From Octopus sinensis (taxonomy: Eukaryota), in assembly GCF_006345805.1 (NCBI RefSeq), contig NC_043008.1, positions 30,380,001 through 30,444,000 on the forward strand: 64,000 nt of DNA, in the 5' to 3' direction. Positions 1-64,000 of the stretch are shown piece after piece (position 1 is the first letter of the stretch; each line of letters opens with the position of its first letter). The notes beneath the pieces were generated by a model. That model did no database searches. It saw nothing but the letters and a program-made list of their open reading frames with translations, and was not told the origin of the DNA. Position numbers and translations under genes: made by a program.

Positions 1-1647
1 TTACATGCACGATTGTGTGTGGGCATGTGTGTGTATGTGCGTGCGTGTGTATGTGAGTGCGCGCTCAACTACGATACTGCTCTTTTCCCTCATTTTCTCA
101 GTTCGTCATTTTCTTTATCACTCTCTAACTTACCACGTTTAGAAATACAATACACGACCTCCATCTCGCTCCCTATTTGTTCTTCAGCCTCTTTTTTAGT
201 CATTCTCTCTCTCTCTCCCTCTCTCTTTCTCACTCTCTCTCTTTCACACACTCTCTCTCTCTTTCTCTCTTCGAGCGGAAGGGGGATGTTTTCGTTAATT
301 GATTGTATGTAAACATTAAGTCATATATAGACATAAACCATTCTAGGGTCTGTCGAAGATATCAAATGATAGATAATCGTTTCATCTTATTGGATTGAAT
401 AAACATGAAAGTACCTTGCTTAGGGACACCACGATGTACCCTGTACAGAAATCAAGCGATAACAAATGTGATCATGAGAAACATCTAACCATTTGGCCAT
501 GTAGCATATATATGTGTGTGCACGCCAGTATGTGTATTTGTGTATATGCATGTGTGTATGAGAAGAGAAAGAGACTGAGAACCGGTAGATATATAGAGAG
601 AAAAATGAACTGAATACTAATTCCTTCATACAGAAGCATACAAACACCTACCTCCACTCAAATACACACACGCACGTTTGTGTGCCCGCGCCTTTATATG
701 CGTGCGTGTATGAATACATGCTTGTACATGCATATATGTGTACTTGCATGTTTTTCGTGTGTGCGTCTGCTTGAATATGATTGTATGGGCCTGTAAATAT
801 GCACTGCAGCCGCATCTATCAAAGCAAATTAGCGGTTGAAGACTTTAACAGATGAAGACAGCCTTACTTTGATAAAAACACAAGAAGTCATGCAGAATAT
901 ATGAAACAATTTACAAAAACTGGAGAGTGGTGGAAATACTGATGTGCGTTGACCGGAAAATATAACAAATAATTGTAGAAGAATATGAAGTAATATATAA
1001 CGGAAATATTCTAAGCATTTCTGCTAGAATGAGGTTAACTAATATCAACATTTAATAGAACACTATGATAGGATGTCACAGTTGTTCTGTTGTGTCAAAA
1101 CAAACAAAAAAAGGTGAAACACTTGCTTATTATCATTGGTGTTGTTGTTGTTGTAGTTGCTATTGTTATTATTGTATACACACACACACACACACACATA
1201 TACACCCATATAAATAGATATGTGTATGTGCGCGCTTACATGTCTTTATAAGTGTGTGTGTGTATGTGTACATATGTATGGTTTTGTACATTCTTACATA
1301 TCATATGTTGCGTTTGCCTATGCATGTGTGTACGCTTGTTCATAAGCGCATATGCATAAAGAAGAAGCCAGGTAATATATTGTGCAAAATATAGCATCCA
1401 ACTGACCAAATTTCTGCCACTCACAGATTAAATAACAGAAGAATCATGAGTCAAAATATTCATTTGACAAACGGGGAATTGCAGAGGTCAGACATGGATT
1501 TTCTCGCATATAAAACTCCAAGGAATTACTGATGTAATCAACAACTGCTCGAGTTCACGCGTACTTATAGGGAGATAGTTATGTGTATATTAGTGAAACA
1601 TATACGTACATACACATGTACACACATAAACACAAATACACACACAT

Positions 1648-1696
<49 letters not shown>

Positions 1697-2052
1697 CTCT
1701 CTGTATATATATATATATATATATATATACACGAAACGTCATAATGAATAAGTTGATATAACAGTAAATGTACTAAGTGTACGTATATGTACACATCATA
1801 CACGTGTCTCTGCTTATTTATTATTTGTTTGGCTGTGTGCTGCATTGGTGCAACCGTATGTGTGTATGTGAGTATGCGCGCGAGTGTCTGCATCATTGTT
1901 GTGAGATCTCATCGTAGTTAACTTTCTCTTCTATTCGTAGGAATGGGATGGAACACAACAAACTGAGATCGAGAGCGAATATTAACCCCCTTCTGAAAAC
2001 AGCTGATTTTCAGCCCAAATCAGAAACTAAATCAGAAACAGTTATTATTGTT

Positions 2053-2693
2053 CAGAAACGAGAGCGCGCCGGGCGAAATGCTTAGCGGTATTTCGTCTGC
2101 CGTTACGTTCTGAGTTCAAATTCCGCCGAGGTTGACTTTGCCTTTCATCCTTTCGGTGTTGATAAATTAAGTACCAGTTACGCACTGGGGTCGATGTAAT
2201 CGACTTAATCCCTTTGTCTCTCCTCGTTTGTCCTCTCTGTGTTTAGCCCCTTGTGGGTAGTAAAGAAATAGGTATTTCAACCGTCAGAATGCGGCGAGCT
2301 GGCATAAACGTTAGCACGCCGGGCGAAATGCTTAGCGGTATTTCGCCTGCCGTTACGTTCTGAGTTCAAATTCCGCCGAGGTCGACTTTGCCTTTCATCC
2401 TTTCGGGGTCGATAAATGAAGTACCGGTTACGCACTGGGGTCGATGTAATCGACTTAATACCTATGACTGTCCTTGTTTGTCCCCTCTATGTTTAGCCCT
2501 TTGTGGGTAATAAAGAAATAGGTACTTCAACCGTCTTTACAATCTGAGTTCATATTCCGCCGAGGTCGACTTTACTTTTCATCCTTTCGGGGTCGAAAAA
2601 TTAAGTACTAGTAAAACACTGGGGCCATTGTAATCGACCAGTCCCTTCCCCAAAAATATCAGGCCTTGTACCTTTAGTAGAAAGGAAATTATT
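2053..2693 (+). mobile_element. Nested/tandem array of three tRNA-derived SINEs (family A)
   Basis: Copies at ~2053-2270, 2291-2520 and 2521-2693 share the B-box GAGTTCAAATTCC (GAGTTCATATTCC in the third) and the core GCCTTTCATCCTTTCGGGGTCGATAAA..AAGTACCAG, which resembles the Meta-type SINE core (from memory). The A-box-like head GCGGCGAGCTGGCA is intact in the second copy. Confidence 0.9.
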
Positions 2694-2695
2694 GT

Positions 2696-2788
2696 GGCGC
2701 ATGGCTCTGTGGTTAGAGCGTCGGGCTCACAATCATGACGTATTGAGTTCAATTCCCGGATTGGACTATGTGTTGTGTTCTTGAGCAT
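2696..2788 (+). mobile_element. tRNA-derived SINE head (family C, CORE-like), truncated
   Basis: GGCGCATGGCTCTGTGGTTAGAGC (A box), GAGTTCAATTCCC (B box), then TGTTCTTGAGCA; cut by the adjacent LINE. Confidence 0.7.
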
Positions 2789-2789
2789 C

Positions 2790-5500
2790 GGTCTACAACA
2801 TTTAAGCTTAGCTGTATAGAACCTTCCTAAAGACAATAGCTATCTTTAATAATACCGTTTTCTAGAGCTGCACTAAACTAAATTTTATGCCAATTTTTTC
2901 TATCTATCTAACTGTTAATTTTTTTAGGAATAGTTCTTAATGGACCTATAACTACAGGGATACAGCTTACCTGCTTTTTCCATAACATTTGTAACTCAAT
3001 GTCTATGTCCAGGTGTTTTGCTATGTCTCTATGCTTCTCATATTTCTCATCAATTTTTTAGGAATACTTCCTAATGGACCTATAACTACAGGGATACAGC
3101 TTACCTGCTTTTTCCATAACATTTGTAACTCAATGTCTAGGTCCAGGTGTTTTGCTATGTCTCTATGCTTCTCATATTTCTCATCAATTTTTTAGGAATA
3201 CTTCCTAATGGACCTATAACTACAGGGATACAGCTTACCTGCTTTTTCCATAACATTTGTAACTCAATGTCTAGGTCCAGGTGTTTTGCTATGTCTCTAT
3301 GCTTCTCATATTTCTCATCAATTGAGACTGTAAAGTTAGTTAACCTTTTGATACTTTCTATTCTCTTGGTCTATTTCTAATAAATCAAACGTTCAAGCTT
3401 GTATTATTCTATTATTCTATTATTCACACTGGTGACTGTTAAAATCTTACATCACTCTATACGTTCTTCTTTCTAGTACTTTACTAGTTCAGTTTCATAC
3501 CAATTAACAGTATGGTAAAATCCTGTCTTCCTACAAAACTGCCTACATTGCTCTCCCTAGATTGTCAAGTCTTTTCTTGCATTCTTTCTGTACCAGCATA
3601 CTACATTCGCTAACTATATAAATAATACTTCTTTTCTTTAATTTACTTAACCTACGCTAAGAATCCGCCTGATTTTTGCAAATCTTAGCTTTTCACCAGT
3701 TAGTCCTGAATGTCAGATTTTGTGTTGCATCTAACAAACTTTCTAACTCCCTTTTCAGTCTTCTGTTTTGTGATCCCAACCATGTCTCACTCGCATTACT
3801 ATTTTTTACATCTATCTTTGGAAATGTAACATGCAAAATAATCTCTTGCTAATCAGAAAATCTTGCTTCCTTTTTGTTGTTTTTTTTAAAACTACATTTG
3901 ACATTGTGTTTTCCTTCTTTCCTACTGTTACACTAGCATTTCTTAATAAACTTTCCTCACTATTACCTACATAGGAGATTATATCTACTCAAGCTCACTT
4001 CATATCGTCTTCTACTAGTATCACACATCTACTATCTTCCTTACTACGTACATGCAATCTTGCTACCCCTAGTCTAGGATGAAGTTCTTCATTTATATTG
4101 AATTCATACCTAGTTCTTCAGTCTCGATTTGCAAATTTACATTTTATCCAATCTACAAAAAACTGCTGAATATCTAAGTAAAGATACTGCTTTGTCTATG
4201 TATAATAAATCGTACATTCCTCTAGCCTTCTTCTTGCACCCCTTCTGTTCTTCTGGAAGTAATTTCTGGCAGCCCTGATATTCATAAATGTTTTCTGAGA
4301 GCATTACGAAAATTGTAAGCAAGTGATTTGTTTCTAATTACCAGCTATACTACCAGTGCTTTTGCCTTTCATAAGAAGTACAGTTTTCTCTCTAGTCATC
4401 TAATTAGATATCATTCCTCCATTCAGGCAATCCTGAATCTGTCCTCTAAGTCTCCCACTTAAGCTACTAAACTTCTTTAACTAGTACCATTCAACAAAAT
4501 CTGGTCCACAGCCCTTCCTATCTGGAATACTTCCTTACAATTTATTCATTTATGCACAATTTAGTTTCATGTCTGGCTGCTTCTCACTATTCAACTATTC
4601 CCTAATTTTCTTTAACCATGCTGCATTCTCATTATGATTAACTGTCTTATCCCAAATATCACCCCAGGATTTACTAGCTTCTTCTGCAGTAGGTTTCTCA
4701 TCTCCATTACTTTCATCTACACTATTTATTTAGCAGTAAAACTCATGTGGTCTGTCTCAGACAATCTATTCTATTGATACTGATCTTATTCGTTTCTGAT
4801 ATCAGAAAAGTTTATCTACTAGTGCTACGATATACTGTTTCGGCTTTTTCACAAGTGTCCCACGTCCTTTCTTTTTGACTAATTATTTTTCCTCAAGAGA
4901 AGATATAAATCTTATGTTCCTTATCTAACCCTGTTTCCAGACTTCTGTTCTACTCAAACCTTCTTATAAAGTCTTCACTTTATTTTGTAATTTCCATTTC
5001 CATTTCTGCTTGTTCCTATTCTTTCCCTGTGGAATATCTAGTCTGCTAGTAATTATTACCTATATTTCTGGCATATATCCTACTGATAACAGAATCGACT
5101 TCCTTAGTCATATCTAGCAACTTTCTTCAATTAACTCCTTGTACTGCTGAGAATTGCTTTTTTCTTTCTTTCTTTACTCATTATTTCCTTCAATTCATCG
5201 TAAATCTACCAACCCTCCTCACATAAGACGCTGGTGTCAGTTTGCCTTTCCTGATTGTAGATATATTATTGTTTCTCATTCCTTGAACTGAACTACATCA
5301 CTTGTCCATCTTGCTTCATCCCGCTTTGGGTTGTTTGGCTTATTTCTCCTGATAGCGTGGTCCTCTAGAGTCTGTTCTGTTACATCAAACATATCTTTCT
5401 ATAACTAAAGTGTTAACATAGGTTTCCAATAACCTCTTCCAAGTAGCACTGTAACACTACCCTATTCTTCTCACATTCCATTTTTCTTTTCATTATTTTA
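2790..5500 (-). mobile_element. Degenerate, internally deleted R4/Dong-like non-LTR retrotransposon
   Basis: Minus-strand remnants LLPEEQKGCKKKARG (RT N-term), ETWLGSQNRRLKRELESLLDATQ and IPVVIGPLGSIPK (restriction-like endonuclease end), homologous to the cleaner copy at 6365-8610; many stops and frameshifts; ends approximate. Confidence 0.8.
2918..3323. repeat. 134-bp tandem repeat, 3 copies
   Basis: GGAATA..TCYTAATGGACCTATAACTACAGGG starts at 2927, 3061 and 3195; ORFs 3013 and 3147 have identical N-termini. Confidence 0.95.
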
Positions 5501-5689
5501 ATATCTACTGATGCTGTGTCTTAAGAAAAATACTGAGGTCAGTCTACATCTGTACTGAACTACTGCCGAACGAGAGACCCACTCTTAAAGATACAACATC
5601 ATTTACACTGTTATCACAAGGATTTCTGTGTAAACTCATGTCTCTCATCAAGCGAGGTAAGGTAATGTTTATGACAGCATTAACATGCA

Positions 5690-6230
5690 CCGGATGTTTT
5701 CCGAGTTCAAATTCCACCGAGGTCGACTTTACCTTTCATCTTTTCTGGGTTGATAAAATAAGAACCTTTTGAGTACGGGGGTTGATGTAATCGACTATAA
5801 CCCTCCTCCGAATTTCAGACATTGTCCCTATGACAGAAGATATTAGTGTTGTTGTTGTCGTTCTTGTTGCTGTTGATGTTTTTTCTTCTTCTTCTTCTTC
5901 TTCTTCTTCTTCTTCTCTTCTTCTTCTTCTTCTTCTTCTTCTTCTTCTTCTTCTTGTTAAAGACAAAGAGTAGTAAATTCCAGGCCTTGTGCCTATTGCC
6001 GTACGAATTACTAAGTTGGTTTGTGAGTAGATGTATTAATGCATCGGACACAATGTTTAGTAATTTGTCTTGCGGTTATTTACGCTCTGAGTTGAAATTC
6101 CGCCTGTGTTGACTTTGGCTTTGATATTTCCGAAGTCATTTAAATAAGTACCAGTCGATCTCTGAGGTCGCAGTAATGGACTAGGATCTATCTTAAATTG
6201 TCAGGCATTGTACCTATAGTAGAAAGGAAT
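5690..6230 (+). mobile_element. Two degenerate family-A SINE copies separated by (GTT)n/(TCT)n microsatellite
   Basis: GAGTTCAAATTCCACCGAGGTCGAC at ~5703; second copy ~6040-6230 ending TGTACCTATAGTAGAAAGGAAT plus (TAT)n. Confidence 0.75.
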
Positions 6231-6250
6231 ATTATTATTATTATTATTAA

Positions 6251-6306
<56 letters not shown>

Positions 6307-6326
6307 TATTATTATTATTATTATTA

Positions 6327-6364
<38 letters not shown>
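6230..6364. repeat. (TAT)n/(TAA)n microsatellite
   Basis: Direct reading; abuts the 3' end of the R4 LINE. Confidence 0.95.
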
Positions 6365-6365
<1 letters not shown>

Positions 6366-8609
6366 TATGTTTGACTTTTGTTTATATTTGTACAAGTTGG
6401 CTCCAAGTCTCACCCAGAGACCTCAAGAGACAACAGGGTTGGAAGTTCATGTTGTTGTTATGCCTAGTGTGCCATATATTTGGGGGGTGGGGATGTTGTA
6501 CTAATGAATGTCTAAAAAAAAAAGTTTTTTTTTTTTTTTTTTTAAACCGAAAATTATGGTTGTTTTAAACCTTGAGGTTACATAGAGAGTATTTTGCGTA
6601 GGATATGAGCAGTTCCCATGAGCACTATCTTTTGAACTTCTGCCATTTTTGGGTTTCCTGGTATCTGAGTTAGGTAGCCCCTTTTGCTATCATTCCCAGG
6701 GCACCTATGACAACAGGTATTGTTTTAGTTTTCAGCTTCCACATTTTGCTGATTTCTATTTCAAGATCTTTATAGTTGCTCAGTTTTTGGTAGGTCCTGA
6801 CAGATACGTTTATATCGATTGGGACAGTCATATCAATGAGGAGGCATGTTCTTTGTTTGAAGTCTTTCAATATGATGTCTGGCCTATTTGCATCTATCTT
6901 CCTGTCAGTTTGAATGGTGAAGTTCCAGAGGAGTGAGATGTGGTCATTTTCAAGCACTGGGGGTGGTTTGTGTTCCCACCAGTTTTTTTCATGGGGCAAA
7001 TCCAGGTTTTTACAGATTACCCAGTGAATATATTGTGCAGCTCTATCGTGCCTGTTGAGATACTCTGTAGGCGCTAGAAGACTGCACTTGGAGACCACAT
7101 GGTCAATGGTTTCATTTTGTTGCTTGCATACACGACACGTTGGACTGCTTCTGATCTTTAATATGTTGGCCTGGTAGTTTCTTGTTGGTAGGCATTGATC
7201 TTGAGCTGCTATGATAAACCCCTCTGTTTCAGATTTTAAGCCAGAGGCCATTAGCCATTGATGGGTCAGGGCTTTGTCGATATCTGCATTATTCGCTCTC
7301 TTTGGGTATTTGCCATAGAGAGGTTTTTCTTGCCATTTATTATTCAGAATATCTAAGGCCGCAGTTTTGGCACGGGTTTTCATGCGCCTAGCTTTTTCTT
7401 TGCCTGTTTCTTGTATGTCTATCTCTAATTCCGAAATTGGTTGTATTCGGAATTCACTTAGATATTCCTTTGCCTGTTTTGTGACTGAGGATGATGCTTT
7501 CTTGTTTTCATGTTTTGAGACAAGTTTTAACATCCAGTCCTCAGAGTTTTTCAGGTAGGTGTCTAGGCCAATTGTAACAATCTTCATTGTTATTGCCAGT
7601 TGCAAAAGACCACGGCCTCCCTCTTTTCTTGGCAGATAGAGTCGTTCTCTATCTGCCTTAGGGTGGTGCATTCTATGCATTATCAACAGTTTCCTTATTT
7701 TTCTGTCGAGCTGACATATTTCAGTAATTGACCAGTTAACAATATTGAAACTGTAAGTCACGACTGGTATAGCTAATGCATTGATTGCTTCGATCCTGTT
7801 TCTTGCATTCAGCTCTGTCTTGAGTATTGCTCTCACTCTTCGATAGCATTCTCTCCTGATCCTTTCCTTCATCTCTGAATGCCTTATCCCGTTCCCTTCA
7901 ATTACCCCTAGGTACTTGTAGCTCTCCGCTGGGTCTAGTTCTTTTATGACATTCTGTTGGTCAAGGTTAACGTTAGATGTTTCTGTCATTTTTCCTTTGA
8001 TAAAGGTAGCCTTTGCACATTTATCGAGGCCGAATTGCATTCTGATGTCGTCACTGAATTGTTTGACTATCGCTAGTAAGCCCTTGAGTTGTTGATCATT
8101 TTTTGCAAAAAGCTTTAAATCATCCATGTAAACGAGATGATTTATATTTTTATCAAAAATTTTATACCCGTACTGCGCGTCATTGAGCAGCTTTGAGAGA
8201 GGTATTAAGGATAAACAAAAGAGGAGTGGTGACAGTGAGTCACCCTGGAAAATGCCACACGAAATTTTTACATCACCAGCATTTAGGGATTCACTGTCAC
8301 TGTTCAGAGTTAGTGTGGTTCTCCATGATCTCATACTTACAGTCAAGAAGTTTCGCAGAGTTGGTGCTATCTTATACATTTCAAGGCATTTCCTAATCCA
8401 GCTATGTGGTAGGCTATCAAAAGCCTTTTTATAGTCTATCCAGGCTATTGATAAGTTTTTGTGTCGTTTGTGACAATCTTCTAAGATCATCTTATTGATG
8501 AGTAGTTGGTCTTTACAGCCGTAGGATCCACGTTTACATCCTTTCTGTTCATTAGGGAATATGCTGCTGTCTGTTAAAAAACTATAGGTATATTCCGTCA
8601 GGACAGATG

Positions 8610-8610
<1 letters not shown>
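6365..8610 (-). mobile_element. 5'-truncated, young R4/Dong-clade LINE inserted in (TAA)n
   Basis: RT motifs WIDYKKAFDS, GIFQGDSLSPLLF and YMDDLKLFA; CCHC finger CRVC..ETIDHVVSKC; restriction-like endonuclease RPDII..LIDMTVP..K; (TAA)n on both flanks. Confidence 0.95.
6578..8610 (-). pseudogene. R4/Dong RT-endonuclease ORF, 5'-truncated, with one frameshift near 6675
   Basis: Open from 8610 to 6670; the expected C-terminus YLTQIPGNPKMAEVQKIVLMGTAHILRKILSM* continues in another frame to the stop at 6578-6580. The N-terminal ~63 aa of the track ORF come from flanking DNA and (TAA)n. Confidence 0.85.
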
Positions 8611-8667
<57 letters not shown>

Positions 8668-8880
8668 GAGTAAGAGAAAAGTGCATGCCATCAAAATGAC
8701 ACTGGAGTTCAAATGTCCGAAGCCCAATGTACTCATCATAAGTACTGATCTGGTAAGTGTACACCAGGTACATGCATCACAACCATATATGATGAACATG
8801 TTGATTTCATATCAAGATAAACTGTGTATGACATTGCAGATGGAACCAAGTTAGAATTTCTTGAGCAGCCCATCTCATAA
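8611..8880 (-). mobile_element. (TAA)n tract plus possible 3' UTR fragment of another TAA-tailed retroelement
   Basis: (TAT)n at 8611-8667, then ~210 bp of GC-richer sequence ending flush against the microsatellite; identity is inferred only. Confidence 0.35.
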
Positions 8881-9279
8881 GATAGTAAATATACATTAAG
8901 CGGAAACTAAATACAATACTTTAAATTATACAATACTTTAAAATTAATTGTTATACACAATGCTAGTACAAGCCATTAATACTGGAATCAAAATAAGAAA
9001 TGGTTCAAATATAGACGTACTCATTAAATAAAACAACTATATAATTAAACTACATTATTATTATTGTTATTGAGTGGATTTGTAGTGGATTGTCGGTTGT
9101 AGTTGAATGTCTTCATAGTGCATTGTTCATTTGGTCTAATATTTTCTGCACCTTTCTTTAACTTATGGGGTTTAGATGTTTTTCTTACTTTTCATTAGTA
9201 AATAATTTTCCATTATATCATTTTTATATATATATTGATAGTTATAAGTTATGAAAGTTATTAATTATTATATCTATTT

Positions 9280-9990
9280 ATTTAGAATGATTTATTATTA
9301 GTTTTATAAAGGGATCTAACGTATTGCATTACACTACGATGGGGACATAAAACACGGAACGAACGAATGAAGAATGAATTATAATAATGGAGGTGAAATG
9401 GCCGCATACTCCCCACTCGCAAGCACTATCATTTTAAATATTTTAGCTAAATGTTTTTATATCGTTTCTCTTTTTTCATTTCCCCCTTATTGTATAAGCT
9501 TTATAGTCATAACATTCTAAACATTTACTTACTATTATCTCTTTTTTTTCCTCTTTTTTTCACCATTTTATGCATGGTTTTAAGTCCTCATAATCTAATA
9601 CAGGCGGCAAGCCGTCAAACTCCACGCGTGCTCCGGTTGGGTCTATAGTATTTCCAAATAATTCTCTCAATCTTGCCTTAGTGTTCTCTGGATAATATTC
9701 CGTTGTTAACTTCACTCTCACTACCGACTTCATTTTGGTTATTCTCTTTTCAATTTCCGTGTTTTTCGGATATGTCACCATATGCCATTTCTTTTTGGGT
9801 TTCTTTTTGTATTTTTTTTTGGTACTTGGTTTGAATTTCCACTTCATTTTCTACGTTGGTTTCCTTTGTTGATATTGTTGGAATCTCCTGCTGTCTTTCT
9901 TCCTGTTTATTTTCCTTCCTTTTCACAAGCTATGACCCTAAATAATTTTTTTCCTGATGTCTTAGAAACTCCTAAGCTGAAGTGAAAACA
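9280..9990 (-). mobile_element. Unclassified element remnant with Lys-rich ORF
   Basis: ORF 9560-9847 has protein-like composition (..ARLRELFGNTIDPTGARVEFDGLPPVLDYEDLKPCIKW) followed by an A-rich UTR-like tail with AATAAA; no recognised domain. Confidence 0.3.
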
Positions 9991-10083
9991 GCATGGACTT
10001 TGTTTTCTTAACCTTTTAGAGGATTTAAGTAAAATTAAACAAATATGTGCGACTGATTAAATAAATTCTATTTTCTTATATTA

Positions 10084-10171
10084 ATGTGGCTGATGATAAC
10101 CTTGCATTTAAATTGATGTAATGATTGCATTGTCCAATTAAAAGGAGCCGCTTGAAACGGTCGTATTGCAT
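10084..10171 (+). ncRNA. Degenerate type I hammerhead ribozyme-like motif
   Basis: ATGTGG-CTGATGA(10090-10096)-57 nt-GAAAC(10154)-GGTC-GTA-TTGCAT. Stem I needs three G.U pairs and stem II is weak. About 30 nt then (TA)n follow, as for the 27090 copy. Confidence 0.5.
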
Positions 10172-10200
10172 CACCTCCGGATAACCTGTTACTTATGTTG

Positions 10201-10306
<106 letters not shown>

Positions 10307-10429
10307 GTATGTGTGTGTGTGTGTGACGGGTTTTATATCTATATGTATGTATGTAAATATATATATATATAATTATAGGTACATATATTTATACTATATG
10401 TATATTATATTTTCTCTTATTCTTTTAAT

Positions 10430-10575
10430 TGTTTTAGTAATTTGGCTGCGGTAATGCTGGACCACCGCCTTTAGTCGAAAAAATCGACCCCAGGACTTAT
10501 TTTATTGGTCTCTTTTAGCGAATCCGGAACAATGTGGTTGGGAAGCATCCTTCTTACCACACAGCCACTCCTGTG
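10430..10575 (-). mobile_element. Internally deleted tRNA-derived SINE (family B)
   Basis: Minus strand reads CAGGAGTGGCTGTGTGGTAAGAAG..CCAACCACATTGTTCCGGATTC (head) joined to the tail ..TAAGTCCTGGGGTCGAT..CGACTAAAGGCGGTGGTCCAGCAT. Confidence 0.7.
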
Positions 10576-10591
10576 TACATATATATGTGTT

Positions 10592-10623
<32 letters not shown>

Positions 10624-10650
10624 ATACATAATCATATATATATATATATC

Positions 10651-10693
<43 letters not shown>

Positions 10694-10895
10694 ATAGACA
10701 GATAGATTTATATATAAAATGTTTTTAGCTATGGTTAGAGGTCCATAGTCTGTGGTTTTACATTTGTATTTAGCCGTGCTAGCTTCGTGCCTTAACAAAG
10801 ACCTTGAAGTTCAATTAAAGGCAAGAATCTCGACAAAAATTTTCTGATTAAATTCTACCCGAGTAATGCTTAATATATTTTCCTTCCCCTTCTTC

Positions 10896-10976
<81 letters not shown>

Positions 10977-11307
10977 TTCTCTATCTCTCTGTTGCTCATA
11001 CACTCATACATATATATGTGTGTATGTATAGTTTTATACATAAACATATATTTCAATGCATTCATAAACGTATCATGTTTATATCAAATCAATGATTTTC
11101 TATAAAACACTTCATTGGTTCTACTTCAGTAAATCTTGCAATAAAAATATATGCAAGAGTAAAGATATAGAATGCAAGAATGCATTTCTCTTTATCTCCG
11201 CAGAAATATTTCTTTTGTATCTCTGGTTTTCTTTCTACTCTGTCTTTAAAAAATGTATATCATTAAATGCACTATTATTAATATCGGTTCTCCTCTGTGT
11301 ATTACAG

Positions 11308-11512
11308 GTTGTGTGGCGGAAGGCGAGTGACCCGAACCCTCTAACCGTCGGGAGAGAAAAATTCGCTGATGATCCGTATATAGGGGTCAGTCATCAGGCA
11401 ACTAACTGGAACCTAATCATAAAAAATGTGCAACCACGGCATGCCGGTGTGTACGAATGTCAAGTCTCTTCTGTCCATCAGCTAATACGACATATCATGT
11501 TACGAGTTGTAG
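11308..11512 (+). CDS. Internal coding exon of an immunoglobulin-superfamily cell-surface protein (Dpr/ZIG-8-like, second half of an Ig domain)
   Basis: Acceptor TTCTCCTCTGTGTATTACAG|GTT and donor GTAG|GTAAGT; 205 nt, phase 0 to phase 1. Encodes VVWRKASDPNPLTVGREKFADDPY...NWNLIIKNVQPRHAGVYECQVSS, with the Ig C-strand W and WxLxIxxVxxxxAGxYECQV typical of Dpr/ZIG-8. Confidence 0.9.
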
Positions 11513-11761
11513 GTAAGTCCTCCGGTTTTCATTCTTATTTCTACTTTCCGAAGTCATATGGTTGGAAAGAATAAATACATAGGATACTCTTCAGCCACTG
11601 ATTGTAAATATAACGCCTCTTATAGATTCTGATCCTAATCAAAAGTAAATTTTCTTATGGCTTGTCTCCAACAGCGAAATTTCAATATAAGCACCCAGCA
11701 CTAATATGTAAACTATGAACAATCATTTAATATAATGAAATGTTTAGGATTTAGCTAATAA

Positions 11762-11973
11762 AAGGCGACGCGCTGGCAGAAACTTTAGCACGCCAGGCGA
11801 ACTGCTTAGCGGTTTGTCGTCTCTCTCTACGTTCCGTGTTCAAGTTCCGCCGAGGTTGACTTTGTCTTTCGGGATCGATAAATTAAGTGCCAGTTGCGTA
11901 CTGGGGTCGATCTGATCGACTGGCTCCGTCCCCCAAAATTTCGGGCCTTGTGCCTAGAATATAAAAAGAGTAC
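11762..11973 (+). mobile_element. Family-A SINE with 11-bp target site duplication
   Basis: Full head to tail; TTAGCTAATAA at 11751-11761 and 11974-11984. Confidence 0.9.
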
Positions 11974-13154
11974 TTAGCTAATAAGCCACAATTGTGAAGA
12001 CGAACATCAGCAAATGCAGCTCATTCTTCATTATTCTGCTGACTGTCCGATTAGCACCCAGTTACTTGTACCTAGATAGGAAACTATGATAGCCTACATA
12101 TAGAATGCTAATATGTGTTGATTAAGTTTACTCCAGTGCCAAGTTTCAGGATGTAATTAATTTTCAAGTGGATAAAATATTAAATTGCTAACCCAGTTTA
12201 ATTGATTTTTAATTTCGAACAAACTGACGAGTGAACTAATGGGCTGGTACATGGCATTTCAGTAACAGCTATGTATCCGTCAAATTACACACTGTAGTCT
12301 AGAAATTGGTGAGCCATGATGGATGACGGAAGCTTACACTATTAACAAGAGAACGGTGAAATAGTTAGTTCTGGAATAACTCTGAACACAGGTTTGCTCA
12401 GTCGAAGTGTACCTCGACATATACAACAATGATAAAATCAATAGCGAAGCGAATGCGGGAGCCTCAACGTATCACAGGGCGAAATACTAGCTAATTCATT
12501 CATGAATTTCATCCTTCCCTGCTAAATAAAGAAAGACACCGTTGCACATTGAGCAATTTAGTCCTATATACTCATTAGAAATATGGGATGATTAGGTCGG
12601 AGAAGTTTTTTTTTTATGTCTGCTTCACAGGCTTTACGTGAGGCTAAACAAGTGCGACTACAAGGATTTTGTGATGGCTTTGACTGATAGCTTCATCTGC
12701 TTTAGCAATAATTCTTGTATGTATTCCGCATTCTAGGATTATTTCTACCGCTGTTTTATCGTTTCCTATAGAATTTCAAGTTACGTTGTCGAGACTGAGG
12801 ACTTATGCCTGACATATATCATTTACGAAGCTAAATCACAAGTTTTAATCACCATGTTTCTGTCGCTTGTATTAAGTACTATAGTCTATATACGTAAGAG
12901 GAACTGAATTCTATAACAATGGACAAACATAGTATCAAAAGCCAAGATGTACTTAGATTCAACGTGATAGTGATGTTTAGCTAGCAAACAGCAATACATT
13001 TGGTAAGTTATACGCCTGTGGTGTCACTCCAAAATCATTTTCCTAATAATTATAACTATCCGTTATAATTATTGGAATATGAAAACTCCACATGACTACA
13101 ATAACGTAAACACTTTGTTCTACTTTCATTATCGCTTTCTCTCTTTTTCTTTTG

Positions 13155-13230
<76 letters not shown>

Positions 13231-13891
13231 ATTATATATATATATATACATACACACACACATACGCACACACACACACACATATATATATATGGAGAGA
13301 AAGACATACATACGTATATATCTTTATATATAAACATATGTGTATATATAAAGATATATATATATATGCGTGCTTGTGTTCACGCATGCACGCACACACC
13401 CACATATAATATTTGTATGTATGGCTGTGTGTATATATTTAACTCGTGCTCTGAAATAATTAATGTTTTTAAAATCTCATGAGAGGTTTTTGCAGGCCCC
13501 AGAAATCCTATTTTAAACAAATATCGTCTCAAATATTATAAAAGTAGATCTTCTGTAATTAATTGCTTAGATACGCCGAATTGTCAGGCAAGATTTTGCA
13601 ACAAAGCATTAAATAGTGTAAAGGGATTTCACATGGAATGCCTAATGTAATATAGTACTTCTGTAGTCATATCTGTGACGTGCGATTTTGCTGTGCCTTC
13701 AAAATTTCATTTCTCAGTCACGTGAAATATGATAGATGCAACTATACGGAAGTACGTCGAGCAACAACTCGAAGATTCTTGTTCGATGAAACTGGAACAA
13801 AAACAACAGTGCATGCACACATATCTATGAGTTCATGTATGTGTGTGTATGCCTGTGTCTTAATAGATAGATAAATAGATAGATAGATAGG

Positions 13892-13984
<93 letters not shown>

Positions 13985-14376
13985 CAATAAAATTATGCAT
14001 ACGAACATACATTCATACACACATACAGCATGCATAGATACATTGCATAGTCATACAGTATTTAGCTATAAACTACCTGCAAATAAATTTTAGGTATGCC
14101 AGATAGTGAAATCTCTATCTCGATATAGATGCATGTGTATAGTAATGTCTGTATATAGTCCAATACAAGAACAATCAATAAATATAATACATGAAGCGAA
14201 ATATTTTGTGGGCCATATTTGTCGAAGCGCATCGTCAATCACTAATCCTTTGGCCAATAGAAATACTGTGAAGCGGTTATTGAATCATTGGGAAAACTTA
14301 TAACCATAAACACTTATAAAAGATGCATCATAATAAAACGTATCAATTTATACATACATATATCTATTTATATATG

Positions 14377-14407
<31 letters not shown>

Positions 14408-14420
14408 TATATATATAGTG

Positions 14421-14462
<42 letters not shown>

Positions 14463-15149
14463 CATGATAACTCACATTGTCTGAATTAACTACACGTTAG
14501 TAATGTAATTCGGTTGTTAGGACGGAATATGAATAACTATCAAATCCATGCCATACTACCTCTAAATGAGTGTTAGTCAGTATTCTGTGAATATAAACCA
14601 ACAATGGCATGAATCCAATGATATACCTTGCAGTCGAATCATATTAAAAAAGCCAATGCTTTAGTATTAAAAACGTATGAATGTCACAATAAAATGACTA
14701 CTGTTATGATTCTCAGCAAACAATAAAATGTTCATAGGTCAGAAGGAAATATTAAAGAAGATTTTAATTCAAGAATTACCACTCGAGCAGTGACATTTAT
14801 CACAATGGTTTTGTTTCCAATAGATTTTGTAACTGACTATTTTCTGGAGATTAGCTTTCTTTTTGCTTGATAAATGTTACTTGTCATATGACTCTGCTTT
14901 CCTTTGCTTTCTTTAACACTTTCACTGCATGACATGTTTAGACATTCTTTTGATTTGATACGTAGCTACAGGTGATATATTGGAAGGTTTCGCCGAAAGT
15001 AGTGCAAGCGTGGACATTCTGAACATAATGTTTTCAATGGCTAACAGGGGTCGCTCGGATAGTAGAATCAATATTTCTTTTAGAGTCAATCATTTTTTGT
15101 AGAGTGAATATTTCTCTACATGAACTCTCTTCATGTAAATGTTCTTTGT

Positions 15150-15560
15150 TTTAAGCGAATAGTTCCATCCAAACAGAAACAAAGTGCCATCAATGATTTC
15201 TTGACTAAGGAAGAGTTAAGTCTGTGAAACATCTGCAGATGTACAGAAATAATACTGTTAACGACAGAGGAAGCCAATTCTGAAGAGAAACTACACATTG
15301 GGCTACTATCGATTGCCATATGTGACACGAATCGCCAGCGAGTGAGGCAAATGATTCCCGATAACAGATTGATCACAATTCGCAAGGCTGCTGCACAGCT
15401 GGACTCTGGTCGCATTACATCGCTACCGAAATGTGTGTACAAAAGGCACACAGCAGCAGCTAGCACTCGATTAGGAGGAGGGAGTTGTGGAAATCTGACT
15501 GAAGTTCGATGCAACGTTACATTAGACACATTCTTTATAATGGTATCTATGCTAAGAAGT
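15150..15560 (+). mobile_element. Mariner-type transposase remnant (internally deleted)
   Basis: Remnant translation NRQRVRQMIPDNRLITIRKAAAQL resembles the mariner HTH segment (V..LI..DRRITIREIA..L); upstream KQSAINDFL also fits. Confidence 0.55.
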
Positions 15561-16132
15561 ACGTATATATAGAAGTCTTATTCTATCAATATGTGCAATT
15601 CGAACGACCTATGACAATTAATTAAACATATATGAACTTGTGCAAGCCTTCTGTAAAATCCAATATATGTATATACACACATACAGATATACACACGCAG
15701 ACCGACCCGCACACACACAGACTCACACACATACGCACGTACGTGCACATACACATGCACAGACACACAAACATGCACACACAATCATACACACACATAT
15801 ATATTATGACTATTATAGTCTTTCAGCTAATTGGTATAAGTTATTCAGATATTTCCCTCGTTTTTATTTCAGTTTTCTCTTATATGCCTAGGTTATGCAT
15901 TTTATCTTTTCCCTATTCCCCAATCAACTTCATGTATTTTTTCTAACCTCGCCCATGAGTTTCCACATATGTCACCATCGTCTTACAATGCCTTATGTAC
16001 TCATGTTAATTTGTGTAACATTGTGCATTAATACACGTAAATCTTATTCCTTGAACAACATCGCATCTTTTTGCTCATGCTCAGTATTATTTTAATATAT
16101 TGTAGATGTTGTTGATAAATACTCCATTTCGG

Positions 16133-16172
<40 letters not shown>

Positions 16173-16195
16173 ATACGGATAATTCGGTTATTTCG

Positions 16196-16496
16196 ACGAG
16201 AGTTCAATTCGATCCAATCAACGGAACAACCTGCTCGTGAAATTAACGTGCAAGTCTCTGAGCACTTCTCAGACAGTCTACCCTTAACATATTTCTTAGG
16301 GCGATTCAGCCTGACACAGAATGTGACAATGCTGGTCCTTTGAATTACAGGTTCTACTTATTTTTGTCAGCTGAGTGAACCGGATTAACGTAAAATAAAG
16401 TGTCTTGCTCAAAGCCACTACGCGCTGCCGGATTTCAAAATCGTGTCCGTCGATCCTGAGCCGAATACCCTAACCACTAAGTCACACATCTTCACA
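16196..16496 (-). mobile_element. tRNA-derived SINE, family C (CORE-like)
   Basis: Minus-strand head GTGACTTAGTGGTTAGGGTATTCGGCTC followed by CORE-like TTTGAGCAAGACACTTTA. Confidence 0.75.
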
Positions 16497-17754
16497 ATGG
16501 TCTCTATAAAAGAACTAGAAAAGAACGTGATTTTGTAATCTATTGTAGTTGAGATTTTAGAAAGGGAAAGAAATTTATTAGCTGAGTTATTTGATCAATA
16601 TTAATTTCCCTAGAATAATCCGAAATTCTTATATCATAATATGTGATTAACAAGTATGTTGTGACCTATTAGATTTTATGGTTGAAAAAGAATTGGACGG
16701 GAAATTGAAGTGATGTAGCAGATAAAAAGATTCTACTGCATGCTTGATTCACTTGCAAAATATAACAGTGAAATAACATCCAAATCATGATGTACCGTGT
16801 CAGGGGATGACGATTCTAAATGTGCTATGTTTTGAACAAAAACAGATGATCATATTTAGGAGAAATCTTGTCGTCCTCTTCTTCAGCCTTGTTTTATTCT
16901 TATTACAAACTAACCATAAAACCATGTAGCAGAATATTTTTGCCGAGATCGTGTCTTCCCTCGGAAGAATTTAAACAGTATTTCTCGTAGCAATTTGCTA
17001 TTCAAATTTTGACGAGAACTTATAGGAGAGCATTAGAGTATTCTCGTCATGTGCATTATTAGGGTTTGAACAAGTGATGCCAAAATACCAACTACTGAAA
17101 CTCAACATACAGGAAATTAAATCACGAAGAAGGATGTCAATGTCATTAAGACAAAAGAAACAACAAATACTTCGCTCTTGTTCACACATAGCAATTGCAG
17201 CACATTGTATTGCTATGATGATGTAAATTAAGAGGAGGATCTAAATCCCCCACGAAGAATTAACATAATGCCAAAAGTTACTGAAGTAGTAATTGAATGC
17301 AAGATTTTACAATACTTAATAAAAGTATCATGGACTTGCAGCAGATTTATAAAGAAGCATGCGTTGCTTTATTGATCTTAATTCTATTGTAATTCATATG
17401 AACGAAACAATTAAGAAGCAGGCTGTAAAATATTTCTGTGCAAAATAAAGCATTTAAATCAATTGAAAAGTAGCTTTGACAATCGTCATTCCCAGCTGAT
17501 TGAAAACAATATTTCAATGGTAAAATTGCAGATTGAATACATTTTTAGGTATTGATTTTTGACATCGGCAAAAAGACAATAATATTTAATGTAGAGTCAG
17601 TGCAATCGCTTATATATTATTACTGGTACATAATGAAAGCGCGCGTGCTACTAGAAAGAGTAAGCAAATCTCCCTTGAAGCATACCTGCTGCCGTAATGC
17701 CAGTCAGATTAGATAATGCAGTCAAAGCGGTAAAATAATAATCATAACGGTTTC

Positions 17755-20700
17755 AATGTTGGGAACAAAGGCATCAATTTAGGGAAAGGGTCTAAGTCGA
17801 TTTCATCAACCCCAGTGTTCGACTCTTACTTATTATTTCGACCACGAAAGGATGAAAGACAAATTCGACCTTATCAGGATTTGAACTCAGAACAACAACG
17901 ACGACAGTAACAACAACAATAGCAATAATAGTAATGATTGACTCTCTTGTCCAAGATGACGGATGAATGTTCAGCTTTTCGACGTGAACAAATGATTTGT
18001 TTATAGTAATCAAATGTATATGCTGTACATTATTTCCTTCCCTCCATCAAATCGAGGTTGCCCGAAAAGATGGACGGTGAACCACGCATCATGTGTTGAA
18101 CTGATCGCAGAGCAACGTGTGATGAAATGTTTTGCTGTAGAACACAACGCACTACCCGGGACAAGCGGGGCTTAGCAACAAATATGTGTATAAAATAAAA
18201 CAAGAACAATTAACAACAAAGATTTAACAAACATTTCCCACAAAGGAACAACAAAGGAACCCTACACAACGTGGTCACCCCGATCGCAAAACGCACCTCG
18301 GCAGGTGCCTCACTCCTTCTCGAGTGTTCTGGCTTACACGCGTATGTTCAGAGTAGACCCATTGACACGCGCCTTACTCGCCACATCCACCGAGCAAAAG
18401 TACTGGCGGATTAAAGTTTCTTCCAACCCCACAGAGGTGGTAATAACTCTCGCCACAACATAGAGCTTGCCCATACTCGACGAAAAATATTCTCTATATA
18501 AATCCATCACAATTTTCCTTACATATCAAAAGCACGTTTGCTAAAATAATACTTCTAACAAACCGAAGGTGCTCAATTTAAACACAAATATGTCTCACCT
18601 AACCACATTCCTTCCCCAAATCATGGCAGTTATCAAGCATCCTACTCATAATAACCACCTTAACTTATAACCTGCAGTCTCTTGAGGTTGCTCGTATAAA
18701 CACAAAGCAAAATCCAAACACGGTCATCATAGGATAGAAATTGTGAGCTCGACGCTAACTAACCATAGACCTAAAATGTGGGTGGAGGGGCTAGCTAATA
18801 TCATAGAACCAGGTACATTCAGTGGTACTTATTTTATCAATCCCATCTTATTTTATCACCCTTCCTCGGTGTGTAAAGTTGTACGAAATGACGCTAAGCA
18901 TTTTGTCCACCGTGCTAATGATTCTACCAACTCCTCACCTTCTACTTCTACTACTACTACTTCCAATAATAATAATGATAATAATAATCATTTCTACTAT
19001 AGACACAATCGCTGACATTTGAGAGGAGGGGGTAAGTCGATTACATCTAAACAGCTAAGTTTTATATGGTTCAAATATAATGCGAAGTTGGCGGACCTCT
19101 TCCGGTGTCTATGATTTGAGCATACTATGGATCATCTTAAGCAACTGTTTGCCGAGTGAGCAGTACAAAATTAGCACTTTCCGTTCTAAACCTACAATAC
19201 TTTTATTCTACGCGGACCAACACACACCAACGAAAAACTGATATATGTATGAGTGTGTACGTGTGTATGTATTGTATTATATGAATAGGTACACAGAATC
19301 AAACAAGATGTGATAGTGTAGCAAGAGATACGACCAAACACTACGCCTGTATAGTCGCCTTACATTGGACTGTTGCAGCTCAATGGTCCTTCCTATAATC
19401 CATTCGTAGAATGGAAAAGAGGGACAAAATTAGTGTGCATCACACTTTATTGAGATTTTATCACAAATTATTACGGTCTTCAACTTCCAACGCAGATAAT
19501 GTCAATATAATTTCAATTATTATGTGCTTTAATGCACTGATCGGGTAGAATCATTAGAGCGTCGGAAAAAAAGAGGATCTGCGGTTTTTTTCCAATTCTT
19601 TACATTCTGAGGCCAAACCTCCCGAGGTTAACGCTGCCTTTCATCCTATCCAGTCCGATTAAAAGGAAAGTAATCATCAAGTACCGGAATCGATTGTATC
19701 GATTAATCCCCTGCTCTTAAGAGTGCTAGCTTTGTACTTAAATTAGAAGGCATTATTAAGAGGGTTGTGAAATAGAATGAAATGTTTGCCATAAATAAGG
19801 CATTCTAGATAATGAATTTGGTTAATGGTTAGTGACGTTCGTAGTGATGTTATAAGGTTCTGCTGTTATTTATTTAATTTGACAATGGAATGATGAAATT
19901 CCATCTTCAATTTAAAGATTTGAACATAATTGAAAGATTATATGTTTAGAACATTTTATTTTTTTCAGATGTTCTAATCGCTGATATTCTTACTTTTAAA
20001 ATCTCTTAATTTTATTGTCACCACTAAAGAATCTTTCTACCATAGGCACAAGAGCTGAAATTCTGTGGGTTGGGAGTTAGTCTGTTACATCGACCCCAGT
20101 ATCCAGCTGATACTCATTTTATTGAATCTGAAGGAATGAAAGTCAAAGTCGAGTTCGACGGTATTTGGACTCACAACATAAAGCCAGAACAGAAAACGGT
20201 AAGCATTGTGTATAGTGTGCTACTGATTCTGCCTGCCCACCGCCTAAATTGATCTCCCACACTAAATAATGATTTCAAATTTTAGCATATTGCCAGCAAT
20301 CGAGAGGAAGGGGGCACGTCGATTACGTTGAACCCAGTACTCAACTGGTACTTATTTTATGGCAATGTTGACCTCGGAAGAATTTGAACACAGAATGGGA
20401 AGACAGATAAAATGCCGCTAAGCATTTTGTCCGTCGTGGTATGGCAATGATTCTGCAAACTCACCACCTTGTCCTTCCTTCTCGAATAATGGAAGGCTAA
20501 AATAACTGCTACGTTTTTGATCGGGTTTCTGGAGATTTTTCCATGTTCTGTCGTGTGAATATGTAATGCCACCCAGGATTTACGGCTAATTTGTTTGCTT
20601 CCAATATATGTGTATAAAAGAACCCGTGGCTATTGATTTATTATACCGAATACAGAATAATAAGAGGCAATGAACAACCAGGCAGAATTTGAAATCAGTA

Positions 20701-21930
20701 CGTAAAGAGATTTAAGTAAACACTAGTTTCAAATTTTGGGCCAAGGGACGCAATTTTCGGGAAGGAGAGAAAGATAAATTTGACCACGGCGGTGTTTGAA
20801 CTCAGAACATAGCCAGAAAAAAACGTCGCTAATCATTTTGCCCAGTACTGAAGATCTTTAACAAGTTCAGAAATTTTGAGGGAGGTGGTAAATTGATTTC
20901 TTTGACTCTAGTGCTCAATTTGTACTTCTTTTATCGACACCGAAAGGATGAAAAAAAAGTCAATCACGACGGAATTTGAACTCCGAACGTAAAGACGGAA
21001 GAAACGACTCTGCCATTTCTCCACCTTGGCACTGAATATATTATTGATTTTAAATTTCGATGCAAGGCCAGCAATTTGGCAGGACGGGGTAAGTCGATTA
21101 CGGTGCTCGACTGGTACTTATTTTATTGACCTTCGGATGATGAACAGGAAAATCGAAATCGTCCACGGAGGCATTTGAACTCAGGACACAAAGACGGACA
21201 AAATGCCAGTAAGCATTTTCCCGGCTCGGTAACAATTTTGCCATCTTGCTCCATTGGAGTCAGCTTGCTACAGTGGGATTGCATCTACCCCAAACCTTAT
21301 TTTATCCACCCCGAAAGGATAGAAGACAATGTCGACTTTGGCGGAATTTGAACTCAGGACAACTACAACAACAACAATAGCTACAATAATGGACAGCTCG
21401 CCACTTTTTCAGACCCAGATGTTAACAAAATTAACAGCTACGTCTTGTGCCTAGCTTCTGCAGGTTCATGCCCACTCTGTCCTTTAAATATAAAATACCA
21501 ACCATAGGAAGTACTAAAATTTGGTTTGATATATTTGGTGAATAAAATACACTCAGCCCCTTGACTGTATGTATTTCATCAAACATACAATGTTCGGAAT
21601 CTAAGAAAAAGCTGGCGTAATTTGAACTTTCTCCGTAAGCAGCACTGACTATATTTCGATTTCAAGGCGAGTAACTTTGGATAAGGGACGTGAGAACGAT
21701 TCTCTCAATTCACCGTCTTCACTAACTAAATATTGATTTGAAATTTTGGCACAAAGCCAGCAGTTTCGAGGATGGGGAAAAGTCAATTACATTGACGCCA
21801 CTGTTCAGCTGGAATTTATTTTATTGACCCCGAAAGGATGAAAGTTAACCTCGGTGGAATTTGAATTCAGAACATGAAGAGAGACAAAAGGCTGCAAAGC
21901 ATTTTACAAGGCGTGCTAACGATTCTGCAA
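17755..21930 (-). mobile_element. Cluster of about ten degenerate family-A SINE copies, mostly minus strand
   Basis: Core CCCGAAAGGATGAAA..GTCGAC..GGAATTTGAACTCAG and variants at ~17845, 18830, 20120, 20370, 20790, 20940, 21130, 21310 and 21830; one plus-strand copy at ~19545-19750. Confidence 0.85.
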
Positions 21931-22438
21931 AAATTCTTATTAATTATCGCATTGAATTTTAACTAGTTTTCTACAAATACAGTCAAAAGCCTACAATTAT
22001 GTAGGTAAATAATTAATTCAAAATGGGAAAACAGGTGACAGATTTTCAAAAACTATATATTGTCTGTTGTAGGATATTAAGTTACTCATTACGTTATTGG
22101 CGTTGTATGTATATACAACTTATACAGATTTAAGGCTATCGTAACTCATAATACATATGTGTGGAGCCGTTTAGCGGCGCAATATCTCTTCTCACTTGAA
22201 CTTTGATGTGATTCTCAAGAGAAAATATATATCCATAAGAGCAAATAATATCGTCTGATGTTCAGTCGATATATCAGACACACACGTTAAAATAGACATT
22301 CAGACATTTATGTATCTTAAGTCAATTTAAGCATACGCATTTGTATATAAGGGTAAACGTGTGTTTCTGCACAAATGCGTACATACATGTATGTATAGAT
22401 ATGTATAAATGTATGTATGTATATATATATATATATAT

Positions 22439-22482
<44 letters not shown>

Positions 22483-23275
22483 TTATACATATATTCCAAC
22501 ACATACGTGTACACACAGGCATAGAAACACACGTATGTACATATATGCATAATGTCTACCTTCATCGCCAGCCAGTGTACCACATGTGTAGGTTAGAAAT
22601 TTTGTCTTGAAAGCACCATTATGAGAAAATCGTTAAATAACACATACGCGGATTCATTGTTTACTTTATTTTGTTTTGATAACCCATGCAGTGATATCTA
22701 ATTAACTATCTACTTACGAATTTTGGCATATGTACTTATTATATGTTGTATATAATCAAAATGTGTATAGACTCATACATATGCCTACATTCATATCTAC
22801 GAATATGTTCGTGTGTATGTATGCGTGCGTGTGTGTGCGTGTCTACCTCAACATATAGTGGTATATGTATGAACTAGGATGTACATATAATGATGCATAC
22901 TATATACATAGTTATATAAACATATGCTTATATATTTACATCAATATATATGCACATATTTACCTATGTGTGTGTATGTATATATATATACATATCTGTA
23001 TGCAAATATATATATATATGTATGCGGATATGTATACCTATGTATATATGTATATATATATATATATATAAGTATACATACATATATATATATATGTGTA
23101 TAAATATAGGTATATATGTGAATGTATAGATAGATAGATAGATATATATAGATAGATAGATAGATATATACTAGTACATAGGTGCGTATATGTGTACATA
23201 AAACATATTACACTATCTTATCTACTTACGCATGTAAGTATGTATCTATATATGCCTATATACATGTATTTATAT

Positions 23276-23320
<45 letters not shown>

Positions 23321-23321
23321 G

Positions 23322-23358
23322 ATAAATATGTACATATATGTATATACATAATATACAT

Positions 23359-23389
<31 letters not shown>

Positions 23390-23425
23390 TATAAATATGT
23401 ACATATATGTATATACATAATATAC

Positions 23426-23468
<43 letters not shown>

Positions 23469-23530
23469 TATAAATATGTACATATATGTATATACATAAT
23501 ATACATATATAAATATATATATATATGTAT
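23322..23530. repeat. AT-rich minisatellite, 3 copies of a ~70-80 bp unit
   Basis: ATAAATATGTACATATATGTATATACATAATATACATATATAAAT(AT)n recurs at ~23322, 23391 and 23470. Confidence 0.85.
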
Positions 23531-23547
23531 AAATATATAGATGTATA

Positions 23548-23594
<47 letters not shown>

Positions 23595-23656
23595 TATATA
23601 TATCAATATATATATATATATATATATTTTAGATATATATATCAATATATATATAT

Positions 23657-23714
<58 letters not shown>

Positions 23715-25385
23715 CATATATATATAAAGACAAAGAGGCAGGAGAGACATACTTGCTTATCTGAAGTGTATTCGTACACTCGTTGGATTGCGGGAGACAT
23801 TAATCAATACAAAAATATAAAAGAAAAGAATTAGCAGCAGTACTGCAGTATGATTTTCTATATATATTCGTCAATGTGTATGCGTGTGTCCGCGTGTGTC
23901 TGTGTGTTTGTGAGTGTAAACACAGATAGGTATATATATATATAAATATATATATATATGTATATATATATGTGTGTGTGTGTGTGTATGTATATAGACT
24001 CTTATTTGTGCATATATATATATGCACTGTTATTTATCTGACTGGTTTCATTTCAATGCTCGTCTCTACGTATCTCATACATATGTTTCTGCATATATTT
24101 CTATACTTGTATAGTCCTATAACTTGTATTTCTCATAAGAAATACGTAGTGTGATTACACCATATTCATATACATGTCTGTAGCTATATATTCAAATTAT
24201 ATATCTGTGTGCATCTGTGTGTGTGAGGGTTGTGTATGTGTGTGTGTCCATGTGTGCATGCGTGTGGTATAGTCTGTGTACATAGACTTAGTTGGCAGGT
24301 TTGCAAGATTTGGATATATCTGATGCGTTCTCTCTAACATAAGTAAATAATTCATGAAAAATATGTACGGCTGCGCATCAGTGGCTGTGTTGTTTTCACT
24401 CTATTTGTCCATCTAACTATCTCCGTCTGCTCTTTTATACACAGACACACTCACAGATACACGAGAATATAATACTTGACACACATATATACTTATATAG
24501 GAGCATATATGTATATATATATACGCACACACACACTCACACACATACATGCACATACACACAAACACACACATATATATATCCAAACATATGTGTATAC
24601 ATGCATATGTATATACACTCACACATAAAATTATATAGCAATGACCGCAGAGGCTTGACTAAAACGAGTAAAAGAATATATATATATATTTCGTTTATTT
24701 ATATGGTTTGCAAGATTCTTTATGCGAATTTGTGTGTTGAAGCATATTTTATTGTGTCTGGGGTGAGCCATTCTGTTTTTATAACTTATTAATTAACACA
24801 TTCACAGGTTCGATTTCTCCTCTGTTAATTATATATTTTTGACACACTCAGTATGATGAAAGAAGAAGAGATGGGTGCCGATTGTACTTGAAAGTAAGTA
24901 GTACGAAAGCAACAACGTTTTAAGAGTACATGTTGCCGTGGTGGGATAAAAAGGGAGAAATCAGAAATAGAGGCACAGTGATTGTAGATAACACAAATTA
25001 TGGTTGAAGAGACGAAATACTTTTGTATTTAACACAAGGGCGTAGATATTGAGGCATAACTGAGAGTGTAAGGGGATTCAGACTGAATATACTAAGTATG
25101 CACACAGAAACACAATTACACTTAGATATGTATGTGTGTGTATGTATTCTTGCATGTGTGTGTATATGCTTGTGTGTGTTAGCGCGTATGTGCGTTTGTG
25201 TGCATACAAATACAGATTAATATAGCTATGTATAAGTATATACATATGAATTTAAATCTGCATATACTTATGCACATAGGTTATTCGGGATAAAATTGAC
25301 AGAAAATGAAATCATATGAACCCATTCGAAAGTTAAATTTAAAATAAAAAATCGGCTTGACTATGGCTATATGTATTCATAAAAT

Positions 25386-25440
<55 letters not shown>

Positions 25441-25707
25441 ATATATATACAGATAGATAGATAGATAGATAAATTATAAAGGATGGGAATGATGGTGATG
25501 GTGGTGGGGGTGAGTGTAGTTTGATGTAGATTATGGTGGTGTCGGTTACGGCGGCGGCGGTGGAGGCGAATTGTAGGGGTAGCTGGTGGAAAATATAAGT
25601 ATAAAAATCACCGGAAAACGGGAAAAGTAAATTTGTAAAACCTATATACACACACACACACACACATACACACACACACACACACATACACACACACACA
25701 CACACAT

Positions 25708-25740
<33 letters not shown>

Positions 25741-25889
25741 CAAAGAGCAATAAAGATTCAAGTTAATTTAAAAAATTTACTTGAATATGGTACCTAACTT
25801 AGATGCACCAAAAAAAAACTATACTGATTTAACAATACAGTAATGTGGGGTGATTATAAGCGAGAAAGAAGCAACAAGAATGGATAGGT

Positions 25890-25980
25890 TTTTAGTACGA
25901 TCGTTTCATACAAGGACAGGTTTTATTAAAAGTTGCAAAGATTACAGCATATAAACGAGTCCCGTACTCATCAGCTAAAA
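25890..25980 (-). ncRNA. Type I hammerhead ribozyme (inverted copy)
   Basis: Exact reverse complement of 27090-27180. Confidence 0.8.
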
Positions 25981-27089
25981 TACATGTAAGTTCTCTAGAC
26001 ATCCTAGTGTTTGAGGCTATACTATGATAGACAATCCCCTAACACCTTGTAAATGATCTTATAAGATTTGACCTGTAGTCAGTCAATGTATGAATAATAA
26101 CGACAACTCCTTAAGACAATAAAATGAATAAATTAAATAAGTAAATTTTTAATGACTTTTTGATAAGATTATACTTAGATTTTCCTAATGTATTTTCTGG
26201 TGATTTTAGCATCTGACCCCTTAACCCCTGACTGTGTTATCTCTTTAGATTCTCTTTAAACTCATAGCTGATTTCAACAGCAATAAATTAACGGTTTACT
26301 GGTCAAAGAATAATATTCTCCTCTAGTCCTAGATGCCTGTTGATTAAAACCAGACTTACAGTCTACTAACTCTTCTGTATAGCTAGAACCCTCTTTTTTC
26401 TTTTTCTTTTTTTCCCTTCTTTCCCTATTTCTTTCTCTTCTCTTTTTTCTTTTTCTTCTTCTTATTCTCTGTTTCCTTTTCTCTTCTCTTTTAGTCCCCC
26501 TCTCCCCCCCCCTTTTTTGCTCCCTCCTCCATTATTTTCTCTCTTTTCTTCTATTCCCTTCTCTATTCTTGGCCGATCTAGTAAGCCCTTCAGCCTTTAA
26601 GAGTAAATAGCTACAGCCTCTTGTGAATAGCAGTAATGTGACTAATGTGGCAAACACCTAATCATATAACAAGGATTGATACCTACCTCATTGTGTTCAA
26701 CCATTGTAAAATTTATCGCCTGTAAATATGAAATTCATCTCCATTTCTCTGGAAATTTACATCTACACCATTGGAATCTGTGCATATATACAAAGGATTA
26801 ATTCACCCTCTCTGTAATGCTAATAAGCAGGAATTGAGACCCACCTCGTTGTAATTAACAATGGATAAATTTGTCTTCTGTGAGTATATAATCCCTCATC
26901 ATATCTATGGAAATTCATATGGATTAGGTCACCTTCTCTGTGATGCTATCAAAACTTTTTTAAAATTCTGTGATAAGACTGTACATCATCTTTAAAGAAC
27001 TTTAATGAACTTTAGAAATCTGTTTAATTATCTACATTACTTCATGAGTATAGCCTCAAACACTAGGATGTCTAGAGAACTTACATGTA

Positions 27090-27180
27090 TTTTAGCTGAT
27101 GAGTACGGGACTCGTTTATATGCTGTAATCTTTGCAACTTTTAATAAAACCTGTCCTTGTATGAAACGATCGTACTAAAA
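27090..27180 (+). ncRNA. Type I hammerhead ribozyme
   Basis: Stem I TTTTAG/CTAAAA; core CTGATGA (27096-27102); stem II GTACGGGAC/GTCCTTGTAT (one bulge, G.U closing pair); GAAA (27163); stem III within the palindrome ACGATCGT; predicted GUA cleavage after 27174. Confidence 0.8.
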
Positions 27181-27211
27181 ACCTATCCATTCTTGTTGCT
27201 TCTTTCTCGCG

Positions 27212-27240
<29 letters not shown>

Positions 27241-27242
<2 letters not shown>

Positions 27243-28503
27243 GTTCCGTAATGGAAGGGACTGCCTAACGCAGCTCCTGCACCACTTTGAGGACATTTTG
27301 AGAGTTTTGGGAGAGGGCTCCAACATTGGTGTCTCTGGAAAGTTACTGAAATGGATCAAGTGTTTCCTGACAGACAGATCTCAACATGTTGTAGTTGAAG
27401 GGGTAAAATCAAGCCCAGCCAAAGTCAGTAGTGGCGTTCCGCAAGGCACTGTGCTGGGCCCACTTCTTTTCATCATTTACATTAATGACATTAATGACAT
27501 CATCAAGCACAGCAACATAAAAATCTTTGCAGATGACTCCAAGCTACAGAAGGTCATAAATGAGGCGAGTGACCGGACATGCCTTCAGTCAGATCTACTG
27601 GCTGTTATCCAATGGGCAGAAAAAAAAAATATGCTGCTGAACGAGGATAAATTTGAGCTAATCCACTTTGGAAAAGAGGATGCCCTGAAACTCCCATACT
27701 CCCTTCCTTCAGGTGAAACTCTCGCGGCGTCCAACAACATCAGAGACTTGGGAGTAATTGTGGACAACAACATAAGCTGGGCCACTCATATAAACACCAA
27801 AGTTGACATGGCCCACAGAATGTGTTCCTGGATTCTCAGAACTTTCCAGTCGAGAGATATCCACACCATTATCCTTCTCTTCTCCACTTTTGCTCGACCC
27901 CACCTTGAATACTGTTGTCCACTGTGGTCTCCCCACACAATACAAGGTATCATAAAAGTTGAAGCACCTCAAAGGGCAATCACAAAAAAGATAGATGGCA
28001 TGACAGGCCTCGACTATTGGGGTCGACTAGAAAAGCTAAAACTCTATTCTCTCCAACGTCGTCGTGAGCGCTACATCATCTGCATGATGTGGAAAATATT
28101 CCATCAGCATTGCCCAAATGATGTTGGCATCACCTTTAAGGTACATCCAAGGCTTGGGCCCCGTGCCATCCGCCCAAAACAAAAATCGCACTCTCATCTC
28201 ATAAAAACAATACGGCACAATTATTTCACCTCAATTGGCCCCGCTCTCTTTAACATTACACCAAAACACATTAAAACAGAAACTGACCCTATAGGGTTCA
28301 AGAAGTCTTTGGACAGATTCCTTCAAGAAATCCCGGATAAACCCCCTACACCCGGATATGTCTCTGTAAACAATAACTCTCTACTTGAGTGGGCCATAGT
28401 GCCCAAATTCTGACTTGAAAGACTTCACCAGGTGGTGCTATTAAGTTAGACATGGCCTGGGCCAATAATGGCCGAAACCTATCAAAATATCAAAGTATCA
28501 AAG
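27241..28503 (+). mobile_element. 5'-truncated CR1-group LINE with internal deletion
   Basis: RT motifs GFRNGRDCLTQLL, SGVPQGTVLGPLLF, FADDSKL, RPHLEYC and LYSLQRRRERY; stop at 28413; short-repeat tail (TATCAAAG)n; (TA)n on both flanks. Confidence 0.93.
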
Positions 28504-28512
28504 TATATATAT

Positions 28513-28850
28513 ATAAATAGATGAGTGTATTTTTACCTTGTTAACAATTAACACGGAAAAATAAATAAATAGTTACCAGGGCAGCAAAAATCTCACAAGT
28601 AAAGATGTTGTAACTCCTTGTTTATAATGGTTGAAACTTCGTGTTTACGTTGAATATTTTGAATAATATGAATAAAAACGCAGGAGTTAACGCAGGTTTA
28701 AACAAGTATTTTTACTTTCTACATATGTTTCGAAAATTCCACTGATACTATTCAAAAGAATAAATGGTATAAATAGTATCAGTGGAATTTTCGAAACGTG
28801 TAGAAAGTAAAAATACTTGTTTAAACCTGCGTTAACTCCATTTTTTATTC

Positions 28851-28853
<3 letters not shown>
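28513..28853. mobile_element. Foldback element (probable truncated PLE end) with half-hammerhead
   Basis: Arms 28683-28752 and 28772-28839, extending imperfectly to 28667/28853; GAAAC-ATAT-GTA on the minus arm (28720-28731) and GAAAC-GT-GTA on the plus arm (28793-28802); (TA)n flanks. Confidence 0.75.
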
Positions 28854-28887
<34 letters not shown>

Positions 28888-29734
28888 ATACAGGCGCAAG
28901 AGTGACTGTAACAACAGTAACAATCGTCCCTTCCAGGACAGCCACATTATTTTGACAAATATTCTTTACTTTAAAGAACAGAGAGATTTAGAAATAATGT
29001 TTTTATTCATTAGATCAGTGATGTATATCAATTTGAAAACTATATATATTCGAACGGGAATTCAGCACAGCACTAGCCAACAACTCTGTGTTGATAAAGT
29101 GCAATAACCTAGAAACTGGTCCACAGATGTTGCTTTTTACTGGATAGGGGGACTTAACTCCTTGTTCGAAAGATCAGATATTGTATCGTATAGCCAGCTG
29201 GAAACGATGCTTCCTGGGGCTAAGCAAAAGTAACATTCGTCCCCTCCGGACAACTACATAATGTAGGCAAATAGTCTTTACTTTATATATATATGGACAG
29301 AAGAACCGAGCTATTTGTGGCCCTAGAAGAAATTAAACGAAAGTACTAAAATAGCTGCGAAATTACCAAGAGACGATAAATTAAGTGAAGTTATTCATGA
29401 TGAGGATATAGAGAGTTAGAGTATAGACTAGAATTTAGACTCATGTGAGCAGTTGTAGACACACACATACACACACACTCACACACACAAACACACACAC
29501 ACAAGCACATTCTCACCTACACATAGATAAATAGACACACATGCACGCATACACACACGTAGACAGACACACACACAGCTTATACAACAATAAACACTTA
29601 TACACAGCACCACTCACGTAAAATATACGATATGACTATGTGTATATATCTATATATATTCCATATGTATATGCGTGTGTTTTTGTGTGTGCGAGTGCAG
29701 GTGCATGTGTGTGTATAGATGGATATATATATAT

Positions 29735-29780
<46 letters not shown>

Positions 29781-29974
29781 ATATGCATATATGATACAGA
29801 ATCACAACTTATGTCTAAATCATTTAAACAGAACCCACCCAAACGTACATATATACACACACACTCATAAACATGTGTATGTATATATATATATACACAC
29901 ACATATACATTCATGGTAGTGCCACAGCATGACCACAGCCACCTCGCTGAAACTCATAAAAGAATATATATATA

Positions 29975-30033
<59 letters not shown>

Positions 30034-31599
30034 GCACGTACGTATGTTATGTATGTATTCGTATGTATACACACAAACACAAATGTATATATGCATGTGT
30101 GTAGGTTTCCACAAACATGCACACATAGGTATGCACATATATGAATATAGTATATATGCATCACCAATGCATATAAATATACATATTCACATACACAGTG
30201 TTGTACGCACACTGAAAAACACAAACGCACACACACACACCTTTACACATTTACGTAATGCAGAATTTTTTTCCCGTCTTTACTTTTAACCTTTTGTGAA
30301 AAGTTACTCTGTAAATTCATTCCACTTCTTATCAGATCGGAACGACTTGCTAAGGTTTGGTATTCAGATTCTAAGCTTTTCATTGATATGACTCAAAATA
30401 TTTCACTCTAACAAATAAAACATTTCTTTAAACAGACCAGAAATGTTTGTTCAACTAAGCTAAGCTAATATATATCTTATGTGAGCAATAGTTCATGCAT
30501 TGAACTATGTTTGATTCTCTTTTCTTTTTTGCATTGAAAAATTTCGTGTTAAAATGAGAAATGAGAGATTTATGGGGATTGAATAGTGCTTCGTATTGAC
30601 TGCAAGAATATTGAAATATGTAATACAAACTTAGAATTAGGTAGATAGTTTGCTATATATACAATGAATTGCTAAAGTATGTTAAGGTAAACAGAAATAA
30701 TGTCCCTAGTTCAGCTGTTGTAGGGTGATATTAGGACATTGACAAAGTACGGACGAGGTAGCACTTGGTTCTTCATGACTAACACTTCTGAAAGCTCTCC
30801 GGATTTATCACTGCACTTGTGAACATTAGATTTAATATCAACCTGATATTTTTAGTCACCTCATCTTTGAAGCGTTCTTAACCAAGTTTATTTCTCTCTC
30901 GCTATAATGTGTATGCTGGCCCCAATTTTACTGTTATGTGGTAGTATCTTCTCAGCAATAGGAATTATCAATACCTTCTTCATTCTTATTTATCTTAATT
31001 ATTCTCACATCTCCTTCATAAGAGAGATGAACTGATAGGTCCGGACTGTAATGAAATGCTTACTTTTGAACTGATCAGAAAATTCCATTTCTATTTCAGT
31101 GTTGTTTCTGTCCGATGTTACTCTATTTTCTTCCTGTTACATCTATAAAATATTTGTCATGAATACGTATTTTGTGTTATTTGATTCTGCTCAATACTTC
31201 GATAATGACATATTATGGAAGCTAGTGTATAGTTTCATTAAAATGGTAAGATAAAATCAAAAAGATCTTTGGGGGAAAAAAGAAATAATAGCTGGTAAAT
31301 ATCATACGTTGTTCTTTAAAAAAAATTCACCCTCTGCGGATCTTCAGGAACAATATTATCTCGTAAAACAGACTGGAAGTTTAAAATAGTTGTGTGTGTG
31401 TGTGTAAATATATAAATATTCGTAAGAACAAGTCTCTCTCAATATACCTGCGACTATGATAAAAAGGAGAAGCAAATATTCCGAAACTTTTTATGGAAGT
31501 TCATGAGAAGATTGTTTCTAGCTTAAGCACTAAGCTAATTAATAAAATGTCTCTTAAACCCATTTCCGTATATTAATGACATTAAGCCTCATTTAATAG

Positions 31600-32330
31600 G
31601 AATTGAGCTTAAAAAGTAAACATGTATGTAAATTCTGTGAGGCTTCTAGGCAGGAGGACTCTGCTTGTATTAGCTCAACGTCTTCATTATTTTTTTCTGT
31701 TCAGAGAGGAAACTGAATAGATACTGTATTCAATCCATAGTTCTGGTGTCTCAAGCATCTCAATCTTCCTGTGATAATATTGAAAACCAATGAAGCTGGA
31801 GCACTGACAGTTCTCAAATGTAATAATATAACTCGTAATGGCAACATTTATCCGATTTCTTAACTGAAATGTATTTGAGGCGAAAATCTCGAATAATATT
31901 TTGGAGCGAGGATGATGGATAACCAGAAGAAATTAGACGCAAACAGATCGATGAATATTATTGGTTTAACCAGCCAGTATATCATAAATGTAACCTGGAT
32001 ACACCACATTAATATCATGATGTGTACAACATAAGCAAATAAATAATGTCATTTGGACGTCACATAAAGAAAGAATTAACTGCTGAACCGCCATCAAATT
32101 TCATTCAATTATTCTCTTCACTCTTCAACAAAATATATCATGTTTCACCATGGATAAATGCAATTCTTTCGACAAATAAATGGAACTTTATTGTATAGAA
32201 TTTGCGTGATCTACCAGAAGAATGAAATGGGAATGTATTGTGAGAGAATAAGCAATTCATTGAAGCCAGGTTGCGTGGGATGGAGTTATAAGATAACAGC
32301 ACGTTTTCTGTGTTTCTTATTCTGTCAGTT
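31600..32330 (+). mobile_element. Possible highly decayed mariner transposase
   Basis: NVTWIHH (~31987) resembles the mariner DETWxHH motif; little else is recognisable and the ends are approximate. Confidence 0.3.
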
Positions 32331-33234
32331 GTGCTGCCTTTTACTCCTTGAGTAAATAATTAGTGTCCTTTAACTCACAATATTGTTCAAACTTCACTAA
32401 GAAATTAGTATTTATTTAGGGAACATGGGAGTTTACGCTGAAGTGGTTTCTCACTGTATATGCTGGCCTAATAAATGTATTTGAATACAATACAGCTAAC
32501 AAACAAAACATTAGTGTCATTTAAAGCTCGGCATCTTCTAGAAATCGGCTGTTGATTCTTTATGACATCCATTTAAAACTGTAAACTCTGCATCAGCAAT
32601 ATTTAAATGATTTGATTATGGGCATAGTGTCATGCTACTGTGGTTATAATTCACACTGATAGAAAGAATAAATCTTTATTACCAATACCTAGGTTTCATA
32701 AACTTACACTTTTGTACGTAGCTATTACTCTATCTACTGAAATAAAATAGGAATCCCTTCTAGAAATAACTAAATTTTGGCAATAGATAAAAGAACCAGT
32801 CGCATCAGTGAAACTACAAAATGATTTACGTGATTTGAGAATCAGGAATAAAGATCTGCCTATTCAAAAGTACAGTTCTGTTTCAATTCATAAATAAAAA
32901 TGATTGAAATCGCTTGTGCTTAAAAAAAAAAGCATCTGAAAAATTAACAAGGGATGTAAGAAAATTTTAAAATATTGACGTTATTGACATTTAAGCACAC
33001 ATACACACGCACACACACACGCACACATACACACACATGACCTATTTTACGTCCGTTTTGACGAGGATGTCGTAACTCCATTAACCAAATACTCATTTCA
33101 TTATTGAGTAGACAGTTAAGCATAAAACAAGAATCCGCCCCCCCCCCAAGCAGAATCAGCATGTAATTATTTATGGGGATTTTCCTTCAGGAATAACTGG
33201 TATTATTATTTAATCTTAAGTATACGACCAGATA

Positions 33235-33405
33235 GGACCGTTAACTTACCGGTCAAAATGCTTAGCAACATTTCTGAGTTCAAATTCCACAGAGGTCGAT
33301 TTACCTTTCATCCTTTTGGCCTCGATAAAATAAATAGTAATTGAGCCCTGATGTTGATGTAATCAACTCAGTCTCTCCCTCAAAATTTTGCGCCTTAATC
33401 CCAAA
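33235..33405 (+). mobile_element. Degenerate family-A SINE
   Basis: AAATGCTTAGC..GAGTTCAAATTCCACAGAGGTCGAT..CCTTTCATCC. Confidence 0.75.
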
Positions 33406-35195
33406 GAAAATTTCTTTATTCAATAGTCATAAGCTTACGAATCTGGAAGTAAAAGATTTGCAAGGAATTGTGATTGAACCCGGGATCTCTAATTGCAATA
33501 CTTGGTGTTCATAGCTATACAAGTACTCTCTCTTACCCTTCCCCCTCTCTCTCTCTCTCTAATCTCTCTCTCTCTAATATCTCTCCTTCTTTCTCTTTCC
33601 CTTCATCTCTCTCATTTTTTTCTCTTTCGCACACATACATAAATGCACACGCTACGCGTGCGCGCGCGTCTATACAAGCAAACGCATACAAATGTACGTA
33701 TCTTATTATCTGTATAGACATATTTTATGATGTTTAAGCTCTTCTACCACTTCAAGACAAATTGCAGCATTGAACTTGTATTGGGGCAACCACAACAACA
33801 GGAAATGAAGAATTTTCTAGATAATTTTATAACTTCCTGCGCTATGTTGTATGATATGCAGCAAAATCAATATTCCACATATGGGTTTATGGTAGTGCAT
33901 ATGTAAGTCTGTTTGGTTTTCTGTATGAAAGAACACATTCTTGTGTATTTCTCCGCAATAAATAGCATCCAAAGCAAACAATTGTGCAAGAAAAGCATGA
34001 TTTGAGCATATTAATTCTTTATATCTAATTTCCTATATGATCGCTCGTATATGATATGGCAGTGACCTCACGAATAATATTTCATATTTTGCTTATATTT
34101 TTACTCATTTCTATCCGATTCGTTTTGAAAGCTGGCTTTCACATAGTCTCCTCCAATACTTCAGTACAATATAGTGGATCGACCAATAGATTCTCAGAGA
34201 TTCTGAGATTGACCAATAGATTGTGAGAGACGTTTTGTGGCATCGGTTATGCGGTAACTCACCGCACGCATGTGTGTATATAACACATATATGTATATAT
34301 GTCTATATAAATAACATATTTAACTCACATACACATATACGTATATGTGTAAATGTATGTGTGCGTCAGTTTATGCTCTGTCTTCGTGGTTGTTTTCTTA
34401 TTGTTATTTAGACCGTCCACACCTCAGTAGCTAGGTAGTAAACAAAGTTGTCAAGTTCTCTATTATTCTCTAAAACCTAAGGTCTCACCGAATACCATAA
34501 TCATGTGTAATGTATGAATTATGGAATTTCATTTTTTTCCTCTAACATACCAGTTCCTACCATATTGAAAGAGGGTTGGAATATACTGAAAATACTTACA
34601 TCAGCCCTATACCTTACGTGTCATAATCACGTGAAATAATATAACCTATAGAATCGATTTATTCAAGTGTTATCTGGAAAATGTTCTAAAACGTCTCCCG
34701 AGCAATCGTGTAACACGTGACCCTCAACATAAGGACACTCTAGCTTGAGAAGCTAGCATTTACGTGTAATATGTGCACATGCCTGTATTTTGGAGGCGTC
34801 ATTAGTATTTCATAAAATTTCAAGTGAACATAAGCTAATCAAGTCTGGGAATAGTGGCTCTCGAGGCTCACATAATGCTATAGATGTTAGCGTGTACATA
34901 TTGGATTAAAATCCTTTTGTATAGAAAAATCGAACGCTGCCATTGTGATTCGAATGCACGTCTGCTGTAAACATGCCAGGTGCACTACAATTGTACTAAA
35001 GCAATTCGTCAAAATTATTTATGTGATCCTTCTATCAAAAATGCATACGATTCTCGTTGGTAAGAATAAGGTTTCTGAAATAGATAGAGAATTTCAATGG
35101 GCTGCTTGGGTACAAAGTAAGTCTACAGGACACATGGTTTCGAATCCTACGGAGAGCTTTCCAATTAATCTATTCAAACAGGCTTTTCAACCCTA

Positions 35196-35246
<51 letters not shown>

Positions 35247-35248
35247 TA

Positions 35249-35283
<35 letters not shown>

Positions 35284-35942
35284 CGTGTGTGTGTGTGTAT
35301 GTGTAAAAGTATAAATGTATATACACAGACAGACATCAGACAGACAGGCAGGAAAATCACTGCAGGAATTGCAAAAGGACATCTCATCCGGTAATTAGGA
35401 TTAATATTCAAGTAGTTTAACAGGAACATATTCACAATCATACTCACATACGCACAGTCAACTGCTTCACATTGAAGGCAGGTAACATAATGGTGTATTC
35501 TTTCCACAACTGCCTACACGTGATAGCAAAGGAATTGATAATGAGAGACGTCTGAAGTTATTTTCAAGGAATAAGATCGCAAGTACATTGCACAACATTT
35601 AGAAATATTTTATAAATGGCATCAGCACCATAGGCAAATAATTGACAGATGCAGAATATTTCCTAATCCGTTTGGATAAGCTACTCCAGCAATGTCAACT
35701 TAGTACAGACGTCAAGCAGAATCGTAGCCTGTCTATAATACAGGAGCAGATTAAACAATGCCACTTAGAAATTTGAAAAGAACAGAAACCAACGATGACG
35801 GAGGAAGCTACTGAACGCAACGGTCGTATCTATTGAGCATGCAAATGTTACCGAAGACATTCAGATCGAGGCCTTGTTGGGAAAGAGAGGCATGTGTGTG
35901 TATGTGCGTGTTTGTATGACTGGCTGAATGACTAATTGTCTG

Positions 35943-36298
35943 AAGGAAAGAAGGAAGGAAGGAAGGATGGAAGGGAGGAAGGAAAGTAGGAAGGAAGGAA
36001 AGAGGGAAGGAAGGAAGGAAGGAAAGTAGGAAGGAAAGAAGGAAGGAAGAAAAGTAGAAAGGAAGGAGGAAGGAAGAAAGGTAGGCAGGAAGAAACGTAG
36101 GACGGAAGGAAAGAGGGAAGGAAGAAAGTAGGAAGGATAGAAGGAAAGAAGAAATGTAGGAAGGAAAGAGGAAAGAAGAAAAGTAGGCAGGAAGAAACGT
36201 AGGAAGGAAGGAAGGTAAGAAGGAAAGAAGGAAAGAAGGAAGGAAGGAAGGAAGTAAGGGAGAAAGGAAGGTAAGTAGGAAGGAAGGAAAGAAGGAAA
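35943..36298. repeat. (GGAA)n-derived polypurine satellite
   Basis: ~355 bp almost purely purine on the plus strand, with recurring GTAGGCAGGAAGAAACGTAGGA. Confidence 0.9.
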
Positions 36299-36359
36299 AC
36301 TAACGATGTCCATTCCCACGGCTCTAGGTCAGTGAGCAGAACTATCACTGTTTGGCCAC

Positions 36360-36760
36360 ACATAAAGTTCCTTCACGTCAAGTCTTTGATGTCTTCACTC
36401 GAACTCCATCTTTGCTATCCGTTCAGGCAGACCCTAAGAATGTAGATGTAAAGGTCTGGTCCCTGAAACGTAGTCAAAAATATTTTGTTTTTGTCCGATC
36501 TCGGCGTCTCTCAGGATCTATGCGTCATAACTACACAACTCTGTTAGCCAGACCAGAGTTTGTGGAAGTTTCACAGTGATACTTTTGCCAAGGATGCACT
36601 CTCTCCATATTTAATAATTGATTGACCTCACCGGTACATTTCCAGCATCAACAAATCTTTGATTTCATGCCTGCAGTTTGCTGTATTGTCAGCAATATAT
36701 TCTACGTACTTGAACTTCTCAAATGTATCTATGGGATTGTATTCTAAGCGGCCCTGGTTG
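36360..36760 (-). mobile_element. Possible RTE-like LINE fragment
   Basis: Minus-strand PIDTFEKFKYVEYIADN resembles the RT motif LE.V..FKYLGS.I; heavily decayed. Confidence 0.3.
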
Positions 36761-37559
36761 CCAAGTAACTGCCGTGATTTTAGTTATGCCGGTGCTGATC
36801 ACAGTAAATATGCAGAGAGAACTAAAGAAGGAAGGAGAGAAAGGAAGGGAAATACAGCATCCATTGACGACAATGATTAGAAAAAGAAATCCAAGATATT
36901 GTAACTTCAGTATGACCCTTTGCAATGGCATTTATGGCTGCTTCAAAATGTACAATAGAATGAACAATTTCGTAAGTAATTTCCTACGAAGGTTGATAGC
37001 TATTATAGACCTCATTGCTGAGTAGGTGGCTAGTTGGATAGTGATAAGTTGAAAATAAGATGCGCAGCGAACCCTGGTTTGTCTTAAGCTGTGTATGAGC
37101 ATAAGAATATAGGGAACAAATGATTTTGCATTAGATGAAATACATATATTTCGAAGTATTCAAATAGGTACACGCGCACATATTCACATATTTGTTCATA
37201 TGAGTACAAATGTATATGTGTGAACATGTATGCTAGCGTGTGTGTATGTGGCGAAGGATGGGGCAATTACAAAACTTTGCTATGGCCGCCAATGAATCAT
37301 AAGCGAAACAGGAAATAGCGTTTGTTTGACGAAACTTTTATGCAAGTATGGATTACACAATTTAATGTGAGAAAAACAAAGAATTTTGAAAGAAGTTTCT
37401 ATAAAACAAGTTTTCAAACATCGAGTAACTATGGGGGCGTACCAGTATAAAAAAATGATCAAATGAGTCCATAAGTAAAAATTGGTCGAGAAATCTTTGG
37501 TTCTATGCAGCGCCGTTGGATGCTATGCTTTTTAGCGCTTTTAATTCAAAAGTTGAGAG

Positions 37560-38065
37560 CAAGACATCCCAGGGTCTTCCATAAGTATATTACTACATAT
37601 CTTTCACACCTCTCTAGGGAGTAGAGCTTCAATTACTTTAGTTTCTGTCAGTGGCACATCTGTTCCACCGAATCAGGTTCACGTATTAGTGGCTCTGGAT
37701 TGCCTCAAGTTCCGCCACCAGTTTGAAGTTCTGCAGTGACTACAGTTAGGAGGAATAGCATGGTAGTCTAAGAATCTCACTAGATACTTGCCTGCATTGC
37801 GTTGACATCCTGGTAATATGTACATACGATTGTGCATACCTGCTGTGGATTCCAAGTTCAAGTATCGAATCTGACACGGGGATTGCGCTACCCCACGGTC
37901 ATGTGTTTGTATGAGACAATAATGGAGTACTTGGAACTTCTCAGCATTGAATTGCTTGTTATATTCATCAGCCCGTTTGCGTACTGCGTTCAGGTCATTT
38001 TCAAGTTTTTGTACGTGATCAGGGTTCTTGACCGCCAGAGATAATTTTGTATCATACGTATAGCT
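37560..38065 (-). mobile_element. Degenerate CR1-group LINE RT fragment
   Basis: YTYDTKLSLAVKNPDHVQKLENDLNAVRKRADEYNKQFNAEKFQVLHY matches YADDTKL..LQ.DL..V..WA..N.M.FN..KF..LHY. Confidence 0.75.
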
Positions 38066-38479
38066 GATCTCACCAGATTGCACATACACAATAAAATGAT
38101 ATACAGATATGTTATATAGGATTACATACATCTCAATATACATAGATATATGATTGTATGAGTGTGTTGGTACGTATGTATTTTTGTGTATTGGATACAT
38201 TTCTGCATAGATATGGTGTGGCAGAGATTCAAATTATTGGCATATTTTATATGTATCATTTACGTCTATACATTTTAAATATTCCATAACTATATATATA
38301 TATGTGTGGGGGGGGTGTATGTACGTATATATGTATGTATGTATGTATATATATATATGGTGTAGTTATATGTATATCTGTATATTTTCGCGTATGTATA
38401 TATATATATTATATATAATACATATATATATATTATATATATATATATATATAATATATATATACACACACACTCATAT

Positions 38480-38546
<67 letters not shown>

Positions 38547-39466
38547 ACGTGTTAAATAATAATCTACTTCCGTGTATATCTATATGTACGCATGTATGTG
38601 TATAAATATACGGATATGTTTGCCTTTACATACCCGTGTCTATATAAGTTTATATATAAATACATGTGCGCGCGCGCGTATGTGTGTGTGTGTATGTGTG
38701 TGTGTGTGGATATGATTGCTTGTGTGCTTACACATCACGCTAATATAATGAGTGGAAAGCAATAAAACGGTGGATGAGGTTTAGATCCATTCTTTATCAA
38801 TTATGAGAAAAAAACTGGACTGGTCTATTGTGATGGCCTACTGACCCTGGCGACAACCGGCTATTAGGGGTAGGCACACAAGGATAATTTGAATGACAAA
38901 TTTTATATTTCTAAATGTATATGTGCCTAGTTTTGTTTCTTACTTTATTTTATTTCTTTTCATCATTTACTCATTCTATTTGCTGGTTAAACTGCACTTG
39001 GGACTGACGGTCTGGAGATATTTCTTTCTACTTTTTTATATGGATGAATCAATTCTATGGAATTCGGTTTAATTTGTCGAACATTTTCCGCTCAAACCTG
39101 TAGTGTCTTCATTTATATACTGATGTAATGTAATAAATTTAATATATTTGTTATGAAATAATGTCAGCAATTAACTGCTGGTAAAGGGCAGATGAAAAAT
39201 TGTGTTATTGTGCAATAGGGCGTGCTTGCTCAATCCGGACCACCTCCTATTTATGCATTTTTATAAATAGCCAACGGATATTCATGGTTTTCCGGTTGTA
39301 ACTTCCTTAATACGATCGACTTCATTGTGGACCTGCAACTGATAGCCGATACTCGTAGACGAGGTCTATAAAGCAAACAACAGCGTTCCAACCCAAATTA
39401 CACACACTAACACACACAAAACACACACACAATATATATAAATATATAAAATAGAAGAAAAACAAG

Positions 39467-39720
39467 TTTTATCAATTCAAAATGAACAATTACATTACAC
39501 CATCCAGAAAATTACATATATTAGAAATATTAAAATGACAATATACGTAATTTTCTGGATGGCGTAATTTAATTGTTCATTTTGAATTGATAAAAGGTGG
39601 GGGGGGGTTCTAATTTTTTTTATATATATATTATATTATGTGAAATTTGATTTAGTATTTCTAAATTGAATTTTTCTTCCCTGTAAGTTTGGATTTATAT
39701 TCCCTCAAATAATAATTATT
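39467..39720. mobile_element. Foldback element: 56-bp arms plus unpaired extension
   Basis: 39467-39522 pairs with 39540-39595 (about 3 mismatches); the right extension has a hairpin at ~39642-39677 and ends in (TA)n. Confidence 0.75.
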
Positions 39721-39859
39721 ATATATATATATTCACGTTTATTGGCTAAACTGGCAAAATGACCATTCCTAAATGCAACAATATATATACGCATGTGTGT
39801 GTATTTGTGTGTGAGTATGTGTCAGAATATGTATGCACATATACGTTTGTATACATGTC

Positions 39860-40050
39860 TTTGTGTTGGCGTGCTCGCCCCCCCCCCATCGCTTGACACC
39901 CGGTGTTGGTTCAAGTTTCTGTAACTTCGCTGATCAGCAAAATTGTATGTTAAAATATGTAACAGAATTAAATACGCACCGGGATCGATTTCATCAGTTC
40001 CTCTTATTCGGTGGTACTCCAGTATGGCTCTACGCCAATAGTTTAACTAA
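39860..40050 (+). mobile_element. Degenerate 3' half of family-B SINE
   Basis: CCCCCCATCGCTTGACA..GGTGTTGG..GGGATCGATT..GGTGGTACTCCAGTATGG is similar to the tail at 10445-10500. Confidence 0.55.
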
Positions 40051-41277
40051 CCAATAAGGTATATGTTTGTGCATGCGTGTTTGTCTGTTTGCATGTGTGT
40101 GTATGTATATATCTAAGTATGTATTTATGTATGTATATATGTATGCATTTATATAAGTATGTATGCATGTATACGCATTTATGTATGCATTTGTGCCAAT
40201 ATAGATAGATTCATAGATATAGATACGAATATTCAAGTCCTTGTGTATACATAATCGTATATCTATAATTGTATATTGTATATGTGTGTTATAAATTGAT
40301 TGCTTTAAATACATACGCTTTAATTATACCTACAAGCGCACATAGCCATAAATATGTTTATAACAAATATAATTTTCCTAAACATTATTTAGATATCAAT
40401 GACAAAATCAGCCTACGTTTAACAATGAGTTAGTTTAATTTAAAGAAACTGCGCTGTGTATGAAAGCATAATAATTGTCTAATGATGTTTACATTTGAAT
40501 ATCCGGGAAATTAGTGTGTATCGACTTCATCTGTAGATTAGGCGATATTATGTACAAATATGGATAATGTAACAAAATTTATGATGGATGGATGAATGCA
40601 ATACCGCATGGATATGATATATGAGGAGATGTATGGATAGATGTTGGGTACAATCCCAGTGTGAAATATAGGAAATACATAAAATACACGAACTCACACA
40701 CTACACAAACAGGTATGGCCAAATACGTACAAGCTCACACACACGTGCACGCGCGTGTGTGTGCGTGCGTGTGTGCGTGTGTTACACAGAGAATACAGAA
40801 CGTTTATCCTAATTGAATTTTCGAAATAAAACATAGCCTTATCAAACAGATGAGTGTATTTATATAAAATATGATCATATTTTTTCTTAATCCTCACTGG
40901 AGTTCAGCCACTGCAGCACTGATATTCGCACGGTGGACAGTAGTCTGTTCAAGACGCAAAAGCATTCAACTTGTTTTGAGCACTTTTCTGTTACGCAGTT
41001 ATCCTGTAATGATGATATCTCAGCTTCTGTCTCTCATTCTGTCCAAGGCACTGCTAGACTGTCCTTTTCTCTCTCTTCCCCTCTCTTTCTCTGTCTCTCT
41101 ATCCCCTCCACTCCTCCTACATGTATCTCTCACTGCGTCTTGTCACATTATATTTCGCATGCACACACATACATTCACACAAACACAGACGCAAACACAC
41201 ACACATAATTATATACATGGCTGTATCATCTTTCTATTAGTACTATGTTAAGTATTTACACGATATATATATATTTA

Positions 41278-41364
<87 letters not shown>

Positions 41365-41368
<4 letters not shown>

Positions 41369-41882
41369 GAGAGGTATTGGTGTCAATAAGACCCAAAGGT
41401 GTCAGGTAATGCTGCGTAAGTGCTATGGAGAAACAATAGCTAAACTCCAGGTTCGATGATTATGCGAATAAGGAGTCCAACGTAGGTCATATATCAGCAT
41501 GTGTATATCTATATATACACCTTCACATATATTTTCTTCTACTACTAATCACTGACCTGTCCTAGCAACCTAATCTATATTCCCAAATACTTCATTCCAC
41601 CATATTACTAGCCCTTCCCCCTCTCTGGCCCATCACTTAGGCTCTATCACTACATACCTGACACGCCTTTTCTTTTTACACTATTATAGCTCTCTCTCAA
41701 GCTCTCTATTACCCCATCCCTTCTATATAATACACCTTTACTCTTTACCCTATCATCTTTTTACACGTTCATATCTTTCTCTATCACCCTTACCTCCACG
41801 TTCCTACTATCAATTTTTCTTGACTGACTACTAACTGGTACATTTTCCTTCTTTTCATCTCTTTATTATCTCCATTCTTGCC

Positions 41883-41914
<32 letters not shown>

Positions 41915-42275
41915 CCTTTCTTCCTGTTTTCGATTTGACCTACTTTTAGGTCACTTTAAAAAAACCCTCTATTCAATAGCCCTGTGTACAATCTCTATAC
42001 TTGGAATGACCAATTTTAAATACTATTTGAATTGACTCACAAAGTAGTGGAATCTCATATGTATACCATTCTGCCTAAATAATGGATCTACAAATGCAAT
42101 ATCCCTGCATATCTCACATCTAGTTTCATTCCTCACCTTCACTTTCTATTTCTTATCTAAATTAACTATTGCTTAACCAAGTAAATAACCCAGAAACAGC
42201 AGTAAGACCTTCTATTTATAAATGTTCTAAAATGTTCACAGCCCAGGTTTTTTATCTCATTCTGGAAAAAAATTA
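41365..42275 (+). mobile_element. Probable decayed non-coding PLE 3' region
   Basis: Lies between (TA)n(GA)n and (TA)n; pyrimidine-rich interior like 26390-26570; GAAAC-AGCA-GTA (42193-42204) resembles a hammerhead 3' half. Confidence 0.4.
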
Positions 42276-42368
42276 TATATATATATAATACAAAATGGGA
42301 CAAGAACGCAAAACATCCAGATAGACGATACAGAGAAAACAAGGAATGGTCAATCGGTGTCTATATAT

Positions 42369-42402
<34 letters not shown>

Positions 42403-42421
42403 ATATATATATATATATATA

Positions 42422-42478
<57 letters not shown>

Positions 42479-42523
42479 TATATATATATTATATATATAT
42501 GTATGTATATATAGACAAATATA

Positions 42524-42750
42524 TATTTCTTTACTGCTCACAAGGGGCTAAACATAAGGGGACAAAGAAAGACAGACGAAGGGATTGAGTCGATTATATC
42601 GCCCCCAGTGCGAAACTGGTATTTTATTTATCGACCCCGAAAGGATGAAAGGCAAAGTTGACCTCGGCGGAATTTGAACTCAGAACGTAACGACAGACGA
42701 AATACTGCTAAGCATTTCGCCCGGCGCACTAATGTGTCTGCCAGCTCGTC
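42524..42750 (-). mobile_element. Family-A SINE (long-tail subfamily) with 10-bp TSD
   Basis: Full length; GACAAATATA at 42514-42523 and 42751-42760. Confidence 0.92.
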
Positions 42751-42803
42751 GACAAATATACAAGAAAGACAAGTACATAACGTAGAAGAATGAAAGCGAA
42801 ATA

Positions 42804-43582
42804 CGAGGTAGGTAGATAGATAGAGACGGAGAGAGAGAGACAGAGAAAATATAGAGATATATTTTGGAGTCTATATCACATAGACACCCGCAATGACAAG
42901 AATATTTTAATTGACAAATACGAAACAGTCACCGACTCATTCATTTCGTGTTGGTTTTTTTTTCCATTGTGTATTCAAGATTCATATACATTGAATATAA
43001 GTGGAGCCACTGTCTCTTAAGACAAAATGCATCGCAGTAGGTCGATCAAGATGGTTTCCAACGCTTGCAATTATATAGTATGTGGCTGAATTTTCCGCAG
43101 TGAATTTTTCCTATAACATTACTCTCAGGCAGAGTTAGTATGACATAGTGTCTGATAGAGCAGATCGTTTGAATTAGAAAAAACTATATCTTCTTTGATC
43201 CACTGCAAAGTTTCTCTCGTAAGAATTATATATCGTTGTCGGCTGTCAGTCGTAGGTCGACGCTGTTGGGACAAGAACGCAAAACATCCAGATAGACGAT
43301 ACAGAGAAAACAAGGAATGGTCAATCGGTGTCTATATATGATTTGATTTTGATTTTATTTTGATTTTTCCAGTTTCAGCTAATAAATGTATATAGGTATG
43401 TATGTATGTTTCTAAGTATGTATATATGAATGGTTTCGTATATATCCAAATATAGCGAGATACGTATGTATGTATATGATACGTCTACTTGTATATGATA
43501 CGCTATCTTTTCTCGGCATCCTGAAAATGAATATACTCAGATTCTAACGAATCGTACAGCTGATTAGAATACATATTACATA

Positions 43583-43667
<85 letters not shown>

Positions 43668-44146
43668 ATAAACACAAATATCGAGGTAGGTAGATAAATA
43701 GAGACGGAGAGAGAGAGACAGAGAAAATATAGAGATATATTTTGGAGTCTATATCACATAGACACCCGCAGTGACAAGAATATTTTAATTGACAAATACG
43801 AAACAGTCACCGACTCATTAATTTCGTATTGGTTTTTTTTTCCATTGTGTATTCAAGATTCATATACATTGAATATAAGTGGAGCCACTGTCTCTTAAGA
43901 CAAAATGCATCGCAGTAGGTCGATCAAGATGGTTTCCAACGCTTGCAATTATATAGTATGTGGCTGAATATTCCGCAGTGAATTTTTCCTATAACATTAC
44001 TCTCAATCAGAGTTAGTATGACATAGTGTCTAATAGAGTAGATCGTTTGAATTAGAAGAAATTATATCTTCTTTGATCCACTGTAAAGTTTCTCACGTAA
44101 GAATTATATATCGTTGTCGGCTGTCAGTCGTAGGTCGACGCTGTTG
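42804..44146. repeat. 465-bp direct duplication (42804-43268 and 43682-44146)
   Basis: Same length and near-identical, with about a dozen substitutions; a ~72-bp segment 42296-42368 is also repeated at 43267-43338. Confidence 0.93.
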
Positions 44147-45002
44147 TAAACCGAACGATGAGTTAGGCAGTTAGGTTCGTCCTCCATTAGATTGCTTCAC
44201 TGGGCCGCCACTTCAAATACCAATCGGTGTGCAAGAATGTAACGAGCATGGTCGCTGATGAGTCTGCCTTGCAACTCTCTTTCTAGTTAACGGCCCATCG
44301 ATGTCTGATGATACAAATATTAAGCTTGCCTGCAATAACAAACGGTACGGTAGGGCACCCACATCAGAAGAAGTTCACAAAAAGAGAGTAAGCCACCACT
44401 TCGGCCTGGAAGCTGGGGTTGCACTGTGGACAATCGCGTAGCCTTCCATGCCAGGGACATGGTGATGATTTCGGCTACAGGACATAGGAAAACACACAAG
44501 TGGGAGAATTAGGTCTCGTTTACTATTTATCTATCTATCTAACTATCGATATATCTATCTGTCTATATGTATATATATATATATCCCTTTCTCTCTCCCT
44601 CTCTCCATCCCTCTCACTCTCTCTTTCCGTACATATATACATATATATCCCTTCCTCTCTCCCTCCCTCTCACTCTCTGTTTGCCTATCTATATGCATAT
44701 TTAGATATATGTGTGTGTGCGTGTATGTGTGTTTGCGTCTGTGTGTGTGTGTGTGTGTGTGTCTGTGTGTGTGTGTCGTTGCTATTATGTGATAGTGTCA
44801 TCAGTCCAAAACGTTGCTTTTTCGGAAAACGAAACATAGCAAAACCGTTGTACGACACGTTGACAATTTTTGGTATATTGGCATCTGAACCAGCTGGAGA
44901 TGCGATAGTTTGAGCAAAAGAACCGGTTATTGCAAAAAAAAAATATGCATTTGGGCGAATTTGGATATACGACATTTTAAGATAATAGCAACGATATCTA
45001 TC

Positions 45003-45036
<34 letters not shown>

Positions 45037-46006
45037 ATATGATCTCAGGGTGTCTGTTTATATACGAGGGGTGTATGTGTGTGTGCCTGTTTCTGTGAGT
45101 GTGTGGGCATTTGTGCGTATAGACAGATGGATACATAGATGCTCATTCAAGATCATTTTATAAGAAATCATGTATAAATCTTTAAAAAGAAAATGCCTAC
45201 ATCTTTCGGCATGTAATAGATTCTGATGACAAGACCACATGAAAGCGAATATGGAAACATCCATACATGAATCTTCGAAGAAAAATTTGTATAGGAAATA
45301 CGAATCAATGGAATATAATAATATATGAATTGACAGCATAGATATTACCTATTTTTTGAGACACAACATATATTTCTAGAACCAAAGAGTTATGACGTTG
45401 TTACTTTCACTTGCTTTTTCAGATATTCATTTCTGAAACTCTCTATAAATGATCAGTAGTAGTAGCAAGGAAAATCAATATGTTATAATTTATTACAAGC
45501 ATTTAGTAGTCGCTCGACATTGACACCTGTAGATACTGTAGTAGCTTTTATGACTCAGAAGAAAGACTCTACGTTATCATTCGACCCGCTCGTAATAGAA
45601 ACAAATCAGCCTCTTACAACAATCTACAATTTTATATGATATAGTCAAATGCGGAGGGGTAGCATTAATACTCTTTTTACAGTGAAAGGTGACAGGAAAG
45701 GGAACAGTTATCCCCAGATCAGACAGCTTGCTCAAATATCTTCCAACAGAGTGAAATGCTAATGGTAAAACGTGTGACGCGCTGAGTCTAGCATTTCAAG
45801 AAATGACGCATTGTAATACAGTTCTATATTCAAGAGATGAGGAATTATGTACATTATTTACATTATTTACATTTGACGGATATTTGTTGTTAACACCCTC
45901 CAGCCTTCATCGGGTGTCTTGGGAAAATTTCGAACGTGGGTTCTCATTCCTAAGGTATTTTTCGATATTATTATTATTATTAATATTATTATTATTATTA
46001 TTATTA

Positions 46007-46087
<81 letters not shown>

Positions 46088-46322
46088 TCACTGCCTGCAA
46101 TCGAACTTAACCACTACGCCATATACCCGTGGGCAATTATGGAGTGAATTTTTAGGGCTTATAAATCTAATATTTTCCCTTCCTTCCTTAATACTGTTTC
46201 CCATATACTATTCATATCTGCAATCAATCTGCTTAGGCGGTTGTTGATCCAACTATATGTGCTGCTTCTTTTGGTTTTCGTATTTTCCAGTGGTGTTATC
46301 TGTCTATTGTTTTAAATCCATC

Positions 46323-46661
46323 CTACTGGGGGAGGTGGTCTCCATTTTTCCATATATGATCAGCTATACCTGATTTATCAATATCTCCTCGTGTCACGGC
46401 TTTACGATATTCCTCTATCCTTATTTTGAGGATGTGGCATGTATCGCCTTTGTATAACCTACCACAGTTGCATGGGATGGGGTACACGCAGTTTTTGGTC
46501 ATATTCTGTTCTATTGGTGGGTTTGCCCGAAGGAGATATTTGCGATGTGTTGTATTACTCTTGAATACTGTCCTGATGTCATATGGAGTGCATATATTTT
46601 GTATCTTTTCGGGGAAGCCTTTCACATCGAGTAGACAGACTAGACAGTTTACTTGTTTCAT
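46323..46661 (-). pseudogene. PLE GIY-YIG endonuclease fragment
   Basis: NCVYPIPCNCGRLYKGDTCHILKIRIEEYRKAV..KSGIADHIW matches the PLE pattern VVY.IPC.CG..YIGET.R.L..R..EH..S.IA.H. Confidence 0.88.
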
Positions 46662-47298
46662 CCTCTCTTTTCTTCATAATTGGAGTAAAGATTATAAGCA
46701 GCGATCGTGATACCCACCACGAAGAAATGAACAAGCTCAGTAACCATGCATTAAGCAAAAACTACCCCCAAAAACATACTATTTACTCCAATTATGAAGA
46801 AAAGAGAGGATGAAATCAATAAACTCTTTACAGTCTGTCTACTCTATCCGAAAAGATACAAAAGATATGCAGCTCATATGACATCAGGACAGTATTCAAG
46901 AGTAGTACAACACTTCTCAAATATCTCCGTCGGGTAAAACCATCCCATGCAGCTGTGGAAAGTTATACAAAGGCGATATATGCCGCACCCTCAAAATAAT
47001 GGTAGAAGAATATCGCAAAGCTGTGACACGAGGAGATATTGATAAATCGGGTATAGCTGATCATATATAGAAAAATTGAGACCACCTCCTCCTGTGGGAT
47101 GAAATTAAAATAATAGACAGAGAACACCACAGGAAAATACGTAAACTAAAAGAAACAGCACATATGATAGGACGCAACAACCTCCTAAGCTGACCGAGTG
47201 CAGATATGAATAGCATTAGGGAACCGATATTAAGGAAGGATAGGAAATATTAGATTTATAAGTCCTTAAAATTCACTCATAATTGCTCACGAGCAAAA

Positions 47299-47356
47299 GG
47301 CGTAGTGGTTAAGAGCGCGGGCTACTAACCCTAAGATTCCAAGTCCGATTCCAGGT
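47299..47356 (+). other. tRNA-like segment inside the PLE pseudo-LTR
   Basis: GGCGTAGTGGTTAAGAGCGCGGGCTACTAACCC..AAGTCCGATTCC has an A box, an anticodon-like arm (GGG-CTACTAA-CCC) and a degenerate B box; an internally deleted copy lies on the minus arm (~46095-46120). Confidence 0.7.
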
Positions 47357-47411
47357 ATTAACCTGAGTAATAATAACAACTTCAAAAGTACCTTAGGAAT
47401 GAGAACCCAAC

Positions 47412-47455
47412 ACACCTGAAGAAGGCTGGAGGGTATATCAGCCGAAACGTTGTGT
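47412..47455 (+). ncRNA. Minimal type I hammerhead ribozyme of the PLE pseudo-LTR
   Basis: ACAC-CTGAAGA-A-GGCTG(loop)CAGCC-GAAAC-GTT-GTGT; palindromic AACGTT replaces stem III. Confidence 0.75.
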
Positions 47456-47841
47456 TAACAACAAACAAGATGGGAACAAATATCCGTCAAATGTAAATAA
47501 TGACACATTGTATAATATATTCCAAAATAGAGAAAATTGTCACTCTGGAACACACCTGATCATATGTCTGCTCGGTTAGTGTTGATCCCAGATCAAAGAA
47601 TAACAACTGGATCATTTTTCAAGTCGAAAGAAGTTTTACATATTTCTTTAGCTTCTCAAAATATCACTAGCAACATTGAGATCAGCGTTAGAAGCCAAAA
47701 TTTAAACGCATGCTTTAATGTATGTCTTTTCGTTATAATAAAATTTCAACAATGTTAATCCTACTTTCCAGTTCCTACTAAATTTGAACATTGAAAACTG
47801 AAATTCAAACGTTCATTTATCTTTATTACTAAGATTTTTAA

Positions 47842-48050
47842 GGCGGCGAGGTGGCAGAAACGTTAGCGCGCCGGGAGAAATGCTTAGCGATATTACGTCT
47901 GTTTTTGCGTGCTGAGTTCAAATTCAGCCGAGGTTGACTTTGGCTTTCATCCTTTCAGGGTCGATAAATTAATTGCCAGTTGCTTACTGGATCGATCTAG
48001 GCCCTCTCTCCAAATATTTCGGGCCTGGTGCCTAGAGTAGAAAGGAATAT
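47842..48050 (+). mobile_element. Family-A SINE (short-tail subfamily)
   Basis: Full head GGCGGCGAGGTGGCAGAAACGTTAGC through tail GTGCCTAGAGTAGAAAGGAAT. Confidence 0.9.
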
Positions 48051-49405
48051 TAAAAAAAATTTTATATTTTCACCTTTCTTAGTTATTGGACTACAGCCAT
48101 TTTCGTGCTTAACATTGAGGGGAAATGTCTAGTAAAGCAGCTGTTCTACAGGGAAATATACCGTTTGTCACGGGAAACAGTAATAAGAAAATGTGAGAAT
48201 TTGATACAAAAAAAACATAGAACTTGAGCGCAGTCTTATATTTAATCAATCACACACAAACGTGCACCGATTCCTCTGCCCAATTCAATTAGAAGTCATT
48301 GGTCAACTGAATTGTTGTGCAAGATGTTTGACTAAGGTGCCCTGCAGAGAAACATAAGGCGAAGCTGCATGGTTGGGAAACGTACTACTCAAGTACATAG
48401 CCACTGTTATACCCCATGCAGTTTCTTTCCTTTGAATCAATAATTTTGTGATAAGTTATTGGCATACTAAGAATGAGGCCTAGCTTTATCTAGCACTTCA
48501 TACCAGAACATACTTTGTCCTTTACGAAAAAATAAAAAGCTGTAGATATATTTCCTCACTCTCATGTACTTGATAATTCAATCCACCTTTGATGTTGTAT
48601 TTGATAGCGAAAAACAAAAACAACAAAAGTTCTGAAGCATTTCATACAGTTTACATTCAATAGTTCTTACTTTATATTATAAATATAAACTAAAATATTT
48701 AGTGCTTTATGGAAGAATGGATGCAGACACCGGTCATAGTTATTTTAAAATTTGTAACTGTCAGGTGTAGCCTCTCTTTTAAACTGTATAGCTGAAAATA
48801 TCACAGATATGGTAAATTTATATGAATCGGCTATACACCAATTCATTTCTTTGGGAGGAAGCAATATATAATGAAATTGATACGGATAAATTTATATGAA
48901 TTGATTATATACCAATTTGAGATAGAAAAGAGCCGGATCTATTGATTGCCAGGTTACTGGTCGGTTTGCTATTTGGACATTAGAATATATAGAGTATTAT
49001 ATTTAATATTTATACATGGAGCGTAACCTGTCTTGCTGCTGTAAATCACTAACGAAATATCTTGTGAAGATAAATGTAACACAGGATAAATAGCAGAAAA
49101 ATAGATTTATTTTGTATGTCTAAACTTTGAACAGCAGCCTCGATGTAGATTTCGAATGAGCGAATCCTTGGACGACGACAGTATCATGTAAAGAAGTATT
49201 CAAGTCGATACAAATCAGATATCTCAAACGAATACATTCGCAAAACTCGGAGTCTTTTCTGAGCTTCTCGGATAATAATCTATTTTTCGTAGATATATAT
49301 TAGTAAAATATATTCAGTTATGTACATACACTGCATCTTTCCCCGTTTCTTTTTCTTTCTCTTCCCCTCTATCTCATGCACGTACACATACAGACACACA
49401 GATGC

Positions 49406-49438
<33 letters not shown>

Positions 49439-49729
49439 CATACATACATACATACACACGTGTGTGTGCATATGTATGTGTTAGTTTATTGCTGTTGCCT
49501 TCATTCATAATGTTCCTCTGGATCAAGTGCAACACGTTCAAGAGGGTCTTTCTCTCTACTCTTTTTCTTCTTGTCTCTCCTTCTCACATTCTCTCTCCCA
49601 GTCACTTTCACCCCTCACCTTCTCCATTGCCGAAGCACGTAAAGATTCAATGACATCTTGATGCATGCTGCCAAGTCATCCTCGATTCCTTGAGACGGTC
49701 ATAGTTTTAGTAATAATTCACAAGTGTAA

Positions 49730-49930
49730 GGCGGCGAGCTGGCAGCAACGTTATCACGCCGAGCGAAATGCTTAGCAGTATTTCGTCTGCTGCTACGTTC
49801 TGAGTTCGAATTCCGCCGAAGTCGACTTTGCCCTTCATCCTTTCGGGGTTGATAAATTAAGTACCAGTTGCGTACTGGGGTCAGTCTAATCGACCGGCTC
49901 CCTCCCTTGTGCCTAGAGTACAAAAGAATA
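49730..49930 (+). mobile_element. Family-A SINE (short-tail subfamily)
   Basis: GGCGGCGAGCTGGCAGC..GAGTTCGAATTCCGCCGA..CTTGTGCCTAGAGTA. Confidence 0.9.
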
Positions 49931-52900
49931 ATTCGTAGTGTCTAAATATATCATTTTACTACTGCTGTTCAGATATGCATGTATATACTCATATTTGTAT
50001 GTGCATATGGATGGGTGTGCTTACATGAGTGTGTCTGTGTAAGTGCGTATCAGTATACATCAAAATTGAAAAGCGCAATTATTGATAAAAAAGATATAAT
50101 ACTCAAAACATATGACATTAGTCTTTGCATAGAATTTTGTTAGGCTCATATGGACAAGAGACTGTAAGTGACAGTCCATCGATCGACTCTCAGAACTTAT
50201 TTCCTAAGTTCACCTGGATGTGTAAATTACTGTGTTACATACCCAAAATAACTGAGAAGTATTTCTATAATAGAGAGCAAATTCTGCATTACTACATTTC
50301 ATGTGCGGTTATGAGTTTGTATATGTGCGATGACTCAGTATGACCAAATGACTGACAAGTTACCTCCGAATCACAACTTCTCGGTTTCGATGCCCTCTTG
50401 TGGATTCTCAGACAAATGTTTTTCTTTTTTTTGTTGTATAACTTCGCGTTGATCAATAATTTTTGAATAAAATTGAATACACAGAAATGTGGGAAAGACC
50501 TTCCGATCTTCCGATGGAATTTATTCGGAACTAAAAACTATAAGGGCGTGAAAGTTCTGTTACTCTGAGCCAAATTGATTCCAACTGCAGACTATGTTGA
50601 GGATACACGTGTCTGTTGAACATAAATGATAAAACAAAATTAATTGAATAAGCCTGGTAGTAGAGTGGCCAATCAAGTGTAAACTCATAGTCGGAAATTC
50701 TGACCGACGTCCATAGAAAATATTTTGATATTTTATAGTTTCACTCAGACTTTCTCAGGAAATATACTACAGAAGAAGCCTCAGCTTTTTTACGCGAATC
50801 ATATTGACCTCTGTACTTATTTTACTTCTTTCTCTTCATCGCATGGCTAAGTTACTTTTTGACATTATTTCAATGCAAACCCTCAAATTGGTTTGTGCAA
50901 GAATACATAATCCTAATCATATTCCCGTACAATCACCCTTCCCTCCCCATATAAACACACAAGCGCGCACACATATACACTCCTGTAATGATTTATTAAT
51001 TTTTTAAGTAGATTTTGTTGTCATGCATTTGCACACTTCTCTGATATTTTTTTTCGTGAAAATATGATTTTCTATGGGTGTTCCGAGGGTAAGTGAAAGC
51101 CTTCAATACACTTGGGGCAGCTGTGCTAGAATTGACTGCTTAAAGTTTCATATTTTTACACAAACAGCTCATTAAAACTGCATGGTCTTCAAACAAATTA
51201 AAATACATACAAATTTGAGCATAATAGAACCACCCTGAAATTTCGTCCATTGTTAACAAAATATAAACCAAAGTCTACTTTAAACATTTAGATACATATT
51301 ACAAGCTATAAAAAATGAGCTGCGTATTCATAAAGAGGATGGTTAATTCATCAGATGATGTCTTTTCTCAAGAAATTCAGAGTAACATTCTGTTATACGA
51401 CACTATGTTTCAAGCTTTTGATACATATATACACACTTCTCTGTTATCACTTGTTAGTCCCTTTTTTCAGGACAACTTACTTCAGAGCTTTTATCCCCCA
51501 TCTATATCTATCTCTCATTACTCACACACATAACTACAATTAATTGTATACTTATTATGGGTTAATCAGATTATTTCAGAAAAAGTCATTCTTTTGCTCG
51601 TTTTAATTTTGTATTTTTTTTTTATTTTGATTTATACTTTTTGAAAATATATTACAATTTGAAAGATTCTTTTCAATGTTTTTCTATGATTTTCAAGATT
51701 TATTAGATATGAGATATTAAACAAGAAATAAAATACGAAGTAGCTTAAACATCAGAGACACTTCAATAGTATTGAATCAGCTGAGTAAGATATCGTTATT
51801 ATGTAGATGAATATTTCATAAGTATCGATAGCTGAACACTGTACTAACGATAGTAGCAATATTTTTAAATCAGTGTTTCCTATATAAACAAGACTACATT
51901 ATCATATAACGTACACGAGTATACAACACATAATGTATATATGAATGCATATATCAATGTATATATCTATATATATATATATCTATACACACACACACAC
52001 ACACTCACATATATATATATACACACACATATAAATTTACATATATGTATGTATGTGTGTGTATATCTGTACGTACGTAAAACCATAAAAATATATGTTC
52101 AAACACTTATGGTTATTGTGTATAAGCGTAAGAGAATGAGTTATACGTAGTGAAAGTTAAAGAAAATTTCTCTTTATAGATGTCTGCATGTGTCCGTGCG
52201 AGTGTACGAGGTTATACGTACAGGCAAAATGTAGATTTCTTGTGAGAATTGAATTGCAATTATGAATTTTCAAATTTATTTCGTTCAATTTTTTTATTCA
52301 ATAGAACCCTCAAATGAGTATAGAGAAATATTTGATAAATTATGATCATTTTCTGAAAAGAGAAAATCGACAAGTTTATATTGATAAGATATCAATGCAG
52401 TCAGAAACATTTATATACGTGTGCTTGTGAGTGTGTGCGTGTATGCGTGTGTGTGTCCAGACACGTATATATATATATATACACACATAGGTACACATAC
52501 ATACGCACATCCATATATATATATACTTATTTATACCTGCATATATACATTAAATGAGTCACATATCTGAATACCAAAGACAACTGTTCGTTTGTTCATT
52601 ATTGAGTTTTTTGTTGTTTTTGTTTTTTACACGCGGCCTAATGTTGTATAGAAAGCTAAACGGCTATAACATATTTATGCTCTTAAATGCTGAAAGAAGT
52701 ACCAGTAATACACAATACAGATCCTGTTAACACAATCACATTTCGTTCTAAAAGTTGAGGTTGTACTTACAAAAACAGCATTAAAATTTACAGCATTGAA
52801 TATAATTTTCTTGTGTTTTCTTCGACTTCGCATAGAAAACCTAGTTCACTATGGTTGCAGAGAAATAAGATATTGTAACATTAGGCAATTCCCTAAAACA

Positions 52901-53264
52901 ATAATAATGTATAATTGACATCCACCAAGCAGTCAATGGCAGAAATTGCACCAGACAAACGCTAATTCCGTATTCCTTGCATGTACTACTAGTTCTTCAG
53001 CTGTATGTCTTGAACTGATCGTCAGATATTTTTCATTATTTATGAACCGGAAATGATATACCTCTAGGAAATGTTCTATCACTGTGAAATTGTTATAGAT
53101 ACAATGAGTACTTCTTGTGAGAAGCATTATAGATTAAGAATATAGCTCCATATTGATCAAATGAATAGCACACGTTTTTCTCCTTATGAGAAGCATTATA
53201 GATTAAGAATTCAGCTCCAGGTCGATTAACCGAATACTACACATGTCTTAATTGATCATTTCTA

Positions 53265-53385
53265 CAATTGGTACAAGGCCAGAAGTTTTAGAGCAGGAGT
53301 AGTCAGTTATATCAGCCAAGTGATTAACTGGTACTTATGTCATCGACCGCGAAAGGATGAAATAAAAAGCTGGCCTTGGTGGAAG
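53265..53385 (-). mobile_element. Family-A SINE 3' fragment
   Basis: CTGGTACTTA..ATCGACCGCGAAAGGATGAAA core on the minus strand. Confidence 0.65.
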
Positions 53386-53527
53386 AACATATGTCTATAA
53401 CTGTCTAGATAGACAGACAGACGGACGGACAGAGTAAGGGGTAGATCGATAAACAATGAAATGTATCTGCTTGTCCACATATGTAAGTGCATATATGTAT
53501 GTCTCTTCTATTTTTTAATTATTATAA

Positions 53528-55050
53528 ATCTTCCACTGAGGATGGAACCTGTTTCCAACAAAGACACAAGGCTCCATCATTGGGATGTAGTTAATACTGA
53601 AAAATCACATTTGGAACTTGAGAAAAGTCTTGCATATTTTTGCTGCTCCACACACAGATTGCACTTGAAATGTACGAATTAGCCGGTCTATTTCTCTTTC
53701 TGAATATCCCAGTTTATCCGGATTCTCCTTTAAGCGTTTACTAAGAAAACCTAGTGTTCCAATTATTATTGGTATGAATATGAATTCATAGTCCGGATAT
53801 AGAAGCTGGAGGTTTCGAAACAGTTGTGTATAGATATCCTCTTTTTCTTTGATTTTCAAAGAGATATTTATATCTGTAGGGCAGCTGACCTCTATGATGT
53901 TACATACCTTTGCCCATCTATCCCAAACAATATCTGACCTATTATGTTTACATTTAAAAGAAGTTTTGATGGGAATATTACACCAGTATTCTTTGAGTTG
54001 ATGTTTATGAATCTATTCTATAGCAGAGGGATTTTCTATCTGCGTGTGCCATTGTAAATTGTTTTAGCGACAACATCGTACCACATAAGGAGGTAGTATC
54101 GCGACGACATTTTCGGACAGCTGCTAATCACATGCATGATGTCTTTCACAGAAACTTGACATAGCCTACACATGTGATTGCACCTTGAGATTGCAAGAGC
54201 GTCACTGTATCTCTTGCTCAATAGGTACTTTGTGGCAATTTCCTGTTCCTGGATTGTAAACGTATAGCCTTCAAAGTGTGATGAGATGTAGTGGTCTTGT
54301 GTCCAAGAGAGGCTGCGCATCACGTCTATTTTACTCTCTTCTTCAGGTTTCCGAGAAACATACCCATGCGTAGTCTTTTTTTTTGTATGCTGAATGCTTT
54401 CCATGCAGGTCCGTTCTGAGGTAAGAGAGCCCAGCTGTTTGGGGGCTGTATAGATCATCAGGAAGAGAGTGCTTCTTGAGGAGCTCACTGCCAAGTTGTA
54501 CAATGTTGCTCGCTTCACTTTTCAGCACTGCATTTATATATTTATTTTTGCTACTGTTGTTCAGCAGATGCTGCGTGAGTGATACCATACGGTATTCGAA
54601 GGCCGTCTGCACTGAGCTCAGGCCTCTACCACCTTTATTTCTTCTTAGGTAGAGCTTGTCACCATCACCGTTTCTGTGATAGTTCCCGGTTGTTGTCAGG
54701 ATTTTGCGGATCTTGATATAATGGATTTGATTTCCTCTACAGACCGATCAAGTATCCCAAATGTTGGGATCAGCACTGGTACTGCAAATACATTTTGGGC
54801 TATTGTTTTGCTGTAAGAAAAGACTTCCGTATTTTCTTAAGTCTGGTGTAATATTCTCAGGTCATCTATCTTTATTCACAGTGCCTTCATATAAAACCTA
54901 TGTCTAGGTAACTGTGACATTCTTTTTGTGGAAGGGGGGAAATAGAGAGACAATCTATGCGTAGGTTTTATTTTTGGGGGACTAACTTTCCTCGTTCTAT
55001 AACCAAATATGAACATTTCTTATGACCAAATTCCATGCCTATATCAGCTG
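53528..55050 (-). mobile_element. Degenerate 5'-truncated R4/Dong-like LINE (third subfamily)
   Basis: FEGYTFTIQEQEIATK, CRLCQVSVKDIMHVISSC (CCHC finger) and FIPIIIGTLG..CGAAKICKTFL; frameshifted. Confidence 0.85.
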
Positions 55051-55479
55051 TATGTATGTATGTACGTATGTACGGAGAGATAGAAGGATGAACGGACGAA
55101 GTGCCACTGAGCATTTTCTTGCCGTTCTAAAGCTTCTGCCAAGTTGCTGCCTTACATAGCTTAATTGATAAAACCAGTTTTTATTAGTTTCATTTCAACT
55201 GATAATTATCTACGTTTATAATACTACCAAAAATACTCTAAAATATTCATTACTTTTGTATCAAGGAAATAACATTTTTCAAAACAGCAAATTTGAATTC
55301 TATCAATCACTCTTTATCGGAAATACTAGATGAACATAGGACTAAAATACATTATAGATCGTTTGAGTGAACTAAGTATTACAAAAATGATTTTCAATTT
55401 GCTAGAAACATTGTAATGAGTAAATTATATATTCTTAAGGAGTCCTATAAGCAGTGCACGTTAGAAGTGAGGCAAAATT

Positions 55480-57330
55480 TGTAAGGTAATGTCAATGAAA
55501 TTTTTTTGTTTGTTCTTCCTTTTTTTGGAAATGTGTAGTTTAAATGTCTCGATCGGTTGCTTTGCTACATCAATTATGTATGCGGGCAAATTAATTGTGT
55601 GTGTTGCTGTGGTACGTAGTGTGGGGAAGAGATGATTTAAAGTGTACGAACAAGTTTCCGAAGGCCGATTCTTGTTTAGTCGTTTGGTGATATCAACATT
55701 TTACTGAAATACAAAGCCAAGTAGGGTAAGATCTCATGTTTCGTCGGTGTGTCCAATAGCAAAATCTATGCGTTCGCCAACACTGTTGAATGAGTCAAGG
55801 ATCGAGTTAACTTCTATGCGAGATTGTGTGAGTATGAATATATTATTGACGTACCTTGTAAGGCTTTTGAAGTCATTCATCTTTGTTAAGACAAGCACTG
55901 CTGAGCGACAGAATCCCATGAGTATTACGAAGATTTGTTTGAAGATGCAATACTTGAAATTAAATGATCGTAACAATGATGGAAAGGAGTTGGTGAATGT
56001 CTGTGGTAGTGAGACCTTAACCATGAAGATTAGAGAAGGTAGTATAGCCTATTATAGTATGGTCTAGGTCAACAGCTGCAAGGGTAGCTGCAGAGATACA
56101 GAGAGAAAGTAAATCGAGATTGAAAATATGTCTACTGTGCTTGCATGTATTCGGATGGAGTCCATTGAATCTCTGTAATGATTCAACCGAGATTTCCTAT
56201 ATGAATAGAGACGTATGTAGGAGAGTTTATTCACTATTGAACACCGAACGAAATAGGAGCTCTCCTGCAACTGGAACTTATATTTAACATTTCGGAAGGA
56301 GATATGATCACGACTGAAGAAAGGTGGCCTGCAGAGACATTTTCGTACACTTCAAATTTAATTTACCCCGTAGTACCAAGTACAATTACATACAAAAGGA
56401 ATTTGTGCATCATCCAAACTGCCCTACGTTCTTTTCCCGCTTATGGAGAAAGTTCGGATGAGTTTATACAAAGACTTCATCTGATTAAGTGCAAGCGGAG
56501 CTGGCATAATTTTAGTCTAGATGTAATTTTTCGCTACACCTATTAAATCTCACCGAGATGTTGATAACTCGAGAATTAAGGAAAGTGAAGAGGCAAAACT
56601 GGCTTTTTTAACCAGTTCAATTTACAAGTCCCTTACACACACATATTTACTTCTCTTTCTACTTATTCCTCACTCATAATCACCACACCATGCCTTAGAA
56701 AACCTAAGAGCTTATTATAACTTTTCCTTTACGAACATAGTTAATTTCTTTCTGTTAACCTGCTATGGTATGGAAGCAAACCGCAAAGTTCAGATACTGC
56801 CTAGTGATCATTCTCAACACTCTTTCACACATTTTACTAACTTATTTTTTTTCATTTTATCACCGCTTTTTTCATAAACATAGTAAATATATAAATATCT
56901 TACCTTCTCATTCAGCTATTTTCCCGTGACCTTTCACACTACTCCTTTGCACCCCCACAAAAATTCTAATTATCAGGATACCTGCTACTGACACACCACA
57001 TCAGCTGCTATTACTGATATGACTTATCTTTACTAGCCATCAACGTATATATACAGTAATCCATCATTGCTTTCCGTCACAACACACCAGAATCACCTGC
57101 CGATAATAACACTCCAATCTCTTAGATTATTTTATGTATTGTAATTGATTAAGAGATTTTCCAAACGGAGCAATCTACGTAGGGTGATAAAATATCTTCT
57201 TCGCATATGTTGCCTATCTTTACACCTGCATTGCTTAAAGGTCTTCTTAAAAATATTTATAGCATTTACTAAGAATATAGTATTTATTTTCTACGACACG
57301 TAAGTCGTTATTTCTTGACTTATTTTTTAT
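55480..57330. mobile_element. Old Penelope-like element, head-to-head arrangement
   Basis: Minus-strand RYVNNIFIL..ILDSFNS..IDF matches the PLE RT motif RYVDDIF; TTCGTACACTT(T/C)AAAT..CCCC occurs on minus (~55625-55655) and plus (~56342-56369); right end approximate. Confidence 0.55.
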
Positions 57331-57647
57331 CACCTACGTAGAAAAAGAGGTGCAGCACACATGACTGCTTTCAGCTTCCCGATGTACAGGATAAAAAGCT
57401 AACGTAGACCTCAGAATTGTCTGTTCAAGGCAATGCAGAGATAATGAAAGTAACAACGAAGAAAAGACGCAGTTTTTCTTATGTAATTCGACAATGTTTC
57501 TCTTACCAGATGTTGATCGACCCGTATTGCTCAGTATCACCAAACGATGTACTTACGAACTGAACATCATAGTCACATATCTATAATCTGCGCCCATAAC
57601 ATATCTATGCTTTTGGTAATTTATGAGTTCAATATATATTGTGTAGT

Positions 57648-57830
57648 CAGAGCGTATGTCCTAGTGGTTTAGGAGACGCAGCCCTGATTGCGTGATCGTG
57701 GTGTCAATTCTTGGAGTGCTGCTCTGTAATTTCTTCGGCACCTAACGTGTGGTACACAATGCACCTGTTAAGGCAACGTCGATTTGTTGGGGAAATGAAG
57801 TTAATGTACAGCACATACGTTTAATCTCCA
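57648..57830 (+). mobile_element. Degenerate family-C SINE
   Basis: CCTAGTGGTTTAGG A box and GTGTCAATTC B-box remnant. Confidence 0.4.
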
Positions 57831-60800
57831 TAAACCTATCGGTTTTGAGCAGGTTGTTCAACAAGAAAACGCAAAACCTTCATTCTCAGTCAACAGAAGA
57901 TTATCAAAATCATATTTTGCCAATATGTAAACCTAGTAAGAGAGATAACCCATTCTAAATACCAACAACATACAGTCTCACGCGAAAGATAGATAAATTT
58001 CTTCGTAGGAACATCAATATTCTGTCTGCAGTCATACAAATTATCCCTCAATTCCGTCACATAACATCTTGGGCAGGAATTCTCTTTAGAGAGAAATGAG
58101 TATTTACTAGTACTAATGGATAAATATATTTGAAGTACTGACAGGGGAGGGACCATTTTTAAATAACGGTGATCATTTTTTTTAAATGTAAAAAGACAGA
58201 AAACTTAAACAACAGCGTATATATATATGTGCATATACACGAGCGCCTACATACATATTTACATATGTATGAACTCACATAACAAAGTAGGAATGTGTAA
58301 CATCGATGCCTTTCATAAAATATAATTTTTGTCTCAGAAGTGTGGCGCGAAGAATCCAGTTTGTAGAAAGTATGGATCGATATCTCATTAATTTGTGTGA
58401 GACACGGTACAATACGTTGCTGTTTAATACCTGAAGAAAGTATGAAACCAGAAATTTTATATGAAATAATTTCCATACCTTACGATAAATAATCGTTACA
58501 ATCTTTATTATTATTAATAGGATTTTTTAAATAATAATTGGAGTACTCTTACATAACCTTATGTGCACTAGGAAAGTAGAGTAATTTGTTTTTATTTAAA
58601 GTATATATTTCTTAAATATTACTTGTAACGACACGAGTTGTTTTATGTTATGGAAACTATTAAAACAAAAAATACTTAACTTGTTCTAACAAATTATAAA
58701 AAAAGAAATTTCTTTACTACAAATTGATTTTTTTTTCAAAGGATCGTACAGCTTTATATTGACATAAGCTTTTCAGCATCCATTTCCTATGCCTGCCCAT
58801 TATCTTCAGTTCTTAAACCATATAATCCCCTTGCAATACTTTTTCCGGTTTCAAATAAATCCCTTCTGTCTAGTTGAGTCTTGATTACATTCTTTCATTC
58901 GTCTACTTATTTTGTTGCAAATCTAAATAGTTTTTTGTTATGTTGCGCTCTTTCACTTTCTGCAGATCAATATCTCATCAAAACGTACTGGTTTTAATAT
59001 AAGTCTTATTGATTGCGTACGTAAAACGTCCTTCTACTCAGAAATAATAAGATTGCCTTTCGAATTTTCTATAGCACAAAAAGAAACTCATGAGAACTTT
59101 TAAAACTGTATTTGCTAGTCATTATCAAAGTTACTATCGTCCCGATTTCAAAATCAGCTACTTTTTATTTTTTACATTCAGTGAGTTAATTTCTTTGGGA
59201 TAAAGAGTCTCCTTCAATCTTGTTTGTTCTAATTAAATTCAAGACGTTTGGCATATATTACTTGAAATTTCCAGTTAGTAATTTGTTTTTTTCTCTTTTT
59301 TTCCTTTTTCGTCCATACGTAATAGTTGAAATTAAGAAGTTTTTTTTTATCTTTTATTCGAAAAATAATAACTTCACATTATTTGTACGTTAATTTAAGA
59401 GTGTAGAGTAGTATGTTTCTTGAAATAGTTTATTTTTGTTAAGAGATATTTCAGTTTTGAAATAGCACACATACCAGAGGAACTTATATACGACGTTAGA
59501 ATATGCAAATCCCTACTGATTTCGTTCAGCTTACAATTTATTGATTATACATCGGTTAGATTATTCTTTTGTGTTTCTAATCCCAATACAATCAAGTGTA
59601 AAATATGATTTGTTTCTCTAGCTTTTCTTCTACATGTAACCGATTACGTGTTACAACTATGTTCAGAATACAACTAGTCTGAGGAGGTGTATTATAAGCA
59701 CAGTAGAAATAAATTACAGAGTAATATGATACTTCATGCAATGAAAGTATAGGTTAATGCTGAAAATCCCGAAGCATTTCCAAGATAAATGCTCTCAGTT
59801 AAATACTGTAGATTATTATTCAAGTGCTGTGATATCATGATGCACACACCATAATCGATAACTCAAAATATTCACCCTGGTGTTAAATACCCTAAATTTG
59901 CTTAATACCAATGAATGATACCTATAAAAATTCTCAATTAAACACGATATTTCAAGCCTCTCCATGATAAATATAATCGCTCATCCCGCTATTCCCAGCG
60001 GAGTAAGCGATTAGAAAATCACAACCTATCCTCTTCTGAAAGAATGGAGAAACACTTTGAACTACGCATTTATTTATATATTTCCTGAAACAAAAAAGTA
60101 ATGGAAATGGCACAGTTGTAATTGCTTTTAATAATATGGATCTCAGCGTTTAGTCTGATCCTCCGTGAAACATTAACAAATTATTTTTCTTGGATTTCTG
60201 CATGTAAAAGCAATCCTTTATCTAACGAAATTAAAACGGTTTGTTTATCCTGTAGGATAAGTCTTGAATGGGGTGCAAATAGAGATAAAAATAGAAGCTG
60301 CATCTTCTGAATAAAGCAAGAAAAGTATATAATTCCATACTGCAATAAAAAAAAATAACTTGTATAAATCAGCGAGAGGTGCTTTACATGTTTGCTGAAT
60401 GTGCAACAGAATCTCGTTGAATCGATGACTTGAAATAGAAATTTACTCCATTTGAGCAAAGGATGAGTTTGATGACAGGTTTTGCTTGATAATTTTTAGC
60501 CTTCAACTTTCCACCAATGAGAATATATTTTATATTTAACTAATTTTAAAGACATTTTTGAATCATGAACTTAGCAATAAACATGACTGATAATACCTTC
60601 CAAATAATCTAATCTAATGCACCGTATCTGTATATGCATTGAATCCATTAAAAATACATGCTATGGTAATGTCTAGATTCGAGATGATGCCGTAGTACAT
60701 TGAGCACTCAGAGAAATGTACTCATACTCAGTGCATGTGTAAGATGACGGTATAGGCTGCTTGCTTCAAGAGGCGTGACGCTCTTCACAGCGGGCCGACA

Positions 60801-61987
60801 CTTGTGCTGCTTCATGCTTCACAAAGTACGGGGTTACATCGTAGCATATCTTCCATATTTGTGACTGGTTGTTGGCCCATGCTTTCCATATTGTTAGGTA
60901 GACTTTACAAACTTTAGAGTGGCTTTGACGACGAGTTCTGCTGACTAATTTGGATAAATTTGTGACAATTTCCAAGCCAAAGCAGACGATCTTCGATTTT
61001 GATGAATTCAATACGAGTAGTTTTGTATCGTCGTAGGATCGCTGTGTTGATATTTTATCCTTCCCAATAAAACTGCACATTCCTCCTGAAATCGTGTATT
61101 TAAAACTGTTTCCGTTCTCGAAATGCGAGTGGCATGTGATCTGCGACTCTCAATCATAAAGGAGAGCCACAGTGCAGCAGACTTCCATTTTAGTGCCCAG
61201 ACGAAAATTTCTTTCTAAACACAAGCGATACTGCAAATGTTCAAATATGCCATTGGCTTAGTCGAAACCTCTCCATAGGCCACGACATTTTGCACAGTGC
61301 TTAAACGTGCTACCAGTGCTTTAAGGCGTGGAATATTTCAGAAAAATATTCTTGTTAAACCAAAAGTGTGCAATGGAAAAAGCCTTGCTTTATATCATTG
61401 TTAAGAGGGAACGGGTCATATATATAATACCTCTTGGTAATATGACTGATCAGTCCATTTAGGATACATTTGAAATGACAATCAAACGGGTATCGGTAAG
61501 AAATCTTTGTATGGACTAGTATGATAAGTCAAATCTAAGTATGCACACACCTGTCAGTGCAAAATTTTATTCAGTCCTGTATCAATACCTTTAGAGGTGG
61601 ATCTTCTCTTAATGCAATAAACATGTAACATACACATACATACAGTTACAAACATATATATCTTATAATGAGAAATTTTATATTTGCCACAGGTTGGTTT
61701 ATAAAATCTTTTGATAATGCGAAAATCCTCTACGAAGATTTAAACTCTCTTTGAAATATTTTTGAAATCCCAAGAAGCTCTTTGAAATTTCCTTGAGAAC
61801 CCGGATATTTCTTTACGAAAAATCGGTTTATAGTTTTCCCTTCCTCTCCCTCACACTTCATCACTTCTATCGTTTGAATGCTTTCACTCAGCTTTCCTCC
61901 TCCGCTAGCACGTTAGAAAGCATGTATGCCTATTATTGTATCGTAATAACTCGCATGTTATTCTCTCGTTTTCTTCTTCTTTTATAT

Positions 61988-61988
61988 C

Positions 61989-62030
<42 letters not shown>

Positions 62031-62082
62031 GTCGTCGTCGTCGTCGTCGTCGTCATCATCATTTCCATCGTCATCATCACCA
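61988..62082. repeat. (CAT)n(CGT)n compound trinucleotide microsatellite
   Basis: Direct reading. Confidence 0.95.
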
Positions 62083-62672
62083 CCTCATCATCATATTCTT
62101 CTTTTTCTTCTTCTCTTCCTTCTCCTTCTCATCCACCTTCCTCAGTTGCAATCTTACTCATACTTTCATGCATCACTTCTCGATTCCCTTTTATCTAAAA
62201 AAAAATTATAACCAGGTTTTCGCTTACATCATGTGCTTCAATAAACGCGTTTATCTACATGTGTATATATTGCGTATGCATATTGTTTGTCAACATCTGT
62301 ATGTAAATCTGTGTCTCTATGAATGACTGGTTTTAGTTGCTTTTGCAGTGAGTGATATGTCAATTTTTCTCAGATCAACCATAATAAAGGAATGCTTTGA
62401 TCAAAGGCTATTTATCTGTAACCTTTATTCAGGTATCTTTTCTATGGTACAACATAATCCAATAAGGACCATCGATTTTTAAAAGGCAGTATGGGTGATT
62501 TGGAAGATATTTGTAGGTGGTTGATTGACCTCGCTGGTTCGCATTACTATCCACCTGTATATGAGAGACATTTTGTGTGATTTCTTCATTGTAATAGTTT
62601 ATTTACCCTACTCAGTAGCATATTTCCAAAGAAAATACGTTAAAAATACTTTGTGCATTGATATATATGTAA

Positions 62673-62821
<149 letters not shown>

Positions 62822-63324
62822 CAAATCAGACCTTCATATGTAGATAAATGTTTCTATGTACCTGAATGTGTATGGACGTCTGTATGTTTAACGATGTGTG
62901 CTTCTAATATTTGTGAGTTCATAAATGCATGCGTATCTATGCTTTCTACATATATTTATATCTTATGTTATACAGACATCTACATCTTATGTATATTATT
63001 TTACATTTGAGGAGACTTTATTCTAAAGTGCAATTGCCCATTTTTAATAAAGTTTATTTCATTATACTTAGCCTAAATCTCCGTCTAAAAATTCTGCCCT
63101 CATCGGTAACTACTCCAGTTGTATGATTAATGGTGACATAAACTTGTAACAATGTGATATTCCAGAGTGTAACTAATCACCCACACACACACATGTATAT
63201 ATATGCTTATATGTATCAATATATATATATATACACACATACACACATATATATGTGAGTATACATATATACATATATATACTTATATATATACATACAT
63301 ATAAATACATATATATATATAATT

Positions 63325-63707
63325 ATAATAAAGGGTTATTTGCAACAAGTTGCTTAAACCACATATCGAAAATATTAGAAATAGCAGCCATATAGGTTAC
63401 CATTACTATTACTACAAAAATAAGTCTCCACAAACAACAGTATTTGTAACCCGTATATGGTAAAGAGAACGGTTACAAATACTGTTGTTTGTGGATACTT
63501 ATGTTTGTAGTAATAGTAATGGTAACCTATTTGGCTGCTATTTCTAATATTTTCGGTATGTGGTTTAAGCAACTTGTTGCAAATAACCCTTTATTATTAT
63601 TATATATAATTTTTACCGAATATGGTCCTTTCCATACCGAAAAACTACTAGGTGAAATTTACTAATTTTATTAAATTAACTATATTTCACCCTTTATATG
63701 TATCGAA
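63325..63707. mobile_element. Foldback element: 127-bp arms, 19-nt spacer, 110-nt unpaired extension
   Basis: 63325-63451 pairs with 63471-63597 (4 mismatches); the extension has the hairpin GGTGAAAT/ATTTCACC (63651-63691); (TA)n flanks. Confidence 0.85.
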
Positions 63708-64000
63708 TATATATATATATATTCACATATATAACTATATATTATACACTCATACACACATACCCACATACACAAACAAACACACATACTCATGCACGCA
63801 CACTCTCTCACACACACACATATGCGAGTGTGTGTAAGAGGGAGGGATGTGAGTATGTGTGTATGTACATGTGTTTATACGTGCTTGACTGTGTGTATGT
63901 GCTTGTATTTAATTACGTATGTATGTTTCTCTTTGTGTACTTTATATGGATATCTGAAAACTCATCAATAATTTATTCTGCACAAAACTAAAAGAAGTGA

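Follow-up and report, generated by a model that had tools for sequence, protein, structure and literature searches.

What kind of element leaves a perfect inverted repeat around roughly 1 kb of noncoding DNA, with a hammerhead ribozyme motif in each arm? The locus lies in a stretch of 64,000 nucleotides of the Octopus sinensis genome (assembly GCF_006345805.1, contig NC_043008.1, positions 30,380,001 to 30,444,000, forward strand), referred to here as the window; positions are those of the window unless preceded by the number of another genomic locus (L003, L064, and so on). A sequence-only reading had proposed a very recent Penelope-like element (PLE) or retrozyme-like insertion. We conclude with considerable confidence that the insertion is the truncated, head-to-head 3' end of a young Hydra-clade PLE in a (TA)n microsatellite, likely produced by two RT events, and that for the conserved type I hammerhead motif in each arm cleavage is predicted chiefly in the dimer or with the assistance of a protein.

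Architecture of the insertion

The repeat is as perfect as originally described: the arms are identical as inverted repeats over 164 of 164 bp, with the first mismatches at 25859/27211 and 26024/27046 (Table 1), and the interval of about 1 kb between them holds no frame of 120 aa or more in an ORF scan, the window copy being without an ORF. The extent first given, 25860..27210, holds for the repeat itself; the element is larger and runs outward from the left arm for a further 119 nt, to 25741. The arms are therefore not transposon termini, as this tail extends past one of them only. The tail sequence also follows the pseudo-LTR (pLTR) at L031 and L083, where it continues to an ATG located 208 nt past the ribozyme cut site.

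In blastn comparisons with an ORF-bearing copy, L064, the insertion aligned in two pieces, 26023-27215 on the plus strand (94%) and 26027-25720 on the minus strand (99%). The L064 counterpart of the spacer sits downstream of the GIY-YIG stop codon. As part of the explanation that we favor with considerable confidence, the perfect repeat is merely the overlap between two truncated cDNAs and the spacer, which includes a long pyrimidine tract near 26390-26570, is 3' UTR. The inverted repeat itself is ordinary, being textbook architecture for PLEs.

Table 1. Coordinates of the insertion and its features in the window
Feature	Position	Strand	Basis or remark
(TA)n target microsatellite, left flank	25720..25740		Sequence
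Whole insertion	25741..27210		Head-to-head pair of 5'-truncated 3'-end copies of a Hydra-clade PLE
Tail, 119 nt, end type A (start of element 5' UTR)	25741..25859	-	Left arm only
Left arm (final 164 nt of pLTR/3' UTR)	25860..26023	-	Exact reverse complement of 27047-27210
Type I hammerhead motif, left copy	25890..25980	-	Descriptor scan; mirror of 27090-27180; predicted cut after 25896
Inversion junction, overlap of about 5 nt (microhomology, one gap)	26023..26027		blastn overlap of arms = 5
Noncoding 3' UTR/pLTR body (spacer), about 1 kb	26024..27046	+	94% identity to L064:7217-8387
Right arm (final 164 nt of pLTR)	27047..27210	+	Tail-less end type B, 36 nt past cut site
Type I hammerhead motif, right copy	27090..27180	+	Conserved core and covarying stems, five lineages; predicted cut after 27174 (GUA)
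Domain II, 60 nt, predicted long irregular hairpin	27103..27162	+	Constrained fold; pair counts
AATAAA, 26 nt before cut site, partly paired in domain II	27143..27148	+	Present in 126/128 distinct copies and in each of the five lineages
Palindromic stem III/loop III, 8 nt, predicted dimerization helix	27166..27173	+	Duplex -10 kcal/mol; palindrome retained
U/GU-rich tract past cut site	27190..27207	+	Sequence; core retained in distant lineage F5
(TA)n target microsatellite, right flank	27212..27240		Sequence

Perfect inverted arms flanking noncoding DNA would also fit a nonautonomous retrozyme or a DNA transposon (a MITE or a fold-back element) whose terminal inverted repeats measure 164 bp, and tandem retrozyme-like families of 490 and 600 nt with similar hammerheads exist in the same genome. 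However, the arms are not termini, copies differ in arm length and spacing (0.2 to 7.8 kb), and the interior aligns colinearly with 3' UTR sequence belonging to an RT and GIY-YIG frame. The colinearity and the varying arms refute this interpretation, which we regard as extremely improbable.

A Hydra-clade Penelope-like element

The structure of the complete element can be read at two loci. On the minus strand of L031, (TA)n is followed by two pLTRs, the first inverted and the second direct but partial; next come the 5' UTR, an RT and GIY-YIG frame that is frameshifted, and a 3' UTR of 1.5 kb with the ribozyme at its end, and the tail and a second (TA)n complete the order. The direct pLTRs lie 4552 nt apart, which gives the unit length, and together with the inverted copy they form the pseudo-LTR arrangement of an endonuclease-bearing (EN+) PLE. 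At L064:3998-6838 there is a near-complete frame of 947 codons, the first of which derive from the inversion junction of that copy, with RT (motif LYRDD) followed by the endonuclease (NVIY...YIG), as in the single ORF of EN+ PLEs. The linked RT/GIY-YIG frame is present at both loci, and the inverted pLTR and the type I hammerheads with palindromic stem III that had been named as PLE features are borne out.

Diagnostic features of the Hydra clade include RWK, DKT, CxCX5C, and CxxC plus CxH around a conserved E and N, with no CCHH (PMC8557442). The L064 protein has RWK at 37, DKT at 124, CxCX5C at 808, CxxC at 905, and CxH at 935 and lacks DKG, DKA, and CCHH; it has a single Cys between IY and YIG and, compared by eye, matches the rows of Fig. 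S7 of PMC8557442. It has 1,102 homologues at E values up to 1e-20, the closest named ones being molluscan and only about 40% identical, and Pfam searches with the 944-aa protein and with ORF pieces returned no RT or GIY-YIG domain and nothing meaningful. Assigned by motifs and by eye against the published alignment, the family is an autonomous, EN+ PLE of the Hydra clade. The earlier proposal thereby narrows on its PLE side to a specific autonomous family, and its retrozyme side falls away. By eye, both protein and ribozyme also appear distinct from those of Hydra-1_Obim. A Naiad or Chlamys assignment was rejected, as the endonuclease is C-terminal rather than N-terminal and the motif is DKT rather than DKA, that group also being characterized by the lack of a canonical hammerhead; the 3' end of Naiad_Ovul, marked HHR_half_core in the published material, looks by eye unlike a type I hammerhead with a long domain II.

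The element shares with the Hydra clade as described by Craig et al. (2021, PMC8557442) the C-terminal GIY-YIG, the motif set without CCHH, the (TA)n target, and a type I hammerhead near the 3' end. Copy ends nearly all abut (TA)n, as they do in that clade; the tail end of L181 is an exception. Among the listed elements, Penelope-13_HM has a similar 5'-truncated inverted copy, with a hammerhead on each strand and a G.U pair closing stem II. In contrast, the published Hydra elements are generally <3 kb with small-loop hammerheads, a tendency and not a diagnostic trait, whereas the octopus element reaches 4.55 kb with its 1.5-kb 3' UTR and has a 60-nt domain II. Its extra length stems from Asn-rich inserts in the protein (up to 35% N), of a kind known from rotifer PLEs (PMC3846280). 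Non-LTR retrozymes, which have been proposed to derive from PLE pLTRs, likewise carry type I hammerheads in animal repeats, but as noncoding tandem units of 150 to 1000 nt with one hammerhead each (PMC7229834; bioRxiv 10.64898/2026.07.22.740005), unlike the 4.55-kb coding unit and inverted fragment in octopus.

As a separate observation, L147:4600-5040 and its inverted copy belong to a third Hydra-type family (36 to 43% identity) with a hammerhead-like motif in which CCGAAGA replaces CUGANGA; this family also has one longer and one shorter end.

Copy number and age

Copies of the element are numerous in the host genome, which measures 2.72 Gb and is rich in microsatellites. The 164-mer had 1,018 genomic candidates, and all of those scored (40/40) matched at 100%; a 30-mer from the ribozyme had 714 exact genomic matches, compared with 0 for the control. 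At L064, the two inverted arms extend over 3023 bp and are 99.97% identical. Judged from these three comparisons of its copies, the family is very young.

Two further observations concern its distribution and neighbors. The 3' end of the element (L064:7900-8500) has a high word share in runs with four organism codes (A to D), which may stand for several related species or for labels. Near-identical clusters in which three to four different hammerhead families are nested within about 2 kb occur at L148:5100-7400, L149, and L150 and recur near the start of contig C23.

Two fixed ends and a proposed route of insertion

Copies end at two fixed places, approximately 36 nt or 150 to 160 nt past the ribozyme cut site. 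All 38 inverted insertions in a set with both ribozymes in view, drawn from loci returned by the searches rather than from a random sample, have one end bearing a tail of about 117 to 119 nt and one tail-less end; 29 were classed by script, and 9, in which the script had paired an unresolved end with a tail-less one, were resolved by eye as tail-bearing, with two internal tandem junctions of L031 and the locus L024 (whose second arm failed the anchor) left out. Among the first 100 of the 714 exact ribozyme matches listed, 35 of 63 loci had an outward-pointing inverted pair and none had an inward-pointing pair. A one-sided tail is already known qualitatively in PLEs (PMC8557442, legend of Fig. 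2; PMC3846280), in which tails of 30 to 40 nt have been described, compared with 119 nt here.

The closest biochemical parallel is the Poseidon element of the green anole (Frangieh et al. 2024, PMC11167929), the protein of which nicks and extends both target strands at an AT-rich target, starting at two internal RNA sites downstream of the hammerhead that delimit the tail. Poseidon belongs to a different clade, and its start sites lie inside the ORF, whereas those of the octopus element both lie in the 5' UTR, about 117 to 119 nt apart. The end geometry and the analogy with the Poseidon-clade protein lead us to infer that each target strand primed its own RT event and that microhomology joined the products. 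The GIY-YIG endonuclease of the element would nick both (TA)n strands; one 3' end would prime at the downstream RNA site, about 155 nt past the cut site, and yield the 119-nt tail, while the other would prime at the upstream site, 36 nt past the cut site, and yield the tail-less end. Both cDNAs would stop early, with microhomology of a few bases joining them. For the ribozyme, the proposed role is to reduce full-length tandem transcripts to unit length by cleavage. Insertions are copied from RNA that extends past the cut site, and their templates must have been uncleaved or re-ligated.

The inversion might instead arise within one RT event, by fold-back, self-priming, or template switching, rather than from two independent primers. 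Self-priming has been proposed for inverted PLE junctions with palindromes (PMC3846280), and five young copies (L003, L006, L010, L013, and L029) have near-equal arms with junction overlaps of 9 to 18 nt. Yet the arms end at different fixed sites in 38/38 insertions, and either arm may be the longer one (132 versus 1152 nt in the window copy and 2338 versus 373 nt in L032), a longer tail-less arm not being expected from a simple fold-back copy. A single event thus seems somewhat unlikely, and two priming events remain our preferred account. With copies that number in the hundreds, are near-identical, and end sharply at two fixed sites, this young family offers a clean natural test of PLE integration, which is unsettled.

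The hammerhead motif and its conservation

In each arm, a descriptor scan recovered the complete hammerhead that had been recognized by inspection, with a 6-bp stem I and a self-complementary stem III. On the plus strand, the right copy comprises stem I (27090-27095), CUGAUGA (27096-27102), domain II, GAAA (27163-27166), CGAUCG (27167-27172), UA (27173-27174), and the second strand of stem I (27175-27180). The strict descriptor (stem I of at least 6 bp, stem II of at least 4 bp, and a palindromic stem III) had 0 matches in 30 Markov-resampled 64-kb windows, and a loose descriptor had 0.03 per window. A search with the Rfam hammerhead models, the check that had been suggested for this motif, did not recover it: among 41 matches in 24000-29000 at E values up to 10 there was no hammerhead, only sub-cut-off, microsatellite-driven miRNA matches.

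The 128 distinct copies analyzed comprise four subfamilies, A (63), B (14), C (7), and D (24), and a distant lineage, F5 (20). The core is unchanged in the five lineages except at the free position N7, and the GUA site is unchanged. The motif has the CUGANGA...GAAA...UH core, the three helices, and the open helix I of a type I hammerhead. Over subfamilies A to D, 13/13 core positions and 6/6 positions of AATAAA are invariant, compared with 35/54 in domain II outside AATAAA and 54/114 (47%) in the upstream flank. The predicted helices also covary: in 15 hand-picked real copies, 91.1% of cells are paired and 8 of 30 pairs show double changes, with a covariation score of 0.206, versus 0.117 for shuffled and at most 0.083 for slid alignments, a score that rests on five related lineages and hand-chosen rows, is inflated by relatedness, and is set against a shuffle count that is not a probability. 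Compensatory changes occur in helices I, II, and III. In stem I, U-A/A-U is replaced by C-G/G-C, and in subfamilies B to D and F5 stem III has undergone a double change yet is still palindromic. The core conservation and stem covariation anticipated for a genuine ribozyme are thus found among the copies.

The G.U pair closing stem II, which had been suspected of lowering activity, is indeed present, in subfamilies A to C, with G-C in its place in subfamily D. It is, however, ordinary for the clade: Penelope-13_HM and Penelope-17_HM have G.U at this position and many Hydra rows have U.U (PMC8557442, file S2), a mismatch that is tolerated (PMC3088659).

The isolated 101-nt RNA folds no better than shuffled sequences (z = -1.18), so the evidence for the ribozyme is comparative and not thermodynamic. 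In predictions, the monomeric active fold lies 5 to 6.5 kcal/mol above the minimum-energy fold, and the palindrome duplex has -10 kcal/mol. A high-energy monomer fold combined with a stable palindrome duplex fits the dimer or assisted-cleavage model for PLE hammerheads (PMC4209133, PMC6765202). The minimal PLE hammerheads described by Cervera and de la Pena (2014, PMC4209133) are likewise of type I, located in the pLTR, and equipped with a short palindromic stem III, and they occur in opposite-strand pairs about 100 to 700 bp apart, have low activity, and are explained by a dimer model.

The motif might alternatively retain the hammerhead fold without cleaving any longer and serve as a structural or protein-binding element beside the RT start sites. 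In keeping with this, the active fold is not the predicted minimum, the templates of insertion must have been uncleaved or re-ligated, and in the anole PLE hammerhead mutants left in vitro insertion unchanged and reads ending at the cut site were absent (PMC11167929). The same anole study found protein-assisted cleavage, however, and in the octopus family the core (except N7) and GUA are unchanged in five lineages, compared with 47% invariance of the upstream flank over four, with the stem III palindrome retained through a double change. We therefore consider loss of cleavage very unlikely and favor a ribozyme predicted to act mainly as a dimer or with protein assistance.

Elsewhere in the window, at 47410-47456 (plus strand), a second motif, a small one, resembles a hammerhead; its domain II has 21 nt and its stem III is minimal, and a similar one is present in L080.

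An oversized domain II in several families

The enlargement of domain II relative to minimal PLE hammerheads was correctly noted from the sequence: it measures 60 nt, whereas the 26 Hydra rows in file S2 of PMC8557442 have loops of 3 to 10 nt and domains no longer than about 26 nt. Whereas helix II of the minimal forms has 6 to 8 bp and a small loop (PMC4209133), the octopus domain is a predicted three-helix hairpin with AAUAAA, consisting of a basal stem, a UUUAU/AUAAA helix, and an apical 7-bp stem, with pairing of 91%, 83%, and 90%, respectively. Long domains II have precedent in the PLE-X1 hammerheads of spike moss, flagged in file S2 of PMC8557442 as deviating from the canonical structure; in PLE-X1_sMoe, loop 2 has 35 nt and the domain about 54 nt overall. 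Unlike the octopus element, PLE-X1 is a plant element, an endonuclease-less, rDNA-targeting relative of Chlamys, and its listed loop contains no AATAAA.

Domain II measures 58 to 60 nt in the window family and 59 nt in F5. At least six other families in the same genome have domains II of 53 to 76 nt, those in the fetched loci measuring 66, 67 to 68, 61 to 76, 53 to 54, and 55 nt, with single cases of 61 and 72 nt; families with 12 to 25 nt also occur. In L155, a second, divergent Hydra-type frame is followed after about 600 nt by the 55-nt type. The 68-nt and 76-nt types occur in retrozyme-like tandems of 490 and 600 nt, respectively, and no link to an ORF was found for long-domain-II families 2, 3, and 4 in the fetched loci. 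Such a long domain II is likely to be an extension of the hairpin that is tolerated and is common in the octopus genome, and what is new is its oversized form and its spread across several families. In the literature listings we found no paper on long-domain-II forms; the supplements of the retrozyme preprint might list long-loop hammerheads.

Hammerheads with domains II of 53 to 76 nt recur in thousands of candidate copies in this genome. Because Rfam misses the window copy and the core descriptor of PMC8557442 permitted a spacer of only 7 to 17 nt, ribozyme counts for invertebrate genomes may be underestimates.

The tandems of about 490 nt (L153, L154) and about 600 nt (L145, L146) with 68-nt and 76-nt domains II form young retrozyme-like families that occur as direct and inverted arrays beside (TA)n, with more than 1,200 candidates each.

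AATAAA within domain II

The AATAAA hexamer does lie inside domain II, as had been pointed out, and it is unchanged in the five lineages, compared with 21 of the 55 other domain II columns (chance level approximately 0.003 to 0.009, a post hoc figure). The 800 nt preceding the cut contain no other AATAAA or ATTAAA, and the pairing partner of the hexamer varies, pair 30-61 holding in 6 of 15 rows. The hexamer was absent from domain II of the other long families, in 0/53, 0/45, 0/21, 0/4, and 0/3 distinct sequences, and the enlargement therefore does not serve polyadenylation.

The AAUAAA could nonetheless be the working poly(A) signal of the element. Together with the U/GU tract, it would place a cleavage/polyadenylation site nearly on top of the ribozyme cut site, and folding of domain II would hide the signal, switching the RNA from a polyadenylated mRNA to a read-through RT template. 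The spacing of hexamer, cut, and U/GU tract is canonical for poly(A) signals. The near-universal conservation of the hexamer while its partner varies and its uniqueness near the cut agree with such a role, and two other families carry AATAAA a few bases past the cut. Against it stand the other long-domain-II families examined, in which the hexamer is missing from the domain, and six further AATAAA or ATTAAA hexamers upstream in the AT-rich 3' UTR, the chance of one falling in the domain being about 5%; partial pairing means that structure could account for the conservation, and all insertions were copied from RNA reaching past the site. On balance we hold a working signal to be possible but the less probable case. 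Coupling of self-cleavage to 3'-end formation, as the sequence-only reading had suggested, is thus not established, since the hexamer is conserved within the family but absent from the other long domains II and every copy was templated from RNA reaching 36 or about 155 nt past the cut site. In contigs from four runs, none of the loose ends listed (172 more fell outside the list) was a poly(A) end or a molecule end at the cut site, which carries no weight, as contigs do not show RNA ends. If the AAUAAA works, this would be a ribozyme whose fold gates polyadenylation; our literature search did not find such gating described for PLEs, the review passage that it met concerning Clec2.

Fold-back RNA and possible editing

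The two motifs of the window copy point away from each other, and a read-through RNA would hold one sense ribozyme only. Such an RNA would zip that ribozyme into 164 bp of dsRNA, in which it would likely be inactive and likely an ADAR substrate. A>G and T>C changes together outnumbered G>A and C>T changes by 52:21 and 33:17 in two contig sets of putative RNA, compared with 25:27 in a DNA-like run (Fisher p = 0.0098 and 0.076), the RNA labels being guesses and all runs being contigs with different organism codes, unmatched to DNA of the same source. At positions equivalent to 27094, 27128, 27178, and 27179, three of them in stem I, A>G was found in both putative RNA sets and was absent or nearly so in the DNA-like run, and A is present in 62/62 fetched genomic copies. 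The excess is consistent with A-to-I editing of fold-back RNA and is offered as a lead only. A joint reading would combine at least seven hammerhead families with domains II of 53 to 76 nt (Hydra clade and retrozyme-like) that escape Rfam and short-loop descriptors, a fold switch in which the extension hides the conserved AAUAAA and moves the RNA between polyadenylated mRNA and a read-through template for two-site priming, and host A-to-I editing of fold-back copies that destabilizes stem I; taken as a whole, we judge it unlikely.

In runs X1 and X5, six T>C changes fall within 33 nt on one contig in the L064 regions 7739-7897 and 8266-8351; this cluster and the A>G changes in stem I of L064 are absent from the DNA-like run, which may indicate hyper-editing. 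Run X1 also has high depth over the 3' half of the ribozyme, a contig depth and not an expression level.

Other repeats in the window

Directly after the right (TA)n lies a separate element, a 5'-truncated fragment of a LINE-type RT at 27241-28413 on the plus strand (Pfam RVT_1, E value of 2.5e-11). Another non-LTR retrotransposon is represented on the minus strand at 6670-8811 by an open frame of 713 codons with RVT_1 (E value of 1.9e-22) and a weak zf-RVT match. A short interspersed repeat recurs six to seven times between 20140 and 21920, in diverged copies that lie 170 to 690 nt apart and share a conserved part of about 50 to 80 nt. A near-perfect 100-nt hairpin at 28711-28811, similar to mir-5014 in Rfam but far under the cut-off, is probably a small fold-back repeat.
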